DNA of 64,000 nucleotides, from assembly GCA_020891255.1 (NCBI GenBank), contig BQFW01000011.1, positions 1,736,001-1,800,000 on the forward strand, written 5' to 3'. Under the pieces are notes generated by a model. It made no database searches. It was not told where the DNA came from and saw only the letters and a list, made by a program, of their open reading frames with translations. A program made the position numbers and the translations under genes. The stretch is from Entomortierella parvispora E1425. Taxonomy: Eukaryota > Fungi > Mortierellomycota. This document shows, piece by piece, positions 1-64,000 of the stretch (positions are counted from its first letter, which is position 1; the number at the start of each line of letters is the position of its first letter).

Positions 1-3000
1 CAAAGGATCCGTCTGACTAAGACGATTCCGTCCTCCTGCGCTAACGCCTGTGGGTGGATGGCTGTGTCTCTGTGTACTGTTCTGCGATCGAATCGAGGCT
101 GCTCTGCGTCGTGACGATCGATGGACATGGTGAACTTTGGCACCAGCGGCACCCAGGTTCGAGTTGACAGTGACAGTGATTGCAGAGCGATGGGCCAAAG
201 CAGAGCGGAGGGGCTTTGGGGGAAAAGGGGGAATATCTGTTTTCACTGGGGTGCTGCTCTTCCTTCTCAATTGCTTACTAAACACCTTGTTGAGAGTCAA
301 TCGCTTGGGAGTGATCACAGGCGCAGACACAGGGGTGGATCCGTCCGATGCAGTGCCTGCGGGAACGCGCTCCTTGTCCCGAGGGGTTGTCGACATGAAC
401 CTCTGCAGAGCATTGTTATTCTGGTTTCGTTTTGAGGCCGCCTGGTTCGAGTCATCCAAGTCATTCAATGAGTGGCGTCTTTGAAATCCAGCAATCTGTC
501 GACCCACAACCGCCAGTGGGTTCTCCACGTGAGGCACAGATGATGATCGCTGTTGCTTTGAATGATTTTCAGTCTGCTCTTTTTGTTGCTGCTGTTGTGT
601 CGAAGGAGCGTTCGCTTGGCGACCATTGAAGAAGGAAGAGATGGATGCAAAGGAGAGTCGTTTCTTGACAGTCCTGGTTGGCGTGGGCTTCAATCCCTTG
701 ATTGCTGTAGTTTGGTTGGATGGGAGTCGCGTGTGCTCCGGGGATTCCTCTGTTGATGACTGTGGCGTGGTAGGAGACGGCGAGCTAGCTTCAGAATCAG
801 GGTCGCTGTACAAGACGCCATTTGTCAAAAGCACCGGTGGAGTCAAATACTGGCCATTACTGTTGTTGTTTAGATTGTTGGAGGTGCTCAAGGTGGGTGC
901 AGAGCCGCGTCTCAAAAGATTGGGTCTCGTCACTGGGCTTTCCACGGTGCTCACTGAAGACTCTGAGCCGCGGTGTTGTTGAAGGCGATCGCTGCTCACG
1001 TCTGAGGGGGCATCGTCTCCTGGAGACGCCAGCATAGCAACGTTTTCGTGTGTTTGTTGAGCGACCGCAAGCATGCCCAGGGATGATTCACGTGGAGAAT
1101 AGGTCGGGGTGGTCACGCTGCTGTTATTGTCGGATTGGATGGATTGTTTGGCGACAAAGACCTTGCGAAGTTTGGCCGCGAACGAAGTCTTTTTACGGAT
1201 AACCTGGACAGGGCGTTGCCCTTGCTGTTGTTCCTGTTGGTGTTGTCCCTGATGGGGTTGCCCCAGGTGAGGTTGCAGGCTCTCCAGGACAAAGGAGGAC
1301 CCAAAATCTAGTGGTGAGGCAATAGCCGGGTCAATTGGCCCTGTCAGAGTGGCCGAAGGATTGATCGAATCGGGGTCTGGATCCATTTGAAGCGGGTGAA
1401 TCGATTGTTGATCCATCGATGCTCTTGCTACTGCTGCGGCCGAGGTGGTCGCAGAGAAAGAAGAAGGGGTAGTGGTGACGCCCGTGCTCGACTTTGCCAT
1501 GGTGAGTGTTGAAAAAGAAGAGATGGGTTCATCTGCCTCCTGCATACCACCGATAATATGGCCGTGTGTTCTATTTTCGTCCATTGTTGAAGATAATTGT
1601 TGGGAGGTGGACATTGAACTATCCCGCTCCTTGGTGCCACCGTCGCCACGGATTGTTACTGTCGACTCCTTGAAAAGGGGAACCATCCTAGATGACTCTG
1701 CATTCGCAATTGATTCTTCGGGACTGAGTTTCGCTACCGTCGGCAACCAGGCTGTTACGCGAAATCATAGAGAGCCGGAGAGAATAGACAAAAAAAAAAA
1801 AAAACCGCACGCGACGCGTTAGGAAATTATAGAAGAGCCGCCTGGTAATTATCTTTTCTAGTTCCCATATCCCCGGTACTTTTCCGCGCGCCCTTCATCC
1901 CGCCAAAGGGGAACAGGAGAATTGAAGGGTCTCATCCCGTTCCAATCCCTGCCGATAGTGTGAAAAGGAGTAGAAGGGAAAAGGAAAAAAAGGTACAGAA
2001 CAAAAAAATGAACAGCACGGGACAGATTGAATCTTCTTGGGTTTTTACTTACATTCAGCAAATTCCATAGACGACAGAGGCCTGGGCTTGGCAGATAACG
2101 GGGAGGAGGTCGTCGACGACATTGTGTTGGTGTCCGTGTTGCAAAAGCTAAGGTAGTCACGCCCGACCAGCGGGAGAAGACTTGCAGGCGAGCGTGACCC
2201 TGAACTGGCAGTGCTGCCCTTACTACCCCTTCGAATGTTGCTGAGGTCAGTGTTGATTTTGATATTGCCCTGGGCGTTGTTGTTTTTGTTGTCGTTGTCC
2301 CCCATCATCATCCCACCAGCAGTGACACAAGGCGGTGTAGACTGAAGGCCCATGATCGCTGCAGGGATCAGGGACATGGGCATCACAGGTTGAGACAATG
2401 AGAACATGGCCTTGTCACCATTCATTGTGGTTAGGGTCGTCGGCATAGTAGAATAGCTGGGTGTAGCCGGAGATGACGACGCTGAGGAAGAATTAGACAA
2501 AGATGAAGCAGTCCCTGACAAAGGAGAAAGCGCTGGGGGGGAAGGAGAAGCCGACAACTGGGAAGACTCCAGGGTCGATGTTGCAGCAGCAGCGGAGGAT
2601 GACACAGGGGGTGTGGAGATGGTCAAAAGGGGAAGAACGGGAGCGCTTTTGTAAAAGTGGCTGCTGCTGCTGTTGTGAGAACTGTTGTGGGTGATGGTCG
2701 TCGTGGCTGACTTTCCTTCCATCATCAATCGAGAGAACGCTGCGATAGTCTCTTGAACTTGACTTCCTTGTTCAGACCTGTTCATGGGGTATCGCCCTGT
2801 GTTTTGGCGTTGCGGTGGCTGCTGCTGCTGCTGTTGCTGTGTTGTCTCTTTTGAATGCTCCACCGGTTGAAGTTGACCAGGACGGTGTGCGGTGTGTTGA
2901 AGTTGACGGTGGGAGGGAAACTGCAAAGTTGATTGGACGGTGGTGGTGATGGTGGGGGTGACGGTGATGAAGGATGGATCGGTGTTGGAGAACTTGGTTG

Positions 3001-3361
3001 GATCTTGGGCCAAGTGTCCAGACTGCAAATGGAGGTCAGAAGAAGTGGAAATGGTGCGGGCAAGCGCTTTTGATTTGGAAAGAAAAGGTGGTGAGGATGA
3101 GGAGAAGGACGAAAGAGCGCAAGTCGATCCTGACGTCGAGGTTGACGCTGTTGTTACTGGGTGAACAATTGCACTGGAGGACGATGACAAACCAAAGGTG
3201 GACGAAGTCTTTGAGTGTGAAGAACAAGTGAGAACCACCTCCTTGAACTGTGGCTGTCGAGCTGGAGGCAATTGAGAAGATGGGGCCAAAGGTGGGTGGG
3301 ATGGAGGAGGAAGGAGAGACGTGGTATTGTGCGTGGCAACTCTTGACTTTTCGCTGGTCAT
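1..3361 (-). CDS. Uncharacterised long intrinsically disordered S/T/Q/P-rich protein; 3' end runs off the window
   Basis: Exon 1 is ORF 3361-2053 (MTSEKSRV...EFAE). Intron 2052-1752 has donor GTAAGT and acceptor TAACAG, phase 1. Exon 2 (1751 to <1) is open in frame to the window edge (WLPTVAKLSPEES...KKRLSF...SQTDPL). No globular domain recognised. Confidence 0.7.
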
Positions 3362-3426
3362 TATGTAAGTTTATAATAAATCAATGCACAACGCGAGGTT
3401 GAGCGAGGAGAGTGCCCGGTCAGAGC

Positions 3427-3481
3427 AAGAAGGAGCTGGGGAGCCGAGGAGCTGAGGAGCTGAGGAGCTGAGGAGCTGAGA
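3427..3481. repeat. 9-bp tandem repeat (GAGGAGCTG)n, about 4-5 degenerate units, upstream of the disordered-protein gene
   Basis: gagccgagga gctgaggagc tgaggagctg aggagctgag read directly from the sequence. Confidence 0.8.
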
Positions 3482-6295
3482 GTGAGGGGAGAAAAGCTGA
3501 GTCGTACAAAGAGAGAAAAGAGAGGTAAGAAAGGGACAAAGAGAGGAGGGTGAAGGATATTGATATACCCACAAAGCAAAAGAGGTGAGCCAAAGAGCGA
3601 GGATGCGGATCAAAGAGGGCAGGCGACGGGAGACAAGACAAAGGAACTTTGAAAAGAGAGGGACACTTTCATAGTGCCATTCGCGAGCTTGGACAGACAC
3701 TCAGATCAGGTAGCCCAGCCCAGTACAGGATTCTCGGAGATCCAAGAGCCATGGGAAATATACAAAACAAGGGAGAAGTCGAACACAATCCGAGCCAAAG
3801 GAGAAACGAATGATGCTGGAGCTGTTTGATAAGGGAAAGCAGCAACTCCTCTGTGTTTGAGCAAAAAGGAGGTGGATCTTTGAGAGAGTTGGAAAGGACG
3901 GGTGAAAAGGTGAGCAGACTCAACGAACGCAACAAACAACGATGAACCGCTCCCTGCAATATTTTGCTCTTGTTTGGTGGAAGTGATAAAAAGAAGGGAC
4001 GAGGAAGAGGAGGAAGGAAGAGGAGGCATGGACAAGCATCACAGAAGAAAAAGAAGGAATAGAAGAAGGAAAAGAGATGAAAGGAACATCAGGAGGTCTG
4101 GTTGGATTGAGCTCATCACACAAAAAAAGATTGAGGGGAGGAAGCAGGGCGGACTCTACGCCAAATGGTATCCAGTCCTTGTGGCTCTCGCATCTCTTTC
4201 ATTTGCCTTGTTCGCAGTTCCTTGGACGCCCGGCAATGGATCGTTTTGCAGGACTAATAACGGATGGGCAGCTTGACGATGGACAGTCAATGGTACCTTG
4301 ATGCGAAAGTATAGGAGTTGGTGGGCGGTATCGATGAATGACAAAAATACAGAAAAGCCAGTGCATCTTCAGCCTTCATTAACAGTGCAAAAGATGATTC
4401 GAAAGCGAAGGAGGTGTGCAGGACCAGGACCAGGACCAGGAGGGCATGAGAAAAGGAGAGCACATCCTGCGTCAGGAAAGAGCCCAGGACATACACATGG
4501 CTGGGGAAGATACACTGCTGTGCAGTGATACTGGGACTTTTTTGTTGCAAGTCCTCACGTGGTGAAGATGTGATCATAAGTCGACGCGTTTCTTCTTCTT
4601 CTAAAGCTGTCCAAAGCACGACCTACACGTGTCCTGCACAGTCCTCAAAGTGGAGGAAAACGCGGGAGTTGTGGGGAGGGTAAACGATGAGCCGCCCATC
4701 TCCCTCTCTGTTTGGTCATGTTCACGTCCGTCAATGACCGCAGGGGTGACAAAGACCCAGGAGCAAATGCCAAGGCGATCGAAGTGTCGTCCAAACTCTA
4801 CCTGAAAAGTAAAAAAAAAAGGTATTATTTATAATAAATAAAATAATTGCCTTGACGTTTGTTGTCCAAACATTTGAATGGTGGTAGCCTTGAGCAAGGT
4901 GGTGAAGGTGAGCCAAAAGCAAAGAAGCAGCCTGGACTTGTCCACTGAGCCACACCGGTTATCGAAGTAAACAAAACAAAAGGCGTGGTTGCAATGGAAA
5001 AGGAATGCCCGTGTTGCCGAATTAATCAGCAAAGCGTACAGTGCAAAAAAAGTAAGCTGTGTTTGGGTGGAATAGATGCTTGCTGTCAAGAAGCATAGCG
5101 AGCTCTCGGCTTTTGGTGACCGAAGAGGGCCGTGTCAAGATGACAATTGCATGATGCGAGAAAAGCGAACGGTACATGTATACTTGTCCGTGAGGGACTG
5201 GTGTTCAGACAACAAGATCGCCCTTTGTGCAAAAGTACACTGAGCTCGTTCAAAGATGAACTCCACCCAGGAAATTCGAGATTGGTTGCAAATGTACTTT
5301 AGCCTGGATTTGGGGTCGGCATAATGCTTTCCCATTTTTTCCATGAGAAAGAATAGAATAGACGTCTCCTCTCCATGTAAAACGGGCCAATGGGCCTACC
5401 ATATCTTGGATAACTTCCCCTGCTCCTTTTGCCCAAACTGTATTTGCAATAGGAAAATTTCCTTTTTCTCTTTGTCTGAGCACATACGTCGTCTGTGTGC
5501 GTCAGGTCGGCAGAGGCCAGGCCCTGGACTGCCGAGGGAGGCAAAGGGAGGCACAACGGATCCGTTGGGGACGAACCGAGGGATCCACTGCGCAACAACT
5601 GGTCTTCAGGGGCAGTTACCGTTTTGTTCCCAGGCAGCGATTGCTTGGTTTTGTTGTCCACAGGGAACAAAAACGACAAAGACAGGGGAGCACCAGCAGC
5701 GGCGAAACATAACAAAAGGACTCCAAAGTCGGATTTCATTTCCGCTGCTGCTGCTCCAGTCAGGACGAACCGGTTTTTCAACATGGTCGGAGCAAACCCT
5801 ATTGCGAATACACATTCCGCTTCATCTTTTTGGTCCGGTGGATTCAGCGGCAGTTCACTCCAGGCTTAATTTGGAGTCGTTCACTCTTGCTGTTGGCGTG
5901 GCAGCCCATCTGTCTGTCGCTGCAGGCCCTGCCGCCCTCCTCCACACCACAGACACCACTGACTCTAAGCAGGTTAAAGACCCCCCCCACCCCGAGGACA
6001 CCCCTTTCAATACATCACCAATTGCACGGTGAGGGGCACAGCTTAAAGGTATTGCCGGAAACAATTGCTGTAGATTGCCTCGGCCTCGCTCTGGTGGACA
6101 TCGTTGACGTGGACTCTGGCTCTTATAAAGCCCCCAGAAGCGACCCACCAGCCCTACTCTTTGTTCCTGTTCTCTTTGTCCTCGCCAAACTCGCTCGTCC
6201 TGCCGCTCGCTCGGCCCTTCATATTTTAACGACAAACACCCTTCCCTCACACTCCACACCCATCTTGAGCACAAACCCTTGCACATCTGTCCACC

Positions 6296-8189
6296 ATGGC
6301 CTCTTCTACAAAGGCGCCATCTGTCCATTCTGACAATGCCACAGTCGTGATTGAGTCTGAAAAGAAGGATGCTTTCACCTCCGAGAGTACCTCCAACGAG
6401 TCCAACGACTTTAACAACGGAGGCAGTAAAGAGCACGCCTCCGGAGAAAAAGAGGAGGTCATCGAGACCGACTCCTCGGGCCAAAAAGAAGAGATTATCG
6501 ACTCGGCCTCCTCTACCAAGGATTCGTCGCACGGCAACCTTGACCCTGGTCCACCCATGCCTTCGCAGGGTGTTGTGACCCTGCCCTTCAGAGAGTTGAT
6601 GGTCGTCTTTACGGGTTTGATGCTGGGCATCTTCCTGTCCTCGCTCGACCAGACGATCGTCTCTGTGTGCACTACCAAGATTGCTAGTGAGTTCAACAGC
6701 TTGAACGAGATTCCATGGATCGGTACCGCCTACTTGCTCACGTCGACAGCCTTTCAGCCCTTGTAAGTAACCACCTTGTTTATCCGAGGTTGATGGATTC
6801 AAGCTCCTATTTTTTTTTCTAACGCTCGCACCCCTTTTGGGCCACCTCGCCTGCAGGTACGGAAAGTCCTCCGACATCTTTGGTCGCAAGTCCACCTTCT
6901 TGTTTGCTATCGGCGTCTTCCTTCTCGGTTCAGCTCTCTGCGGTGCTGCTCAGAACATGACTTGGATCATTATTGCCCGTGGTGTGGCCGGTGTGGGTGC
7001 TGCCGGCATCATGTCAGGAGTCATGATCATCATCACTGACTTGGTCTCCCTGCGTGACAGAGGCAAGTACCAGGGAATCATTGGAGGCGTCTTTGGAATT
7101 GCCTCGGTCATTGGACCTCTGTTGGGTGGTGTCCTTACAGACCATGCCACCTGGCGTTGGGCTTTCTTCATCAACTTGCCTATCGGTGCCATCACCATCT
7201 TCACCGTCATCAAGGTCCTTCACTTGCCCCACGCTGGCGGCTCCCTCAAGACCAAGTTGGCTCGCGTGGACTTTGCCGGATCCCTCTCCTTGATTGCCGG
7301 TCTTGTTATGATTTTGTTGCCTTTGAACTGGGGTGGCAGCACCTACCCTTGGGACTCTGCTCGCGTCATTGGTCTCTTCTGCGCCGGCTTTGTTGTTCTG
7401 CTGATCTTCTGCTACATTGAGGTGAAGGTGGCTGTCGAGCCCATCATTCCCTTCCGTCTCTTCAAGAAGAGAACCAGCAGTGCCGTCTTTGCCACCAGTT
7501 TCTTCATCGGAATGGGATTCTTCGGTATCATGTTCTTCATGCCCTTGTACTTCCAAATTGTTCGCCAGGAGTCCGCCACCTCTTCTGGTTTGGAGATGTT
7601 GCCTATGATTGTTGGTCTCTTGATTGCCTCGATCACGTCTGGATTCATGGTCTCCAAGTGGGGACAGTACAGACCTTTCATCTGGACCGGATTGGTCTTG
7701 GCGACTACCGGTATCGGTCTCTTGACTCTTTTGAACGAGTCCAGCAACCGCGGCGAGATCATTGGATATTTGTTCATCAACGGTTTGGGTCTTGGTTTCT
7801 GTATGCAAACTGTCATGCTCGCTATCCAGTCTGGCGTCGAGACTAGGGATATTGCCGTAGCTACCGCCAACGCCACCTTCTTCCGTACTGTCGGATCTGT
7901 TTTCGGTGTGGCCATCAGCGGAACTGTGTTCAACAACGCTGTCAAAAACCATTTGGGACCCATCATCCTTGCCAATCCTCAATACGATGTTGCTAGTGTC
8001 ATCACGGATCCTTACAACGTCAAGAATTTCCCCCAGGCGCTTCAGGATCAGATCTTGCACGGTTATATGTTGTCTCTCCGTCAGGCCTTCACTGTCTGCA
8101 TTCCCTTCATGGGTGCGGCCTTCTTGGTCAGTTTGTTGATCAGACATCACAAGCTTCGCAAGACCTTGGGTCCTCAGACCATGGAGTAA
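6296..8189 (+). CDS. MFS drug:H+ antiporter, DHA2 (14-TMS, EmrB/QacA-like) family
   Basis: Exons 6296-6762 and 6857-8189; intron GTAAGT...CTGCAG rejoins FQPL|YGK. Motifs LSSLDQTIV, WIGTAYLL, YGKSSDIFGRK, DLVSLRDRGKYQG, GPLLGG, WRWAFFINLPIG, plus many hydrophobic helices. Confidence 0.95.
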
Positions 8190-10477
8190 AGAAGCCCGGG
8201 ACAACAAAAAAATCAAGCAAAAAACCATCCTCCATTTTTGTTTTTTTTTGTGCACGCATCTATCGATCATCTACACTTGTATCATACCCACCCCATATAG
8301 CCCTTGTTAAAAAAACCATCTAATGAAACGAACGCATTAAAGATCAGAAAAACTGCTTTTTCTTTATTGACATCTCGATCCGTACCCTTATCTTTCTTCT
8401 TTGCGGTGTTTGCACAACGTTCTTTGGATTGCGGGATCAATTGACACTGCCTGTCCTGAAGAAGTTTCCCATCCAGGGGGAAAGTAGCACAGCATTTTCC
8501 TTTGTTGCTTGTAAAAAAAAAAAAAAAAATCCGCGGAGTCTTGGTCAATGGTAATTCATGACGTCTTGCACCCTGCGCGTTGTCTAGAACGCCTTTGACA
8601 AAAATGGAAAGAACCCACCATTGTTCTAGCGACATCTCTTACAAGCTCAACGTTCTGTCTCAAAGATGAAGAAAGCATCCTTCCATTCTGTCGTGAAATC
8701 CCCTTCGCTGTTTTTTATCTTTGCAAAAAGATGGTCCGAGACCTTCTGGTGACTCTACAACCTTTTTTCTGCTCCATTGGTAACCAACTATGTGCCTCTT
8801 GTCGTCCGGCTCCAAAGCATCTTGGGTCTGTTATCGTTGTTTTCGCCTAAGCTTTTCAATTGAATTCTTCCGCTCCATTCCACTTAGCGGCTCAAAGCTG
8901 GGTTTTAAAGAGGGGAGGTACCTGTTGACTGAATCACGAACTTTTGTATACTATTATATAGTTTTTTATCTGTTGGCTTCTGGCCCTTTTGAGAACCAGT
9001 TGAGTTGATTATTAATTGTGTCAGGCCGGAGAAAAAAACCATGCAGGCTGAATAGGATTTAGCAAGAAAATCGAATAGACAACCCGTTTTTTTGCAAAAG
9101 AATCAAGGGAGCAAACTTGGAAGGAAGGAAGAATCTTGTTCAGCAATCATGGAGCAACGGATTCTCATTCATCCCTGTCGCGCTCACTCTCTCTCCTCCC
9201 GGCCAACAGCCGAGTCATTTTTCCATCCCTCTTTTTATTGACCCGCCTCTCCCTTCAGTCGCTTCCAGTCAGTTGTCAACAAACATGCACAAGCCTTCCA
9301 GGGCGTTGGAAATCAGAAGCAAAAGCCAGTTGAAGTGAGATGCTCCCAGTTGTGTCAAGACGCAGCGATCATGTCAAACTTTTGCGTCGTACAAAAAAGA
9401 CCCTTTTTTCCTTCTCTCCTCCTTTGACTTCACCGAACGTCTGAAAGCAACGGAAGGTGGAAAAAAACCATCAAACTGTTATATTAAAAAACAAACAAGG
9501 GCAAGTTGGTGAGTCTTGCCTTGCAGCTTCTACCAGCAAGGGACGCCGCAAAAACCGCTCCAAGGAAGCAATATCGCAAACTACCCAACTGCTGAACATG
9601 CATTCGACTGACATGAGCAAATTCAGGCAGTGACAGATGGACAATGCTGAACAACACAAAGGCGTAGGACCTCGGTACACAGTACTCCCGCGTGCCAAAA
9701 TAAAACGACACACGCCTCTTGTTTCCCAATTGAGTGACAAAGTGGTTCGGGAACTTCATCCCCTGTGAGTAATTGTTGTCTCCCTCTTCCGTCTGTTTTT
9801 CTTTCTTTAGTATGTGGAAAAAGTGCCGTTGAACGTCCTGCAGTTGATCTATTAGCCTCAAAGTCGGCATGGCCGAAACCTACCGTCCCGTAATTTTCAT
9901 ATCTTTGCAGAGCCACGTCCAACCAAGCCCCATCAAAAAAAAAAAAAACGAGATGAACCATGATGCACGGGAGAACGTTTTTTTTTTTTTTGGTGTTTGA
10001 CAATGGGTGAGAAATTACACAGATACGAAAAAGGCACGCAGAGAGAGAATGACAGAGAGGGAGGCAAAAAAAAAGATAGTGCCCAGAAGGAGGGACAGAA
10101 GAGAGCTTGCGTGCATAGTGCATCCGGCAGTGGTTTCTTTTTGGGTACCTGAACAATCAAACAACAACCCTTTTCCCTTGCTTCCTCTTGATGCCTTCCA
10201 GCCTCACCCACACGCCGTCGTCATTTCCGAGGAGTGATCTTCCCTTGTCGCCTCTGGCCGCCGGGGTCGTTTTGTTTCCTGTCTCTGTCACTTTTCTCTT
10301 TTTTTTTCTTTTCAGCTTTTTACTTTCACCCACGTCTTTCTTTTCATCCTCACTCAAATTGCCAGACTAGGTGGACCCGCGGCGGCCAGAACTAATCCTT
10401 ATTCTCCGTCATCCCTCAACCGTCCATCTCTTCTTGACTCGCTTTGACCATAAATTCCATCTCTTAATCTCTTTCCC

Positions 10478-12033
10478 ATGGTAAACATCATGGGTCCTAA
10501 CGCCCGACTCGAGTCCTCTGACTACCTGACTATGGTAGCCACGGACCATGTTATCATTGCCAGCGACGGCGAGGATGACATCTATCTCCGGTCCCCACAG
10601 GATCTGGCCTGTCAAGCGGATGGGCCTCCAGTGTCCTACATCGCACAAAAATGGGCCGAGATCTTGGTCCCTCATGGAAAAACCCTTTTTGGTCAACAGG
10701 ACACCGCCAATTGCATCCTGACAGTGGGAAAAAGTCGATATTTTGTCCATTGGCAAATGCTTTGGGTAAGAAAAGAAAAAAAGAAAAAAAGAAAAAGAGC
10801 GAAAGACTTGCCCTTCTTCGAAGTTTCTTTCTTTCTTTCTTTCTTTTTTCTCCACAGTTACCCCCCTCACTTGTCTCTTTTGAAGAAAGGCACGGACGGA
10901 CAGAAAAGCAACTAGAAACAAAAAGAAAAAAACACAGAAAGCCTTGACTCTCTTTTTTGTTCGTTCAAACCTCAGCCTGACCTTCTTAGCTTCACCCCTG
11001 CTTTTCGTGATCTTTTTTTTTTTGATTACCCCATTTTCGATCCCTCACTTGTTGCTTTCCGGCCACGAATCCCTGGGAAAACAAACACCAAAAAAAAAAA
11101 ACGACAAAAAGCGTCGATTGATTGGTGATTTGAACGCGCTCTGAGCGTGACATATACTTGTTGATCCCATCTTGTTCTTTCAGAGTATTATACATGGATG
11201 ACCAACTGAAAGTTCACCAACAGGGAGGTCGTCCTTCACAATCTAACAATTTTCCTTTTTTTTAATACACCTTTTTAGTGCCGGTCTCCAACATTTCGCA
11301 GGATCTTTGACGACATGACCGCCAGTGGCGTGTGGGGCTCATCCTTTGGATCTGTTGCTGATTGTGACAACGAGAGCCTGGGGGACGGCAGGGAGGCGAT
11401 GCTGGACCGCTTGAGCAAGGAGCTTGCTTTGAGCACGCGACAGAGTCAGAACGAGTACAGCCATAACGACGACGCTCACAACGACCATTCCGGTCAAGAT
11501 CAACAGAACCCCCACTCTGGTATCTCTGCACAAAGTAACATATCTGATCAGATTCAGGAGACACCTTCACTCTCATCGTCCTCCAATGAAGATGACTCCC
11601 TACCTGAACTCTCTGTAGCTCTGTCAGATCCGGAAGGAAGTCGGTTTGAAGAGTTGCTATACTGGGTAAGACTGTTCATCTACTGTGTTGCATCTCATCC
11701 TTCGCTCCGTCTTTTTTTTCCTTGCTTTTTTTTTTTTTTTTTTTTGTAATCCCAACTAACCAGGACTGCAACGGACTCTCATGTTGGTAACAGCTCTACA
11801 CCGACGACAGCGAGCGATGGCGCGCAAGTTTCTCGCCTCAGAATTACAGCACGATCCTTGAAAACATCCTACATTTGAACATTGCATCACCTCAAGTCCT
11901 GGAGATTTGCGAGATCTATGAGAGGACGACCTCCCCCATCTTGGGCCTTCATGGACTAGCCCAGAAAACCCTTCTCCCGAACAATATGACTCAGTTTGCA
12001 ACATCGTTCTCTCACGGACAACCGGAAACGTAG
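10478..12033 (+). CDS. BTB/POZ-domain protein
   Basis: Spliced reading ...ANCILTVGKSRYFVHWQMLW|CRSPTFRRIFDDM...SRFEELLYW|LYTDDSERW...ENILHL. Exons about 10478-10765, 11279-11665 and 11824-side last exon ending TAG 12031-12033. The split BTB fold (xFxVHxxxL, SxxF, FxxLLxWLY) has a disordered insert. Confidence 0.7.
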
Positions 12034-12111
12034 TTTGTTTGATTTCTTGGATAAATAAAAAAAAAGATCAACGAATGCAAAACCCGACCACGTTTCTACT
12101 ATCTATAGTTT

Positions 12112-14304
12112 CTAATACTCTTCGTCACTTTCGTCGCCATCTTCAACATAGTTCGACAAGCGTGGACAATAGTTCTCAATCCATTCTTCTGCCTCGGGTT
12201 CGATTGCATCCTCTGGCAGAGACAAGTATCTCAACTTGGGCATCCGTCTTGCGAGCCGTTGGACGTGGTTGACATTGAGACGTTTATTCCAAGTCGGCGT
12301 TGAAATTTGCAGCTCCCTCAACTGCCCACAGACCAGCTCTTTCTTCTCCAAAGTGTCTGCTGACGGCGTTGACGGCAAGGAGAGGTCGATCAGCGCCTCC
12401 AGATGGATCCCGGCCCCATGGATCGTCAAAGACCGCAATGATTTCAGGCTCGCCATCCACTCGCGGAACGCCTCGTTCTCGGTCACTCCACCGTCGTTCT
12501 CATAGTCCAATCGAACGCTCACAAACTTGACAATCTCCAACTTGTCACGACACCCCGTGTTCTCCTCCAGTCCTTTTCCTCCCCTCGTCAAAGGCATCCA
12601 GGGTCGACTCCATAAACTCGATTCTTCAACGGTAAAGAATCCGCTCTGGTCCCTCCACGAAATGGGTAAATGAATCTCCCTCAGCTCATCGCAGGAGCTC
12701 AAAAAGCGACTGATGCTCTTAGCCTTGAAAAGATACAGGAAACTCACAGTTCCGTCGCGCTCTACTGGGTTCCAACTGATGTTGATCACAAAAGACCTTA
12801 AATGTCGCCGGATCGACTCTTGTTCAGACAAAATCTCCAAAAAGTTGTCGGGAAGACTGTAAGGGCTCGAGAACTCGAGTCTGGACAGTTTTAACCAAGG
12901 AAAAGTGACGAAGCGGCCTCTAGATAGAATCGTGTACTCAATAGATTCGTGCAGAAGCCCAACATGAGGTCCGTAATCCCGACCCAAGTTTCGAAAGTGC
13001 TCCAGTCGATAATAGTCAAAGCGTTGATCCTCCCTTTCCTTATACTCTTGATCCGAAAAGAATCTCGCTGGAGAACCCTCACAAGGTGGGAACGCAGAAA
13101 TAGGCCGCGCACGGTCAAAGAGGTCGGGGATCGTGCCTCCTGTCACTGAAAGGGAAGGATGAGGAAGGTAGGCGAGCTCCAAGGCTTGGATGGTGGTCTC
13201 CTCCTCCACCTCATCGTGAAAAGTCAGTCGAACAAGTCTCGGCAGGTGAAGAAAGAACTCCATCATCAGCCTATCCTTCTTGAGCAAGACTGTCTGGCCA
13301 TCATCGTCCTCATATTCGTCTTCGTCGACCAAGTAAAGATCGACTGCAGCCAAATACAATTCTTTCAACGGAATCATCTTTCTCCTGGAGCCGCCTTTAG
13401 CTTGGAAATGAGAGGCTGTCCAAGGTCCTGTCGGGTACGCCGTTGCAATGTCGGCATTGAGCAAAACCCTAGGCTCGTCTCCTTTCACAACAACATCAGG
13501 AGCGTCGTAGACTAAAAGCCGAGGACAAGCTCCCAAAAACTGTAAAATGGAGGAGCGCGAGGTATTCCATCCCTTCACCCATGGATTGTTGATTAGCTTG
13601 AACTTGAATCGCTCCAATCCCTGGAGGTGGCCCTCAACCGCCGCTCGGGTCAGCCAGTCCAGGAGCGGCAGATTTGTTCCAGGTGAGGCTAGTTCGAGAA
13701 GTCGAAGTTGATTGGAGAGGAACGCGTTGGGGAGTGCCAGAGCAAGAGGCGCGTCTTCTGAATGAGAAGACTTTGGGACGAATTGTTGAGGGGGTTGGCC
13801 GTGTAGCCACTGACGCGTCAAGGAGCCATCATTATCATCGTTGTCAAGAAAGATGACCCTGCCCGGGACAAAGAGTCCAAAATAGCGCTTCTCCCTTCTA
13901 TTATCTTCCACCTCGGTTCCTCCTTCTTCCACCCTTTCCTCGGTCAAGCCCATGAAGTGCCTCATAAACCCACAGGGATCCAAGTCTGAGAAACTGATAT
14001 GAGCCTTGGAGAGATGGTAGCAGCTGGTCCGAACCTGATCAAGCTCGTCCAAGATGGTATATCCGCCTGCAGTTGGCATCCGTTCCCAGCTTTCAACCCA
14101 ATGACAGTATTTATCCAGGAACTCGGGAAGACCATGGCGACCAGTCCTGATCTTGCTCCAGAGCGTCCGATTCCAGAGGGCATAGAAGAAACGTGAGACT
14201 TGACAACAGCGACTGAGATCCTTGATAGAAAGATAGCGCTCCACCTGCAAATGAAGCTCTGGCAAGCCAAGGACGCGTTCGAGCGCGGACTGTTGAGAGT
14301 GCAT
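12112..14304 (-). CDS. Intronless F-box protein with degenerate LRR-like C-terminal region
   Basis: ORF 12112-14442; likely start MHSQQ at 14304. N-terminal F-box LERVLGLPELHLQVERYLSIKDLSRCCQVSR is followed by LxxLxL repeats (LRSLTI, LRELQI, LRYLSL). Confidence 0.8.
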   Translation of the reverse strand: MHSQQSALERVLGLPELHLQVERYLSIKDLSRCCQVSRFFYALWNRTLWSKIRTGRHGLPEFLDKYCHWVESWERMPTAGGYTILDELDQVRTSCYHLSKAHISFSDLDPCGFMRHFMGLTEERVEEGGTEVEDNRREKRYFGLFVPGRVIFLDNDDNDGSLTRQWLHGQPPQQFVPKSSHSEDAPLALALPNAFLSNQLRLLELASPGTNLPLLDWLTRAAVEGHLQGLERFKFKLINNPWVKGWNTSRSSILQFLGACPRLLVYDAPDVVVKGDEPRVLLNADIATAYPTGPWTASHFQAKGGSRRKMIPLKELYLAAVDLYLVDEDEYEDDDGQTVLLKKDRLMMEFFLHLPRLVRLTFHDEVEEETTIQALELAYLPHPSLSVTGGTIPDLFDRARPISAFPPCEGSPARFFSDQEYKEREDQRFDYYRLEHFRNLGRDYGPHVGLLHESIEYTILSRGRFVTFPWLKLSRLEFSSPYSLPDNFLEILSEQESIRRHLRSFVINISWNPVERDGTVSFLYLFKAKSISRFLSSCDELREIHLPISWRDQSGFFTVEESSLWSRPWMPLTRGGKGLEENTGCRDKLEIVKFVSVRLDYENDGGVTENEAFREWMASLKSLRSLTIHGAGIHLEALIDLSLPSTPSADTLEKKELVCGQLRELQISTPTWNKRLNVNHVQRLARRMPKLRYLSLPEDAIEPEAEEWIENYCPRLSNYVEDGDESDEEY

Positions 14305-14525
14305 CAAGGGGATCAAGGGTGGCAATGAGTGGGGATGAATGAACGAATGGAGAGAGCAAGATGGAGGGAAATAAAAAAGAAAAGGGCATCGCCCTGCCGC
14401 AGGTCCTGCCGCAGGTGGCGCCCATGCATGCAGGGGATACACCCTTAAATTCCAATGATCCTTGGTTTCTTATCAGTAGATATTTTATTCTTCCAAGTTT
14501 TCTCGCTCCTCTGTCTTGGACTTCC

Positions 14526-16748
14526 TCAGAAGTGCTCGTTCTCAGTACCCGTCAGCACCACCATCCAGGCTAAGTACTGGTCCTTGAGTTTCTCGCTTTT
14601 GACTATCCTCCTTGCCAACGCCAGCCATTCGGTCGTGCTCAGGTCCTTCAATCCATAGTCTTCGCGACTCCTGTACTCGACCAGGTACTCGGGCTGCTTT
14701 TCTGGTTCCAAGTTGGCCTGTGTCAGGTTCACCCAGTACTGTGTGTAATTCAAGGGGAATCCAAAGGTGATTGGAGGCGCGGGTGCAGGGTTGGCCGGTC
14801 TTCTGGGTTTTTTGGGCTTCTTTGGCTTTTTCTTCTTTTTCTTCTTCTTGCCCTCTTGATCGACATTGTCCAGATCCACGTAGTCGTCCTCGTTCTCGTC
14901 CTCATTATCCTGTTCCTCGCCTTGTTCAAGGCCATCGTCGCCGGGCTGATCAGGCTCACTAGGCTCATCCTTCTCGATCGCGAGCTGATACGAGTATACA
15001 CGCAGCGATGGGTTGTAGGTTGGCACTACAGAAGGGCCAACGATGGCAATGGCATAATCGTTCACCTTGGCCTTCTTTGGGATATCCTCGTATTGTTCCC
15101 AAAGGTCAATTAGGTAAGAGTTCAAACCCAGAGCATGAAAAGGATCATATTCGTCGTCGTCCTCCTGGATCAGCTGGCGGTGTTTCGTTGACCTCTGGAC
15201 CTGAAAGCTGGTCTGCCCCGCATTTTGGTTGTCCGTCTTCTTCTCATCCAAAGTGGCCGATTGAAGCCCAGCATCTTCTTTAATGGTGGCTTGAGAGAGG
15301 ATGAAAAAGTGATCAATGTTGGCATGTCCAAACAGATGACTCACGATCACATCCTGGTACTTCAACGCAATGTCCGTGTAGCGAACATAGCATGTTGGCG
15401 AATAAGACTTGCGGGCAGGAGGAACGTGTCCTGTCAAGTAAGCCGTCATCTTTCGCCTCCGCAATGACTCCAACTCCACCTCGAGCCAGTCCATCTGTTC
15501 AGTGCCTGGTTCTCCCTCCCGCTCACATCCATCCACGGCCGCGTTCTGGTTGAAGAAATAGAGCGTGTTCAGGGCCACGACACTGATCTTTCCAGGAACT
15601 ACCTCATTCGTATAATAGCCTCCAAATTGAAAAGTGTGGTACTGACTCTCGGGGATGAACTCTGACCAGATGTCAGAGAAATGTTGAAGGATCCGGTTAG
15701 GTCCTGCTTGCATAATGTTGTGAGGATAGACATCGTTGTTGCCAATCGAGGGAACGATCGGGATACGTTGTTGGAACGGATCATCCTTGTCGGGTGCAAA
15801 GGTTTCCAGAAAGCGGTTGGCGATTTCCTTGTTCAGAGCCTCAATTTCTTCCTGAGTACGGGGATGTTCGTTATCGGAATCGTGCCTAAGAAGATCGAGA
15901 TCCGTTATTCCAGCAAAAAGAAGAAAAGAGATCGAACGGCCATTCTTGTTAGAAAAAAGTAGATAGCGGGGAAATCTCCATAAAAGATATTTTTCTCGGT
16001 TCCAGATCATCCCCATCTCCATCCCAGGTCCCGACCCAATATCTGGTTCAGGATCGATGCCGCAATTCGTGAGTCGTGACAAAAATGTTCCAGGAGTGAC
16101 CGGAAGAGAAGGGGAGGTGGGCAAGGAGAAGAAGGCTGTTGCAGTCGAGGGGACGGATGTGGACCAGGGACCGGCAGCGGGAGGGGCCACTGTTTTGTTT
16201 TGTGTTTTTGTGTGTGTTTTAGAATATAAGATCTCCCATTACCTTGCGTTGTCCCCTGTCCACACCACGAAATCAATGTTTCCAATGAGGTTCTTGTCGA
16301 TCCATGCAAATGTCGCATTCGAGAGCGAAAAGGGACTATCACAGATGGAATAAGGTGATCCGTATTTGCCTCCGTGGCCTCCATCTCTGCGTCCTGGTCT
16401 AAACATCCTCATGTCATCGTCATCGCCGTCGGTCGTGTTCCTGTGGCATGAGGAAGAGATCGATCCTCCAACCAGATAGTGCTCATCGGGGTGAATGTCC
16501 GTGATGTGCAGAAACTTGCCAACGAGCCGAGACTCATCAGGGTCATACGGGTTGTCGAGTTGCCGACGACCCAGGGACTTGGCTTCTACACATGATGATG
16601 CCGATGGACAGAGGTGCCACAGACAAGAGAGGAAGCAACACAAAAGGACCAGACGCGGGGTTGAGGACCGACGGTGCATCGAAGTGCTTCCCTGTCTCGA
16701 GGATCGTGCAGCCGTTGGGCAGCACGTTGATGCTGAGCAAGAGTTCAT
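14526..16748 (-). CDS. PPN1: Endopolyphosphatase (Ppn1-type calcineurin-like metallophosphoesterase)
   Basis: Exon 1 (16748 or 16679 to 16243) has an N-terminal hydrophobic anchor, FLHITDIHPD and WTGDNAR. After intron 16242-15886, exon 2 has HDSD, SIGNND, GHVPP, FGHANIDHF, SVVPTYNPSLRVY and YTQYW. Confidence 0.92.
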
Positions 16749-17814
16749 GCAGCAGCAATAGATCGATCGTGGGTCAGTTGGGATTCGTTCAAAACGATGA
16801 CAAAAAGACCCTGGATTTGCTGAGGGTATGGTAGCTGGTGGATAAACACGCGTATGGACTTGAGCCGTTGTGAACCTTGAAGGCGGGTTGTTGGACAGGG
16901 GAAGAGCAGCAGCGAGGTGATCCGTTCACAATGAGCTAATCAGGTTCTTTTTTTCTTCCTTGAATGAACAAGACGGATGTGAATGTCGATGGAGAAGGAA
17001 GAGAGAGGACGCTGAATGGCAAGAAGGGAAAACAAAGAAGAGAAGGAATGAGTGCAACGGATGTATGAAGGAGAAAAAGACAAAGCTGATCAGAGTTGGG
17101 TTTTGTGACTGCAAAGAAAAAAGAATGAGCTTGAGCTGAGATGGGATTCTCATGGGGAGAGAAAGAGAGCAAACGACGAGAGCGACGAGAAAGACGAGAG
17201 AAAGGAGGCAGGCAAGGGCAATGCAGGACAGGGCTGCAGCAACAGACGAGATGACTGTGGCAGCCAGCCCGTCCGTCAGTCAGGCAGGCGGGCAGGAAAA
17301 ACAGGGGGACAACCAGCAACTGTGGAGAAACATCACAGTGCAACCGCGTGCAGCCGTGCGAGCACGTTCTTCCGATGCAGACGGACATTTTTCTCATTGT
17401 TCGAGCCAATAGTCCACCAGCACCACCGTTGCACACGACAGCAGCAAGGGAAGGCACAAGATCGGCAGAAATAGTTGTGGGCACATCTTGCGCAACCACT
17501 GCTCTCCCGATGGTTCTCCTGTGCCTTAGTGCACCTCTATTTCCCCCACGTGGGCTCGCATCCTCCATTCTGGCGCGGAAAGTTCAGGTGACAGAGAAGG
17601 CTAGTGTAAGAAAAGGTAACAACCCTCGTCTTTTGCTTCAATGGCACCATGTCGCGAGTTGCTTCTCTCTCTTTCTCTCCGCCAGTCAGAGCAGCAAGTC
17701 TGTGCACGACAACCGCTGCGGTACACCTTTTGTCCCATGCCAACTTTGTCATTGGGTACGTCTTTGTACTGTCAACATATGGTACAATTTTATTTACAAA
17801 TATTGGGAAAGCAG

Positions 17815-19915
17815 TTACGCATGGAAGTCGTCCCATCCTCGGCCCACTGTCTGCGTGAGGTCTTCGGCATCAGGGATACGACCATTAGTGAAGTATCCGG
17901 CCGCAATCTTGGCATCAATCTCTACCTTGGAGTCCTTGGGAACGAGCGAGTCAGGAATTGGCACACGCTCCAAGATTTTGATACCAGCTTCCACGATCGC
18001 GTCGTGTTTCTACCATCAATGAACAAAAGAGACTCAGTATGACGATCCAAGTTGGATTGTATTCTCGTTTGAAAAGATGTTCTACTTACCATGTTGGACA
18101 TGGACATGAATCGGTCAATTTTGGTGACGCCGAGCCAATGCAGGATATCGGGCATCATAGCTTGGAACCGCATGTCCTAGTGAAGGGCAAAAAGATGATT
18201 GTGAGTGAATAATACGGGTTAAGTGTACTTGCCCTGGAGAATCTCAAACACCATTCGAACACTACCTTTACACCAGCCACATCTTCTGTGCGCGTAAAAT
18301 ACTCGGCAGCAGTGTCGCCGATACGCTTTCGGGCATTGTAGACAAGATACTTGGTGACTTCTCCGAGAGCACGTCCTTCTTTGCGGACTAGATTGGTAAA
18401 CCATAAGGAAGATCGTTAGTACCGGAAAAAAAGTCTCAACGACCATCAGACAGTAAAACAAAGGCTATTCACATACAGTAAACGATCAATCCGACGCCTC
18501 CCTTTTGAGCCTCTCGAATAGCGCCCTCCATTCCATAAATGAGGTAGGGGCGGCAAGTACAAATGTCTGAACCAAAGACATCTGAACCATTGCACTCATC
18601 ATGGACGCGCACCGTCAGCTTTGTGTTGGGATCCGAGATGGCCTTGTGGTCGCCAAAGATGTAGATAGTCAATCCTCCGATGGGTGGCAAAAACACCTTC
18701 ATGTCTGGCCGAGTAATGAGTTCTGGATACATGCCGCCCGAGTGCTCAAAAAGCATCCGGCGCAGGTATCCTTCTTCTACTTTTAGCCTCGCTGCGACTC
18801 CAGGAAGGTACCATACGGGATCCACGGCGGCTTTATGGACATTGATCTCGCCCGAGTCATTGATCACCACTTTGCCATCGACGGGTAGCTCCCCAGATTT
18901 AATCTGGGAAAGAAGTTCGGGGACAATCATATGGGCTCGAGTGATGGAAATTGTGGGTCGGATGTCGAGGCCTTCTTTGATCTCATTCTGGAACAACTGG
19001 GTCGTCAAATGGCCAAAGGGATCCATGGATATAATCTTGGATGGATCGGACCATTGGGGTTGCTGTTGGATATCAATGACAGGCTGAGTGTTGTCAAAGT
19101 TGGGTTTGCGATCTGGTGCTAAGTCGCCCATCGCGATGGCCAATGCACGGTAGATGGAGTAAGGACCACCATAGGCTCCAATAGCGTTACTAAATAGAAG
19201 CCAAGAGACCGGATTAGATGACTTTTCTTCAAAAAGATAGAAAACCTTGCATTTTTTTATGCCTACGTACCGAATATTGAATGACAACGGATCTCGAGAA
19301 ACAATGATTGGACCTCGGGCCAGTGGATCGGCTTCGCCCCAGTTCATCTTGGTAGGCTCGACATCTCGTTGATCAGGGTAGGCTAAGCGAGCAAGAGATC
19401 CAATGATCATGTTAGCTGATGAGTGATCGCTTTGTCTTGATAAACTTCATTGCCATAACCTCCAACTGCCACCTTCCGACATCACTTACTTGTCAGTACT
19501 GGAGGAGCGTCTTGAGCAAGAACAGGACGGAATGTTGGAGAAACGATTGTCTCGGCGTCCGAATCTGAATGTCCTAAGGTCGGTCAGGCGATTGATAGCA
19601 ATGGTGGTAAGCAACGGCAAGATCATCTATCATACTATTTCTATCTACAGAAGGTGGTCTTACCATATTGATGGGGGTGGTCATGGATCCCAACTGGATG
19701 TAAATGGTCGACTTTCAGGTAGTGACCATGCGCGGTCTCTGCTTGCATTTTATCGACCTAAACAGAAGGAATCATGGTCAGAGAAAAGGATCGGGACGGT
19801 GATCTGAACGAAGAGAATAAGGAGGGCAAGGGCAAACCTTTTGGGCCAATGCCAGCTGACTTGACTGCAAACTAGACAAGGTCGACAAGATCTGGGTAAG
19901 AATTGCTTCAGACAT
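17815..19915 (-). CDS. GTP cyclohydrolase II-like protein with N-terminal extension (Urc1/Urg1 family)
   Basis: Multi-exon. Motifs NAIGAYGGPYSIYRAL, RPTISIT, PELITRPD, FLPPIGG, RVHDECNGSDVFGSDICTCRPYL (three Zn-binding Cys), FRKEGRALGEVTKYLVYNARK, DMRFQ and EIDAKIAAGYF. Stop at 17815-17817. Confidence 0.9.
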
Positions 19916-20367
19916 GGGGGGAAGGGGGTGAACGGGGTGTTTTGATGGGTGGATAGTATTGTTGAGAGGTGGAAGGTGTAAAAGCAGGTGGAGCGGGGTA
20001 AAAGTGGATAGAGACAAGGAGGGGAGGGGAAGTGTAGGATGTGGAAAGGAGAGAAACAGAGTGGAAAAAAGGAAGGAAGCTGGCTCAGCGAAGGAGAATG
20101 GAGGCACTCGAGGGCCTTTTATAGGTGGTGGGAGGGCTTTCTCGTCAGGTGCCCGTTGAAACGCGTCCTGTCTGGTGCGCGGGTGTGCCCTTCGATCGAG
20201 TCAAATCAGTGACGCCCCTTAAGCTACCCACTTTTCGGTCTGTCTGTGTCTGTGCTGTGTGTGTGCCACACTCTCAATGGGCGAATGTCTTGCATCCTTC
20301 TCGGTGCCCGCATCGGTCCTCTTTCTCTTTTGTCCATTCTCTCTTTTCCTCATCACTCCGCTTCGCC

Positions 20368-22670
20368 ATGCCATTGGTATAATGTCTTTTCGCTGCTGCT
20401 AGTGCTCATCGCCTTGATGTTGACCGCCCCACCCACTAACCCACATTCGGCTTTGGCATCCATCCTTTGGCTCGCTCTAGGAATTCGCTCATCAACATAG
20501 GTAATGGCACCGACTTGGCTGCTAGGACTGGGTAACCGACTGAATACGAACGGCGTACTATTCCATCTGCTGACTTGCCTTCTTATCTCACGCCCTCCTT
20601 CTTACTGCCAACAGTGGACAGTTCCCCGATCCAGGTCCTTGGAAACACCCACAGCCTCGTCCCTTGGAACTGGCTGCTCCCCTTGGACTCGATGCTCTCC
20701 CCACCCAACGCTTTGCCAAGGTCAAGCGCACTTCCTTTGGCTTGAACCTGATGGTTGTCGGTAAGGATTCCAGGGAAGAGATAGGGCTGGCAAGCCCTTG
20801 TTGTCTTTCAATGGCTTGATCTAATCCAATTGACCTCCTGCTCCGTCTCTCTAGGTGAAAGTGGATTAGGAAAGACAACCTTCATGAACACTCTCTTCAA
20901 CACCGATCTCAAGGAGGAGATCCGTCCAAGAAACCCACAATCAACTCAAACCGTCACTATCCAGCCTTCACATTACGGTACATACAACACGGGAGACTGG
21001 ATCTAGATGCAAAGCGTTTGTCGAGAGCAAAAAAAAAAAAAAATGTAGGCGTGGAATGTATACTGACACTCGCTGGATTGTTTTTTCCTCTTTTGTTTTT
21101 TCCACGGATCACATTTAGAACTTGAGGAAGATGGCGTCGTCTTGAAGCTTTGCATCGTGGATACCCCCGGATTCTCTGACGAGCTGAACAGGGAGCACAA
21201 GTAAGTGTCGAAAGGAGATCTGTCTCTTCTCCTTGGATGCAAAAAAGGCATTGAGCTTCTATATTTACGTTTTGTTTTTGCTCAAAAAGAAAAACAAAAC
21301 GACACGCAAAACGAGAGAGCAAATGCTTTACATGCTGCATCCTTTTTTTTTTTTGAATAGGAGATCCTGGGTACTTTGTCCAGTCTCCATGTCTCGCTTT
21401 GTCCAGTCTCCATGTCTCGCTTTGTCCATGCTAACTGCAAGGAAAATGCTCTTTTTTGTTTTACGTAGCCTTACGCCCATTGTAGCATACATCGACAAGC
21501 AGTTTGAGGATTACATGAGTGCTGAGCGTCACCCTGGAGTCCGTCGATCCATCCCAGATACCCGCATTCATGCTGTACTTTATTTCATTGCGCCCAATGG
21601 TCATGGGTAAGGTTCTGTGGAGTCGTGGATTACTTCATTCTCTGACTGGCTCTCAGAAGCTCCATGTTCTAACAGCCCACCATCGCCTTTTGCTTTTTGT
21701 TTTCAATCTTTCCGATGTAGTCTCAAGGAGCTCGACGTGAAGGCGCTCAAGACTTTGTCCCAAAAGGTCAACGTCATCCCCATCATTGCCAAGGCCGATT
21801 CATTGACGGCTGAGGAGAAGGTCCTGTTCAAGAATATTATCGCCCAGGAGCTGGAGGACTATGCCGTCAGGACATTCCCTTCCTCTTACCCTGAAGAGAT
21901 TGACGGTGCTGAGGATTTGCTTGTAAGTTTCCCACAGTTGGAGGATCTGTGTAACATGGCAATTAAGTCTAGTCGCACCATTTGTTTGCCACCAATTTCT
22001 CATTCGATTCTATATTTTTTTTCTCTCTCGTAGCAATACATCCCATTCTCGGTCATCGGAAGTGATAGCGTGGCATCAATTGCAGGAAAGGAAGTGCGTT
22101 GCAGAACCTACAGATGGGGCGTCGTAGAAGGTAAACACATATTCAACCAGGATGTTTTGAAAGGGTTCCAACGTCTAAACTCTTTTTTTTTTCTTTTTTT
22201 CTATTTGTGAACATGTAGTCGAGAACCCTGAGCATTCGGATTTCATTTACCTGAGAGAGATGCTTATGTCGACGTGCTTGCATGATCTTGTGGAGACGAC
22301 TCACTCTATTCATTACCACCGTCACCGTGGGGATGCTCTTCGGGCCGCTGGTCGACCCGTCTCGATCTTGGAGTGCGATGATACCTATGAGTCGCAGATT
22401 GAGGGAACCAAGCAGAACAACAAAAAGGAGATGGAGGAACGCGAGGAGGCCATCCGTCTCATGTTTGTCCAAAAGGTTCAAGAGAAGGAGGCAGATTTGC
22501 GTCAGCGTGAGGAGCAGCTGGTTGCCAAGCGCGCCGAGATGATTGCAGAGCTGGAGCAGTACAGAGCCAGGGTTGAGGCAGAGCAAAAAGAAGTGGACGA
22601 GTTGGCAACGACCTTGTCCCGCAGTGGCACTCTCTCCAAGTCCTCATCTCGTTTGTTCAAGAGCAAATAG
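20368..22670 (+). CDS. Septin GTPase
   Basis: Many introns. P-loop NLMVVG|[15 protein letters not shown]3 [18 protein letters not shown]4 IIAKAD, PFSVIG, RTYRWG and ENPEHSDF, followed by a C-terminal coiled coil. Subgroup not assigned. Confidence 0.95.
21374..21428. repeat. 23-bp tandem duplication (2.4 copies) inside a septin intron
   Basis: ctttgtccagtctccatgtctcg occurs twice, followed by ctttgtcca. Confidence 0.85.
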
Positions 22671-23472
22671 ACAAAGAACGAGCGGGCTATTTGAAAAGCT
22701 ACTTCTCCCTATCCCCCATCCCTTCAAAGGAGATGAAATTCACTATATAGAAAACCCTTCTTTATCCGTAATAGACCATCATGCACTTGAACTTTCCCAC
22801 TCGTGGTTCTTGCTTTTTGAACGATTCTGTTGGTTGCGGTGCCAAAGCACGGTTAATTCATTTGGCCCGTGCTCTGCCGATCATCAAGTCCAAAGTATCT
22901 CACTCAACCTATAGTAGGCTCAGCTAATTTGTCTCTTCTTTCGGAGGTTGAGATCGACGGTGCTGATATCCTTTCGCCTTGTTTTCCCTTAGTACAGAAC
23001 GTGTACCGCTGTGTGGGCCGTGTAAATCCACCTACGGCGCCACTACGCCCAGGTGAAAGAAAGGGACACCGAGAGAGGCACAGCAGGTCCCCCCTTATCC
23101 TTTCCGGGTCCCTTTGCCCCTTCTCGGGCACCTGCCCCCTCTCCAGGCCCTTCCAGAGCAGAGGGCCGCCCCATGTGGTGCCAAGAAGGAAAAAAGAAAA
23201 AAAAATTGTCTCACAGGTCACGGGGGTCGCACCAGCACACACAAATTTCCCGCCATTTTTTCTCTTTTTTCCAAGAATGGACTGGGGGTCCTTTGACCAC
23301 CCTTCCTCTCTCGCTTATTCGTTCTCTCTTCCTTCTTTGACTCCCATTCATTCATCTCTCTTCCCCAATCCTATCCTCGCAATCGCTCCCGTTACTGTTA
23401 CTGACATTCACCCCCCAACCCAAAGAAGCAAGCGTCCCTAAAGAAAAGAAACACAAAAAAAGAGAACTAACC

Positions 23473-24663
23473 ATGTCCCACCAGAGGCAAGACTCGACTG
23501 GGTCCGCCTATGATCCCGCAGTCGCAGCGCAGTACCATCAACTACAGCAACAGCAGCAACATCATCATCCTCTGCACCAACAGCATCCACAACAGCATCA
23601 TCAACCATACAACATCATGCCCCCAATGGGCCATGCACCGCCCCCACCCCTGCAGCACCACCACGACCCTTCCATAGCTCATCAACAACCCATGCAGCAA
23701 GCCCACTTGCACTTGCTCCAGTCGTTTTGGATGAATCAAATGCACGAGGTGGAGAATGTGCCCCAGGATTTCAAATTGCATCACTTGCCCTTGGCCCGTA
23801 TCAAGAAAGTCATGAAGACAGACGAAGACGTTAAAGTAAGGAGACAAACAAACACAAACAACACAAGGGAGGGATCTGTTGGGGGGGAAGAGGAATTGAT
23901 GACGAAGGACCGCTCTTTTTTTATTGTCGTGTGTCCGTCAATGTGCTAAGCACTTTAGTTGCCGCTGTGAGTTTTGCATCTGGAACTAATGTTTGTTTTC
24001 TCTCCTCTGTTTGTTGTTAGGCAAAGATGATCAGTGCAGAGGCTCCAATGCTGTTTGACAAGGGCTGCGAGATCTTTATTACCGAACTGACCATTCGGGC
24101 ATGGTAAAGCACAAACCACCTGCGAAGAACAATGTTCATTGGCAGTTACGCCCACATCTGTGTCCGCCTCGCTTTTCTCGCTGGAGGGTATGACAGGGAA
24201 ATTGCAGACTGGACTGACATTGACTAACCTCACTGTTTATTTCTTTCCCTCTTCCTCCTTACCTCCTACAACCCTCGCTTTTTTTTTCTCGCTCTTTCTT
24301 TTCGGAATTGGATTGTCTTAGGATCCACGCCGAAGAGAACAAGCGGCGGACGCTCCAAAGGAGTGATATAGCGGCCGCTATTACGAAAACTGACATGTTT
24401 GATTTCTTGATCGATATTGTGCCCCGTGAAGAATTCAAGATGGGCAAAGAGTCCAAGGCGGCGGCGGCAGCCGCTGCAACAGCCTTGGGGGAACATCGCC
24501 GGAGTCAGGAGTCTTTTCCTTCTATTGGTTCGAATACTAGCGCAGGGGTGGTGGCTCCTGGACTTCACCCTGCAGGGTTGGAAGGGTACCCGTATGCTTA
24601 TGGCATGCTTGAAGGGTCGTACATGGTAACGATGGTGTTTGTTGGTTTTGTTTGTTAATTGTT

Positions 24664-24699
<36 letters not shown>

Positions 24700-25021
24700 A
24701 AAGTGGAGAAAGTTGCTTTTCAAAAACTGACGGGGATTTTTTTTTTAAAAAATATAGCCAGCTGGAGGACCCATGGACCCGTACCAACAACAACAGCAAC
24801 AGCAACAACTTCAACTCCAATACATGCGAGCACAAATGGCTCAGCAACAAGGTCAAGCACCATCTCACCCACAGCAGCCACATCATTCGCAACAACAGCC
24901 ACATGCACAACAACAGCAACATTTCGAGTTCCAGCCACATGATGGAGACGGCGGCGGCGGACCTGGTGGATCTTCTCAGCCCCCTTTGCCAACGTCAGAC
25001 AGCAGTTGGGCCCCACTTTGA
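23473..25021 (+). CDS. HAP5: CCAAT-binding factor subunit NF-YC (Hap5/HapE)
   Basis: Histone-fold motifs [51 protein letters not shown] and [12 protein letters not shown] over several exons; Q/H-rich termini. Confidence 0.95.
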
Positions 25022-25315
25022 TATCCCCCCTCTCCTTCCCCTCCTCCTTCTCTCTCCCACCTTTCAATTTTGCTTTTATTCTCTTCCTTCTATTTCTCCA
25101 TTGCTTGCTTCAAAACCTCTTGTTTTTCTCACCTTTTGCTTTTCCCTACCCTAATCATCAATTGTCCACTAATCCATCATTCGACTCATTCGACCCAACA
25201 GTTAAATAAAAAAGAAGAAAAAAACAAAGAGCAAAGAGTCGAACGAACAGGAGGAAAAGCGAAAAAAAAAACCCGGGATCAAGTCGACTTAGGAGCTGAT
25301 TTGCGCCAATTCGCG

Positions 25316-25377
25316 AATTCCCGTCACTTTTTCGCAGTGAAAATGACGGGAATTTTTTTGAAAAAGTGACGGGAATT
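25316..25377. repeat. 18-bp perfect inverted repeat containing a third internal copy of the motif AAAA(G)TGACGGGAATT
   Basis: aattcccgtcactttttc (25316-25333) is the exact reverse complement of gaaaaagtgacgggaatt (25360-25377). The spacer contains aaaatgacgggaattt. Confidence 0.8.
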
Positions 25378-25844
25378 TCGAGAGGGCCATTTGGGAGCAC
25401 ATTGAGGTCGTCGTCCTCGTCGTCGTTGTCGTCGCTCTTTCTGCCTCTCGAGCCCGCACGCGCGCGTGACGTGCAAGCTCAATCATCTCTTACCACCAAA
25501 CCACTCTATTTTGCCTCTTTCACCGCCCAAAAAGAGGAAGAAGAGAACTTTTGTCGTAGTCTTTGTTTCTTCCACTGAAGAGGCCTCAAAAATCCCACGT
25601 CCTAAAACCCACCCTTTCGATACCATTCGCACGGGTATATACACGGCAAAAGAAACATTAAAAGTGTCGGTTTATTTGTAACAAAGAGTAACAGGGAGAT
25701 GACCATCTGTTTGAATCTGGGAGGTTCATCAGTTTCGACAGAAGGGATTCTGGTTGTTGTTGTTCTTGTTGATTGAGGCGGTTCTTCTTCTTGTGGGTTT
25801 CAAGCCATCCAGCCGTTCGGAAGGAGTTCACGGGGATGGCTCGG

Positions 25845-26429
25845 CTAATACTTTAGAATAATGTAGAAGGCGTGGATGACACCTATACAAATGTTTGCCC
25901 CCGACGGTTAGTTTTTGGATGGAATCCTCGGAAAAAAGGAAAAAAGATGAAAACCAAAAGACCAAAATCATGTCATCCAACATCGTTGGAATCAAAACGA
26001 GGACAAACAAAAAAAAAAAAGAAGCCGCACTCGTTTGGGTTTGGGGAGGTGCAAAGCCCAAAAAAAAAACGAAGCCGTGGGACAAAGAAAATTGGGACAT
26101 TGATGGTCCAAGCCAAGGAGAAGAAGAGAGAGCAGCCAACGCGAAAATGATGATACGTACCGGGAATCCAACCCAAGCAGGTCAACAAGATGTTGATGAC
26201 GAGATCCCAACCGCATCCTCTCTATAAAGGGGTTAGAAGGGAAAGGGTCAAAGATAAGAGGAAAAGAGAATGTCGTCAGTCCCGTTTGGCGTCGCTCTAT
26301 TTCCCTTTTTGGGTCGGGTCCGTGGTTCAGTGAATGAAAAGTGTCGACCATTACCTCCAAGAAAACTCCCAGAGGGGGGAAGATGACGGCAAAGAAGAAC
26401 TTGAAGATGTCAGAGCAGGTGAGAGGCAT
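25845..26429 (-). CDS. PMP3: Plasma membrane proteolipid 3 (Pmp3/RCI2 family)
   Basis: Three exons give MPLTCSDIFKFFFAVIFPPLGVFLE|RGCGWDLVINILLTCLGWIPG|VIHAFYIILKY*, the canonical PPLGV...LGxIPGxIHA signature. Confidence 0.93.
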
Positions 26430-26707
26430 GGGGAAAGATGGGTGAAGATGTGAGTACTGAGTGAAGGAAAAGAAAAGAAAGTGAAAAGGAGAAGAAAGAA
26501 AGCGAAAAGAACGGGCCCCCTTTTAAAGGACGACAAAGCGAGACAAATTCTCGTACGCGCTGCTGATCTCATCGTGAGCACGAAGCAAAGCAAATAGTCC
26601 ATTTGACGGGATGATGTAAAACGCCTGACCGAACATGTTTGCAGGATTGATTTGCATCTGGACCAACTCATGTTTCTCGTTCACTATCTTTCTCGTAACG
26701 CCTCTCG

Positions 26708-26746
<39 letters not shown>

Positions 26747-27911
26747 TTGCTCTAACCGGACTTTTTTTTCGTAAAGATCATGTTGTGGTTTTGAACTTGT
26801 CTCAACAACTCTACCCAATTCTCTCAGTTTTCACCTTTGAAGGTCCTTCAATTTCTTTGGTGTGTGTCAGTGCGCTCGGCACAAGGCAGGATCTTTTTGG
26901 ACCTTCCAAATGGGTTTCTGGGTCATTGGTTGTTCCTGTTTCTGTGTTGTGCAAAGTTGCAACAAAGTTCGTTTCTTCCCTTCCTCTGATCCAAAAAAAA
27001 AAAAGACAGCCTAACCTCAAGCCCGGCCATTCTGCTCCCCCCCCCCCCCCCCCCCCCGTGCATGTGCACGCGTCAAGGGCCGAGTGGTCGATGTTGCTCA
27101 CTCTCCGACCTTGCGATCAAAAAAAGAAACCTTCGCCCAACCATCCATCTGCTCGTTATTTCTACAATCACCCCTTCGCCACTCTTTTTCGGCGTAATAA
27201 ATACAAAAAGACAGCCCAACTCCAAAAGTAGTCTAAGTGTTATGTACTGTAGTATGAGTGTGGGTGCGAGTGTGGGTGGATGGTGAAGGCTGTTAGGGTC
27301 ATTCGCCTCACGCAGGTTCAGACTGACAGGACTTGGAAGAATCAAAAAACCAAAAAAAAACAGGACGCGTCTGAAATCCCCCTCTTCCCCTGCACGGAAA
27401 AGAGTCCATTTCTGGCGCCAACTTTTTTCTACGCCACTTTTTTTTTTTTTTTTTTGCGGCGTTGGCACGTTCTTACTTCTCCATCATGGCGAGCCATGCC
27501 AAGAAGCGCTCTCCTATCCCCCTTTGCATCTCTCATGGCGATAAACGAACGAAGCATCTCCGCTTCTGACGGGCTCAAGGGTGTTAAGAATGACGACTCG
27601 ATCCTTGTCCTTTCGCAATTGCACTATCAATCACGATCGCAGTGGCAGAGAGGCGAGAGAGTGAAAAGCATGAGCCAGAGCTCCATCTATCCCTCGAAAT
27701 GAGAAATGTTCACTTTTGGATACTTTATTTGCAATGGAAAGGGTAATATGCTAGAAGGGATGGGATAGTAAGCGCGGAGGTGGTCACGATAGACTACAGC
27801 AATGAGGGAGAGAGTGAACAAAATCAAAATACAGATGCCTTGCTAAATGACGCGTTCCAACGGCGATACTGAGCCTCTACGTGCTTTTTTCCTCTTTTCC
27901 AGCCTCCCGTA

Positions 27912-30109
27912 TTAGTCAAAGGGCAAACGTCTAGCGCCGCTGGATGGCACCCCAGGGATGACTCGCTCTCCCGATGCATTCGCCGCCGCCGCTGCAGCAA
28001 TGGCACTGGGGATCTTCATGCCACAGCAAGTTGGGAATTCCTGACCAAAAGCATGTACATGGGTATGTCCCTCGACTCCTGCATCTTCTTCATCCTCGTC
28101 CATGATCCGGGTATCACTGAGTCCCTTGAATGGAAGTAAGGATCCATAGAGGAAATGTTGCATGATTGGCAGCTTGCCAAAGACCTCGGCCTTGTACATC
28201 TTGATCATGCCTGAGTTGACCTTGTCCCATGTCTTGACTGCACTGATATCATCCAGCATAGGCGAGTGCCATCTTAGTGAAGCAGATTTTACCTATAGAC
28301 AAGAAAGAAGAGAGAGGGAAAAAAAAAGGTAAGCACCACTGTCACAAAGGGTGCAAAGGAACAAATTCATGATGTGACATGTACGACAAGACACAACAGG
28401 ATACGTACAGAGTTGATGAATTTGACGCATGAGAGATACATGTAGTCCTTTGCAAACTCAGACACAATGTCATTGTCGTGGATCGATTTTGGTCGGATAT
28501 ACTTGTGTCCTCTCAATTGTGCTGCGCCAAAGAGGAAAGGCAAGAAGTGATAGTCGTCCAAGCCCCAGACTCCATGCGATCCTGCAGGTTCGAGCCAGTA
28601 CGCAAATTGAAGATTCCTCATGACCTCGATGTATCTATATAGGAAGTAAGATGATGAGGGTTCTGAACCAAACAAATCAAAACAAAAACATCAAAATGGA
28701 TCTTACCTGAAAAAGACATTGATGACGACCGCCTTGTAGTCTTCCTTCTTGATCAGGCCCAGCTTATCAAAGCAGTAGAGCCAGGCCAAGAAACTTGCCT
28801 CGTGTCCTGTGCCATAGTCGATTCTCTTGCGGTTGCCCCAGCACTCGACAAAGTACTTTGATACTTCCGGAATGGCCTCCTTTGGCAATGACAGGCTCTC
28901 CATCCACTCAGGCGTCGACTATCAAATCAAAGATAGGGTGGTCAACAAAATAAAACAAAAAAAAGATACCGCATAGCTCCATGTCGCACAACTGGCATGG
29001 GAAGAGAAACTTACCAATGCAACCTGATCGTAAAACTTGCGGAAGGCGGGGTTACCAAACCGACTCTCATGACCAGACTCTGGTGGGTATTGTTCCGTCA
29101 CTTGGGCCACCAAGTCCAAAGCCTTCAGCATTGCCTTGACGACCTATTTGACAACCCGCCCAAACAAAAAAAAAAAACAAAAAAGTAGAGATCAGCCATC
29201 GGGTTGAGAAGAGAGAGAGAATAAAAAAGCAGGGCGATCGAATCGACAACAAAGGGGGTTCACCAGAATCTGGTCCCTTACCTCGCTTTGATGACACTCG
29301 GCGGTGCTGACGACTCCCACGACGCTCTCATTCAATGCTTCCAAGAACTCAAACAAATCGGCATAAGTCTCGGATCCGTGAAACAGTTCAAGGTCTTCCT
29401 TTGTAAGAATCTCCCGTCTTGGAACCACAAAGCTACTGTTGCCGTTTTGATCGCCATGGTCTCCTGCCACGGACTCTGCCTTCCGCTCTGAGGTCTGCGA
29501 GATGGCGTCCTGACTGCGCTGATCCTCGTCCTGATCCATGGCTTGATCCATCTCTTGCTCGTGCTCCTCGCCTGGGTTGGACGAGGTTGAGGAATAGTTG
29601 CTGCCGAGCTTCAAAGAGGCATGCGAGAGTGTAGGGGAGGGGGGCTCTGCGATGATGGAGGAAGGAGGAGAAGGAACCCCGGTCGAGGAGTTATCGAGAC
29701 CCTTGGCATAATGACCACTGACGCTATAGGGCTTTGTGGAGAGGTAGGTTGGGTTGGCACCGCTGGAGAGAGACAGGTTCTGGAGAAGGGGAATATCAGG
29801 GGCGGGGACCTCGACCAAGGTCGGGGTCAACTTGTGCAACTCCTCGAGGTCTGCATCGTGGTCGAGGTGCATGGATGACAGCGTTGGGGTGGAAGGGGCA
29901 TGGTCGGATGCAGAGGAGAGGGCGGGAATGTCGACAACCTGGTTGCTGAGGGCCGAAGTCCATTCCATGACCTGGGGGGCCTTTTCACTGAAGTCGATCG
30001 AGTGGCGACCGGTGCTGGGGATGGCGGGGTTGGTGGCCGGGGTGAGGAAGCTGGTGGAGGACAGCTCTGCGTTCTCGCCGTCTTCGAATGCACTGGCAGG
30101 GGAATCCAT
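27912..30109 (-). CDS. PP2A phosphotyrosyl phosphatase activator (PTPA), Rrd2/Ypa2-like, with long N-terminal extension
   Basis: Motifs [73 protein letters not shown] and C-terminal HVH...[13 protein letters not shown]. Confidence 0.93.
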
Positions 30110-30332
30110 GATGTCGGTCTATTTGGCTGGCAGGCTGGCTGTGTGTGAGGACAAGAACAAAGAGCGAGAAGAGGAGAAGATACAGCAAGACGAAGAAGAA
30201 GAGGAAAGGGAAAGGAAATGGCGCGGTCTTTCATGACGAGGAAGGTGAAAGTGGAAGGACGTCTCGTCACGTGCACGGGATGGAAAATGAAAAGGGACAC
30301 GCTTGTTTGACTTTGATTTCTTTCTTTGTTGG

Positions 30333-30333
<1 letters not shown>

Positions 30334-30367
<34 letters not shown>
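30334..30367. repeat. (TCTG)n microsatellite in the divergent PTPA / securin-like intergenic region
   Basis: gtctgtctgtctgtctg..., about 8 units. Confidence 0.9.
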
Positions 30368-30368
<1 letters not shown>

Positions 30369-30545
30369 CGTGGAGTGTCAATCCAGACGATCCCTCTTCT
30401 CTCTTCTCTCTTCTCTCATTCATTTCATCCATCCATCCGTCCCTCTGCCTCTCTCTTTCTCTCTCTTTCTCTTTCTTCACTCACACCCTTCACCACCCAC
30501 ACCACTACCACCACGGCTTCCAGGAAAAGACCATTCACCGAGACA

Positions 30546-32057
30546 ATGTCTGCGCAGGACATTGACAACAAAGACACGGTCGTGGACGACAAGGAGAATG
30601 CCTCGCTCCCCGCACCCTCGTTGGTCAAGCAGGGTTCCATCCTTTCATCCGCCCCTACGACCCACCCTGTCAAAGCCTTCTCCAGGGCTCCTTCCCAAAA
30701 GAACTTTGCAAAGACGCCCTCAAAGGCTGCTCCCGGTACCCCCAAAGGTAAACGCTACGCCTTTTACAACAAACGCGCTCCATTGGCATTGTTTTTGAAA
30801 CCATGGACTTAATGTTTGTTGTGCATAACTTCAAATCTCTATAGGAGGCGTCTTGGGTTCAAGGACCAACTTTGCCGCCCGTGCTGTTCAGGTACCCCAG
30901 GGACTCGGCAAGAAGAGCGACGCCAGTGCAGACACTACCCCGACCCTCAACCCGTTGACGCGCACCGCTAGCGCCGTACAGGAAAATGCTCCCATGACTA
31001 CTCTCCAAACCAGCACGAGTCTTGAAAAGGCTATCGAGGACCTGAGGCCTGCTCCTCTGGAAAGCCGACGTGCTTCTCTGACTAAACGAGGCGCCGCCAA
31101 AGACAGGATTTCTCTTCTCCCAGACGTACCCAGATTGCTGAACGAGCAAGATGACACCGGGGACAATGGGCCAAACAAACTGGCGTCGCGTCAGATCAAG
31201 TCTAACCCAGTCGAGACAGCCACCACTCTGTTGTCGATTGAACGTGCAGTTGAAAGCGAGGACAAGGTCGTTGTAGGAGCTGCTGATGCAAAGACGAAGC
31301 GCCGAGCGCTCGAGAATGACGAGGATAGATACGAAATCGAGTACTGCCCACCTCCTGTTGCAGGTAATTTGGGTCCTAATGCTATCAGTTCCTGATCTTG
31401 AGGTGATGTATGTCCTTGGTCACTCATGTGTCATTGTTTCTTTTACAACCGTCAGAACCACGTTATGACCCTGGAATCGACTTGGACTACTCTGTGTTGA
31501 CGAATATCCCACCCGTGCTGGCTTATCAAGTCAAACATTTGGGAGATTTTGGCGACCTCGAATCTCCCAAATTGGAACCTGCCAACATTGTGCGCCTCCC
31601 TTCGTCCGAAGCTCATTTTACTCTTGATACAGCCGATCTTTTCGGACCAGCGGCAGAGACGGATCGATCCAAGGATGGTATCGTGCCTACAACCAGGATT
31701 GTGCGGGACAAAATCCATGGAGAATATTTTGATGTGTCCTGGGATGAGAATGAGGCGGTGGACGAAAAGGCTCATCCAAAGAACGGTCGTCGTTTTGGCA
31801 TCTTGGATCTGGCCGACAAGGAAAAGATCCAGCATCCTTTTGAGGAGTTTGCATTTGATGTGGAGGGATCAGAGAGCTCGCTGAGTGCGGATGAAGACAA
31901 TATCCTTGGCTCCGTGTCAAAGTCTGCCGATAAAGCGCACGCTGCCAATGTTCATGTTGTCCACAAGGAAATCGACGACTTTCATGCAGCAGTTGGACTG
32001 GACGACCTGGAGGATGAAAGCAAAGTCCAAGCTCCTCTCCTTGATTTTACCTTGTGA
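30546..32057 (+). CDS. Disordered cell-cycle-type protein, putative securin (Cut2/Pds1/PTTG-like)
   Basis: Exons 30546-30748, 30845-31363 and 31456-32057 join in frame. It has an N-terminal KEN box (DDKENA), degenerate D-box-like segments (GGVLGSRTN, RRALEN), EIEYCPPP...EPRYDP and an acidic C-terminus. The CDS is solid; the identity rests on motifs only. Confidence 0.6.
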
Positions 32058-32293
32058 AGATCATCCCATCCCTCCTTGTGCGCGCGACATCCCCTTGTAC
32101 CATAGCTTATACCACTTGCCCACTCTCAATACGCACTTCCATATCTGCTTTTTTTCCTTTTTTCTTTTCATGCACATTGTTTTTTTTCCAACTGATAGTC
32201 CTTGATCTTATATCTCATTTGTCTTTGAAATAACAACCAGATTCAACAGGAAAACTGGAGTGTGTTTTATTTGTACATGCTTTGTCCAGATAT

Positions 32294-33586
32294 TTATTGA
32301 CGGGTGCGCTCTGCAATCTTGAGGATGTCCGAGTAGATGCCAAAGGCGGTGACGGCAGCACCGGCACCAGCACCCTGGATAATCAAGGGGTTGGGGAAAC
32401 GCTCGGTGGTGAAGGCAATGATGTTGTCGCTGCCCTTCAAAGAGGCAAAGGGATGGCTGGCGGGGTATCTGTGGGTGAGGGACGGAGAAGAAGGAGATTT
32501 AAAGTTGTTAGTCATAGTCAAGAAAATAGAAAAAAAAAAAAAGAAATGGTGATCCATTTTTTTGGACTGCACGCACCTAGCAAGAGTAACGCTGCTCTTT
32601 CCATGGACGGGGTCGACGAGTCCCACATAGCGGAGGACCTGGCCGTTCTGAATAGCCTCCTGGTTCAACTTTTCGAAATGAGCGTCGAATTCGGGCAACT
32701 TTTCCATAAACTCAGAAGTGGGCAAGTTACGGAGCTCTTCGGGAACAATGTTCTCGACATTGACGGTTTCCTGGGTGAGATCCAATCCTGCGACACGGCC
32801 CAAGATAATGACCTTGCGAGCCACATCCATGCCGTTCAAGTCATCACGAGGATCGGGTTCCTAGAAGGAAAATGAAAAACAAAGCAAAGCGATTTAGAAC
32901 AAGGTTGGCAAAAGAAACAGATAAAACCCCATTCCTCCTTTCTTTTTCTTTCTTTTTCTCGGCATTCTTACAGTGTATCCGAGCTCCTTGGCGACAGAGA
33001 CGACCTCCGAGAACTTGACGGGCTTTGCAGACTTGTCAAGGGTCGAGAAGTTGTTAAAGATGTAGCTCAAGGTGCCAGAGAAGATACCCTCAATCTTGAC
33101 AATCTTGTCACCAGTGTTGACCAGATCATTCAAGGTGTTGATGACGGGTAAACCTGCACCCACGGTCGATTCGTGGTAGACCAAAGGAGAGCCTGGTTGG
33201 GAGCTCAACTGAACAATCTCCTTGTACAGGTTCAAGTCGCCAGAGAAGGCCTTCTTGTTGGGGGTGACAACATGGAATCCAGCACGGAGCCAGGTTGGGT
33301 AGTAAGCAGCCACGGTCTCGTTCGAGGTGCAGTCCAAGACAACAGTGGGGCGAGCGGCCTTGGAGGCAGCGAGGGAGGCGGTGAAGGCATCGAGAGTGAA
33401 AGGCGAGGCCGAGGTCAAGAGCTGGTCCTTCCACGAGTCGTCGACGAGGGGTGAGTCTGAGATGTGCATGGAGCGAGAGTTGGCGACGGCGACGACGGCA
33501 ATCTTTTTGGACTGGGTGGCAATGACCTGGCGAATGAATTCAGAGCCGACAAGACCGACTCCGACGATGGCAACGTTGACAACCAT
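32294..33586 (-). CDS. HOM6: Homoserine dehydrogenase (monofunctional fungal type)
   Basis: NVAIVGVGLVGSEF (Rossmann fold), VVLDCTS, HVVTPNKK, HESTVGAGLP, GIFSGTLSYIFN, GYT|EPDPRDDLNGMDVARK and IQGAGAGAAVTAFG; two introns. Confidence 0.96.
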
Positions 33587-34104
33587 GTTTGTACAATGTA
33601 GGAATGAAGAAGGGAGAAAGGGTGGGAATGTAAGAAAAGAAGGAGGAAAAGAAGGAGGGACGAAGGACAAAGATAAAGGAGGGACGTGCCAGGGTATGAA
33701 TCATCTTTCTGGTCGTCTGTGACTGGGAGGGATGGCGCGATCTCTATGGCTGGGCTGGACTGAATACCAGGGACGAGCTACCCGGAGTTGCATGCTTGAG
33801 TCCCCGAAGGACAATCTCGAGAGACAGGACGGAGATCGTCTGCTCCGGTACCTCGTAGCGCCGGTGGGTGCGAGTGAGGGGAGAGAACAAAAGAAGGAAC
33901 GAAAAGAGAAGATCGACAGCATGGATCAAGGCTGTTTCTGTGCCTGTGCCTGTTGCCACCAAAATCACGCACGCGCTGTTGAATCTGTTTTCCCTGCCAT
34001 CAATCGTGCCTAAAATAACGCTCTCATGCACCGGCATCTCATCAGCCGACCCGTCCTTTCTTTTTTTTCCTGTCTTTTCTTCTCTCCTTTCCTCACTCCA
34101 TTCA

Positions 34105-36335
34105 ATGCAGCATCACCATCAACAGCATCCACAGGATCCGCCCGAGCACCACCAACTGCTGGACATCCATTCCGGCCACCATGATGACCAGTCTTCATTC
34201 GTAGGACAGTCCAACCTGTCGCCATCCAGCCCCGACCATGCTTCCATCTCCACACGGAAACATTCAAAGCGGACCCAGGACCGGACAACGCAACCCTCTC
34301 TATGGAACACGAAAGAGTTTTACTTTTACTATCTCGTCTTTGCCTTTTGCGTGCCTTATATGTTCAAGACGGCCCATGATGCCAGCTCTGGTATGCTTGC
34401 TCTCCCTCGGATTTTTTTTCCAACGTTTCTCTCGCGTAACCATTTTAACCGTTTTTACTCTACGACCGTCGTACCAAAATAGAATCAAACCCCAACTATG
34501 AAAAGTACAAACATCTGCTGTCGGACGGATTCTTTGGCTACAAGGTCGATAACAGTGATGGACAATACGCAGGATTCAGGAACAACCTGCCAATCTTGGT
34601 CCTCGTCGTCTGCATCTACCTGCCCTTGTCCCACATGTTCAACCACTTTGTCGCATCGACCCAATACGGACTGTCATCGCCAAAGCAGACTCTTTATCGG
34701 ACCTATTTCTTTTTGGCCTTCTCGTGCATCTATCTGTACTTTATGTACGGGAACAGTCTGTTGAAAATTGGACTCATTGTCGGGATCAACTACGTAATCG
34801 CAAAGATCGGCAGGGGCGCTCGGTGGATGCCATTGGCCACCTGGGTCTTCAACTTGGGAATTCTGTTCCTGAACGAAGGTTATCGTGGATACAACTTTGG
34901 AGATGTGCACGAGGGCTTGACTTGGCTGGTAAGTCGGAATCTTGCCATCCATCCCATTGGGACCGTCGTTGTCAATGGTGGTGATTGATGTCTGACTTTT
35001 TTTCTTCATTTTGAATCTTAGGATGAGAACAAAGGCAAGGAAGGAAGCTGGCATATTCATTTCAACTTTACAATGCTTCGACTCGTTTCGTTCAACATGG
35101 ATTATTACTGGTCTCTCACAGCTCCTCGCGAATCTCTGGTACGAAAACACCAAAGTGAACGACTACATATCGATATTTCTCTATCTGATGACTGACCCCT
35201 CTCCCCCCATCCTTATTCATGTCGTAGGAGGACCGCGAGAGGGCGCCTCACAGTGACAAGGAGCGCTGTAGCATGCCAGCATTCGCAGAGGACTACAACT
35301 TCTTGTACTACGCTGCGTACGCATTGTATGCTCCTCTGTACGTCGCTGGACCCATCATCACTTTTAACGATTTCGTCTCTCAGGTATGATTGTCAGTAGC
35401 AAATGAGCTGTACGGCGGACCAATCTATTTCTTCGTCAACTGACCAATACTCTACCTTACACGATAGTTGCGGTACCCAAAGTCGATTACACTGAGAGTT
35501 TTGATCATGTGGGTGGGCAGATTCCTCTTTTCGTTGGCGACAATGGAATTCACAATCCATTACATGTACATGGTGGCGATCAGCAAAACACAAGCTTGGG
35601 ATAACGACCCTATCCTTCAAATCTGTATGATTGGACTTTTCAACCTAGTCCTGATCTGGCTCAAGTTGTTGCTCATCTGGAGATTCTTCCGTTTGTGGGC
35701 CTTGGCGGATGGGGTCGAGGCGCCTGAGAACATGATCCGATGTGTGACCAACAACTATTCAGCTCTAGGATTCTGGAGGAGCTGGCACAGGAGTTTTAAC
35801 CTGTGGTTGATCCGCTATGTGTATGTTCCCCTGGGTGGCGCCCGAACGGCCATGTACAACATCTGGGTCGTTTTCACCTTTGTGGCGATCTGGCACGATA
35901 TCCAACTGAGACTCTTGGCTTGGGGCTGGCTCATTTCGCTGTTTATCTTGCCAGAGATCATCGCCGGAAAGATTTTTTCCAAGCAAAAGGTAATACTTGA
36001 TTCATTGTTTTTTTTTGTGTAATGTGGTTGGCTGTGCTAACATCCTTTTATTTTACATTTTTCAAACAAATAATCTCTAGTGGGGATCATGGCCTTATTA
36101 CCGACATCTCTGCGCGGTCGGTGCAGTAGGCAATATCTTGATGATGATGATTGCCAACATGGTTGGATTCTGCTTAGGTCTGGATGGCGTCAAGAGGATG
36201 ATCTCGGACCTGTTTGGATCTGCCCAGGGTTGGATGACCATCTTGGGATGCTTGGTTGCCCTGTTTGTTTGCGCCCAAGTACAGTTTGAGGTTCGAGAAG
36301 CCGAGAAGCGGCGAGGCATCTTCTTGAACTGCTAA
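34105..36335 (+). CDS. GUP1: MBOAT-family O-acyltransferase, glycerol uptake protein Gup1
   Basis: Motifs [75 protein letters not shown] and FVAIWHDI (catalytic His); multiple introns. Confidence 0.94.
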
Positions 36336-38446
36336 AGGACTATAAAGTATAATACCCTAATTGAATAAACCGTTTGCTGACTGTAACCAGCCCGTTCCCA
36401 GGAAAGGATTGGAGGCACACACAGGGAGAAGGGAGAACGCCGTTATCCGCCTGAGGATGCACAGATGGGGGATGTTTGGATTGACTGGTGTACAAGTTGG
36501 TCAAGACAGGGACTGCAACCATAGTGGCGGCCACAGGGGATTATTGTAGAGCCCAGAGTTTTGAGTGGCGGAGTAGAGATTGGTGGCGTGGTGTGGCAGT
36601 GTGAAACGGAATTGGTGGCAAAGCTGAGCACTCGTGGGAGACGCGACATTTGGAGTGTTGAATGGACAGTGCTATGAGAGACCATGGAGACAACACAACA
36701 ACTGCCCTTGGTTGTGTCGAGGTCAAGGAAGGTCGTGAAAGACATCATTGCTCATGAGGGTGCCAAGAAGGAGAATGTGCTCGCATGACACCAAGTTGGT
36801 GGTTGGTTGTCAATGGCAAAAGGCCCAAAAGGAAAGAAAGAGTCGGAGAGCACACCTGTGTCATCCCTGAAGACGGAAGAGGCGCATAGATGGTCACCAG
36901 TGGGGACCCCGGAGGAAAAAAAAAAGACAAGTGGTCCTTGCTGAGCGGACCAAAAGGGCTGTCGCAACGTCACCAGTGCCGCTACGGCTATTCCGTAGCC
37001 TGACCCTGTAGACTCCAACACTGATAAGCAGTAGTTGCCGCTGATGCTTCATTCAACCAATAGTATATGTAAAACTGCCCTATATATATGGGTATTTTGA
37101 GGACGACAGACCTTTGCGGTACCAGAGGTGAAAGTGGTAAAATGATTTCAATCGAGGTGTTTGTTGACAAAACCGTTGCATGGTGCCAGCACGCAATGGG
37201 CCAGAAAATAGAAGAATCGCATGTAAAATGGCAGTCAATCGTCGATGTGGCTTGTTGCGTTGATGCGACGGACGTAATGTTCATGGGGATTTTGTGCATT
37301 GGCAATGGTGGGCACCGTTGACAGTCGCTGCGACGCGCTGCCTGATAATTAAGGAGCGCCGGACCCTATGGACCTGAGAGCAGGAAGGAAAAGGAAAAGG
37401 GCTTTTTTGGGTCCTTTTGCTTCCTTCTTCATCATCCCCCCCTCCCACTCCCCAAACGCCTCTTCTCTGCCCCACCCCCAAACACACTTCTCGGTCACAA
37501 TCGCTGGTCAGTAGCTCGTCCTTTGAGCGCGGCTGGAGCTGTGGGCTGGATCCTTGTTAAAATTCAAAAAGCGGCTCTGGGTCGTGTTCATGCCTAGTGA
37601 CCTTCAACCTTGAGGTGATACCCAGGTCTTTGTCTGGTTGAGAGACGCAAGGCCCGAGTGGATGTGTGAGAATCAACTTTGGCCAGAAGTTCACCGGGTG
37701 CGAGTTGAAAAAGTCCTTGTCCCCTTTCTTTTTTTTTTCTCACTTGCTTCTTTGAGGACAAGGACCACTTCTCTCCAACATAAAGGAAAAGACAAGGGAA
37801 TAACAAATGGAATAAATGAACCACTCTTGATCCCAAGGAATGGAATATACCCTGTTGGCAATGAGCAATAGCAATGGCGACATGAGGGTCATGGTCATGT
37901 GAGTTCAGTAGAGATGAGGACAGCTATGAGATGCATTGCATTGCTTCTTCAGAATGAAGACAAGACATGTTCCAAGGAGTCGCGACCCTCGTGTGCACGT
38001 CCAATCCGAGCGGAGAAGACTGACTTTCGGCATGGGCCGTGCGTTCGCGCGTCTCTTTTTGTTTGTTCCCCGTTCCACCAGCAGCAGGGCCACTGCTCAG
38101 AAGCCGAATCATTTGTCACACAGAACCAACATGGTCAGAGGTGGGGGCAGATCCACTGTTCTGTTGCGTCCTGACTTGGCCCACAGGAAATGGCCATTGA
38201 GTTTGGACACTGAGATTGGGGATAGATCCTCTCTCCCTCTCTCCCTCTCCCCCTCTCCTCCCTCGACCGCGTGGATAGCGACGCTTGGTGCTTTCTCGGA
38301 TTTTATTCTCCCTCTCTTCCCCCAACTTTTATCCCTCCATCATTTCTTTCCTTCTTCTCCACCCCTTTCACCCCTCCTGCTGGATCAAGAGCGCATTCCT
38401 CGTAAAAAAAAAAAAAAGAAGGTTCAACAGAAAACTCGTTAAAGCA

Positions 38447-38998
38447 ATGGCTGTATTCTCATTTCCGCGACGACAGGAACAACCATCCGCTCCACAGGAT
38501 CGTCCACGGACAGGGCGGCGAGGCAAGATTTTATTGTTGTCCCTGACAACTACACTTCTAGTCACCCTCTTGAGCAGAGCGGTTCCTGGCGTGCAATGCA
38601 GTCCTGCCAGTCCCATCATCAAAAGAGACCAGCAACCGCCTCTCCAGAACGAGGAGCTCCACAAACAGCAAAACCCGTTCCTCGGCTTCTTGTCTACCAT
38701 TGCTACCACTCTGATTGATACAGATCTAACGGCTCCCATGGCGATTTTGCCAGACTTGACAGACTGGTCTTGCAAGGTGACAGAAGAGCATCCATACCCC
38801 GTCATTATCTTGCATGGTCTTTTTGCGCCTCAATTCACATCGTAAGGCAGATCGGCAGAGCAATGGAGAAGGATAAGATTGACAGGCTTCCCTCTAACTT
38901 GGCCTATTGGTCTTCTTTTCTTCTTGCGTAGATGGGTCAACATGGCCAAACAACTTCGTGCCGCTGGATACTGCGTATACCAGGTAATTGTTCAAAAG

Positions 38999-39034
<36 letters not shown>

Positions 39035-40016
39035 AAAAAAGGTCGAAGATCGCCAGCCAGCTAATAGCTCCCGTTGTCATGGCGCCACGCCGCGCCCATA
39101 GATGAAATATGGAATGATCCCAGGAATTGATTTCATCGGAGGCATGCTAGACATCAAGGAATCCGCAAAGGAGCTCCCTGGTTATATTGAAAAGGTCCTG
39201 GAGACTTCAGGCGCCAAGCGGGTCGATATGGTGACCCACTCTGAAGGCGGAACGGTCGCAAGGTAACAGAAAAACATGAAAATGAAAGCGTCCATTGTTC
39301 TTTCTTCCTCATTTGCATTCTTGCTCTGGTCATGCAACAGATGGTACCTAAAGTATGTGGCTCCGAAAGTGGCTCAAGAGCAGCAACAGGAGCAACAGCA
39401 GGACAGCCTCTCGCCCGAACCCAAGGTCCGATCACTCGTGTCCGTGGGTCCCATCGGGGATGGGACTCTTCTTCAGGGGATCACGGATGTGGCCAAAGTC
39501 TTTGGCCTGTACGATGGCATCAGTCAGTGGGTCATGCAGTTCTGTGTCCCTTGCACCCAATTGTTGGACAAGTCCGAGTTCATGCTCGAGCTCTACAAGG
39601 ACGGCGAGATCTTGATCCCAGGCGTGCGAATGTTGAACATCGTGACTAGGATGGACGAGTTTGTGACCCCGTACTTCAAGGGGGCTATCCAACTCGTTCC
39701 CGAGGACGAGATTTTGAGCCATCTCGTGCACCACTTGCCTTCCACGGCCACCAACTCACAGTCCGAGAACGAAGAAGAGGAGGAAACTCTACCATCACAG
39801 GATTTGGTACAACTCCAAAAGGAATTGGAGAAAAGTCATCTCCCTCAAGGACTGCAACCTGGCGACATCCAGAACCTCTTTGCTGAAGATTACTGCCACA
39901 ACAATACCCGGGTCTCCAGTCACTTTGGACTCTTCCGTTCTGATTTTTCCATCAATGCTACCCTTCAATTCCTGTCACCGACGTTTACTGGTACCTTTGA
40001 GACGTTTCCTTGTTGA
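38447..40016 (+). CDS. Secreted alpha/beta-hydrolase, lipase class 2 (Lipase_2/LipA-like)
   Basis: Signal/anchor segment, DWSCKVTEEHPYPVIILHG (oxyanion hole), nucleophile THSEGG, DEFVTPY (Asp) and SHFGL (His); about 3-4 introns. Confidence 0.85.
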
Positions 40017-40334
40017 TCACCACCTCTTTTTTTCTTTTTCATTTTATTAATAAAAAAAAAAAGCGAAAGCAATGATCGAGGACGGATGCGATTTTTTTTT
40101 TTTTTTTTAGAAAAAGAGAATGACTCGATCTATCCCTTCCCTTCATAGAAAAGAGAAGGCGGTGGATGATGGTGGTGGGAGCGGCAAGTCGGGTGGAGGG
40201 GCCACACTTTTTGTTTTTTGCTTTTTACTTTTGTACACTCTTGACCTCTTCTCCAAAAATGTGTCCCCGCCCTCCTGAGACTCAAACTGCAAATGGAGGG
40301 AAAAAAAACTCCACTTGCACCGCCCCTACGCGGT

Positions 40335-43152
40335 CTACAGATCCTGGATTTGCTTCAACAGGAATGCTTTTTCATCATTGAACTGCTCGTCCTCTATTTG
40401 AACCCAGTAGAGACAACGACTTGTTAGTGGGGTGTGGTCATGGCGATACCAAGAAAAAAAACATGGATACATCAGAGCGATCCTGAGCTCATACCGTTAC
40501 GATCATTGTGAAATGTACTCAGAAATGAGATGAGCTTGTCTTGGTTTTTTGACAAAATGTCCAATACAGGCTTGTTCTTGTTGGGGTTGGCAACAAACAC
40601 CTATGGGCAGAGTGGGTTTTCAAAAGACACAGAAAATGAAATAAATTAGTGTCTAATTCACTCACACCTGCATTTTTCATTCTTTCTCTTAAAAGTACAA
40701 AGGAAAAGAGCTGCTCTCACCTTGAAAACGTGGAAGGCTTCAAATTGGATGTTGCGGCTACGGTCCTTGAGCAGGTTCATCATCAACTTGAGATTATCCG
40801 CGTTGGCTATGTACCTCGTCATGACTGTAAAGTTGGCTCGATCCAACAGAATCTCACCAAGGAGCTAACGAGAGCAAAGTTTAAAAACAAAAGAAAATTA
40901 GCAAAACGCCACTTTGTGAAGGATCGATAACAGGTTCATTGCCTTGTCTGTTGTCTTTCAGTGCCATGTCCTTGTTGTCCCTGTCATCGTCCCTCTGCCA
41001 TACCTTTAATGATTGACGTTTCGTGACATAATTCGTTGACTGGAGGAGCTGGGTGTACTTTTCAAAGAAGGTATCGTAGTTGCGCTCCAAAAACTCGGCC
41101 ACCAATGTCTTGTGTCGGCTCAGAATTTCCTAAGAACATTCAGCAGAAACGAGTTAGATCCAGATCTATTGTCCAAAAGTCAGATGGGAAAGGGACTGGC
41201 AGCCAAGAGACGGAGCGCACGCGCCTACCTTAAATGTGGCAAAAGCATCACTGGCGATATCGAATGTATTCATCTCCACATAATCAAAGAACTTGTAAAC
41301 CTGTTGCGAATTGAGGACAATCTTTGTCAAGACCTCGTGTCGCAGGCATTCTCTCAAGATCATGCCGCAATTCAGGGCAATTTCCTGATTCTCATATCTA
41401 TAGTAATGTAGTATCGGGAGGATAATGGATGTCAGTCAATATCGGACAAGATCACTAGAGGATAAAGGGGAACTGAGCAATGACGATACAATGGCAGTTT
41501 TGTGTTGTTGCCCCTCTTTTTGTTGTAGTCGTTCGTCATGACCGACGACAGGAAAGACCGACGCCCCTTTTCCCTGCAGCCTGTCAACACATGGCCACTT
41601 TTTTGGCCACTTTTTTTTTTTTTTTTGGTTTCGCCCAGAGAGCTGGGCAAAGAAACAATGAACGAGCAGTACAAGCTCAGGGGCGAGAAGCGGGGTAGGA
41701 AAGGGCAAAGGGGGTGCAAGGAGGTGCGCGTGCTGAATGACAGATCTGTCTGGCTGACTGGCGGCCTTGCGTTTCCACAGCAATAAGGCTGTAGATAATC
41801 AATACTCCCAATCCCAATGACCCTCTGGCTCTTTGCTCGCCTCACTTGTTTCTCGCCCCTCCGCCCTCTTGTCCCTGTTAGACGTCCACTCTATCCAAGC
41901 CCATGGACATGATGACATGTGGAGGGCTATATCTCTCACGAGATCTCCAGGGTCTGCGCCTTCTCCTGTGTTGTTGTTGAAATAGATGGTTGCTACTACG
42001 ATGACGATGACGATGACGATGCTGCACAGTAGACAGTTGTCTCCAGAAAGTAACGTGTCCAGGATCATCGCCGCGTCTTTGTTCCTGTGTGGCGGGCAGA
42101 ACAGCAGGCCAGGTAAAACGAAAGAGAGCAAGAGAAAGACAAAAAAGCTTACCCATGAATCAGTGTAAAGAGGATTTGGTCGCGCGTGCAAAGGTACTCG
42201 ACTGTGGGCGATCTGGAGCCAATGTGGCGACGGAGCAGGTTGTTGAAGATCTGGGCCACATCCTTCTTTGCCTCGAACTCAAACTTTGCAATGTTGTCGA
42301 CAAGAAGTTGGAGAAGGTTGTTGCTGTAGACCTCCTGGGCCAGCTGGGCCACGGTCTCTGGAACTGGGTCGTTTTCTATTTAGATGCGATGAAGGAGGTT
42401 CCGATTGCAATCAAAGACAGCACAGAACAGAAAATAAGATCAGGATCAACAACGCAAACGAAACTACCGGGAGACACGAAAGCTGTCGCTGTTGGCTAGC
42501 TTGCACAACTCGAACCACAGAGATGGCTCGTGGCTCGTTGGCTCGTCTCTCTCCTGCAGCTCAGACACGCAGCACAGCAGCAGAAGCCATAGCAGCAAGC
42601 GACAGCAGTACAAACACAAAAACAAAAACATGGGTCGACCAACTTGCCACTGTCTCCATAGAGCATAGTCTTGATGGCAACCAGGATCTTGGAGATGTCC
42701 TCTGTGGCCTAATGGAGAGTTGGAGCAATCCCGGGTTAGAATGCTGCCCTGAACTGGGGATCCTCGCGTCACTTTCTCCCTTCTCGAGACACCAAGTTCT
42801 GGGCTGTTGCATCCCCGGGTGCCCAAATCTCTTTTTCTTTCCAAACGAGAGAAATGAATGAGCTCCAGAGAACATTCTCCGAGTTGAAAACAAAAACAGG
42901 GCGTCGGAGGGAGGCAGCGCGCTTGAATCGAGGTTCCTTTCGGTCCGCGTAGCGTGCATATGGAATTGCCCTGTCTTTCTTTGTGTCAAGTTGGGGAGGT
43001 GCATGGTCGTACATGGAGTGGGGTCAAAGGTCAAAGGTCGGGACATTGGGTTGTACCTTTCTCTTTTCAGGGCCATCCAGCTTTTGAATCGACTCTTTGA
43101 GGTTGCGGGCCAACTCGTAAGGGGTCTTTGGTTTTGACTTGAAGAAATTCAT
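40335..43152 (-). CDS. HYM1: Mo25/CAB39/Hym1 kinase scaffold
   Basis: [14 protein letters not shown]..., [77 protein letters not shown] and [11 protein letters not shown]. It includes a probable GC-AG intron and a 755-nt intron. Confidence 0.95.
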
Positions 43153-43701
43153 GGCTGGCGTTTAGTGTGTTTTGTGCAAGTGCAAGTGTATGGGGGGTGA
43201 TGGTTGGATGGAGACGAGAGCAGACAGAACAGAGCAGGTGAGGCGGTGGGAACAGAATGTGGAGGGGCTAAAGGACCAGAGAGCAGAGGGAGCCAAAAGA
43301 ATAGAACAAGGGGTGTGTGTGGATAATAGTGGCAGTGTCGGGAGGTGGTGTGCGTCGAGGCTGACGGACGGACAGGGAGGCAGCAAGGGACGACAGGGAG
43401 GCTGAAGGGAGGCTGATGGGAGGAGGAGAAGGAAGAAAAAAGGACAATGGTGAGAACAGAGAAAGAGAGAGAGATGAGAGAGAAAGAGAGAAGGCGAATG
43501 TCGAGACTGAAAAAAGAGACTGGAAAAAAGGAGCGGTCCTTGTTGTCTTTGTCTCTTTGACCGCATTCTCCCCTTCCTTCCTTCCGTCCTTCCTTCCTTC
43601 CTTCGCGTGTTTCTTCTTTCTTTTGCTTTGTCTCGACTTCTTTCTCTCCTTGTCCTTCCATCCATCTGGATGGGTCTGTCTGTTTGTTTCTCTGTTTCTC
43701 T

Positions 43702-43715
43702 TGTGTGTGTGCGTG

Positions 43716-43754
<39 letters not shown>
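43702..43754. repeat. (GT)n microsatellite
   Basis: About 26 GT/GC dinucleotide units between HYM1 and GOT1. Confidence 0.95.
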
Positions 43755-43755
<1 letters not shown>

Positions 43756-44297
43756 TTGTTTCTCTCTTTCTCTTTCTTTACTCTGCCCATCCCGCCGCTA
43801 TCTCTCTCTCCACGCGGCTTTCACCTGGCGGGATCGTCTTCTTCCCGCGTGCTGCTGTCATGTCTACTGCATGTATCTTCCTCTCTCGTGGCTGCCCGTC
43901 GATGACGACGATGTGTGCGTTTGTGTCTGCGTCAAAGTCTGTGTCCAGCGTGCGTGTGTTTTGTTCTTGGACAATCTTACCTATTTCTCCCTCAAGGCCA
44001 AGAAAAGAAACGCGCTTCCCCCCCGTGTGAAATAATACAAAAAAACCAGATCCGCGGTCTCGATTTCATCTCGGCCAAACGCAGACTCCGCGCAACCCAG
44101 CGACTCGCTTCTCTCTTGTTCCATTGCAAAGATTGAAAAAAAAAGACGCATTTCTTTACCCCTCATCTCATTGTCCGCTTCCTGATACCCGTATCAACTT
44201 TTGTTTTACAGCACGCTGCTCAATATGAACTTCTATTATTATGGCCAAAGAGTATATATGACGTCTAGATCCTGGAAGAGTATGGAGCCTTTTCCTT

Positions 44298-45311
44298 TCA
44301 AACTGGCAGCCGTTGACCCACGATCCGATCCACGACCTATTAACAACGCGACACAGGGGAAGCCACTGGGAGCGATTAATGACCGAGGATATCAACTCCT
44401 TGTCCAGACCGCCTTCCATTCTATCCTGGTGCTCCTGTAATTCACGAATCCCTGGGCGCAGGAAGGAACTGTTTTTTTTGTCCCCCAAAAAGGAGCAAAC
44501 ATGGAACAGGAACGGGACGGAATGAGAAATCACGTCCCTCAATGCTTTTCTTGTCCAAAATGATGTCTTCCTGTGCTGTCCAAAAACAAACGTACCTGTG
44601 AGATCCCTGGTGCACTCAATATGTTTCCAATGACTGGCAATCTCCGCAGGAATCCAAGAATGACTGGGAAAAAGTCGCTAAAGAGAGAAAAGGGGGGAGG
44701 AGAAACACCATTAGACCATTAGAACCGCCGCCACACTGGTCGATTTTCAGGATCCATGACAACACGACATTTATCATACCCAAAGAGGTTAATGAAACCA
44801 AACAGTTCGAGCAAGACTCCGATCTTTGGCCATTTGAAAAAGACGAGTAGGATCCCGCCAAAGAAGCAGATCGTCCCGCGAATCTTTTGCTTTTTGGCAA
44901 AGAAATACATCGTCCTTTGAGTTCCTTGAACGAGGGTCAGTCCCGCCAGGAAGAGGATCTACCGTCATCCCCGCAACGTGCAAAATAATAAAATAATGAA
45001 AGAAAACATTGTCGGTTAGCGAGCTTCCTTACTAGACAGATTGGATGTTCGTTGGTGGTGTGGTCTCTTTTGCCCAGAACCAGCACGAGCCGCTCTTAAC
45101 ACGCCGAGTCGTCATTCCTTTTTGCTCCCTTTAGGTAGATCCTTGAGATAAGACTGTGTCCAGGGTCCTGAGGTTGGCACTGCCTATTCCTGACTTACGT
45201 TTCCGATCGCGAGCAGTCCTCCATCAAAGAACATCATGACGCCCATGAGCATGAAGAAGACGCCAAAGGCGGTCAATCCGACGCCGATCTTCTGAGTGTC
45301 TGAGAGCCACA
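44298..45311 (-). CDS. GOT1: Golgi transport protein Got1 (Got1/Sft2 family)
   Basis: MWLSDTQKIGVGLTAFG...DGGLLAIGN|ILFLAGL...FFGGILLV...ELFGFINLF|...PGISQ|VVDRIVGQRLPV*. Confidence 0.93.
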
Positions 45312-46382
45312 TTGAACTTTTGCTGGGTCAATCGCGGTGAGTTTCTGAAAGGGATGAATGAATGGGAAATGAAAGGACAAAAGAAAGAATGTATGAAAGG
45401 AGAAAAGGAGAGAAAAGGAATGATGATGAGCCAAGGGCAAAACGAATTCCCCTTCGGTCCAGGGCCAAAGCGCACTGTTCTTGTGTCCCTTCTTCTCCAC
45501 ACACACGCCACGCAGTGAGAGAAACAAAAAAAAAAAAAAAAGAGTCAAAAAAAGAGACACGCCGTGGCCGTGCAAACGGCGTGCCACGTTCATATCTCAC
45601 TCTTGCTCTTTATTTCTGCAGATCAGATCACACGCGTCCTCTCTCTTGGCGTTCATGGATCTGTGGATGGGATGCGTGCTCGGTAATACGTGTCGCTGGC
45701 TGCGCTTTGTGCCTTTCAATCCTGTCAGCTTGGATGTCTCCCTGTCTGTCCTGCTGGGGAAACAATCCGCACGGTGTGGGCACGCTCACACGCTCTTTGT
45801 CGCCCAACTCTTTTTTTACTCTTTCTTTTCTTCTCGTTTTGCTTCATCCACGCGCATGGCTCTTGCGAGTAGAAAGAAGGAAGCATGGAAAGGAGTGGAA
45901 GTGTCCGCGTACCTTAGTATCTTCTTGCCACCACGACTCTATCCAGGCAGATCAAGCTGACTCTGAAGGAAGGACACCAACGACGAGGAGAGGCTGTTCA
46001 GAGATAGGGTCCATCGATCATATCACCTGCCTAGCGTCCAACAAATCGACCGGGACGTGAGCACTTGAAGTAATGAGAGAGGACAAGAGGATGAAAAAGA
46101 AGAATGAAGAAAAGAAAGAAGGGGAAACGATGCCAGCAGCAAGTCCAGCAAGCAAGTCCAGCACTCATCCACCTACGCCACACGCAACGGCCAAGATGTC
46201 GTGATCCATGGCCTCTGACTCTGACTCTTCGCGCGTCGTGACTGTCGCGAATGAAAAAAAAGCGGGGGAAAGAAAGAAAGAAGAAACGAGAGCGAAAACA
46301 CCCTTCTTTTGCACCCCCTCCCTTCCTTCCTTTCTTCTTGTTTCCCCCGTTGTCCTTCAATCTCCCTTCCTCATCCCCGGGC

Positions 46383-46432
<50 letters not shown>

Positions 46433-46466
46433 CGACAGACAGACACGACCGACAGACACGACCGAC
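46383..46466. repeat. (GACA)n microsatellite decaying into GACACGACC variants, upstream of FOL1
   Basis: About 12 perfect tetramer units followed by degenerate units. Confidence 0.9.
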
Positions 46467-46499
46467 TGTAAAGAGGATTACCCGACTTGTATATTCGCC

Positions 46500-49186
46500 A
46501 TGGCACAACAACCCTCCGCCACCGCGCACCATGCCGTGCCCGACTTGCCCATGACCGACAAGATTTGCATCCGCGACCTCACTGTCCGTAACATCATTGG
46601 CGTCGATGCATGGGAACGGTCCAAGAGACAGCCCATCATCATCAATCTCGTCGTCTACACCAGCGTGTCCCAGGCCGGCGACACTGACCACCTCGTATGT
46701 GCCGCATGATCCAGCAGCTCTCAACGGAAAACTGCGAGTTGTGCTACCCTTTGTCCTCCAGTCTTCTCACGCCGTGTTTATCTTTTTCTTGCTTTTTATC
46801 TTTGTACCTTGTTGACTCTCCAGCCTTACTCGATCCACTACGGAGTCCTCTGCAAGACGGTCGAGGCCCATTCGGAAAAGACAGAGTGCCGCTCCGTCGA
46901 AGCCCTGGCAGATTCCATTGCCCGTGTCGTTATCACTAAATGCCACGCACCCAAGATCACTGTCCGGATCGACAAGCCCCGCGCTCTCTTGCACGCCGCC
47001 TCTGCCGGTGTCGAGATCACCCGTCAGCGCTCCGACTACACCGAGGACCAACTGGCTGGTATCGTCCCTTGCCCTCTCAAATTTAAACCGGACGACATTA
47101 TCTTTGTCAAGGATCTGAAGTTGTCGTGCATCATTGGCGTGAACCCTTGGGAAAGAGAAGAGGAGCAGATCGTCATCCTCAACTTGCAGATCTATCCTGG
47201 CTTGGATGAGTCGGATGATCGCAGGCCTGATTATGTCTCGAGCACACACAACTACAGGACCATTGTCAGGACTATCACAAAGTACATTGAGGCTTCTTCC
47301 TACAAGACCGTGGAGGCCTTTGTGACCTCCGTGGCCAGAATTGCGATTGAGAAGTGCCATGTCAGCAAGATCACGGTCAAGATGGAGAAGCCCAGTGCGA
47401 TCGTGTTTGCAGGATCTGCTGGAGTGGAGATTACTAGAGATCGTGCCTTCTTTGCAAATGCGCACAACGCCAGCAACAAGACCCATACCAGAGGTATGTC
47501 CTCGATCTCGACCGTTTATGGGTTGCCTGGATCGATGGATCACAAGATCCAGAAGCGTGGCCCCGTCCCCGCTCATCTGAAGCACGAGGTGTTCTTGGCC
47601 CTTGGATCCAACCTGGGTGACTCTGCTGCCAACTTGACCAACGCATTGAAGATGTTGGAGAAGGACGACCATGTTCGGGTAGTGGATACCTCTTTCTTGT
47701 ATGAGACCCCACCTATGTATGTCACGGATCAGCCTCCATTCTTGAATGCTGCCTGCAAGGTAACGCTTTTTTCACGTTCTTTGTTGATTCAGGAAATGCG
47801 GATCCGTCGCCCTTTGTTTTATTGTGTCAGAAAAATAATGCTTATTCCTCTCTTTTTTTTTTTTTTTTTTCTCTCGGGATCGATATAGGTCAAGACGGAT
47901 CTTGAGCCGAGAGCACTGTTGGCAAAGATCAAGGAGATTGAAGCGGAGATGGGCAGGGATTTCAACACTGTCCGTAACGGACCCCGTCCTATCGACATTG
48001 ATATTCTCCTCTACGATCATATCGAGTACTCGGATGATGTCTTGACGATCCCCCATATCTCCATGCAGGAGCGCGAGTTTGTCTTGAGACCTCTTTGCGA
48101 GTATGTCCCTCTTCCTTTTTTATTTCACTCTGTCGTTGAGCCTCGTTGTTGTTGTTTTTTTGCTGACTGTTACTCTGCGGATTATCTCAAAACTATAGCA
48201 TTGCCAAGGATGTAGAGCATCCCAAGTTGTATCGCCATATCAGCCAGTTGTTGTCCCAGCTCTTGCTGAAGCAGTCCGAGCAGCCCTCCGAGGGCCACAT
48301 TCACAAGTCAGTACCCCTCCGTGGCAAGATCTGGCACTGGGATGCCAAGACCTACATCATGGGTATTCTCAACACCACCCCCGACAGCTTCAGTGACGGT
48401 GGCAACTACAGCACCACGGAATCGGCCGCCTTGAGGGCTCAACAGTTGGTGGACGATGGTGCGGATATTATCGACATTGGAGGCATGTCGACTCGCCCCA
48501 ACTCTGAAGAGATTTCAGAAGAGGAAGAGATCCGTCGGGTGGTGCCTGTGATCCAGTTGTTGCGCGCTCGTGGATTCGAACACCCCATTTCCGTCGATAC
48601 TTTTAGAGCCAGCGTGGCAGATGCGGCTGTGGAGGCCGGTGCGGACTTGATCAACGACGTGTCGGCAGGACGCAGAGACCCAGCCATGTACGCCGTCATG
48701 GCCAAGTGGAACGTACCCGTGTGCTTGATGCACATGCGTGGAGATTCAAAGACCATGATGTCCTTGACGGACTATGGTGAGAACAATGACGTGATTGCAG
48801 AGATTGCCAAGGACCTGAACAAGTCGGTGCAGCGAGCCATTGCCGCCGGTGTGCATCGCTGGAACATTATCGTGGACCCCGGTGTTGGCTTTGCCAAGGA
48901 TGGTGAGCAGTCGTTGCAGGTCTTGAGGAGGTTGCCAGAGTTGATCCAAGAGTCCCCCAGCTCCAAGAGCCCCCTGGCCGGTTACCCATGCTTGGTCGGA
49001 CCCAGTCGGAAGGCTTTCATTGGCAAGCTGATCCAGCAACAGGATGCCATGAAGCGCACTTGGGGTACGGCTGCCGCATGCACAGCCTCGGTCGCTGGTG
49101 GAGCTGGCATTGTAAGAGTCCACGATGTCAAGGAGATTCGAGACGTGATCAAGGTCTCGGACGCCATCTGGAGAGTGCATGCTTAG
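46500..49186 (+). CDS. FOL1: Multifunctional folate synthesis protein (2x DHNA, HPPK, DHPS)
   Basis: Two FolB domains (DKICIRDL..IGVDAWER; DIIFVKDL..IGVNPWER), HPPK (ALGSNLGD, SFLYET, RNGPRPIDIDILLY) and DHPS (MGILNTTPDSFSDGG, DIIDIGGMSTRP, SVDTF, DPGVGFAK, GPSRKAF, RVHDV). Start is at 46500 or 46551. Confidence 0.97.
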
Positions 49187-49361
49187 AACATTTTTGTTTG
49201 AAAGAGGAGCAGAAGGATCTATGTTTTCTTTTCCTGCCTTTTTTTTTATCCCGCATTTTTATTTTCTCGCTTGTTTTGTTCTCTTTTTTCATCTTGCAAC
49301 CCGATCCCCTTCTTTTCATTTCGGAATAAACCCGTCTGCGAGCAATCTCAAACTGCTGCTC

Positions 49362-49667
49362 CTATTGCTGTAGTAATTGCTGCTGTTGATAGGCCTCAAA
49401 GTTGTCCAAGACACGGTCCGCAAAGGCATTGACGGTCCGTTCGAAGAATGTACGATGCTGCAGAGCCGTCCACCAAGCCTCGGGCACTCCCTGCCGCAAT
49501 CCAAAGCGAGCGCCCAGCAAACTGCCCATGACGGCGCAATTGGTGTCTGCATCTCCAGCCTCCAAAGTCACTTGTTCCATCAATCCACGGAACAGCCTAA
49601 GGCGGAAATCAAAAGAAAAAAGAAATGTCAGAAATAGCAGCAAAAGAGGTATTTCTGCACTATTCTA

Positions 49668-49703
<36 letters not shown>

Positions 49704-51279
49704 GTGGACCTTGGTATTCTGGCGAGGTTGGGTTGGCATCGATCTGTCGGGTGACAGCATAGACCGAGACACCAATGGTCTTGTAAGCATAGCCCATCTT
49801 TCGAGCACTTCCCAGATCCAAGTTCGAGATGGCGGGTGGGAAACACGCGTGGATCAATTCCTCGGTCCATTGTTCCTGGTAGCTGGGTCCCTCTGCCTCC
49901 AGATTCTCCTCAATCATCTTCTTTTCTGGCACCAAGTCCGTGTCCAGCAACAAAAACGTGTAATCGTCCACGACCGACTGTGCCAACGCAAACATGCCCG
50001 CATCCGCGCCCACACCATCGACGCCCGCCCATCCAATACTGTCTCGGAGCACGGCCCGAGGTCGGTTCCGGTTCCAATCCATCGAATCCCGATCTCTGAA
50101 CTGGGCCTTATAGTTCCCACCCTCGGCCTCCTCTTCCTCCAGTCGAATTTTTTCCAAAGCCGAGAAATCCTTGTAATGAAAAACTGCATGCTCCTCCTCC
50201 TGCTCCTCCTCCCCTTCCAAAGAGGACGACGATCCATCGAGGCTGGGGAGGATCCCTTCGATATCCTCTTCATCCTGTACGCCCGCCTCTGGATCCGAGC
50301 CCCGCCGCATGAACCTCAACAGCCCCTGACGATACGCTTCCGATCCCAACGCCGGGTTCCACACCGTCGCCGCATCCCGTTCCAGAGACTCCCCTCCTCC
50401 CCTCAACATTCTCGAGATCAAGACGGAGCTGACCAAGGCAGCAATGATCGATCTGGGGTCCGCATGCGTGATCTTGGCCGCCGTGATGGCATTCCTGACG
50501 ACGCGGCGCTCATCCCAAAAGGACTCTACACCCACGACCGCCGTCCGCATCACGGCGCCATTCGCAGCCAGCTGACGGGATTCGCGGTCCCAGACCTCGT
50601 ACGCAGCCAGATGAGGGTTGGTCTTGAACTCGGCATGGTCCATGACGGACATGACGGTGTACCCGATGCCACGCGAGGGCGTGCCCAGCTCTGGGAACCC
50701 AAAGTCGTTCCATTCTAGCATCTTTTTCGCAAACAAGGAGGCTGAAAGGGGCTGGTGCGGCGACGTGGTCATCAGGGCTTGCAGGAGGATCAACATTTGA
50801 TCCGTGTCGTCTGTAAAGTCGTTCCTGTCTGCAATCGGTCGATGCCCGTCTTCCCAGACAGGCCAACTAGAACAAAGGTGTGGTAAGTACATGGGAGAAA
50901 CGAAGGAGAAAAAAAAAAGAAAAAAAAAAAGAAAAAGGAAAGGTTGAAGTATCTCCACCCTCACATAGCTTCTTACCCTGGGTCATTTCCAAACGCAATA
51001 GGTCCATTGCCATAAAGATCCTTGGCCTGTCGAGGTGACATGAACTCGGTCGCGAGACCATAGGCATCGCCAACAGCGTTGCCTTTATGAAGACAAGTAA
51101 GATAGATATCAAGTTATGGATCAGTCATGACCTTCCAAAAGTCTCTTCATGAAAGTTATCGCGCGTATCCCTGCATGACCATGCCTGACTACATATACAA
51201 TCGTCTTTCACTTACCATAGAGACAGCCTCGAATGCGATCGCGCAATTGTTCTCGGCTGAGAGTAGAAGGGGAGGCCAT
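49362..51279 (-). CDS. ADP-ribosylglycohydrolase (ARH/DraG family)
   Basis: DRIRGCLYG, LATEFM, FTDDTDQ (Mg-binding), RGIGYTV, ANGAVMRTA, THADPR, MGYAYK and GDADTNCAVMGSLLGA; multi-exon. Confidence 0.92.
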
Positions 51280-51656
51280 GGTGCTAGTCTGTGAGGTCAA
51301 ACAAAGATAGAAGGTGAAATAGATGTAGGGGAAAAGATTAAAAGGGTGGGGAAATGGTTGTGCAGGTGGAGTAAGTAAAAGTGAATAAAAGTAAAGAAAC
51401 GAAAAGAAAAAGAGTTGAATGGTGAAGACAAAGAGTGACGACTTTCGCCACCTGTCCACACGATGCTGCGCCAGTCTTTTGCCCTCCACGTGACACATGC
51501 ATGATACATACATGTACCATGGCGCCCAGGGTAGAAATGGTTTTGCGACTTTTTATTTCAGTTCAAAGGGTCAACGCCTTTTTGTTTCAGTTCAAAGGGT
51601 CAAAAGAGTCGAAGTCCGAGAAGAGAGGTCAACCAGGGTAGATAAAGGCTGTGTTG

Positions 51657-54600
51657 TCAATGACACTCTACAAACTGAACATGGACAAGAGTAGGTGAAG
51701 CTGGCATCCAGTTCAGTAAGGACGTGGCTGTCGCGACAGTGACGGTTGTGTGAGGAACTAGTTCTCCCGCATGGTATCGTCCACCACCATTGCCACCGCT
51801 AACTCGGGCAGGATGCACCAGTCCGCTTGTTGTGCAAGGTGCATCCTGCTTTCCGCAGTTCTTAGCGTCACGCACTCTTGCTCCAGTTCCAGCTCCTGCT
51901 CCTATTACTACTCTTGCTCCTGCTCCTCCAGTAGCACTCACGACACCAGCAGCGTGTAATGAAGGCAGATAGTCGGCGCCAGGCAAAGATGGAAGACATC
52001 TTGGCGCCATCACCAGAGCGTCCTTGGCCGCATTCCCTGTCAAGGAGGAAAGCTCCACCATGGCGGTATAACTCGCTGCTGCAAAAATCACTGTGCCTAC
52101 AATGGTCAAGTAAACCCTTGAGATGGCTGCCATTACTTGCCACAGCACGGCCACCATATCGACCTGCAAGGCCCGGAACTGTAGCCTATCTGCATACGCC
52201 GGCAGTAAGCGCTGGCTCAAGATCCTAACGTCCGTATACGAGAATGCCGCCATAAGACCTCGACCCCAAACTCTTTTCAGCGTCAGGACCACTTCCAGGT
52301 AGGCCAAAAATCCATCAAAGTCCTGCTCACTCACATAGAGCTTGTAATCCAAATGGCCGAGAAATCGTCGTTCCAAGTCGTTGATCTCCTTGGTGGTATA
52401 TTGGCCTCGTGTGAACTCGGCCCACTCGGCGTTTGAGAATGTGGCATCAAACAGGTATTTGTCCGCGCAGATAAAAGCGACCAGGATCAAGGATATACTC
52501 GACCATGGTTCCCGCTGTTCTCGATTCTGTGAATTGCTATTATGGCTACGGTGGCTTTGTGTAGACGAGGTCGTTGTAGAGATGGATGAGGTGGGCGAGG
52601 TATTGTTGCTAGAGGAACCGTCGGTGGGAGACGACGGACGACTGTCGCCGCCATAACCCTGACCACTGCCTGACATGAACGAGTCCTTGTTCCGATGAGA
52701 TCTCCTGGTCCAAAACGATGCTGTCGAAGTAGTCAGAGCATGACCATGGTCCGGCCCTTGGTCGAGCCGTGTCCTGTTCTTCTTGTTCAGCGATCGAGAC
52801 AGTCGAGCTTTGAACCGGTCGATATAGATAAGGGCGAGCACCAAGGTCGTGCAAGAGAGCTGGGTTCGTTTCAGGATGCGGTGGATAAAATAAAATACTC
52901 CGGTCGTCTCGTCATCGTCCGCAGAGTCCGACTCTGCTCCGTGCGCTCTTTGGTTTCGTCCATGCTTCGAGTCCCGTCCTTGATCCTCGTCGGTTCTTCC
53001 TTGATGAAGACAAGAACCAAACAATGACATTTCTCGGCCAGTTATCATGGACGCAATCACCGCAGCGGCCAAATCTTCATATATAGAGATCTTGCCACAA
53101 ATATCCATACCTCACAAAACCTAAATTCTCACACCCCTCTGCCTTTTTTTTTTCTATTCTCTTCTGATTTTAAAAACTTCATTGACTCTAAACGATGTTC
53201 CATGATGGACTGGACTCACTGGGGTCATGTCTACTGAGAACAATGGTACTGAAAAAAAATAGAAAATACTATGCCTCCTCGTCACTAGAAATTTCACTGT
53301 TGTCTGTGTCACTATCAAATTCGCGGTCATCATCGTCACTTTCACTGTAGTTTTCATTGTTTTCGAGTCGTCTTTCGTAGAGAATCCGATAGTCCCTCCC
53401 AACCTGGACAGTCTTTTTCCAAACAGCAATAAGCTGTGACTCCTGAATGCCAGCGAAGAGTCCCAAAAGGCGGTTTCGCAGTGACAGCTCAGTCTCGTCC
53501 AAGTTAGGATTGGCTGCAATTGGGTTCTTGACCATTCCCCAGACCATTTCAATCGGCTGTAGCTCGCAATGATACGGAGGTGTCTTGCAAATGGTGTGTC
53601 CGTATTCGTGTGCAATTCGGTATGAAGCAAAGGTCTTGGGGATGTTGAGACCTTTGATGTGCTCAAGAAGCTCGAGTCTAGACTTGATCTTGCCCCGGTC
53701 ATTTGTTGGTAGCTCTATGCCATTCTTTTCGAACCACGAATGGATATCTCTCACACAGGAGCTTGCTTTCGGTACTGGATTCTCTTCGCGGACATGGTAC
53801 TTGGCGCCATCCATGTGAATGTGACAAGGCCCATAGTCTTCATGGAGTGTTGTGCACAGAGCCTCAAACAATCGCTCAAACAGATCCGCATCAAAGTTAC
53901 CGTGGTAGTCATGGTAGTCAGGGGCAATACCCGCCTCTCGGACAAAATCAGGAACAGTCTTCCATAGCTCGTTGTCTGCGGCACGTCCACCCTCTCGACC
54001 ACGCAATTGACCCTTGACCGGCCAGATGAGGATGCTTTTCTTGACGAGCTCTGCCCTGAGCTTGTTGTCAACTCGGAATACCACGAATGCACCGAAAATG
54101 ACAAGCATTGGCTTTCGTCCTCGCTCATTGACAGAGCCTCCAGAAGGCAACCATGTCCGAAGACTGTGATGGTCTAGATGACAATATGACTCATCAAGGA
54201 ACACCTCAGGAACAATTGGAAGACCCTTGGGGTTCAGATTCGAGAGGCGACGCTCGATGTAAACATCACGATAGTCGATCACCGCTTGGGAGTCATGGAG
54301 GATATTCCTCCTGCTTCCTTTGCCGTAATGAAGACCTAGCCGTTTTAATCGACGGACCAAGGTTCGCTTCGCGAAAACGATACCGTGTTTTTCCCGCAGC
54401 TCCTTCAAAACTAGATTCGTTGTCACAGGCACTCCATCTTTGTTGCATGCCAACACAAATTCTCGAATGGCTGCGCCCAAGTCAGTCTCAATGATGTGTT
54501 TTGGTCGACCAATGCGTTTCTCCGAAACCTCCCCCACGCCGTTATAAAACTGAATAGCTTTCCGCGCCGTATCTGAACCGATCCCAGTTATGAGGGCAAG

Positions 54601-55277
54601 ACGCTTGCGGGCGGTGACTTTGCCACGGTGCTCGTGGAAGGCCCCAGTCCCATTCAAGTAGCTTTGGACGTTCGCCAGAATGCAGTATTCATTACGAGTC
54701 AGTCGTGCTGCATTCCGTTTAAATCGAGGATCCGACATGGTAGAGAGATGGGAGTTGCATCTCCAGAGAGCTGAGTGGCGTCCCTTTCTCCCCTTGAGTG
54801 CGCGAAAAGTCATAACTTTTATTAAGGGGTGGAGATCCATATGAAACCGGACATTCAAATCAGAGGTATGGATGTTTTTGGCATGGTCTCTATATTATTT
54901 TTTTTTAAAAAAAAAGGGTAAAAGATGATGGGCAGGTTAGCGCACTGTCCTTCCTGTGTCTACTATGATTCCCGCAGTTGACCAACAGTGGTTTTCTGAA
55001 TCAACATACCGATTAGGTTCAAAGGGATCCTGGTAAACTCATTACGGGCATAGCCATGACTCTTGAGATGGTCCAAAAAAGAATTGTACTCTCTAAGTGG
55101 CTCGCCGTACTAACAAAAAGGGGGACTTGAGTGTGAGTCATCAGTGATATGGAGTCCAACAGGGTAGAATACTGCATAATCCAAGCTTACAGTGACATCC
55201 GAGTGAAGGATCCTCTCCTTGTCCTTGAGCGACTGCTCCTTGCGAAAGTTCTTTCGCCTGCGCTGTTTCGAGGTCAT
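51657..55277 (-). CDS. Pho80/PCL-family cyclin, CNPPD1-like; intron 2 contains a transposon
   Basis: Exon 1 55277-55191 (87 nt), exon 2 55109-55010 (100 nt, phase 1) and exon 3 53074-51657 join in frame as ...RIPLNLI-D-LAAAVIASM. Cyclin box: ILKRTQLSCTTLVLALIYIDR, ICADKYLFD, NAEWAEF, EINDLERRFLGHLDYKL. Confidence 0.85.
53086..54890 (-). mobile_element. IS630/Tc1/mariner-superfamily DNA transposon, 1805 bp
   Basis: TIRs GAGATCTTGCCACAAATATCCATACCTC (53086-53113) and GAGGTATGGATGTTTTTGGCATGGTCTC (54863-54890) match at 24/28 positions as inverted repeats. TATA flanks both ends (53082-85 and 54891-94). It encodes a full DDE transposase. Confidence 0.92.
53269..54738 (-). CDS. DDE transposase, IS630/Tc1 type, with long spacer (DD86E)
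   Basis: Uninterrupted ORF, 489 aa from ATG 54738. It has an N-terminal HTH-like region (GRPK, RTLVRRLKRLG), VFLDESY, IHMDGAKYH and TPPYHCELQPIEMVW. Confidence 0.93.
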   Translation of the reverse strand: MSDPRFKRNAARLTRNEYCILANVQSYLNGTGAFHEHRGKVTARKRLALITGIGSDTARKAIQFYNGVGEVSEKRIGRPKHIIETDLGAAIREFVLACNKDGVPVTTNLVLKELREKHGIVFAKRTLVRRLKRLGLHYGKGSRRNILHDSQAVIDYRDVYIERRLSNLNPKGLPIVPEVFLDESYCHLDHHSLRTWLPSGGSVNERGRKPMLVIFGAFVVFRVDNKLRAELVKKSILIWPVKGQLRGREGGRAADNELWKTVPDFVREAGIAPDYHDYHGNFDADLFERLFEALCTTLHEDYGPCHIHMDGAKYHVREENPVPKASSCVRDIHSWFEKNGIELPTNDRGKIKSRLELLEHIKGLNIPKTFASYRIAHEYGHTICKTPPYHCELQPIEMVWGMVKNPIAANPNLDETELSLRNRLLGLFAGIQESQLIAVWKKTVQVGRDYRILYERRLENNENYSESDDDDREFDSDTDNSEISSDEEA

Positions 55278-55640
55278 TTAAGCTCTCGTCTCGCAGAATG
55301 AGTCCTGTTGGGAGTGAGCTGAAAGAGAGAGAAAGGGAAGGCAATCCGAGCCCTATGGGAGGTATGTTGGAGGTAAGTGGATTCAAGAATTGAATGTGTG
55401 GAAAGAAGCAACAAGCAACAAGCAAGGGGAAGGAATCAAAGGAGTTGAGAACACATGCATGGCTTGTTCTTTCTCATTCAAAAAAAAGTCCGTCAAATGC
55501 AGGGTCCTCTCTCAGTAGCGTGCACATGACCACTCGTCACGTGCTCGAAACAGACGAAAATATGAAATGCTTCTTTGTGTCATGCATGGTCTATGCTCTA
55601 TGGTCTATGGTCTATGGTCTATGAGTCTACGGGCTGTCTT

Positions 55641-58600
55641 TCAAGGGGCTGGTGTGGACGACGATGAGGAAGGTGGAGATGAGGTCAATGGTTCTACAGG
55701 CACCTCCAAGTCTGACAAGGACTCCGGACCCGTTTCCGAGATCGACACCGTGCCTTCGCCTTTGACGCGTTGAATCTCAAAAGTCTCCGTGGTCCAAACA
55801 TCGTAATCGGCTGGGTTATCCACATCGCCCATGATCCTTAAGGCTCTTAGTCTCAATCGATACAACCCATCTGGAACCTCGATCCTGGTTCCCTTACGGA
55901 TGTCACTTTGGGAATGCTTGGAGTCTGCGTCTTTCAACAGGTCCTGGTTCCTAAGCTTTTTCTTCTTGGCTAGAGCTTCATCCTGATCGGTGTCGTTGTC
56001 GTCTTTATCGGCCTTTCCTTGCTTCCTGGCACTCTGTGTCTTGCCGCTTTTACCCTTCTTGCTCTCTGGGACTGGATCTTCGCCCATCCTTTCGATTTCA
56101 GGGGTTGTATCCCTAGTAACTAAACGTTGAGGACGTCCACGTTTCTCGATTTGATGTCGATTGCCGTTACCATTGCCCAAAGACGCCCTTCGAACATCAT
56201 TCGCATTGATCACCCCCGGGGGATGGGCACTCATTCCATAAATTAAATCACGCCCGGGCTCGTGGTGAGAGACTCCAATCTGCCGCGTCCCAGTCCCAGA
56301 GGGGGTTCGGATCCAGCCAAGATTGCGACTTGCGCCTGTGTGCTGCACTCCAGCCTCCAGGTCAACAGTGCCATCCCATTTCACGGCCGTCACTGGGCCA
56401 ACAACCACAGATCTCGGTACATAGTCGTTCGAGGCCACCCTTCCTATCAGCGTAAATCCTGAATTTTGGTCTCCACCCTTGCCATCCGGGGTTCGGCCCA
56501 ACACATCCATAACTAGGAACAGAGTCGGGTTCAAAATACAGAAATTGATGATGGGCAAATCGGGTGAATTCATCGTGTATCTGAACTCTCCCTTGTTGAC
56601 AGTCGAGTTCTTCAGGACCTGACAAAGGGAGGTTTGCTGGATGGCTTGAACTTCTTCTGGGGTCGGCTGCCAAAATATCGGAAGAGACTTCATGTATCCG
56701 CGAACGCCTGCATACGGGATATGGATCGCCTCATCCCCAGCACCTAGAGGTTCATCCGCAGGACTAGAGTTTGAACCTGGGTCTGCTGCAGCTGTCGTTT
56801 CTCGGATGACGATATATCCAGAATAAATGGAATGCTGGACGACAGGCAAACTTTCAGGCTCTTCAATTTTGACCGCCACTCGGCCCACACTCCTCGCCGG
56901 GACCAAGACAGTGACCTCTGAGAATGTAACTTTTGCATAGCCTTCCTCGTTGAGCATCACATAATCCCGGCTCGCTTCTGGGCCTGATACATTAAGGGCG
57001 GCCATGTTCTGCATCTTGATTTCCTTGGACTCGATCTGGAGCTCGTGAAGCGACTGGGCTGGGAGATGAGATAGGCGATACAAGACTGGTTCCGGCCCAT
57101 AGTTTTGAATCGTGATCCAATGTGCATCCTTGCTTCCGAATCCTGTGTCATTCAGTTCAATCGTAGCCGGGGTCACGAATGTCCTCTGGATCGCCTTCCA
57201 AGCATCATGTGGCTCCGTCGCCTCGCCCTTTTCTGCCTTTAGGCCGTAAGCAAGACTGGTAAGTGCTCGAAAAACATTGACCATCCCGGCACCTTGTTTT
57301 GCTACTGAATCCACATGCGAAAACCCATTGGCGGCTGTCTGAGGGAGTCCTCGGCCGGAATTGGGGTCTTCCCCATTGACCATCTTGGGTTTGACAGCAA
57401 GAATATCAAAGGGCTTGTACTGCTGGTAGATGTGTGATGGTTCGGCTGTGTTTTTGAACGTTGTGTAGAGTCGTTGGATATTTTCCCAGGTGATGGGGTC
57501 AGTATTCCCTGTCAATTTCCGATACTGCTGAAGAGCAAGGGCCAAGGATCCTGCCATGTGAGGTGAGGCCATTGAAGATCCTGAGAGGACGGTGTAACTT
57601 CCGTTGTTGGTAGGCCTAAAAAAGGAATTGGTATTAATGCCATATCACTCAGGGCAAACAAAGCTAGACTTGAGAGAACGTACCATGTCGAGTAAATGTT
57701 TTCTCCTGGGGCTCCAATATCCTACGCGGTTGATAGTAGCAAATGTTACAAAGGTACTTTCTGATAACTCGTCATGAAGCAACTGAAGCATCAGCTTACA
57801 GGTTTGATATGGAGATTATTGTCCAGTCCATAAGAGTCGAAAAGAGAAACGGATCCTCCAGCGGGATCCAAGAACGACGCCGGTTTTTCACTAAAGGCAA
57901 CCTGGACATCCACTGTCCATTTAGCATCCGGAGCCCTTTTCACAGTGGACAGGTGAGCAAGCAATGTGTCCCCATCCGTTTTGGTTATACTTCCAGACGC
58001 TATATTTACGGGCGTGATGGATGCTACCAGGCTTCCCTCAATGTTGTTCACAAAGAGAATACCCACTGCACCCTTGTCCAGAGCGTGTTGGGCCTTTAAA
58101 CTGAATAAACAATTGCCGCGAAGGACCACAACGACTTTTCCTGTTAGATCGTCTGAAAAAGGCTCACATCCCGTCCCGAGACCCGTCCCGTTGATGGAGG
58201 CTGTCAACGGAAGAGTCTTGTTTAGTCCAGGCGTATCTGATTTTGTATAAACTAGCCAGTGAAAAACATACAAAAAAGTTAGTTACAGTTTCCACAATGA
58301 CCACTGACCAGGAGAAAAGTTGATGAAAAAAAAAGGAAAAAAAAAAACTCACTGAATCGATAGTTTGGTAGCATGGGTATCATGAAATACGACAGAAGGA
58401 CTCTGGTGTTGATATAAGATGCTACGGCCAAAGCTGAGGCACCCTCGCTGACATAGTTCGCGCTGAACAAGCCCTGAGTATTTTCATTCCCGTTTGAAAC
58501 TGTCACCATAATCCCAAACTCCCTGATTTTGCGGATAGCACGCGCGACTATGTTATCTGGCCATCCATTGGGCTCTCCGATCGACAGGTTGATGATATCC

Positions 58601-60339
58601 ATTCGATCCGTAGCTGCCCGCTCTAGTGCTGCTAAAATCACGTCGTCGTTGCTGCTGCCATTGCACCCAAGAACTCTGTACGCTCCCAGCAGAGCTAACA
58701 CGTATACGGTAGCAGATTTCAGATTAGAAAAACAAAAAATGAAAGGTATCTTTACCCTAATATTCCATGGAGAGTCCGCATTTATACCTTCCGGAGCAAC
58801 TCCCCTGACAATATCGTTTTCTGCAGCGACAATGCCTGCCACATGAGTTCCATGCCCTGCACAATCAAGTGGATGAGATGATGGTTCCAGTTTGTTATGT
58901 CCATTGAAATTGTCACCAACAAAATCCCATCCGAACGCGACCTTGCACCCGCCTCCAAAGCAACCTCCTAATGCCGGATGCTAAAAACAAACAAAGATAG
59001 TAATGAGAGACGCATCCAAATGATTCATGGCTCATATGGTTGGTGGATGTGTTTCCTACATTAAAGTCGATCCCAGTGTCTGCAAGTGAGTGAAAGAGTT
59101 GTGGATAAAAAGGGTTAACACTCCCACTCTTCCTCTTCATTGAGATGGTCCTTTTCCCTTTAATTACCAATGATTCCGACTCGGACATCCTTGCCTGTCA
59201 ATCCAAGTTCTGCATGTACTCGCGTCACTCCGGTCATGTTCAATCTATAAGGCAAGTCAATGAAAGAGATATCAGTTATGAATGCTCTCCCTGGGCGAGC
59301 ACAGACAAGGAGATCGAATACATACGCGCTCGTGACGAGGGCACTTCGCGTTACTGGGTTGATTTGCTTTGGAAGGGCCACGAGCGTCTGGATCCCCACG
59401 GTAAGAGCACACGCGCAGAAATGCAGGCAGCGCAAAAATGCAGACACAGAAAAAGAATGGATGCACACAATGTTAGGAACGAGCAGTTTCTTCGGCAAGG
59501 ATCGCCAGCCAGGAATAGGTCGAAAGCCGTCAGGCAAAGGCACGGAGAAGACATTTTGGAGTAAAGACAAATGAAAAAAAAAAAAAAAAAAAGAAACGGA
59601 GTTTGGGTGCATGGTTATTTTGCCACCGGCCCCAACCATGTCCCGTTTTTTTTACTCCAACATCCCCCTTTCCACTTACGATTGGCGTTACAGACAGAAG
59701 CCCGTCCAAGGCCATCAAGGACTCCAGCTCGGACATATCCTCGATCTGAACAGAGATGGCATTGATGAGCAAATTAAACTCGTGGCGGATCTGAGTTGTC
59801 TTCAGTCCTTTGGCTTTGTCCTTGAACGCGTTTCTGTCCAAAATGGCCTGCACATCCTCAGGCGCACTCTTGAACTCGAACAGAAAGGCGCCAGGGCTAT
59901 TTTTACCATGAACCATGTGCATGCGTTGTCATGTTGTGTTGTGTTGTGTTGTGTTGTGTTGTGTTGTGTTGTGTTGTGTTGTGTTGTGTTGTGTTGTGTT
60001 GTGTTGTGTTGTGTTGTGTTGTGTTGTGTTGTGTTGTGTTGTGTTGTGTTGTGTTGTGTTGTGTTGTGTTGTGTTGTGTTGTGTTGTGTTGTGAGATCAA
60101 ACAAAGAAAAAGGGCCAAGGTAGAGTCAGATAAACAGATGGTTTGAGTTGGATAATGCAGGCGTTGGAGAATCATCTCTTCCTTCGCGTGTGTATTTACC
60201 AGAGCTCAGAATGATCGGGTGGCATTGTCACCACATCCACGGCACCCAAGACCAGGACCGCAATAGCCTGGAGAACCAAGAAGAGAGACATGACTCGACT
60301 CCATTGTGATCTCAGCCCTGAATGTTGGTTAGACTGCAT
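55641..60339 (-). CDS. Secreted subtilisin-like S8 serine peptidase with I9 propeptide, PA domain and Fn3-like C-terminus
   Basis: Signal peptide, PGAFLFEF propeptide, DTGID (Asp), GHGTHVAG (His), AYRVLG, SNGN oxyanion site, PA domain VVVLRGNC-FSLKA, SGSSMASPHMAG (Ser), KQGAGMVN and YSGYI; many introns. Confidence 0.93.
59932..60093. repeat. (TGTTG)n pentanucleotide microsatellite, about 32 units, in subtilase intron 1
   Basis: Perfect repeat of about 160 bp; it explains the VLCCV and TTQHN pseudo-ORFs. Confidence 0.97.
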
Positions 60340-61301
60340 GCGGGATACTGGAAGAAAAGAAGGGCGTAGACAAAGAAGATAATTTTGGTTGTTGTTGAGT
60401 AACACAGGCGACTCTTTGAGAATGAGGGCGTTTTGTTGCTTTGATGGGAAAGAGACCGTGCGGGGAAAGTGGACTGATGAGAGGAGCAGGCCGTTATGAA
60501 GACGTGGTGCCTACAAGAGTGGAGGACTGCTGGACCGACTGACAAGAAAGGTCGTCGAGGGGACTTGCAATGAAAAAAAAAGAGAATGAAATGGAAAGAA
60601 GGAAAGAAAGATTTGAAAAAGAAAGAGCTTACAAAAGTCAAGGAGAAAGAAGGGTGTGATGAGAAAGGAAACAGTGCATGGATCATATCCAGAGTCTTGA
60701 ACAAAAGACTGGAGAACAATGATGATGGAGGAAAGAAAAAATGGTGCTCGTGTGGGTGAAAGCGCGGATCAAAGTTCTCCAGGACCGACGGAGAGACCAT
60801 GGATTTTCCCAAGTCTACTTCGTCAGTGAACCTGGATTGCACTCATTTAACCATTGCGACCAAGGACAGGGAATGACTGAGGATGAAGAGGAGGAAACGA
60901 AGAGGCCCTGTCCTTTCCCCCTTCCAGGAGACAGCAAAGCGTGTCAGTTGCAAGGTCAAAGAGGTTGGCTGCAGGCTGTGCATCCTCCAAATGAACCAGG
61001 ACCCCACCTCCTATCTAGTCACCCTTTTCTGCCCCTTGCCCCCGCTGCTATCCAAAGACCCCCTTCCTTTCAATTTTCGCTCTCTGGACTTTCTCTTTTT
61101 TTGATCATCCTGTCTCCTGAAAACTACAAACCAGACACGAATTGACATCTACTGTAGCTCTCATAGCTAAAAGCTGCTAAGAATGGTTGGATGCAAACAT
61201 GCCCATTCCAGCAGAAGCATTTGTATTTTTCCCATCTAGCGAACCATGTCCTATCTGAGCTGCAACACAAAAAAAAAAAAAAAAAAAGAGAGATACCAAT
61301 A

Positions 61302-64000
61302 TTACAGTCGATTACTTTCGCTGCGTTGTCGAAACCGAATCTCATCATCAAGGGCCACCAAACCACAGACGGATCCCGATCGAAACAGGTCTGCAACCGT
61401 GAGGACGTTGGACATTTGGCTATAGAACCGCTTGTGACCCCGAGCCAGTGTATCTGCTGTTGCCGCCGTTGCTACTGCACTGTTGATCGAACTGGAAGCC
61501 AACGACCCTGCTGCTGAAGAAGACGCCATAGTATGCTCAAAAGCATTATAGTGGTGCAATTGGCCGACAGTTGATGGTGCAAAAGAGCTCATATTGAATT
61601 CCGACATGGATCGCGTATGTAATGAGGATGCCGTGGTCGAATTTGAGAAGGCTTGTTGACGAAGTAATCGCTCCAACTCCTGTTCCTTGGTTCGCATCTT
61701 TGTCTCGGCTTGGATCAGCAACGCCAAAATGTTTTCGTGATTCGCCTCCAATGCAGACTTGTAGGCTGCTCCGTCGTCCAGTCGATGGTTTGCGCCGTAC
61801 CGTAAAAGAACCCGAACAGCAGCCTCATGGCCGCGCTGACATGCAACCTGTAATGGTGTTCCCTCATGAATATTCACATCAGCCCCGTAATCCAGGAGGA
61901 TCTCCAGTATCCGGTCGTGACCTTTGTTGGCGGCTTTCCGCAAAGCACTACAGCTTCCCCACATAGGATCGGCACCATATTCGCACAAGGTCCTTACAAT
62001 CTCCTCTGCACCTTCTTCGGCAGCGGTCCTGAGGGACCCTCCAGCAAAAACTTCCATATCTGCACCTGCTTGGAGAAGTACCCTAAGTATCTCTGTATGG
62101 CCCTTCTGAGCGGCCATCTCGGCTGCATTCTCTCTGAACGCGTGAACATTGGCTCCATAATCCAACAGAAGTTGAACCATCCGAAGGTCATTCCCGAGGA
62201 CTGCGTATCGGAGCGCTCTATCTTCGTCCTTTTGTACCAAAAGTCCACCTGCCAAGACGAGTTTGGCTCTTCGAGTGGCGGGGGTGGCGCTGTGAAAGAC
62301 CGAGGATTCTTGCTCTAATTGCGCACCTCGATCCTGGGCATAGTCCAGTAAAGCTTTGACAGTGTCGTAATGTGATTGTGAATAGGCCACCTCAAAGGCC
62401 TTGTTAAGTCCATATTCTGAGGGTACATAGTCCGGCTGTTGCAGTAACACAGTGGCGATTTCTAATCGCATTGTCGTATGACAATGTGCAAGGGAAAAAA
62501 AGAGAGGTCAGGCCCAGCAAATACTTTGGACGTTGAATGTGATCACACCCTCATTGTTGCTTTGTTGACGTTGATCCCACGGTGTTGAAGTGTTTGCTAT
62601 TCTTGGTCGATGACAGGCCCTAACCACATTGTGCAGCACATCAAGAAGGGAATCGTCCCGCTCTGTGCAACTCCAGAATGACAATGGCGCAATACCAGGA
62701 TCCTGCTCAAAATGATTCAGCTCCAAAAAAAAAAAAAAAAAAAAGTCCGATGATCATTTTCGACATGCTTCCTTGTTCTCACGATTCTACTGCATGTCTG
62801 TCCGCGTGCTTGCTGGACTCGGTTGATGGTTTTCGAGTCGAGCGTTGTGTGAAGGATGATGTCGGCCTTTCTTACCATAGCACCCGTTCTGAGCCGCTTC
62901 CCGCAAGGACCAGTCATGATTGAGTTTGAGGTCCAGTCTTGGCTGACACTGGAGAATTTGGATCACCAGATCCTTGCATCCCTTTGCGCATGCCCACCGG
63001 AAGCTGTCGTGTGGTTAAGTTCAAATGAGAGGTAAGTAAGAGCAACAGAAGACATGCATGGCCAATGAAACCAACGATGGCTCAACAGCGATCCCCAAGA
63101 AGACGAATAACAACAACAGCTCCAATCCAATCCTAGCCTTGTCCATCCGCGTGCATGCTGTTATCGATTAAAAGACTAAAAAAAAAGGCCCAAGCTGACA
63201 AAGTGCCCATGTGCACAATGATGGTGGGGTTCCACTGGACTGGTCCTGATCGAATGCACGGCAGACACGTCTTTCTTATGCTTCTTTCTCAACCCGTTCT
63301 CTCTATTGTTGCTCTTCTTCCCCCCCTTCTTTGACGCCCAACGTCTTGCTTCCCCCTCCTCAAGGGACTGTGGGTAAATGACGGTAAAAAGAAAAAACAA
63401 AAGAAAAAAGCTAATTCTGACCGCAACAGGTCTGCTGCCTTGGTCGCAGCGTGTTTTTGCTCTCGCCTCTCTTTTCTCTTTTCTTCTGGTCCCTTTTGTT
63501 GATCGCCCTCTTTTTTTGCTTTTTGTTGTTTGTCCTGTTATCGCCTGCTTGATCTCTGTCCAACAGAATTCCACCGTTGGGCCATCCCCCTACTTTCACA
63601 GGCGGACCTTTGTGTGCTTGGTCATTTTGCTGCCACCCCTTGTCACTTTTGGGGAATAAAAGTTATAAAATGACCTTCTCTGTCACTTGTCACTCTCTTC
63701 TGATTGCCTTGGAATAGAACAAAGTCCAGTTGGTGCTCTGGCGTGGCCCAAGCTCCTTTTTTGTTAAACGATCCTTACCACTCGAGTGATCATCTTCATT
63801 AATTATTCCTCTCTTTTTCCTTCTTCCTTCCTCCCAACCCATTGCCTCACACGATCGAACTAAAAAAACAATATAGCAAAAAAATACGAGACAAACATGA
63901 AGGGACAGCATGAAGGGAAAGCATGATAACTTACATGAACTCTGTTGGGTCTCGGAATGAGGCCCCCTTCGCGATCAAGAACGAGACCACGTTGGCGTTG
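61302..64000 (-). CDS. Ankyrin-repeat protein; 5' part lies beyond the window
   Basis: Last exon 62462-61302 has repeats ALRYAVLGND-MVQLLLDYGANVH, SLRTAAEEG and TPLQVACQRGHEAAVRVLL. An upstream exon near 63000-62872 reads RWACAKG...LREAAQNGCY, and the window-edge exon reads NANVVSFLIAKGA. Intermediate exon structure is uncertain. Confidence 0.85.

Follow-up and report, generated by a model that had tools for sequence, protein, structure and literature searches.

A young DD86E transposon between the branch motif and the acceptor of a cyclin intron in Entomortierella parvispora, and its predicted effect on splicing

When a DNA transposon inserts into an intron only a few nucleotides ahead of the 3' splice site, with the branch point left on its far side, which acceptor would the spliceosome then use, and would the normal mRNA still be made? 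This question is raised by a cyclin gene in the window analysed here (the whole stretch of 64,000 nucleotides of Entomortierella parvispora E1425, contig BQFW01000011.1, in whose coordinates all positions are given). As an event, the landing of a transposon in an intron is an ordinary sort of mutation, while the value of the locus is raised by the exact position of the insertion, by how young the element is and by the existence of public strand-specific RNA-seq data (DRA013164). It offers a clean natural experiment on the distance that may separate a fungal acceptor from its branch point, and it also bears on whether splicing can be rescued by the pairing of terminal inverted repeats (TIRs) in the RNA. 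To the arrangement described before in a sequence-only reading we add a predicted cryptic acceptor at the junction of the TA and the TIR, a rescue route by TIR pairing and a finer family label. The anatomy of the element, the exons and the intron as described below is confirmed to the single base.

The host gene consists of the following parts, given in the direction of transcription.

55191–55277, minus strand: cyclin exon 1, 29 codons, with the ATG at 55277 directly after an in-frame TAA, ending before GTAAGC; 52–93% identity to the first 23–30 residues of 21 models
55110–55190, minus strand: intron 1, 81 nt, GTAAGC...TTAG; an intron stands at the matching place in locus L015
55010–55109, minus strand: cyclin exon 2, 100 nt (33 codons and 1 base), after TTAG and before GTATGT; 74–100% identity to residues ~30–63 of 27 models
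54893–55009, minus strand: 5' part of intron 2, with the donor GTATGT (55009–55004), the motif CTAAC (54940–54936) and a pyrimidine tract (54930–54907), by motif search
53075–53076, minus strand: native acceptor AG of intron 2, placed by the orthologue junction NLI-D-LAAA
51657–53074, minus strand: cyclin exon 3, from 53074 after GAAG to the stop codon at 51657–51659; Cyclin_N and PF08613 matches, 44 relatives

By domain match the host gene is a PHO80-like (Pcl) cyclin, with exon 3 scoring 31.3 bits for Cyclin_N (cut-off 23) and 29.1 bits for PF08613 (cut-off 21). The cyclin box is interrupted by a Ser/Thr-rich insert, and the orthologues give the same domain result; a sequence search for a solved-structure relative of the cyclin found none. 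The gene is present in a single copy in the assembly, where its paralogues are only 29–40% identical. A word-based protein search with exon 3 gave 44 proteins, the named ones all from Mortierellaceae and the remainder metagenomic, the closest being P0001 (82–86% identical) and P0003 (Gryganskiella cystojenkinii).

It had been claimed that the two small upstream exons splice in phase onto position 53074, and the orthologues bear this out. With each exon of the window compared with the 44 orthologue models separately, not as a joined sequence, exon 1 was matched in 21 of them and exon 2 in 27. In orthologue numbering exon 2 stops at residue 62/63 and exon 3 resumes at residue 64/65, with a single Asp between them; this is the residue given by the phase-1 junction in the window, where G joins AT. 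Most of the full orthologue models start MATKQRRRK..KEQS..DK.R....TTY.EPLREYN.FLDHLKSHGYARDEFTRIPLNLIDLAAA.I.SMITGRE. The same reading had named orthologues that lack the upstream exons, or start near MITGREM, as the finding that would speak against its gene model. About 12 models do begin at MITGRE; they are either open reading frames called on metagenome contigs or gene models of reduced length. Podila humilis is represented twice, by the full-length P0004 and the short P0010. With both versions present in one species, the MITGRE starts are read as annotation artefacts and not as evidence against the gene model.

An orthologous site free of the element, which had been proposed as a check, was found in L015, a soil metagenome contig (57% identity) and the only orthologous locus from the metagenome scan. 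It has the same three exons, and its intron 2 is element-free, ~90 nt long and at the same phase-1 position, with exon 2 ending ...ATA G before gtgcgt and exon 3 beginning AT CTT GCT after ttag. The public model of the present cyclin (P0002) has 339 aa, starts at an internal Met and is without exons 1 and 2, and such a truncated model would fit a disrupted locus. Exon 3 is without signs of decay, a point against a damaged allele, although decay is not to be expected after so young an insertion.

The element that stands within intron 2 has the following parts, again in the direction of transcription.

54891–54892, minus strand: TA target-site duplication, upstream copy
54863–54890, minus strand: 5' terminal inverted repeat, 28 bp
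53086–54890, minus strand: autonomous DNA transposon of the IS630/Tc1/mariner group, DD86E, 1805 bp, by TIR, domain and copy evidence
53269–54738, minus strand: transposase ORF, 489 aa and a stop, with D182, D310 and E397; intron-less, the single gene of the element
53086–53113, minus strand: 3' terminal inverted repeat, 28 bp, holding a spurious ATG at 53108
53084–53085, minus strand: TA target-site duplication, downstream copy

The TIRs are imperfect, reading on the minus strand GAGACCATGCC... at the start of the element and ...GGCAAGATCTC at its end; they begin GAGAC/GAGAT, and the two arms together with their flanks make 33 nt that are 88% complementary. The start of the cyclin that an open-reading-frame list would give, at 53108, had been called an artefact of the TIR, and this proves right: the ATG lies inside the 3' TIR and therefore cannot be the ancestral start of the cyclin.

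The genome search for copies that had been proposed, made in the organism's own assembly (38.9 Mb, 20 contigs), gave 13 full-length copies. Eight of them, including the copy in the cyclin intron, are identical at 1805 bp over the whole length, and the other five have 1806 bp, being longer by a single T in a run of Ts near position 948 of the element. All 13 are flanked by TA...TA while their 4-bp flanks are unlike one another, from which it follows that the target-site duplication is TA. Since the copies are identical, the element must have transposed very recently; judged by these copies, it is an autonomous transposon that is currently or very recently active in this Mortierellaceae genome. 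The Mortierellaceae are of industrial interest, and with eight identical intact copies in a member of the family the element could find use in tagging.

That the element is intact and of the Tc1/IS630 type, as had been stated, holds on closer analysis, with the label now refined to DD86E. The transposase matches the Pfam family DDE_3 with 33.1 bits (curated cut-off 28.6), the catalytic residues D182, D310 and E397 are the same in all of the 12–13 homologues aligned with it, and its N-terminus (MSDPRF...) and length match those of the aligned relatives; because start and length agree with the relatives, the transposase is taken to be intact. The match of its N-terminus to HTH_33 has 18 bits, which is under the cut-off of 25, and a GRPK motif stands at residues 77–80. 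The relatives come from Mortierellaceae, Rhizophagus, Aphanomyces and Phytophthora, a public Entomortierella parvispora model (P0047, 286 aa) is 100% identical to a part of the transposase, and a sequence search for a matching solved structure found none. Based on the DDE_3 match, the DDE triad, the TIRs and the TA duplication, the element is a DNA transposon of the IS630/Tc1/mariner group.

Within this group the length of the spacer, 86 residues from the second D of the triad to the E, gives a further lead. The element resembles classical Tc1/mariner elements (DD34E/DD34D) in its TA duplication, short TIRs, length of ~1.8 kb, DDE_3 match and cut-and-paste logic, but it differs from them in the spacer, which is 34–41 residues in those elements. 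By contrast, in the Sailor (DD82E) superfamily of IS630-Tc1-mariner, which has been reported from oomycetes and, among the Mortierellaceae, from Lobosporangium transversale, the spacer ranges from DD78E to DD111E, the duplication is mostly TATA and the TIRs begin with GT or CC (PMC8533490). The present element is like Sailor in having a spacer within this range, a single intron-less transposase gene and classic short TIRs, whereas it is unlike Sailor in having a TA rather than a TATA duplication at all 13 copies and TIRs that begin with GA. The long spacer thus fits the Sailor-like range rather than that of classical DD34E Tc1, and we regard membership in Sailor as a lead only.

We now consider how the insertion changes the geometry of intron 2. 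From the donor at 55009 to the acceptor at 53075 the intron has 1935 nt, and removal in silico of the element and one TA leaves 128 nt, close to the ~130 nt given before, the lengths used for comparison being those of intron 1 and of the short introns of L015, as the heuristic census of the window called false introns within exon 3. The predicted empty site on the minus strand reads ...AATAATATATATGAAG followed directly by ATTTGG. The distance from the acceptor, previously put at about 7–10 nt, is 9 nt from the end of the element to the AG and 11 nt to the first base of exon 3, and the transposase ORF and the cyclin share the minus strand, in agreement with the orientation stated before. The branch motif and the pyrimidine tract are likewise verified to lie upstream of the element.

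CTAAC is a candidate branch point, assigned by its motif, and it is the sole CTNAY in the host-derived part of intron 2 and the listed terminal parts of the element. The restored intron is free of AG from 54946 to the acceptor, with 55 nt between the branch motif and the acceptor; an AG-free stretch of this kind is what one would expect to follow a true branch point. A weaker alternative motif, ATAAT, is present at 54898–54894. With the insertion, the distance from CTAAC to the native acceptor becomes ~1.86 kb.

The insertion has at the same time created new acceptor candidates close to the branch motif:

54888–54891, minus strand: AGAG, two new AGs made from the TA and the first TIR bases, candidate cryptic acceptors by sequence reading

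The TA and the start of the TIR together read TAGAG, giving one AG at 54891/54890 and another at 54889/54888, which are 47 and 49 nt past CTAAC, respectively. The first AG has a good context (YAG) and the second a poor one (GAG). If ATAAT were the branch point, both would be too near for use.

Based on these features, we propose the following pathway. A very recently active transposon entered intron 2 at a TA, between the branch motif with its pyrimidine tract and the acceptor. With the native acceptor now ~1.86 kb away, exons 2 and 3 would no longer be joined in the normal way, or would be so much less often. The spliceosome would most likely take the first AG after CTAAC, which is composed of the TA and the first G of the element and lies 47 nt on, near the original spacing of 55 nt. 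Use of this AG would put the whole element into the mRNA, where the frame runs through E-TMPKTSIPLI and then stops, that is, after 11 extra codons, with a 73-residue peptide as the predicted product and a null or weak allele as the consequence. Such an allele could persist either because there has not yet been time to purge so recent an insertion or because the cyclin is dispensable in culture. That normal cyclin mRNA would be lost or reduced is expected because in S. pombe reporters a 3' splice site near the branch point beats a distant one and a longer spacing weakens splicing (PMC9508853). Taken as a whole, the account in which the insertion wrecks or strongly lowers the normal cyclin mRNA by way of the cryptic AG has, in our estimation, slightly better than an even chance of being right.

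The proposed outcome can be set beside known cases. Mobile elements next to 3' splice sites can cause mis-splicing, as with Alu in human disease genes and Tc1 in C. elegans genes. The present insertion is like these in lying late in the intron, where acceptor signals are separated or replaced, but it differs in that a DNA transposon in an early-diverging fungus is involved and in that the splicing outcome is predicted.

Note also that in L015 at least one other AG stands between the best branch motif and the acceptor, and therefore the first-AG rule is not strict in this gene family. In addition, a homologue of Cactin is encoded in the genome (212 bits); Cactin aids the use of distant acceptors in S. 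pombe (PMC9508853), so the homologue counts against loss of the distant native acceptor.

A different course of events is possible if the two TIRs pair with each other in the pre-mRNA. A stem of ~33 bp (54895–54863 with 53113–53081) would then set the 1.75-kb interior aside as a loop and hide the new AGs within the paired arms, and the cyclin mRNA would be made normally. The predicted TIR duplex has -39.2 kcal/mol, as compared with -15.9 ± 3.7 for shuffles, though this energy omits the cost of closing the loop. With the native acceptor 5 nt beyond the base of the stem, the single-stranded RNA between the branch motif and this acceptor would shrink to ~48 nt, roughly the spacing of the uninterrupted intron. 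In the yeast introns of COF1 and UBC13 a stem that forms between the branch point and the 3' splice site makes the effective spacing smaller and conceals competing AGs (PMC3239191), and a spacing shortened by a stem has likewise been proposed for S. pombe (PMC9508853). The present locus is comparable with COF1 and UBC13 of S. cerevisiae and with rap1 intron 2 of S. pombe in the distance of the acceptor from the branch point and in the possible bridging by an RNA fold (PMC3239191, PMC9508853), but the spacing here is ~1.86 kb and accidental, whereas in those introns it is tens of nt and evolved. The known rescuing stems are short and local, unlike one that closes a 1.75-kb loop. Moreover, splicing is often co-transcriptional, and RNA polymerase passes the 5' arm and the cryptic AG long before it reaches the 3' arm. 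Rescue by TIR pairing, the main rival to the pathway proposed above, we consider unlikely.

A hairpin of the native sequence, between a U-run and an A-run from the branch motif to the acceptor, was also considered and was rejected, as it folds no better than shuffles (z = -1.3).

It could also be that the insertion is confined to some nuclei of the coenocytic mycelium, or that it arose in the antibiotic-cured line that was sequenced, with nuclei carrying the empty site supplying the cyclin. The identical copies point to very recent transposition, which would fit a partial presence or an origin in the laboratory line, and the history of the line, obtained by ciprofloxacin curing and single-colony passage (PMC8759367), also favours the latter. 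By contrast, the assembly holds the filled site alone, the empty, element-free allele being absent from it, and we take this explanation to be improbable.

Branch motifs are loose in many fungi and transposons in introns are often tolerated, which would speak for normal removal of the whole 1.9-kb intron from a cryptic branch point in the 3'-terminal region of the element, leaving the insertion nearly neutral, but the last 200 nt of the element hold no CTNAY and the 20 AG dinucleotides from 53250 to the native acceptor imply that from most branch sites upstream another AG would be taken before the native one, so that this explanation appears very improbable.

Returning to the cryptic AGs at the 5' end of the element, which are central to the reading that we prefer, we finally note a further feature. 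Read in the frame of the transposase, the 5' leader of the element contains no stop codon from its very first TIR base onwards, and splicing from exon 2 to the second AG (54889–54888) would be, by chance, in frame with the full transposase. One may then conjecture that the element is a natural splice-acceptor trap, every insertion making TAGAG at its 5' end, a conjecture that we deem a distant outsider. If it were true, the conserved 62-residue N-terminus of the cyclin, 50 leader residues and the 489-aa transposase would form a fusion under the cyclin promoter, and a host-transposase fusion would have been caught at birth.

Five of the 13 full-length copies of the element in the assembly (G000) are 1806 bp long: a T-run within the transposase ORF, around element position 948, is longer by one T. 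Two sequence variants are present among these five copies, which are located as follows.

G000:C11:123231-125036, 1806-bp copy at locus L009
G000:C13:1101867-1103672, 1806-bp copy at locus L010
G000:C7:1571171-1572976, 1806-bp copy at locus L011
G000:C7:1516730-1518535, 1806-bp copy at locus L012
G000:C1:1935075-1936880, 1806-bp copy at locus L013

Either these copies share a frameshift that inactivates them, or the extra T is a homopolymer error made in the Nanopore assembly.

The copy at L009 is also adjoined by a 406-codon open frame (L009:3308-4525, minus strand) that matches PIF1-like helicases (8e-11) and is possibly part of a Helitron-type element. Another copy, at locus L005, is nested in the transposase reading frame of a different transposon (L005:702-1499 and L005:3307-3696, both minus strand), with the left flank giving a piggyBac-type DDE_Tnp_1_7 match (1e-29) and the empty site being bridged by an open stretch of 396 codons.

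The public transposase model P0047 (286 aa) has its start (MSEDESQCL...) in a different frame (window 53751-54128, minus strand), with a predicted intron connecting this start to the true transposase frame, and looks like a gene-prediction artefact rather than a real spliced product. In the transposase frame, the element's 5' leader (window 54738-54890, minus strand) is free of stops from the first base of the terminal inverted repeat onwards, and the frame is likewise open upstream of the conserved start Met in the two close metagenome relatives P0049 and P0050. The stop-free leader may be due to chance, at about 1 in 10.

In the cyclin (window 51657-52760, minus strand), a Ser/Thr-rich insert some 100 residues long interrupts the cyclin box, and the C-terminal end is a conserved hydrophobic segment, AVLWQVMAAISRVYLTIVGTVIFAAASYTAMVEL, that is common to all Mortierellaceae orthologues and unusual for a PHO80-like cyclin. 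In the Gryganskiella cystojenkinii orthologue model P0003, 12 additional residues, GKKKTLRLLHQN, replace the lone Asp at the intron-2 junction; that annotation probably mis-predicts the borders of the intron.
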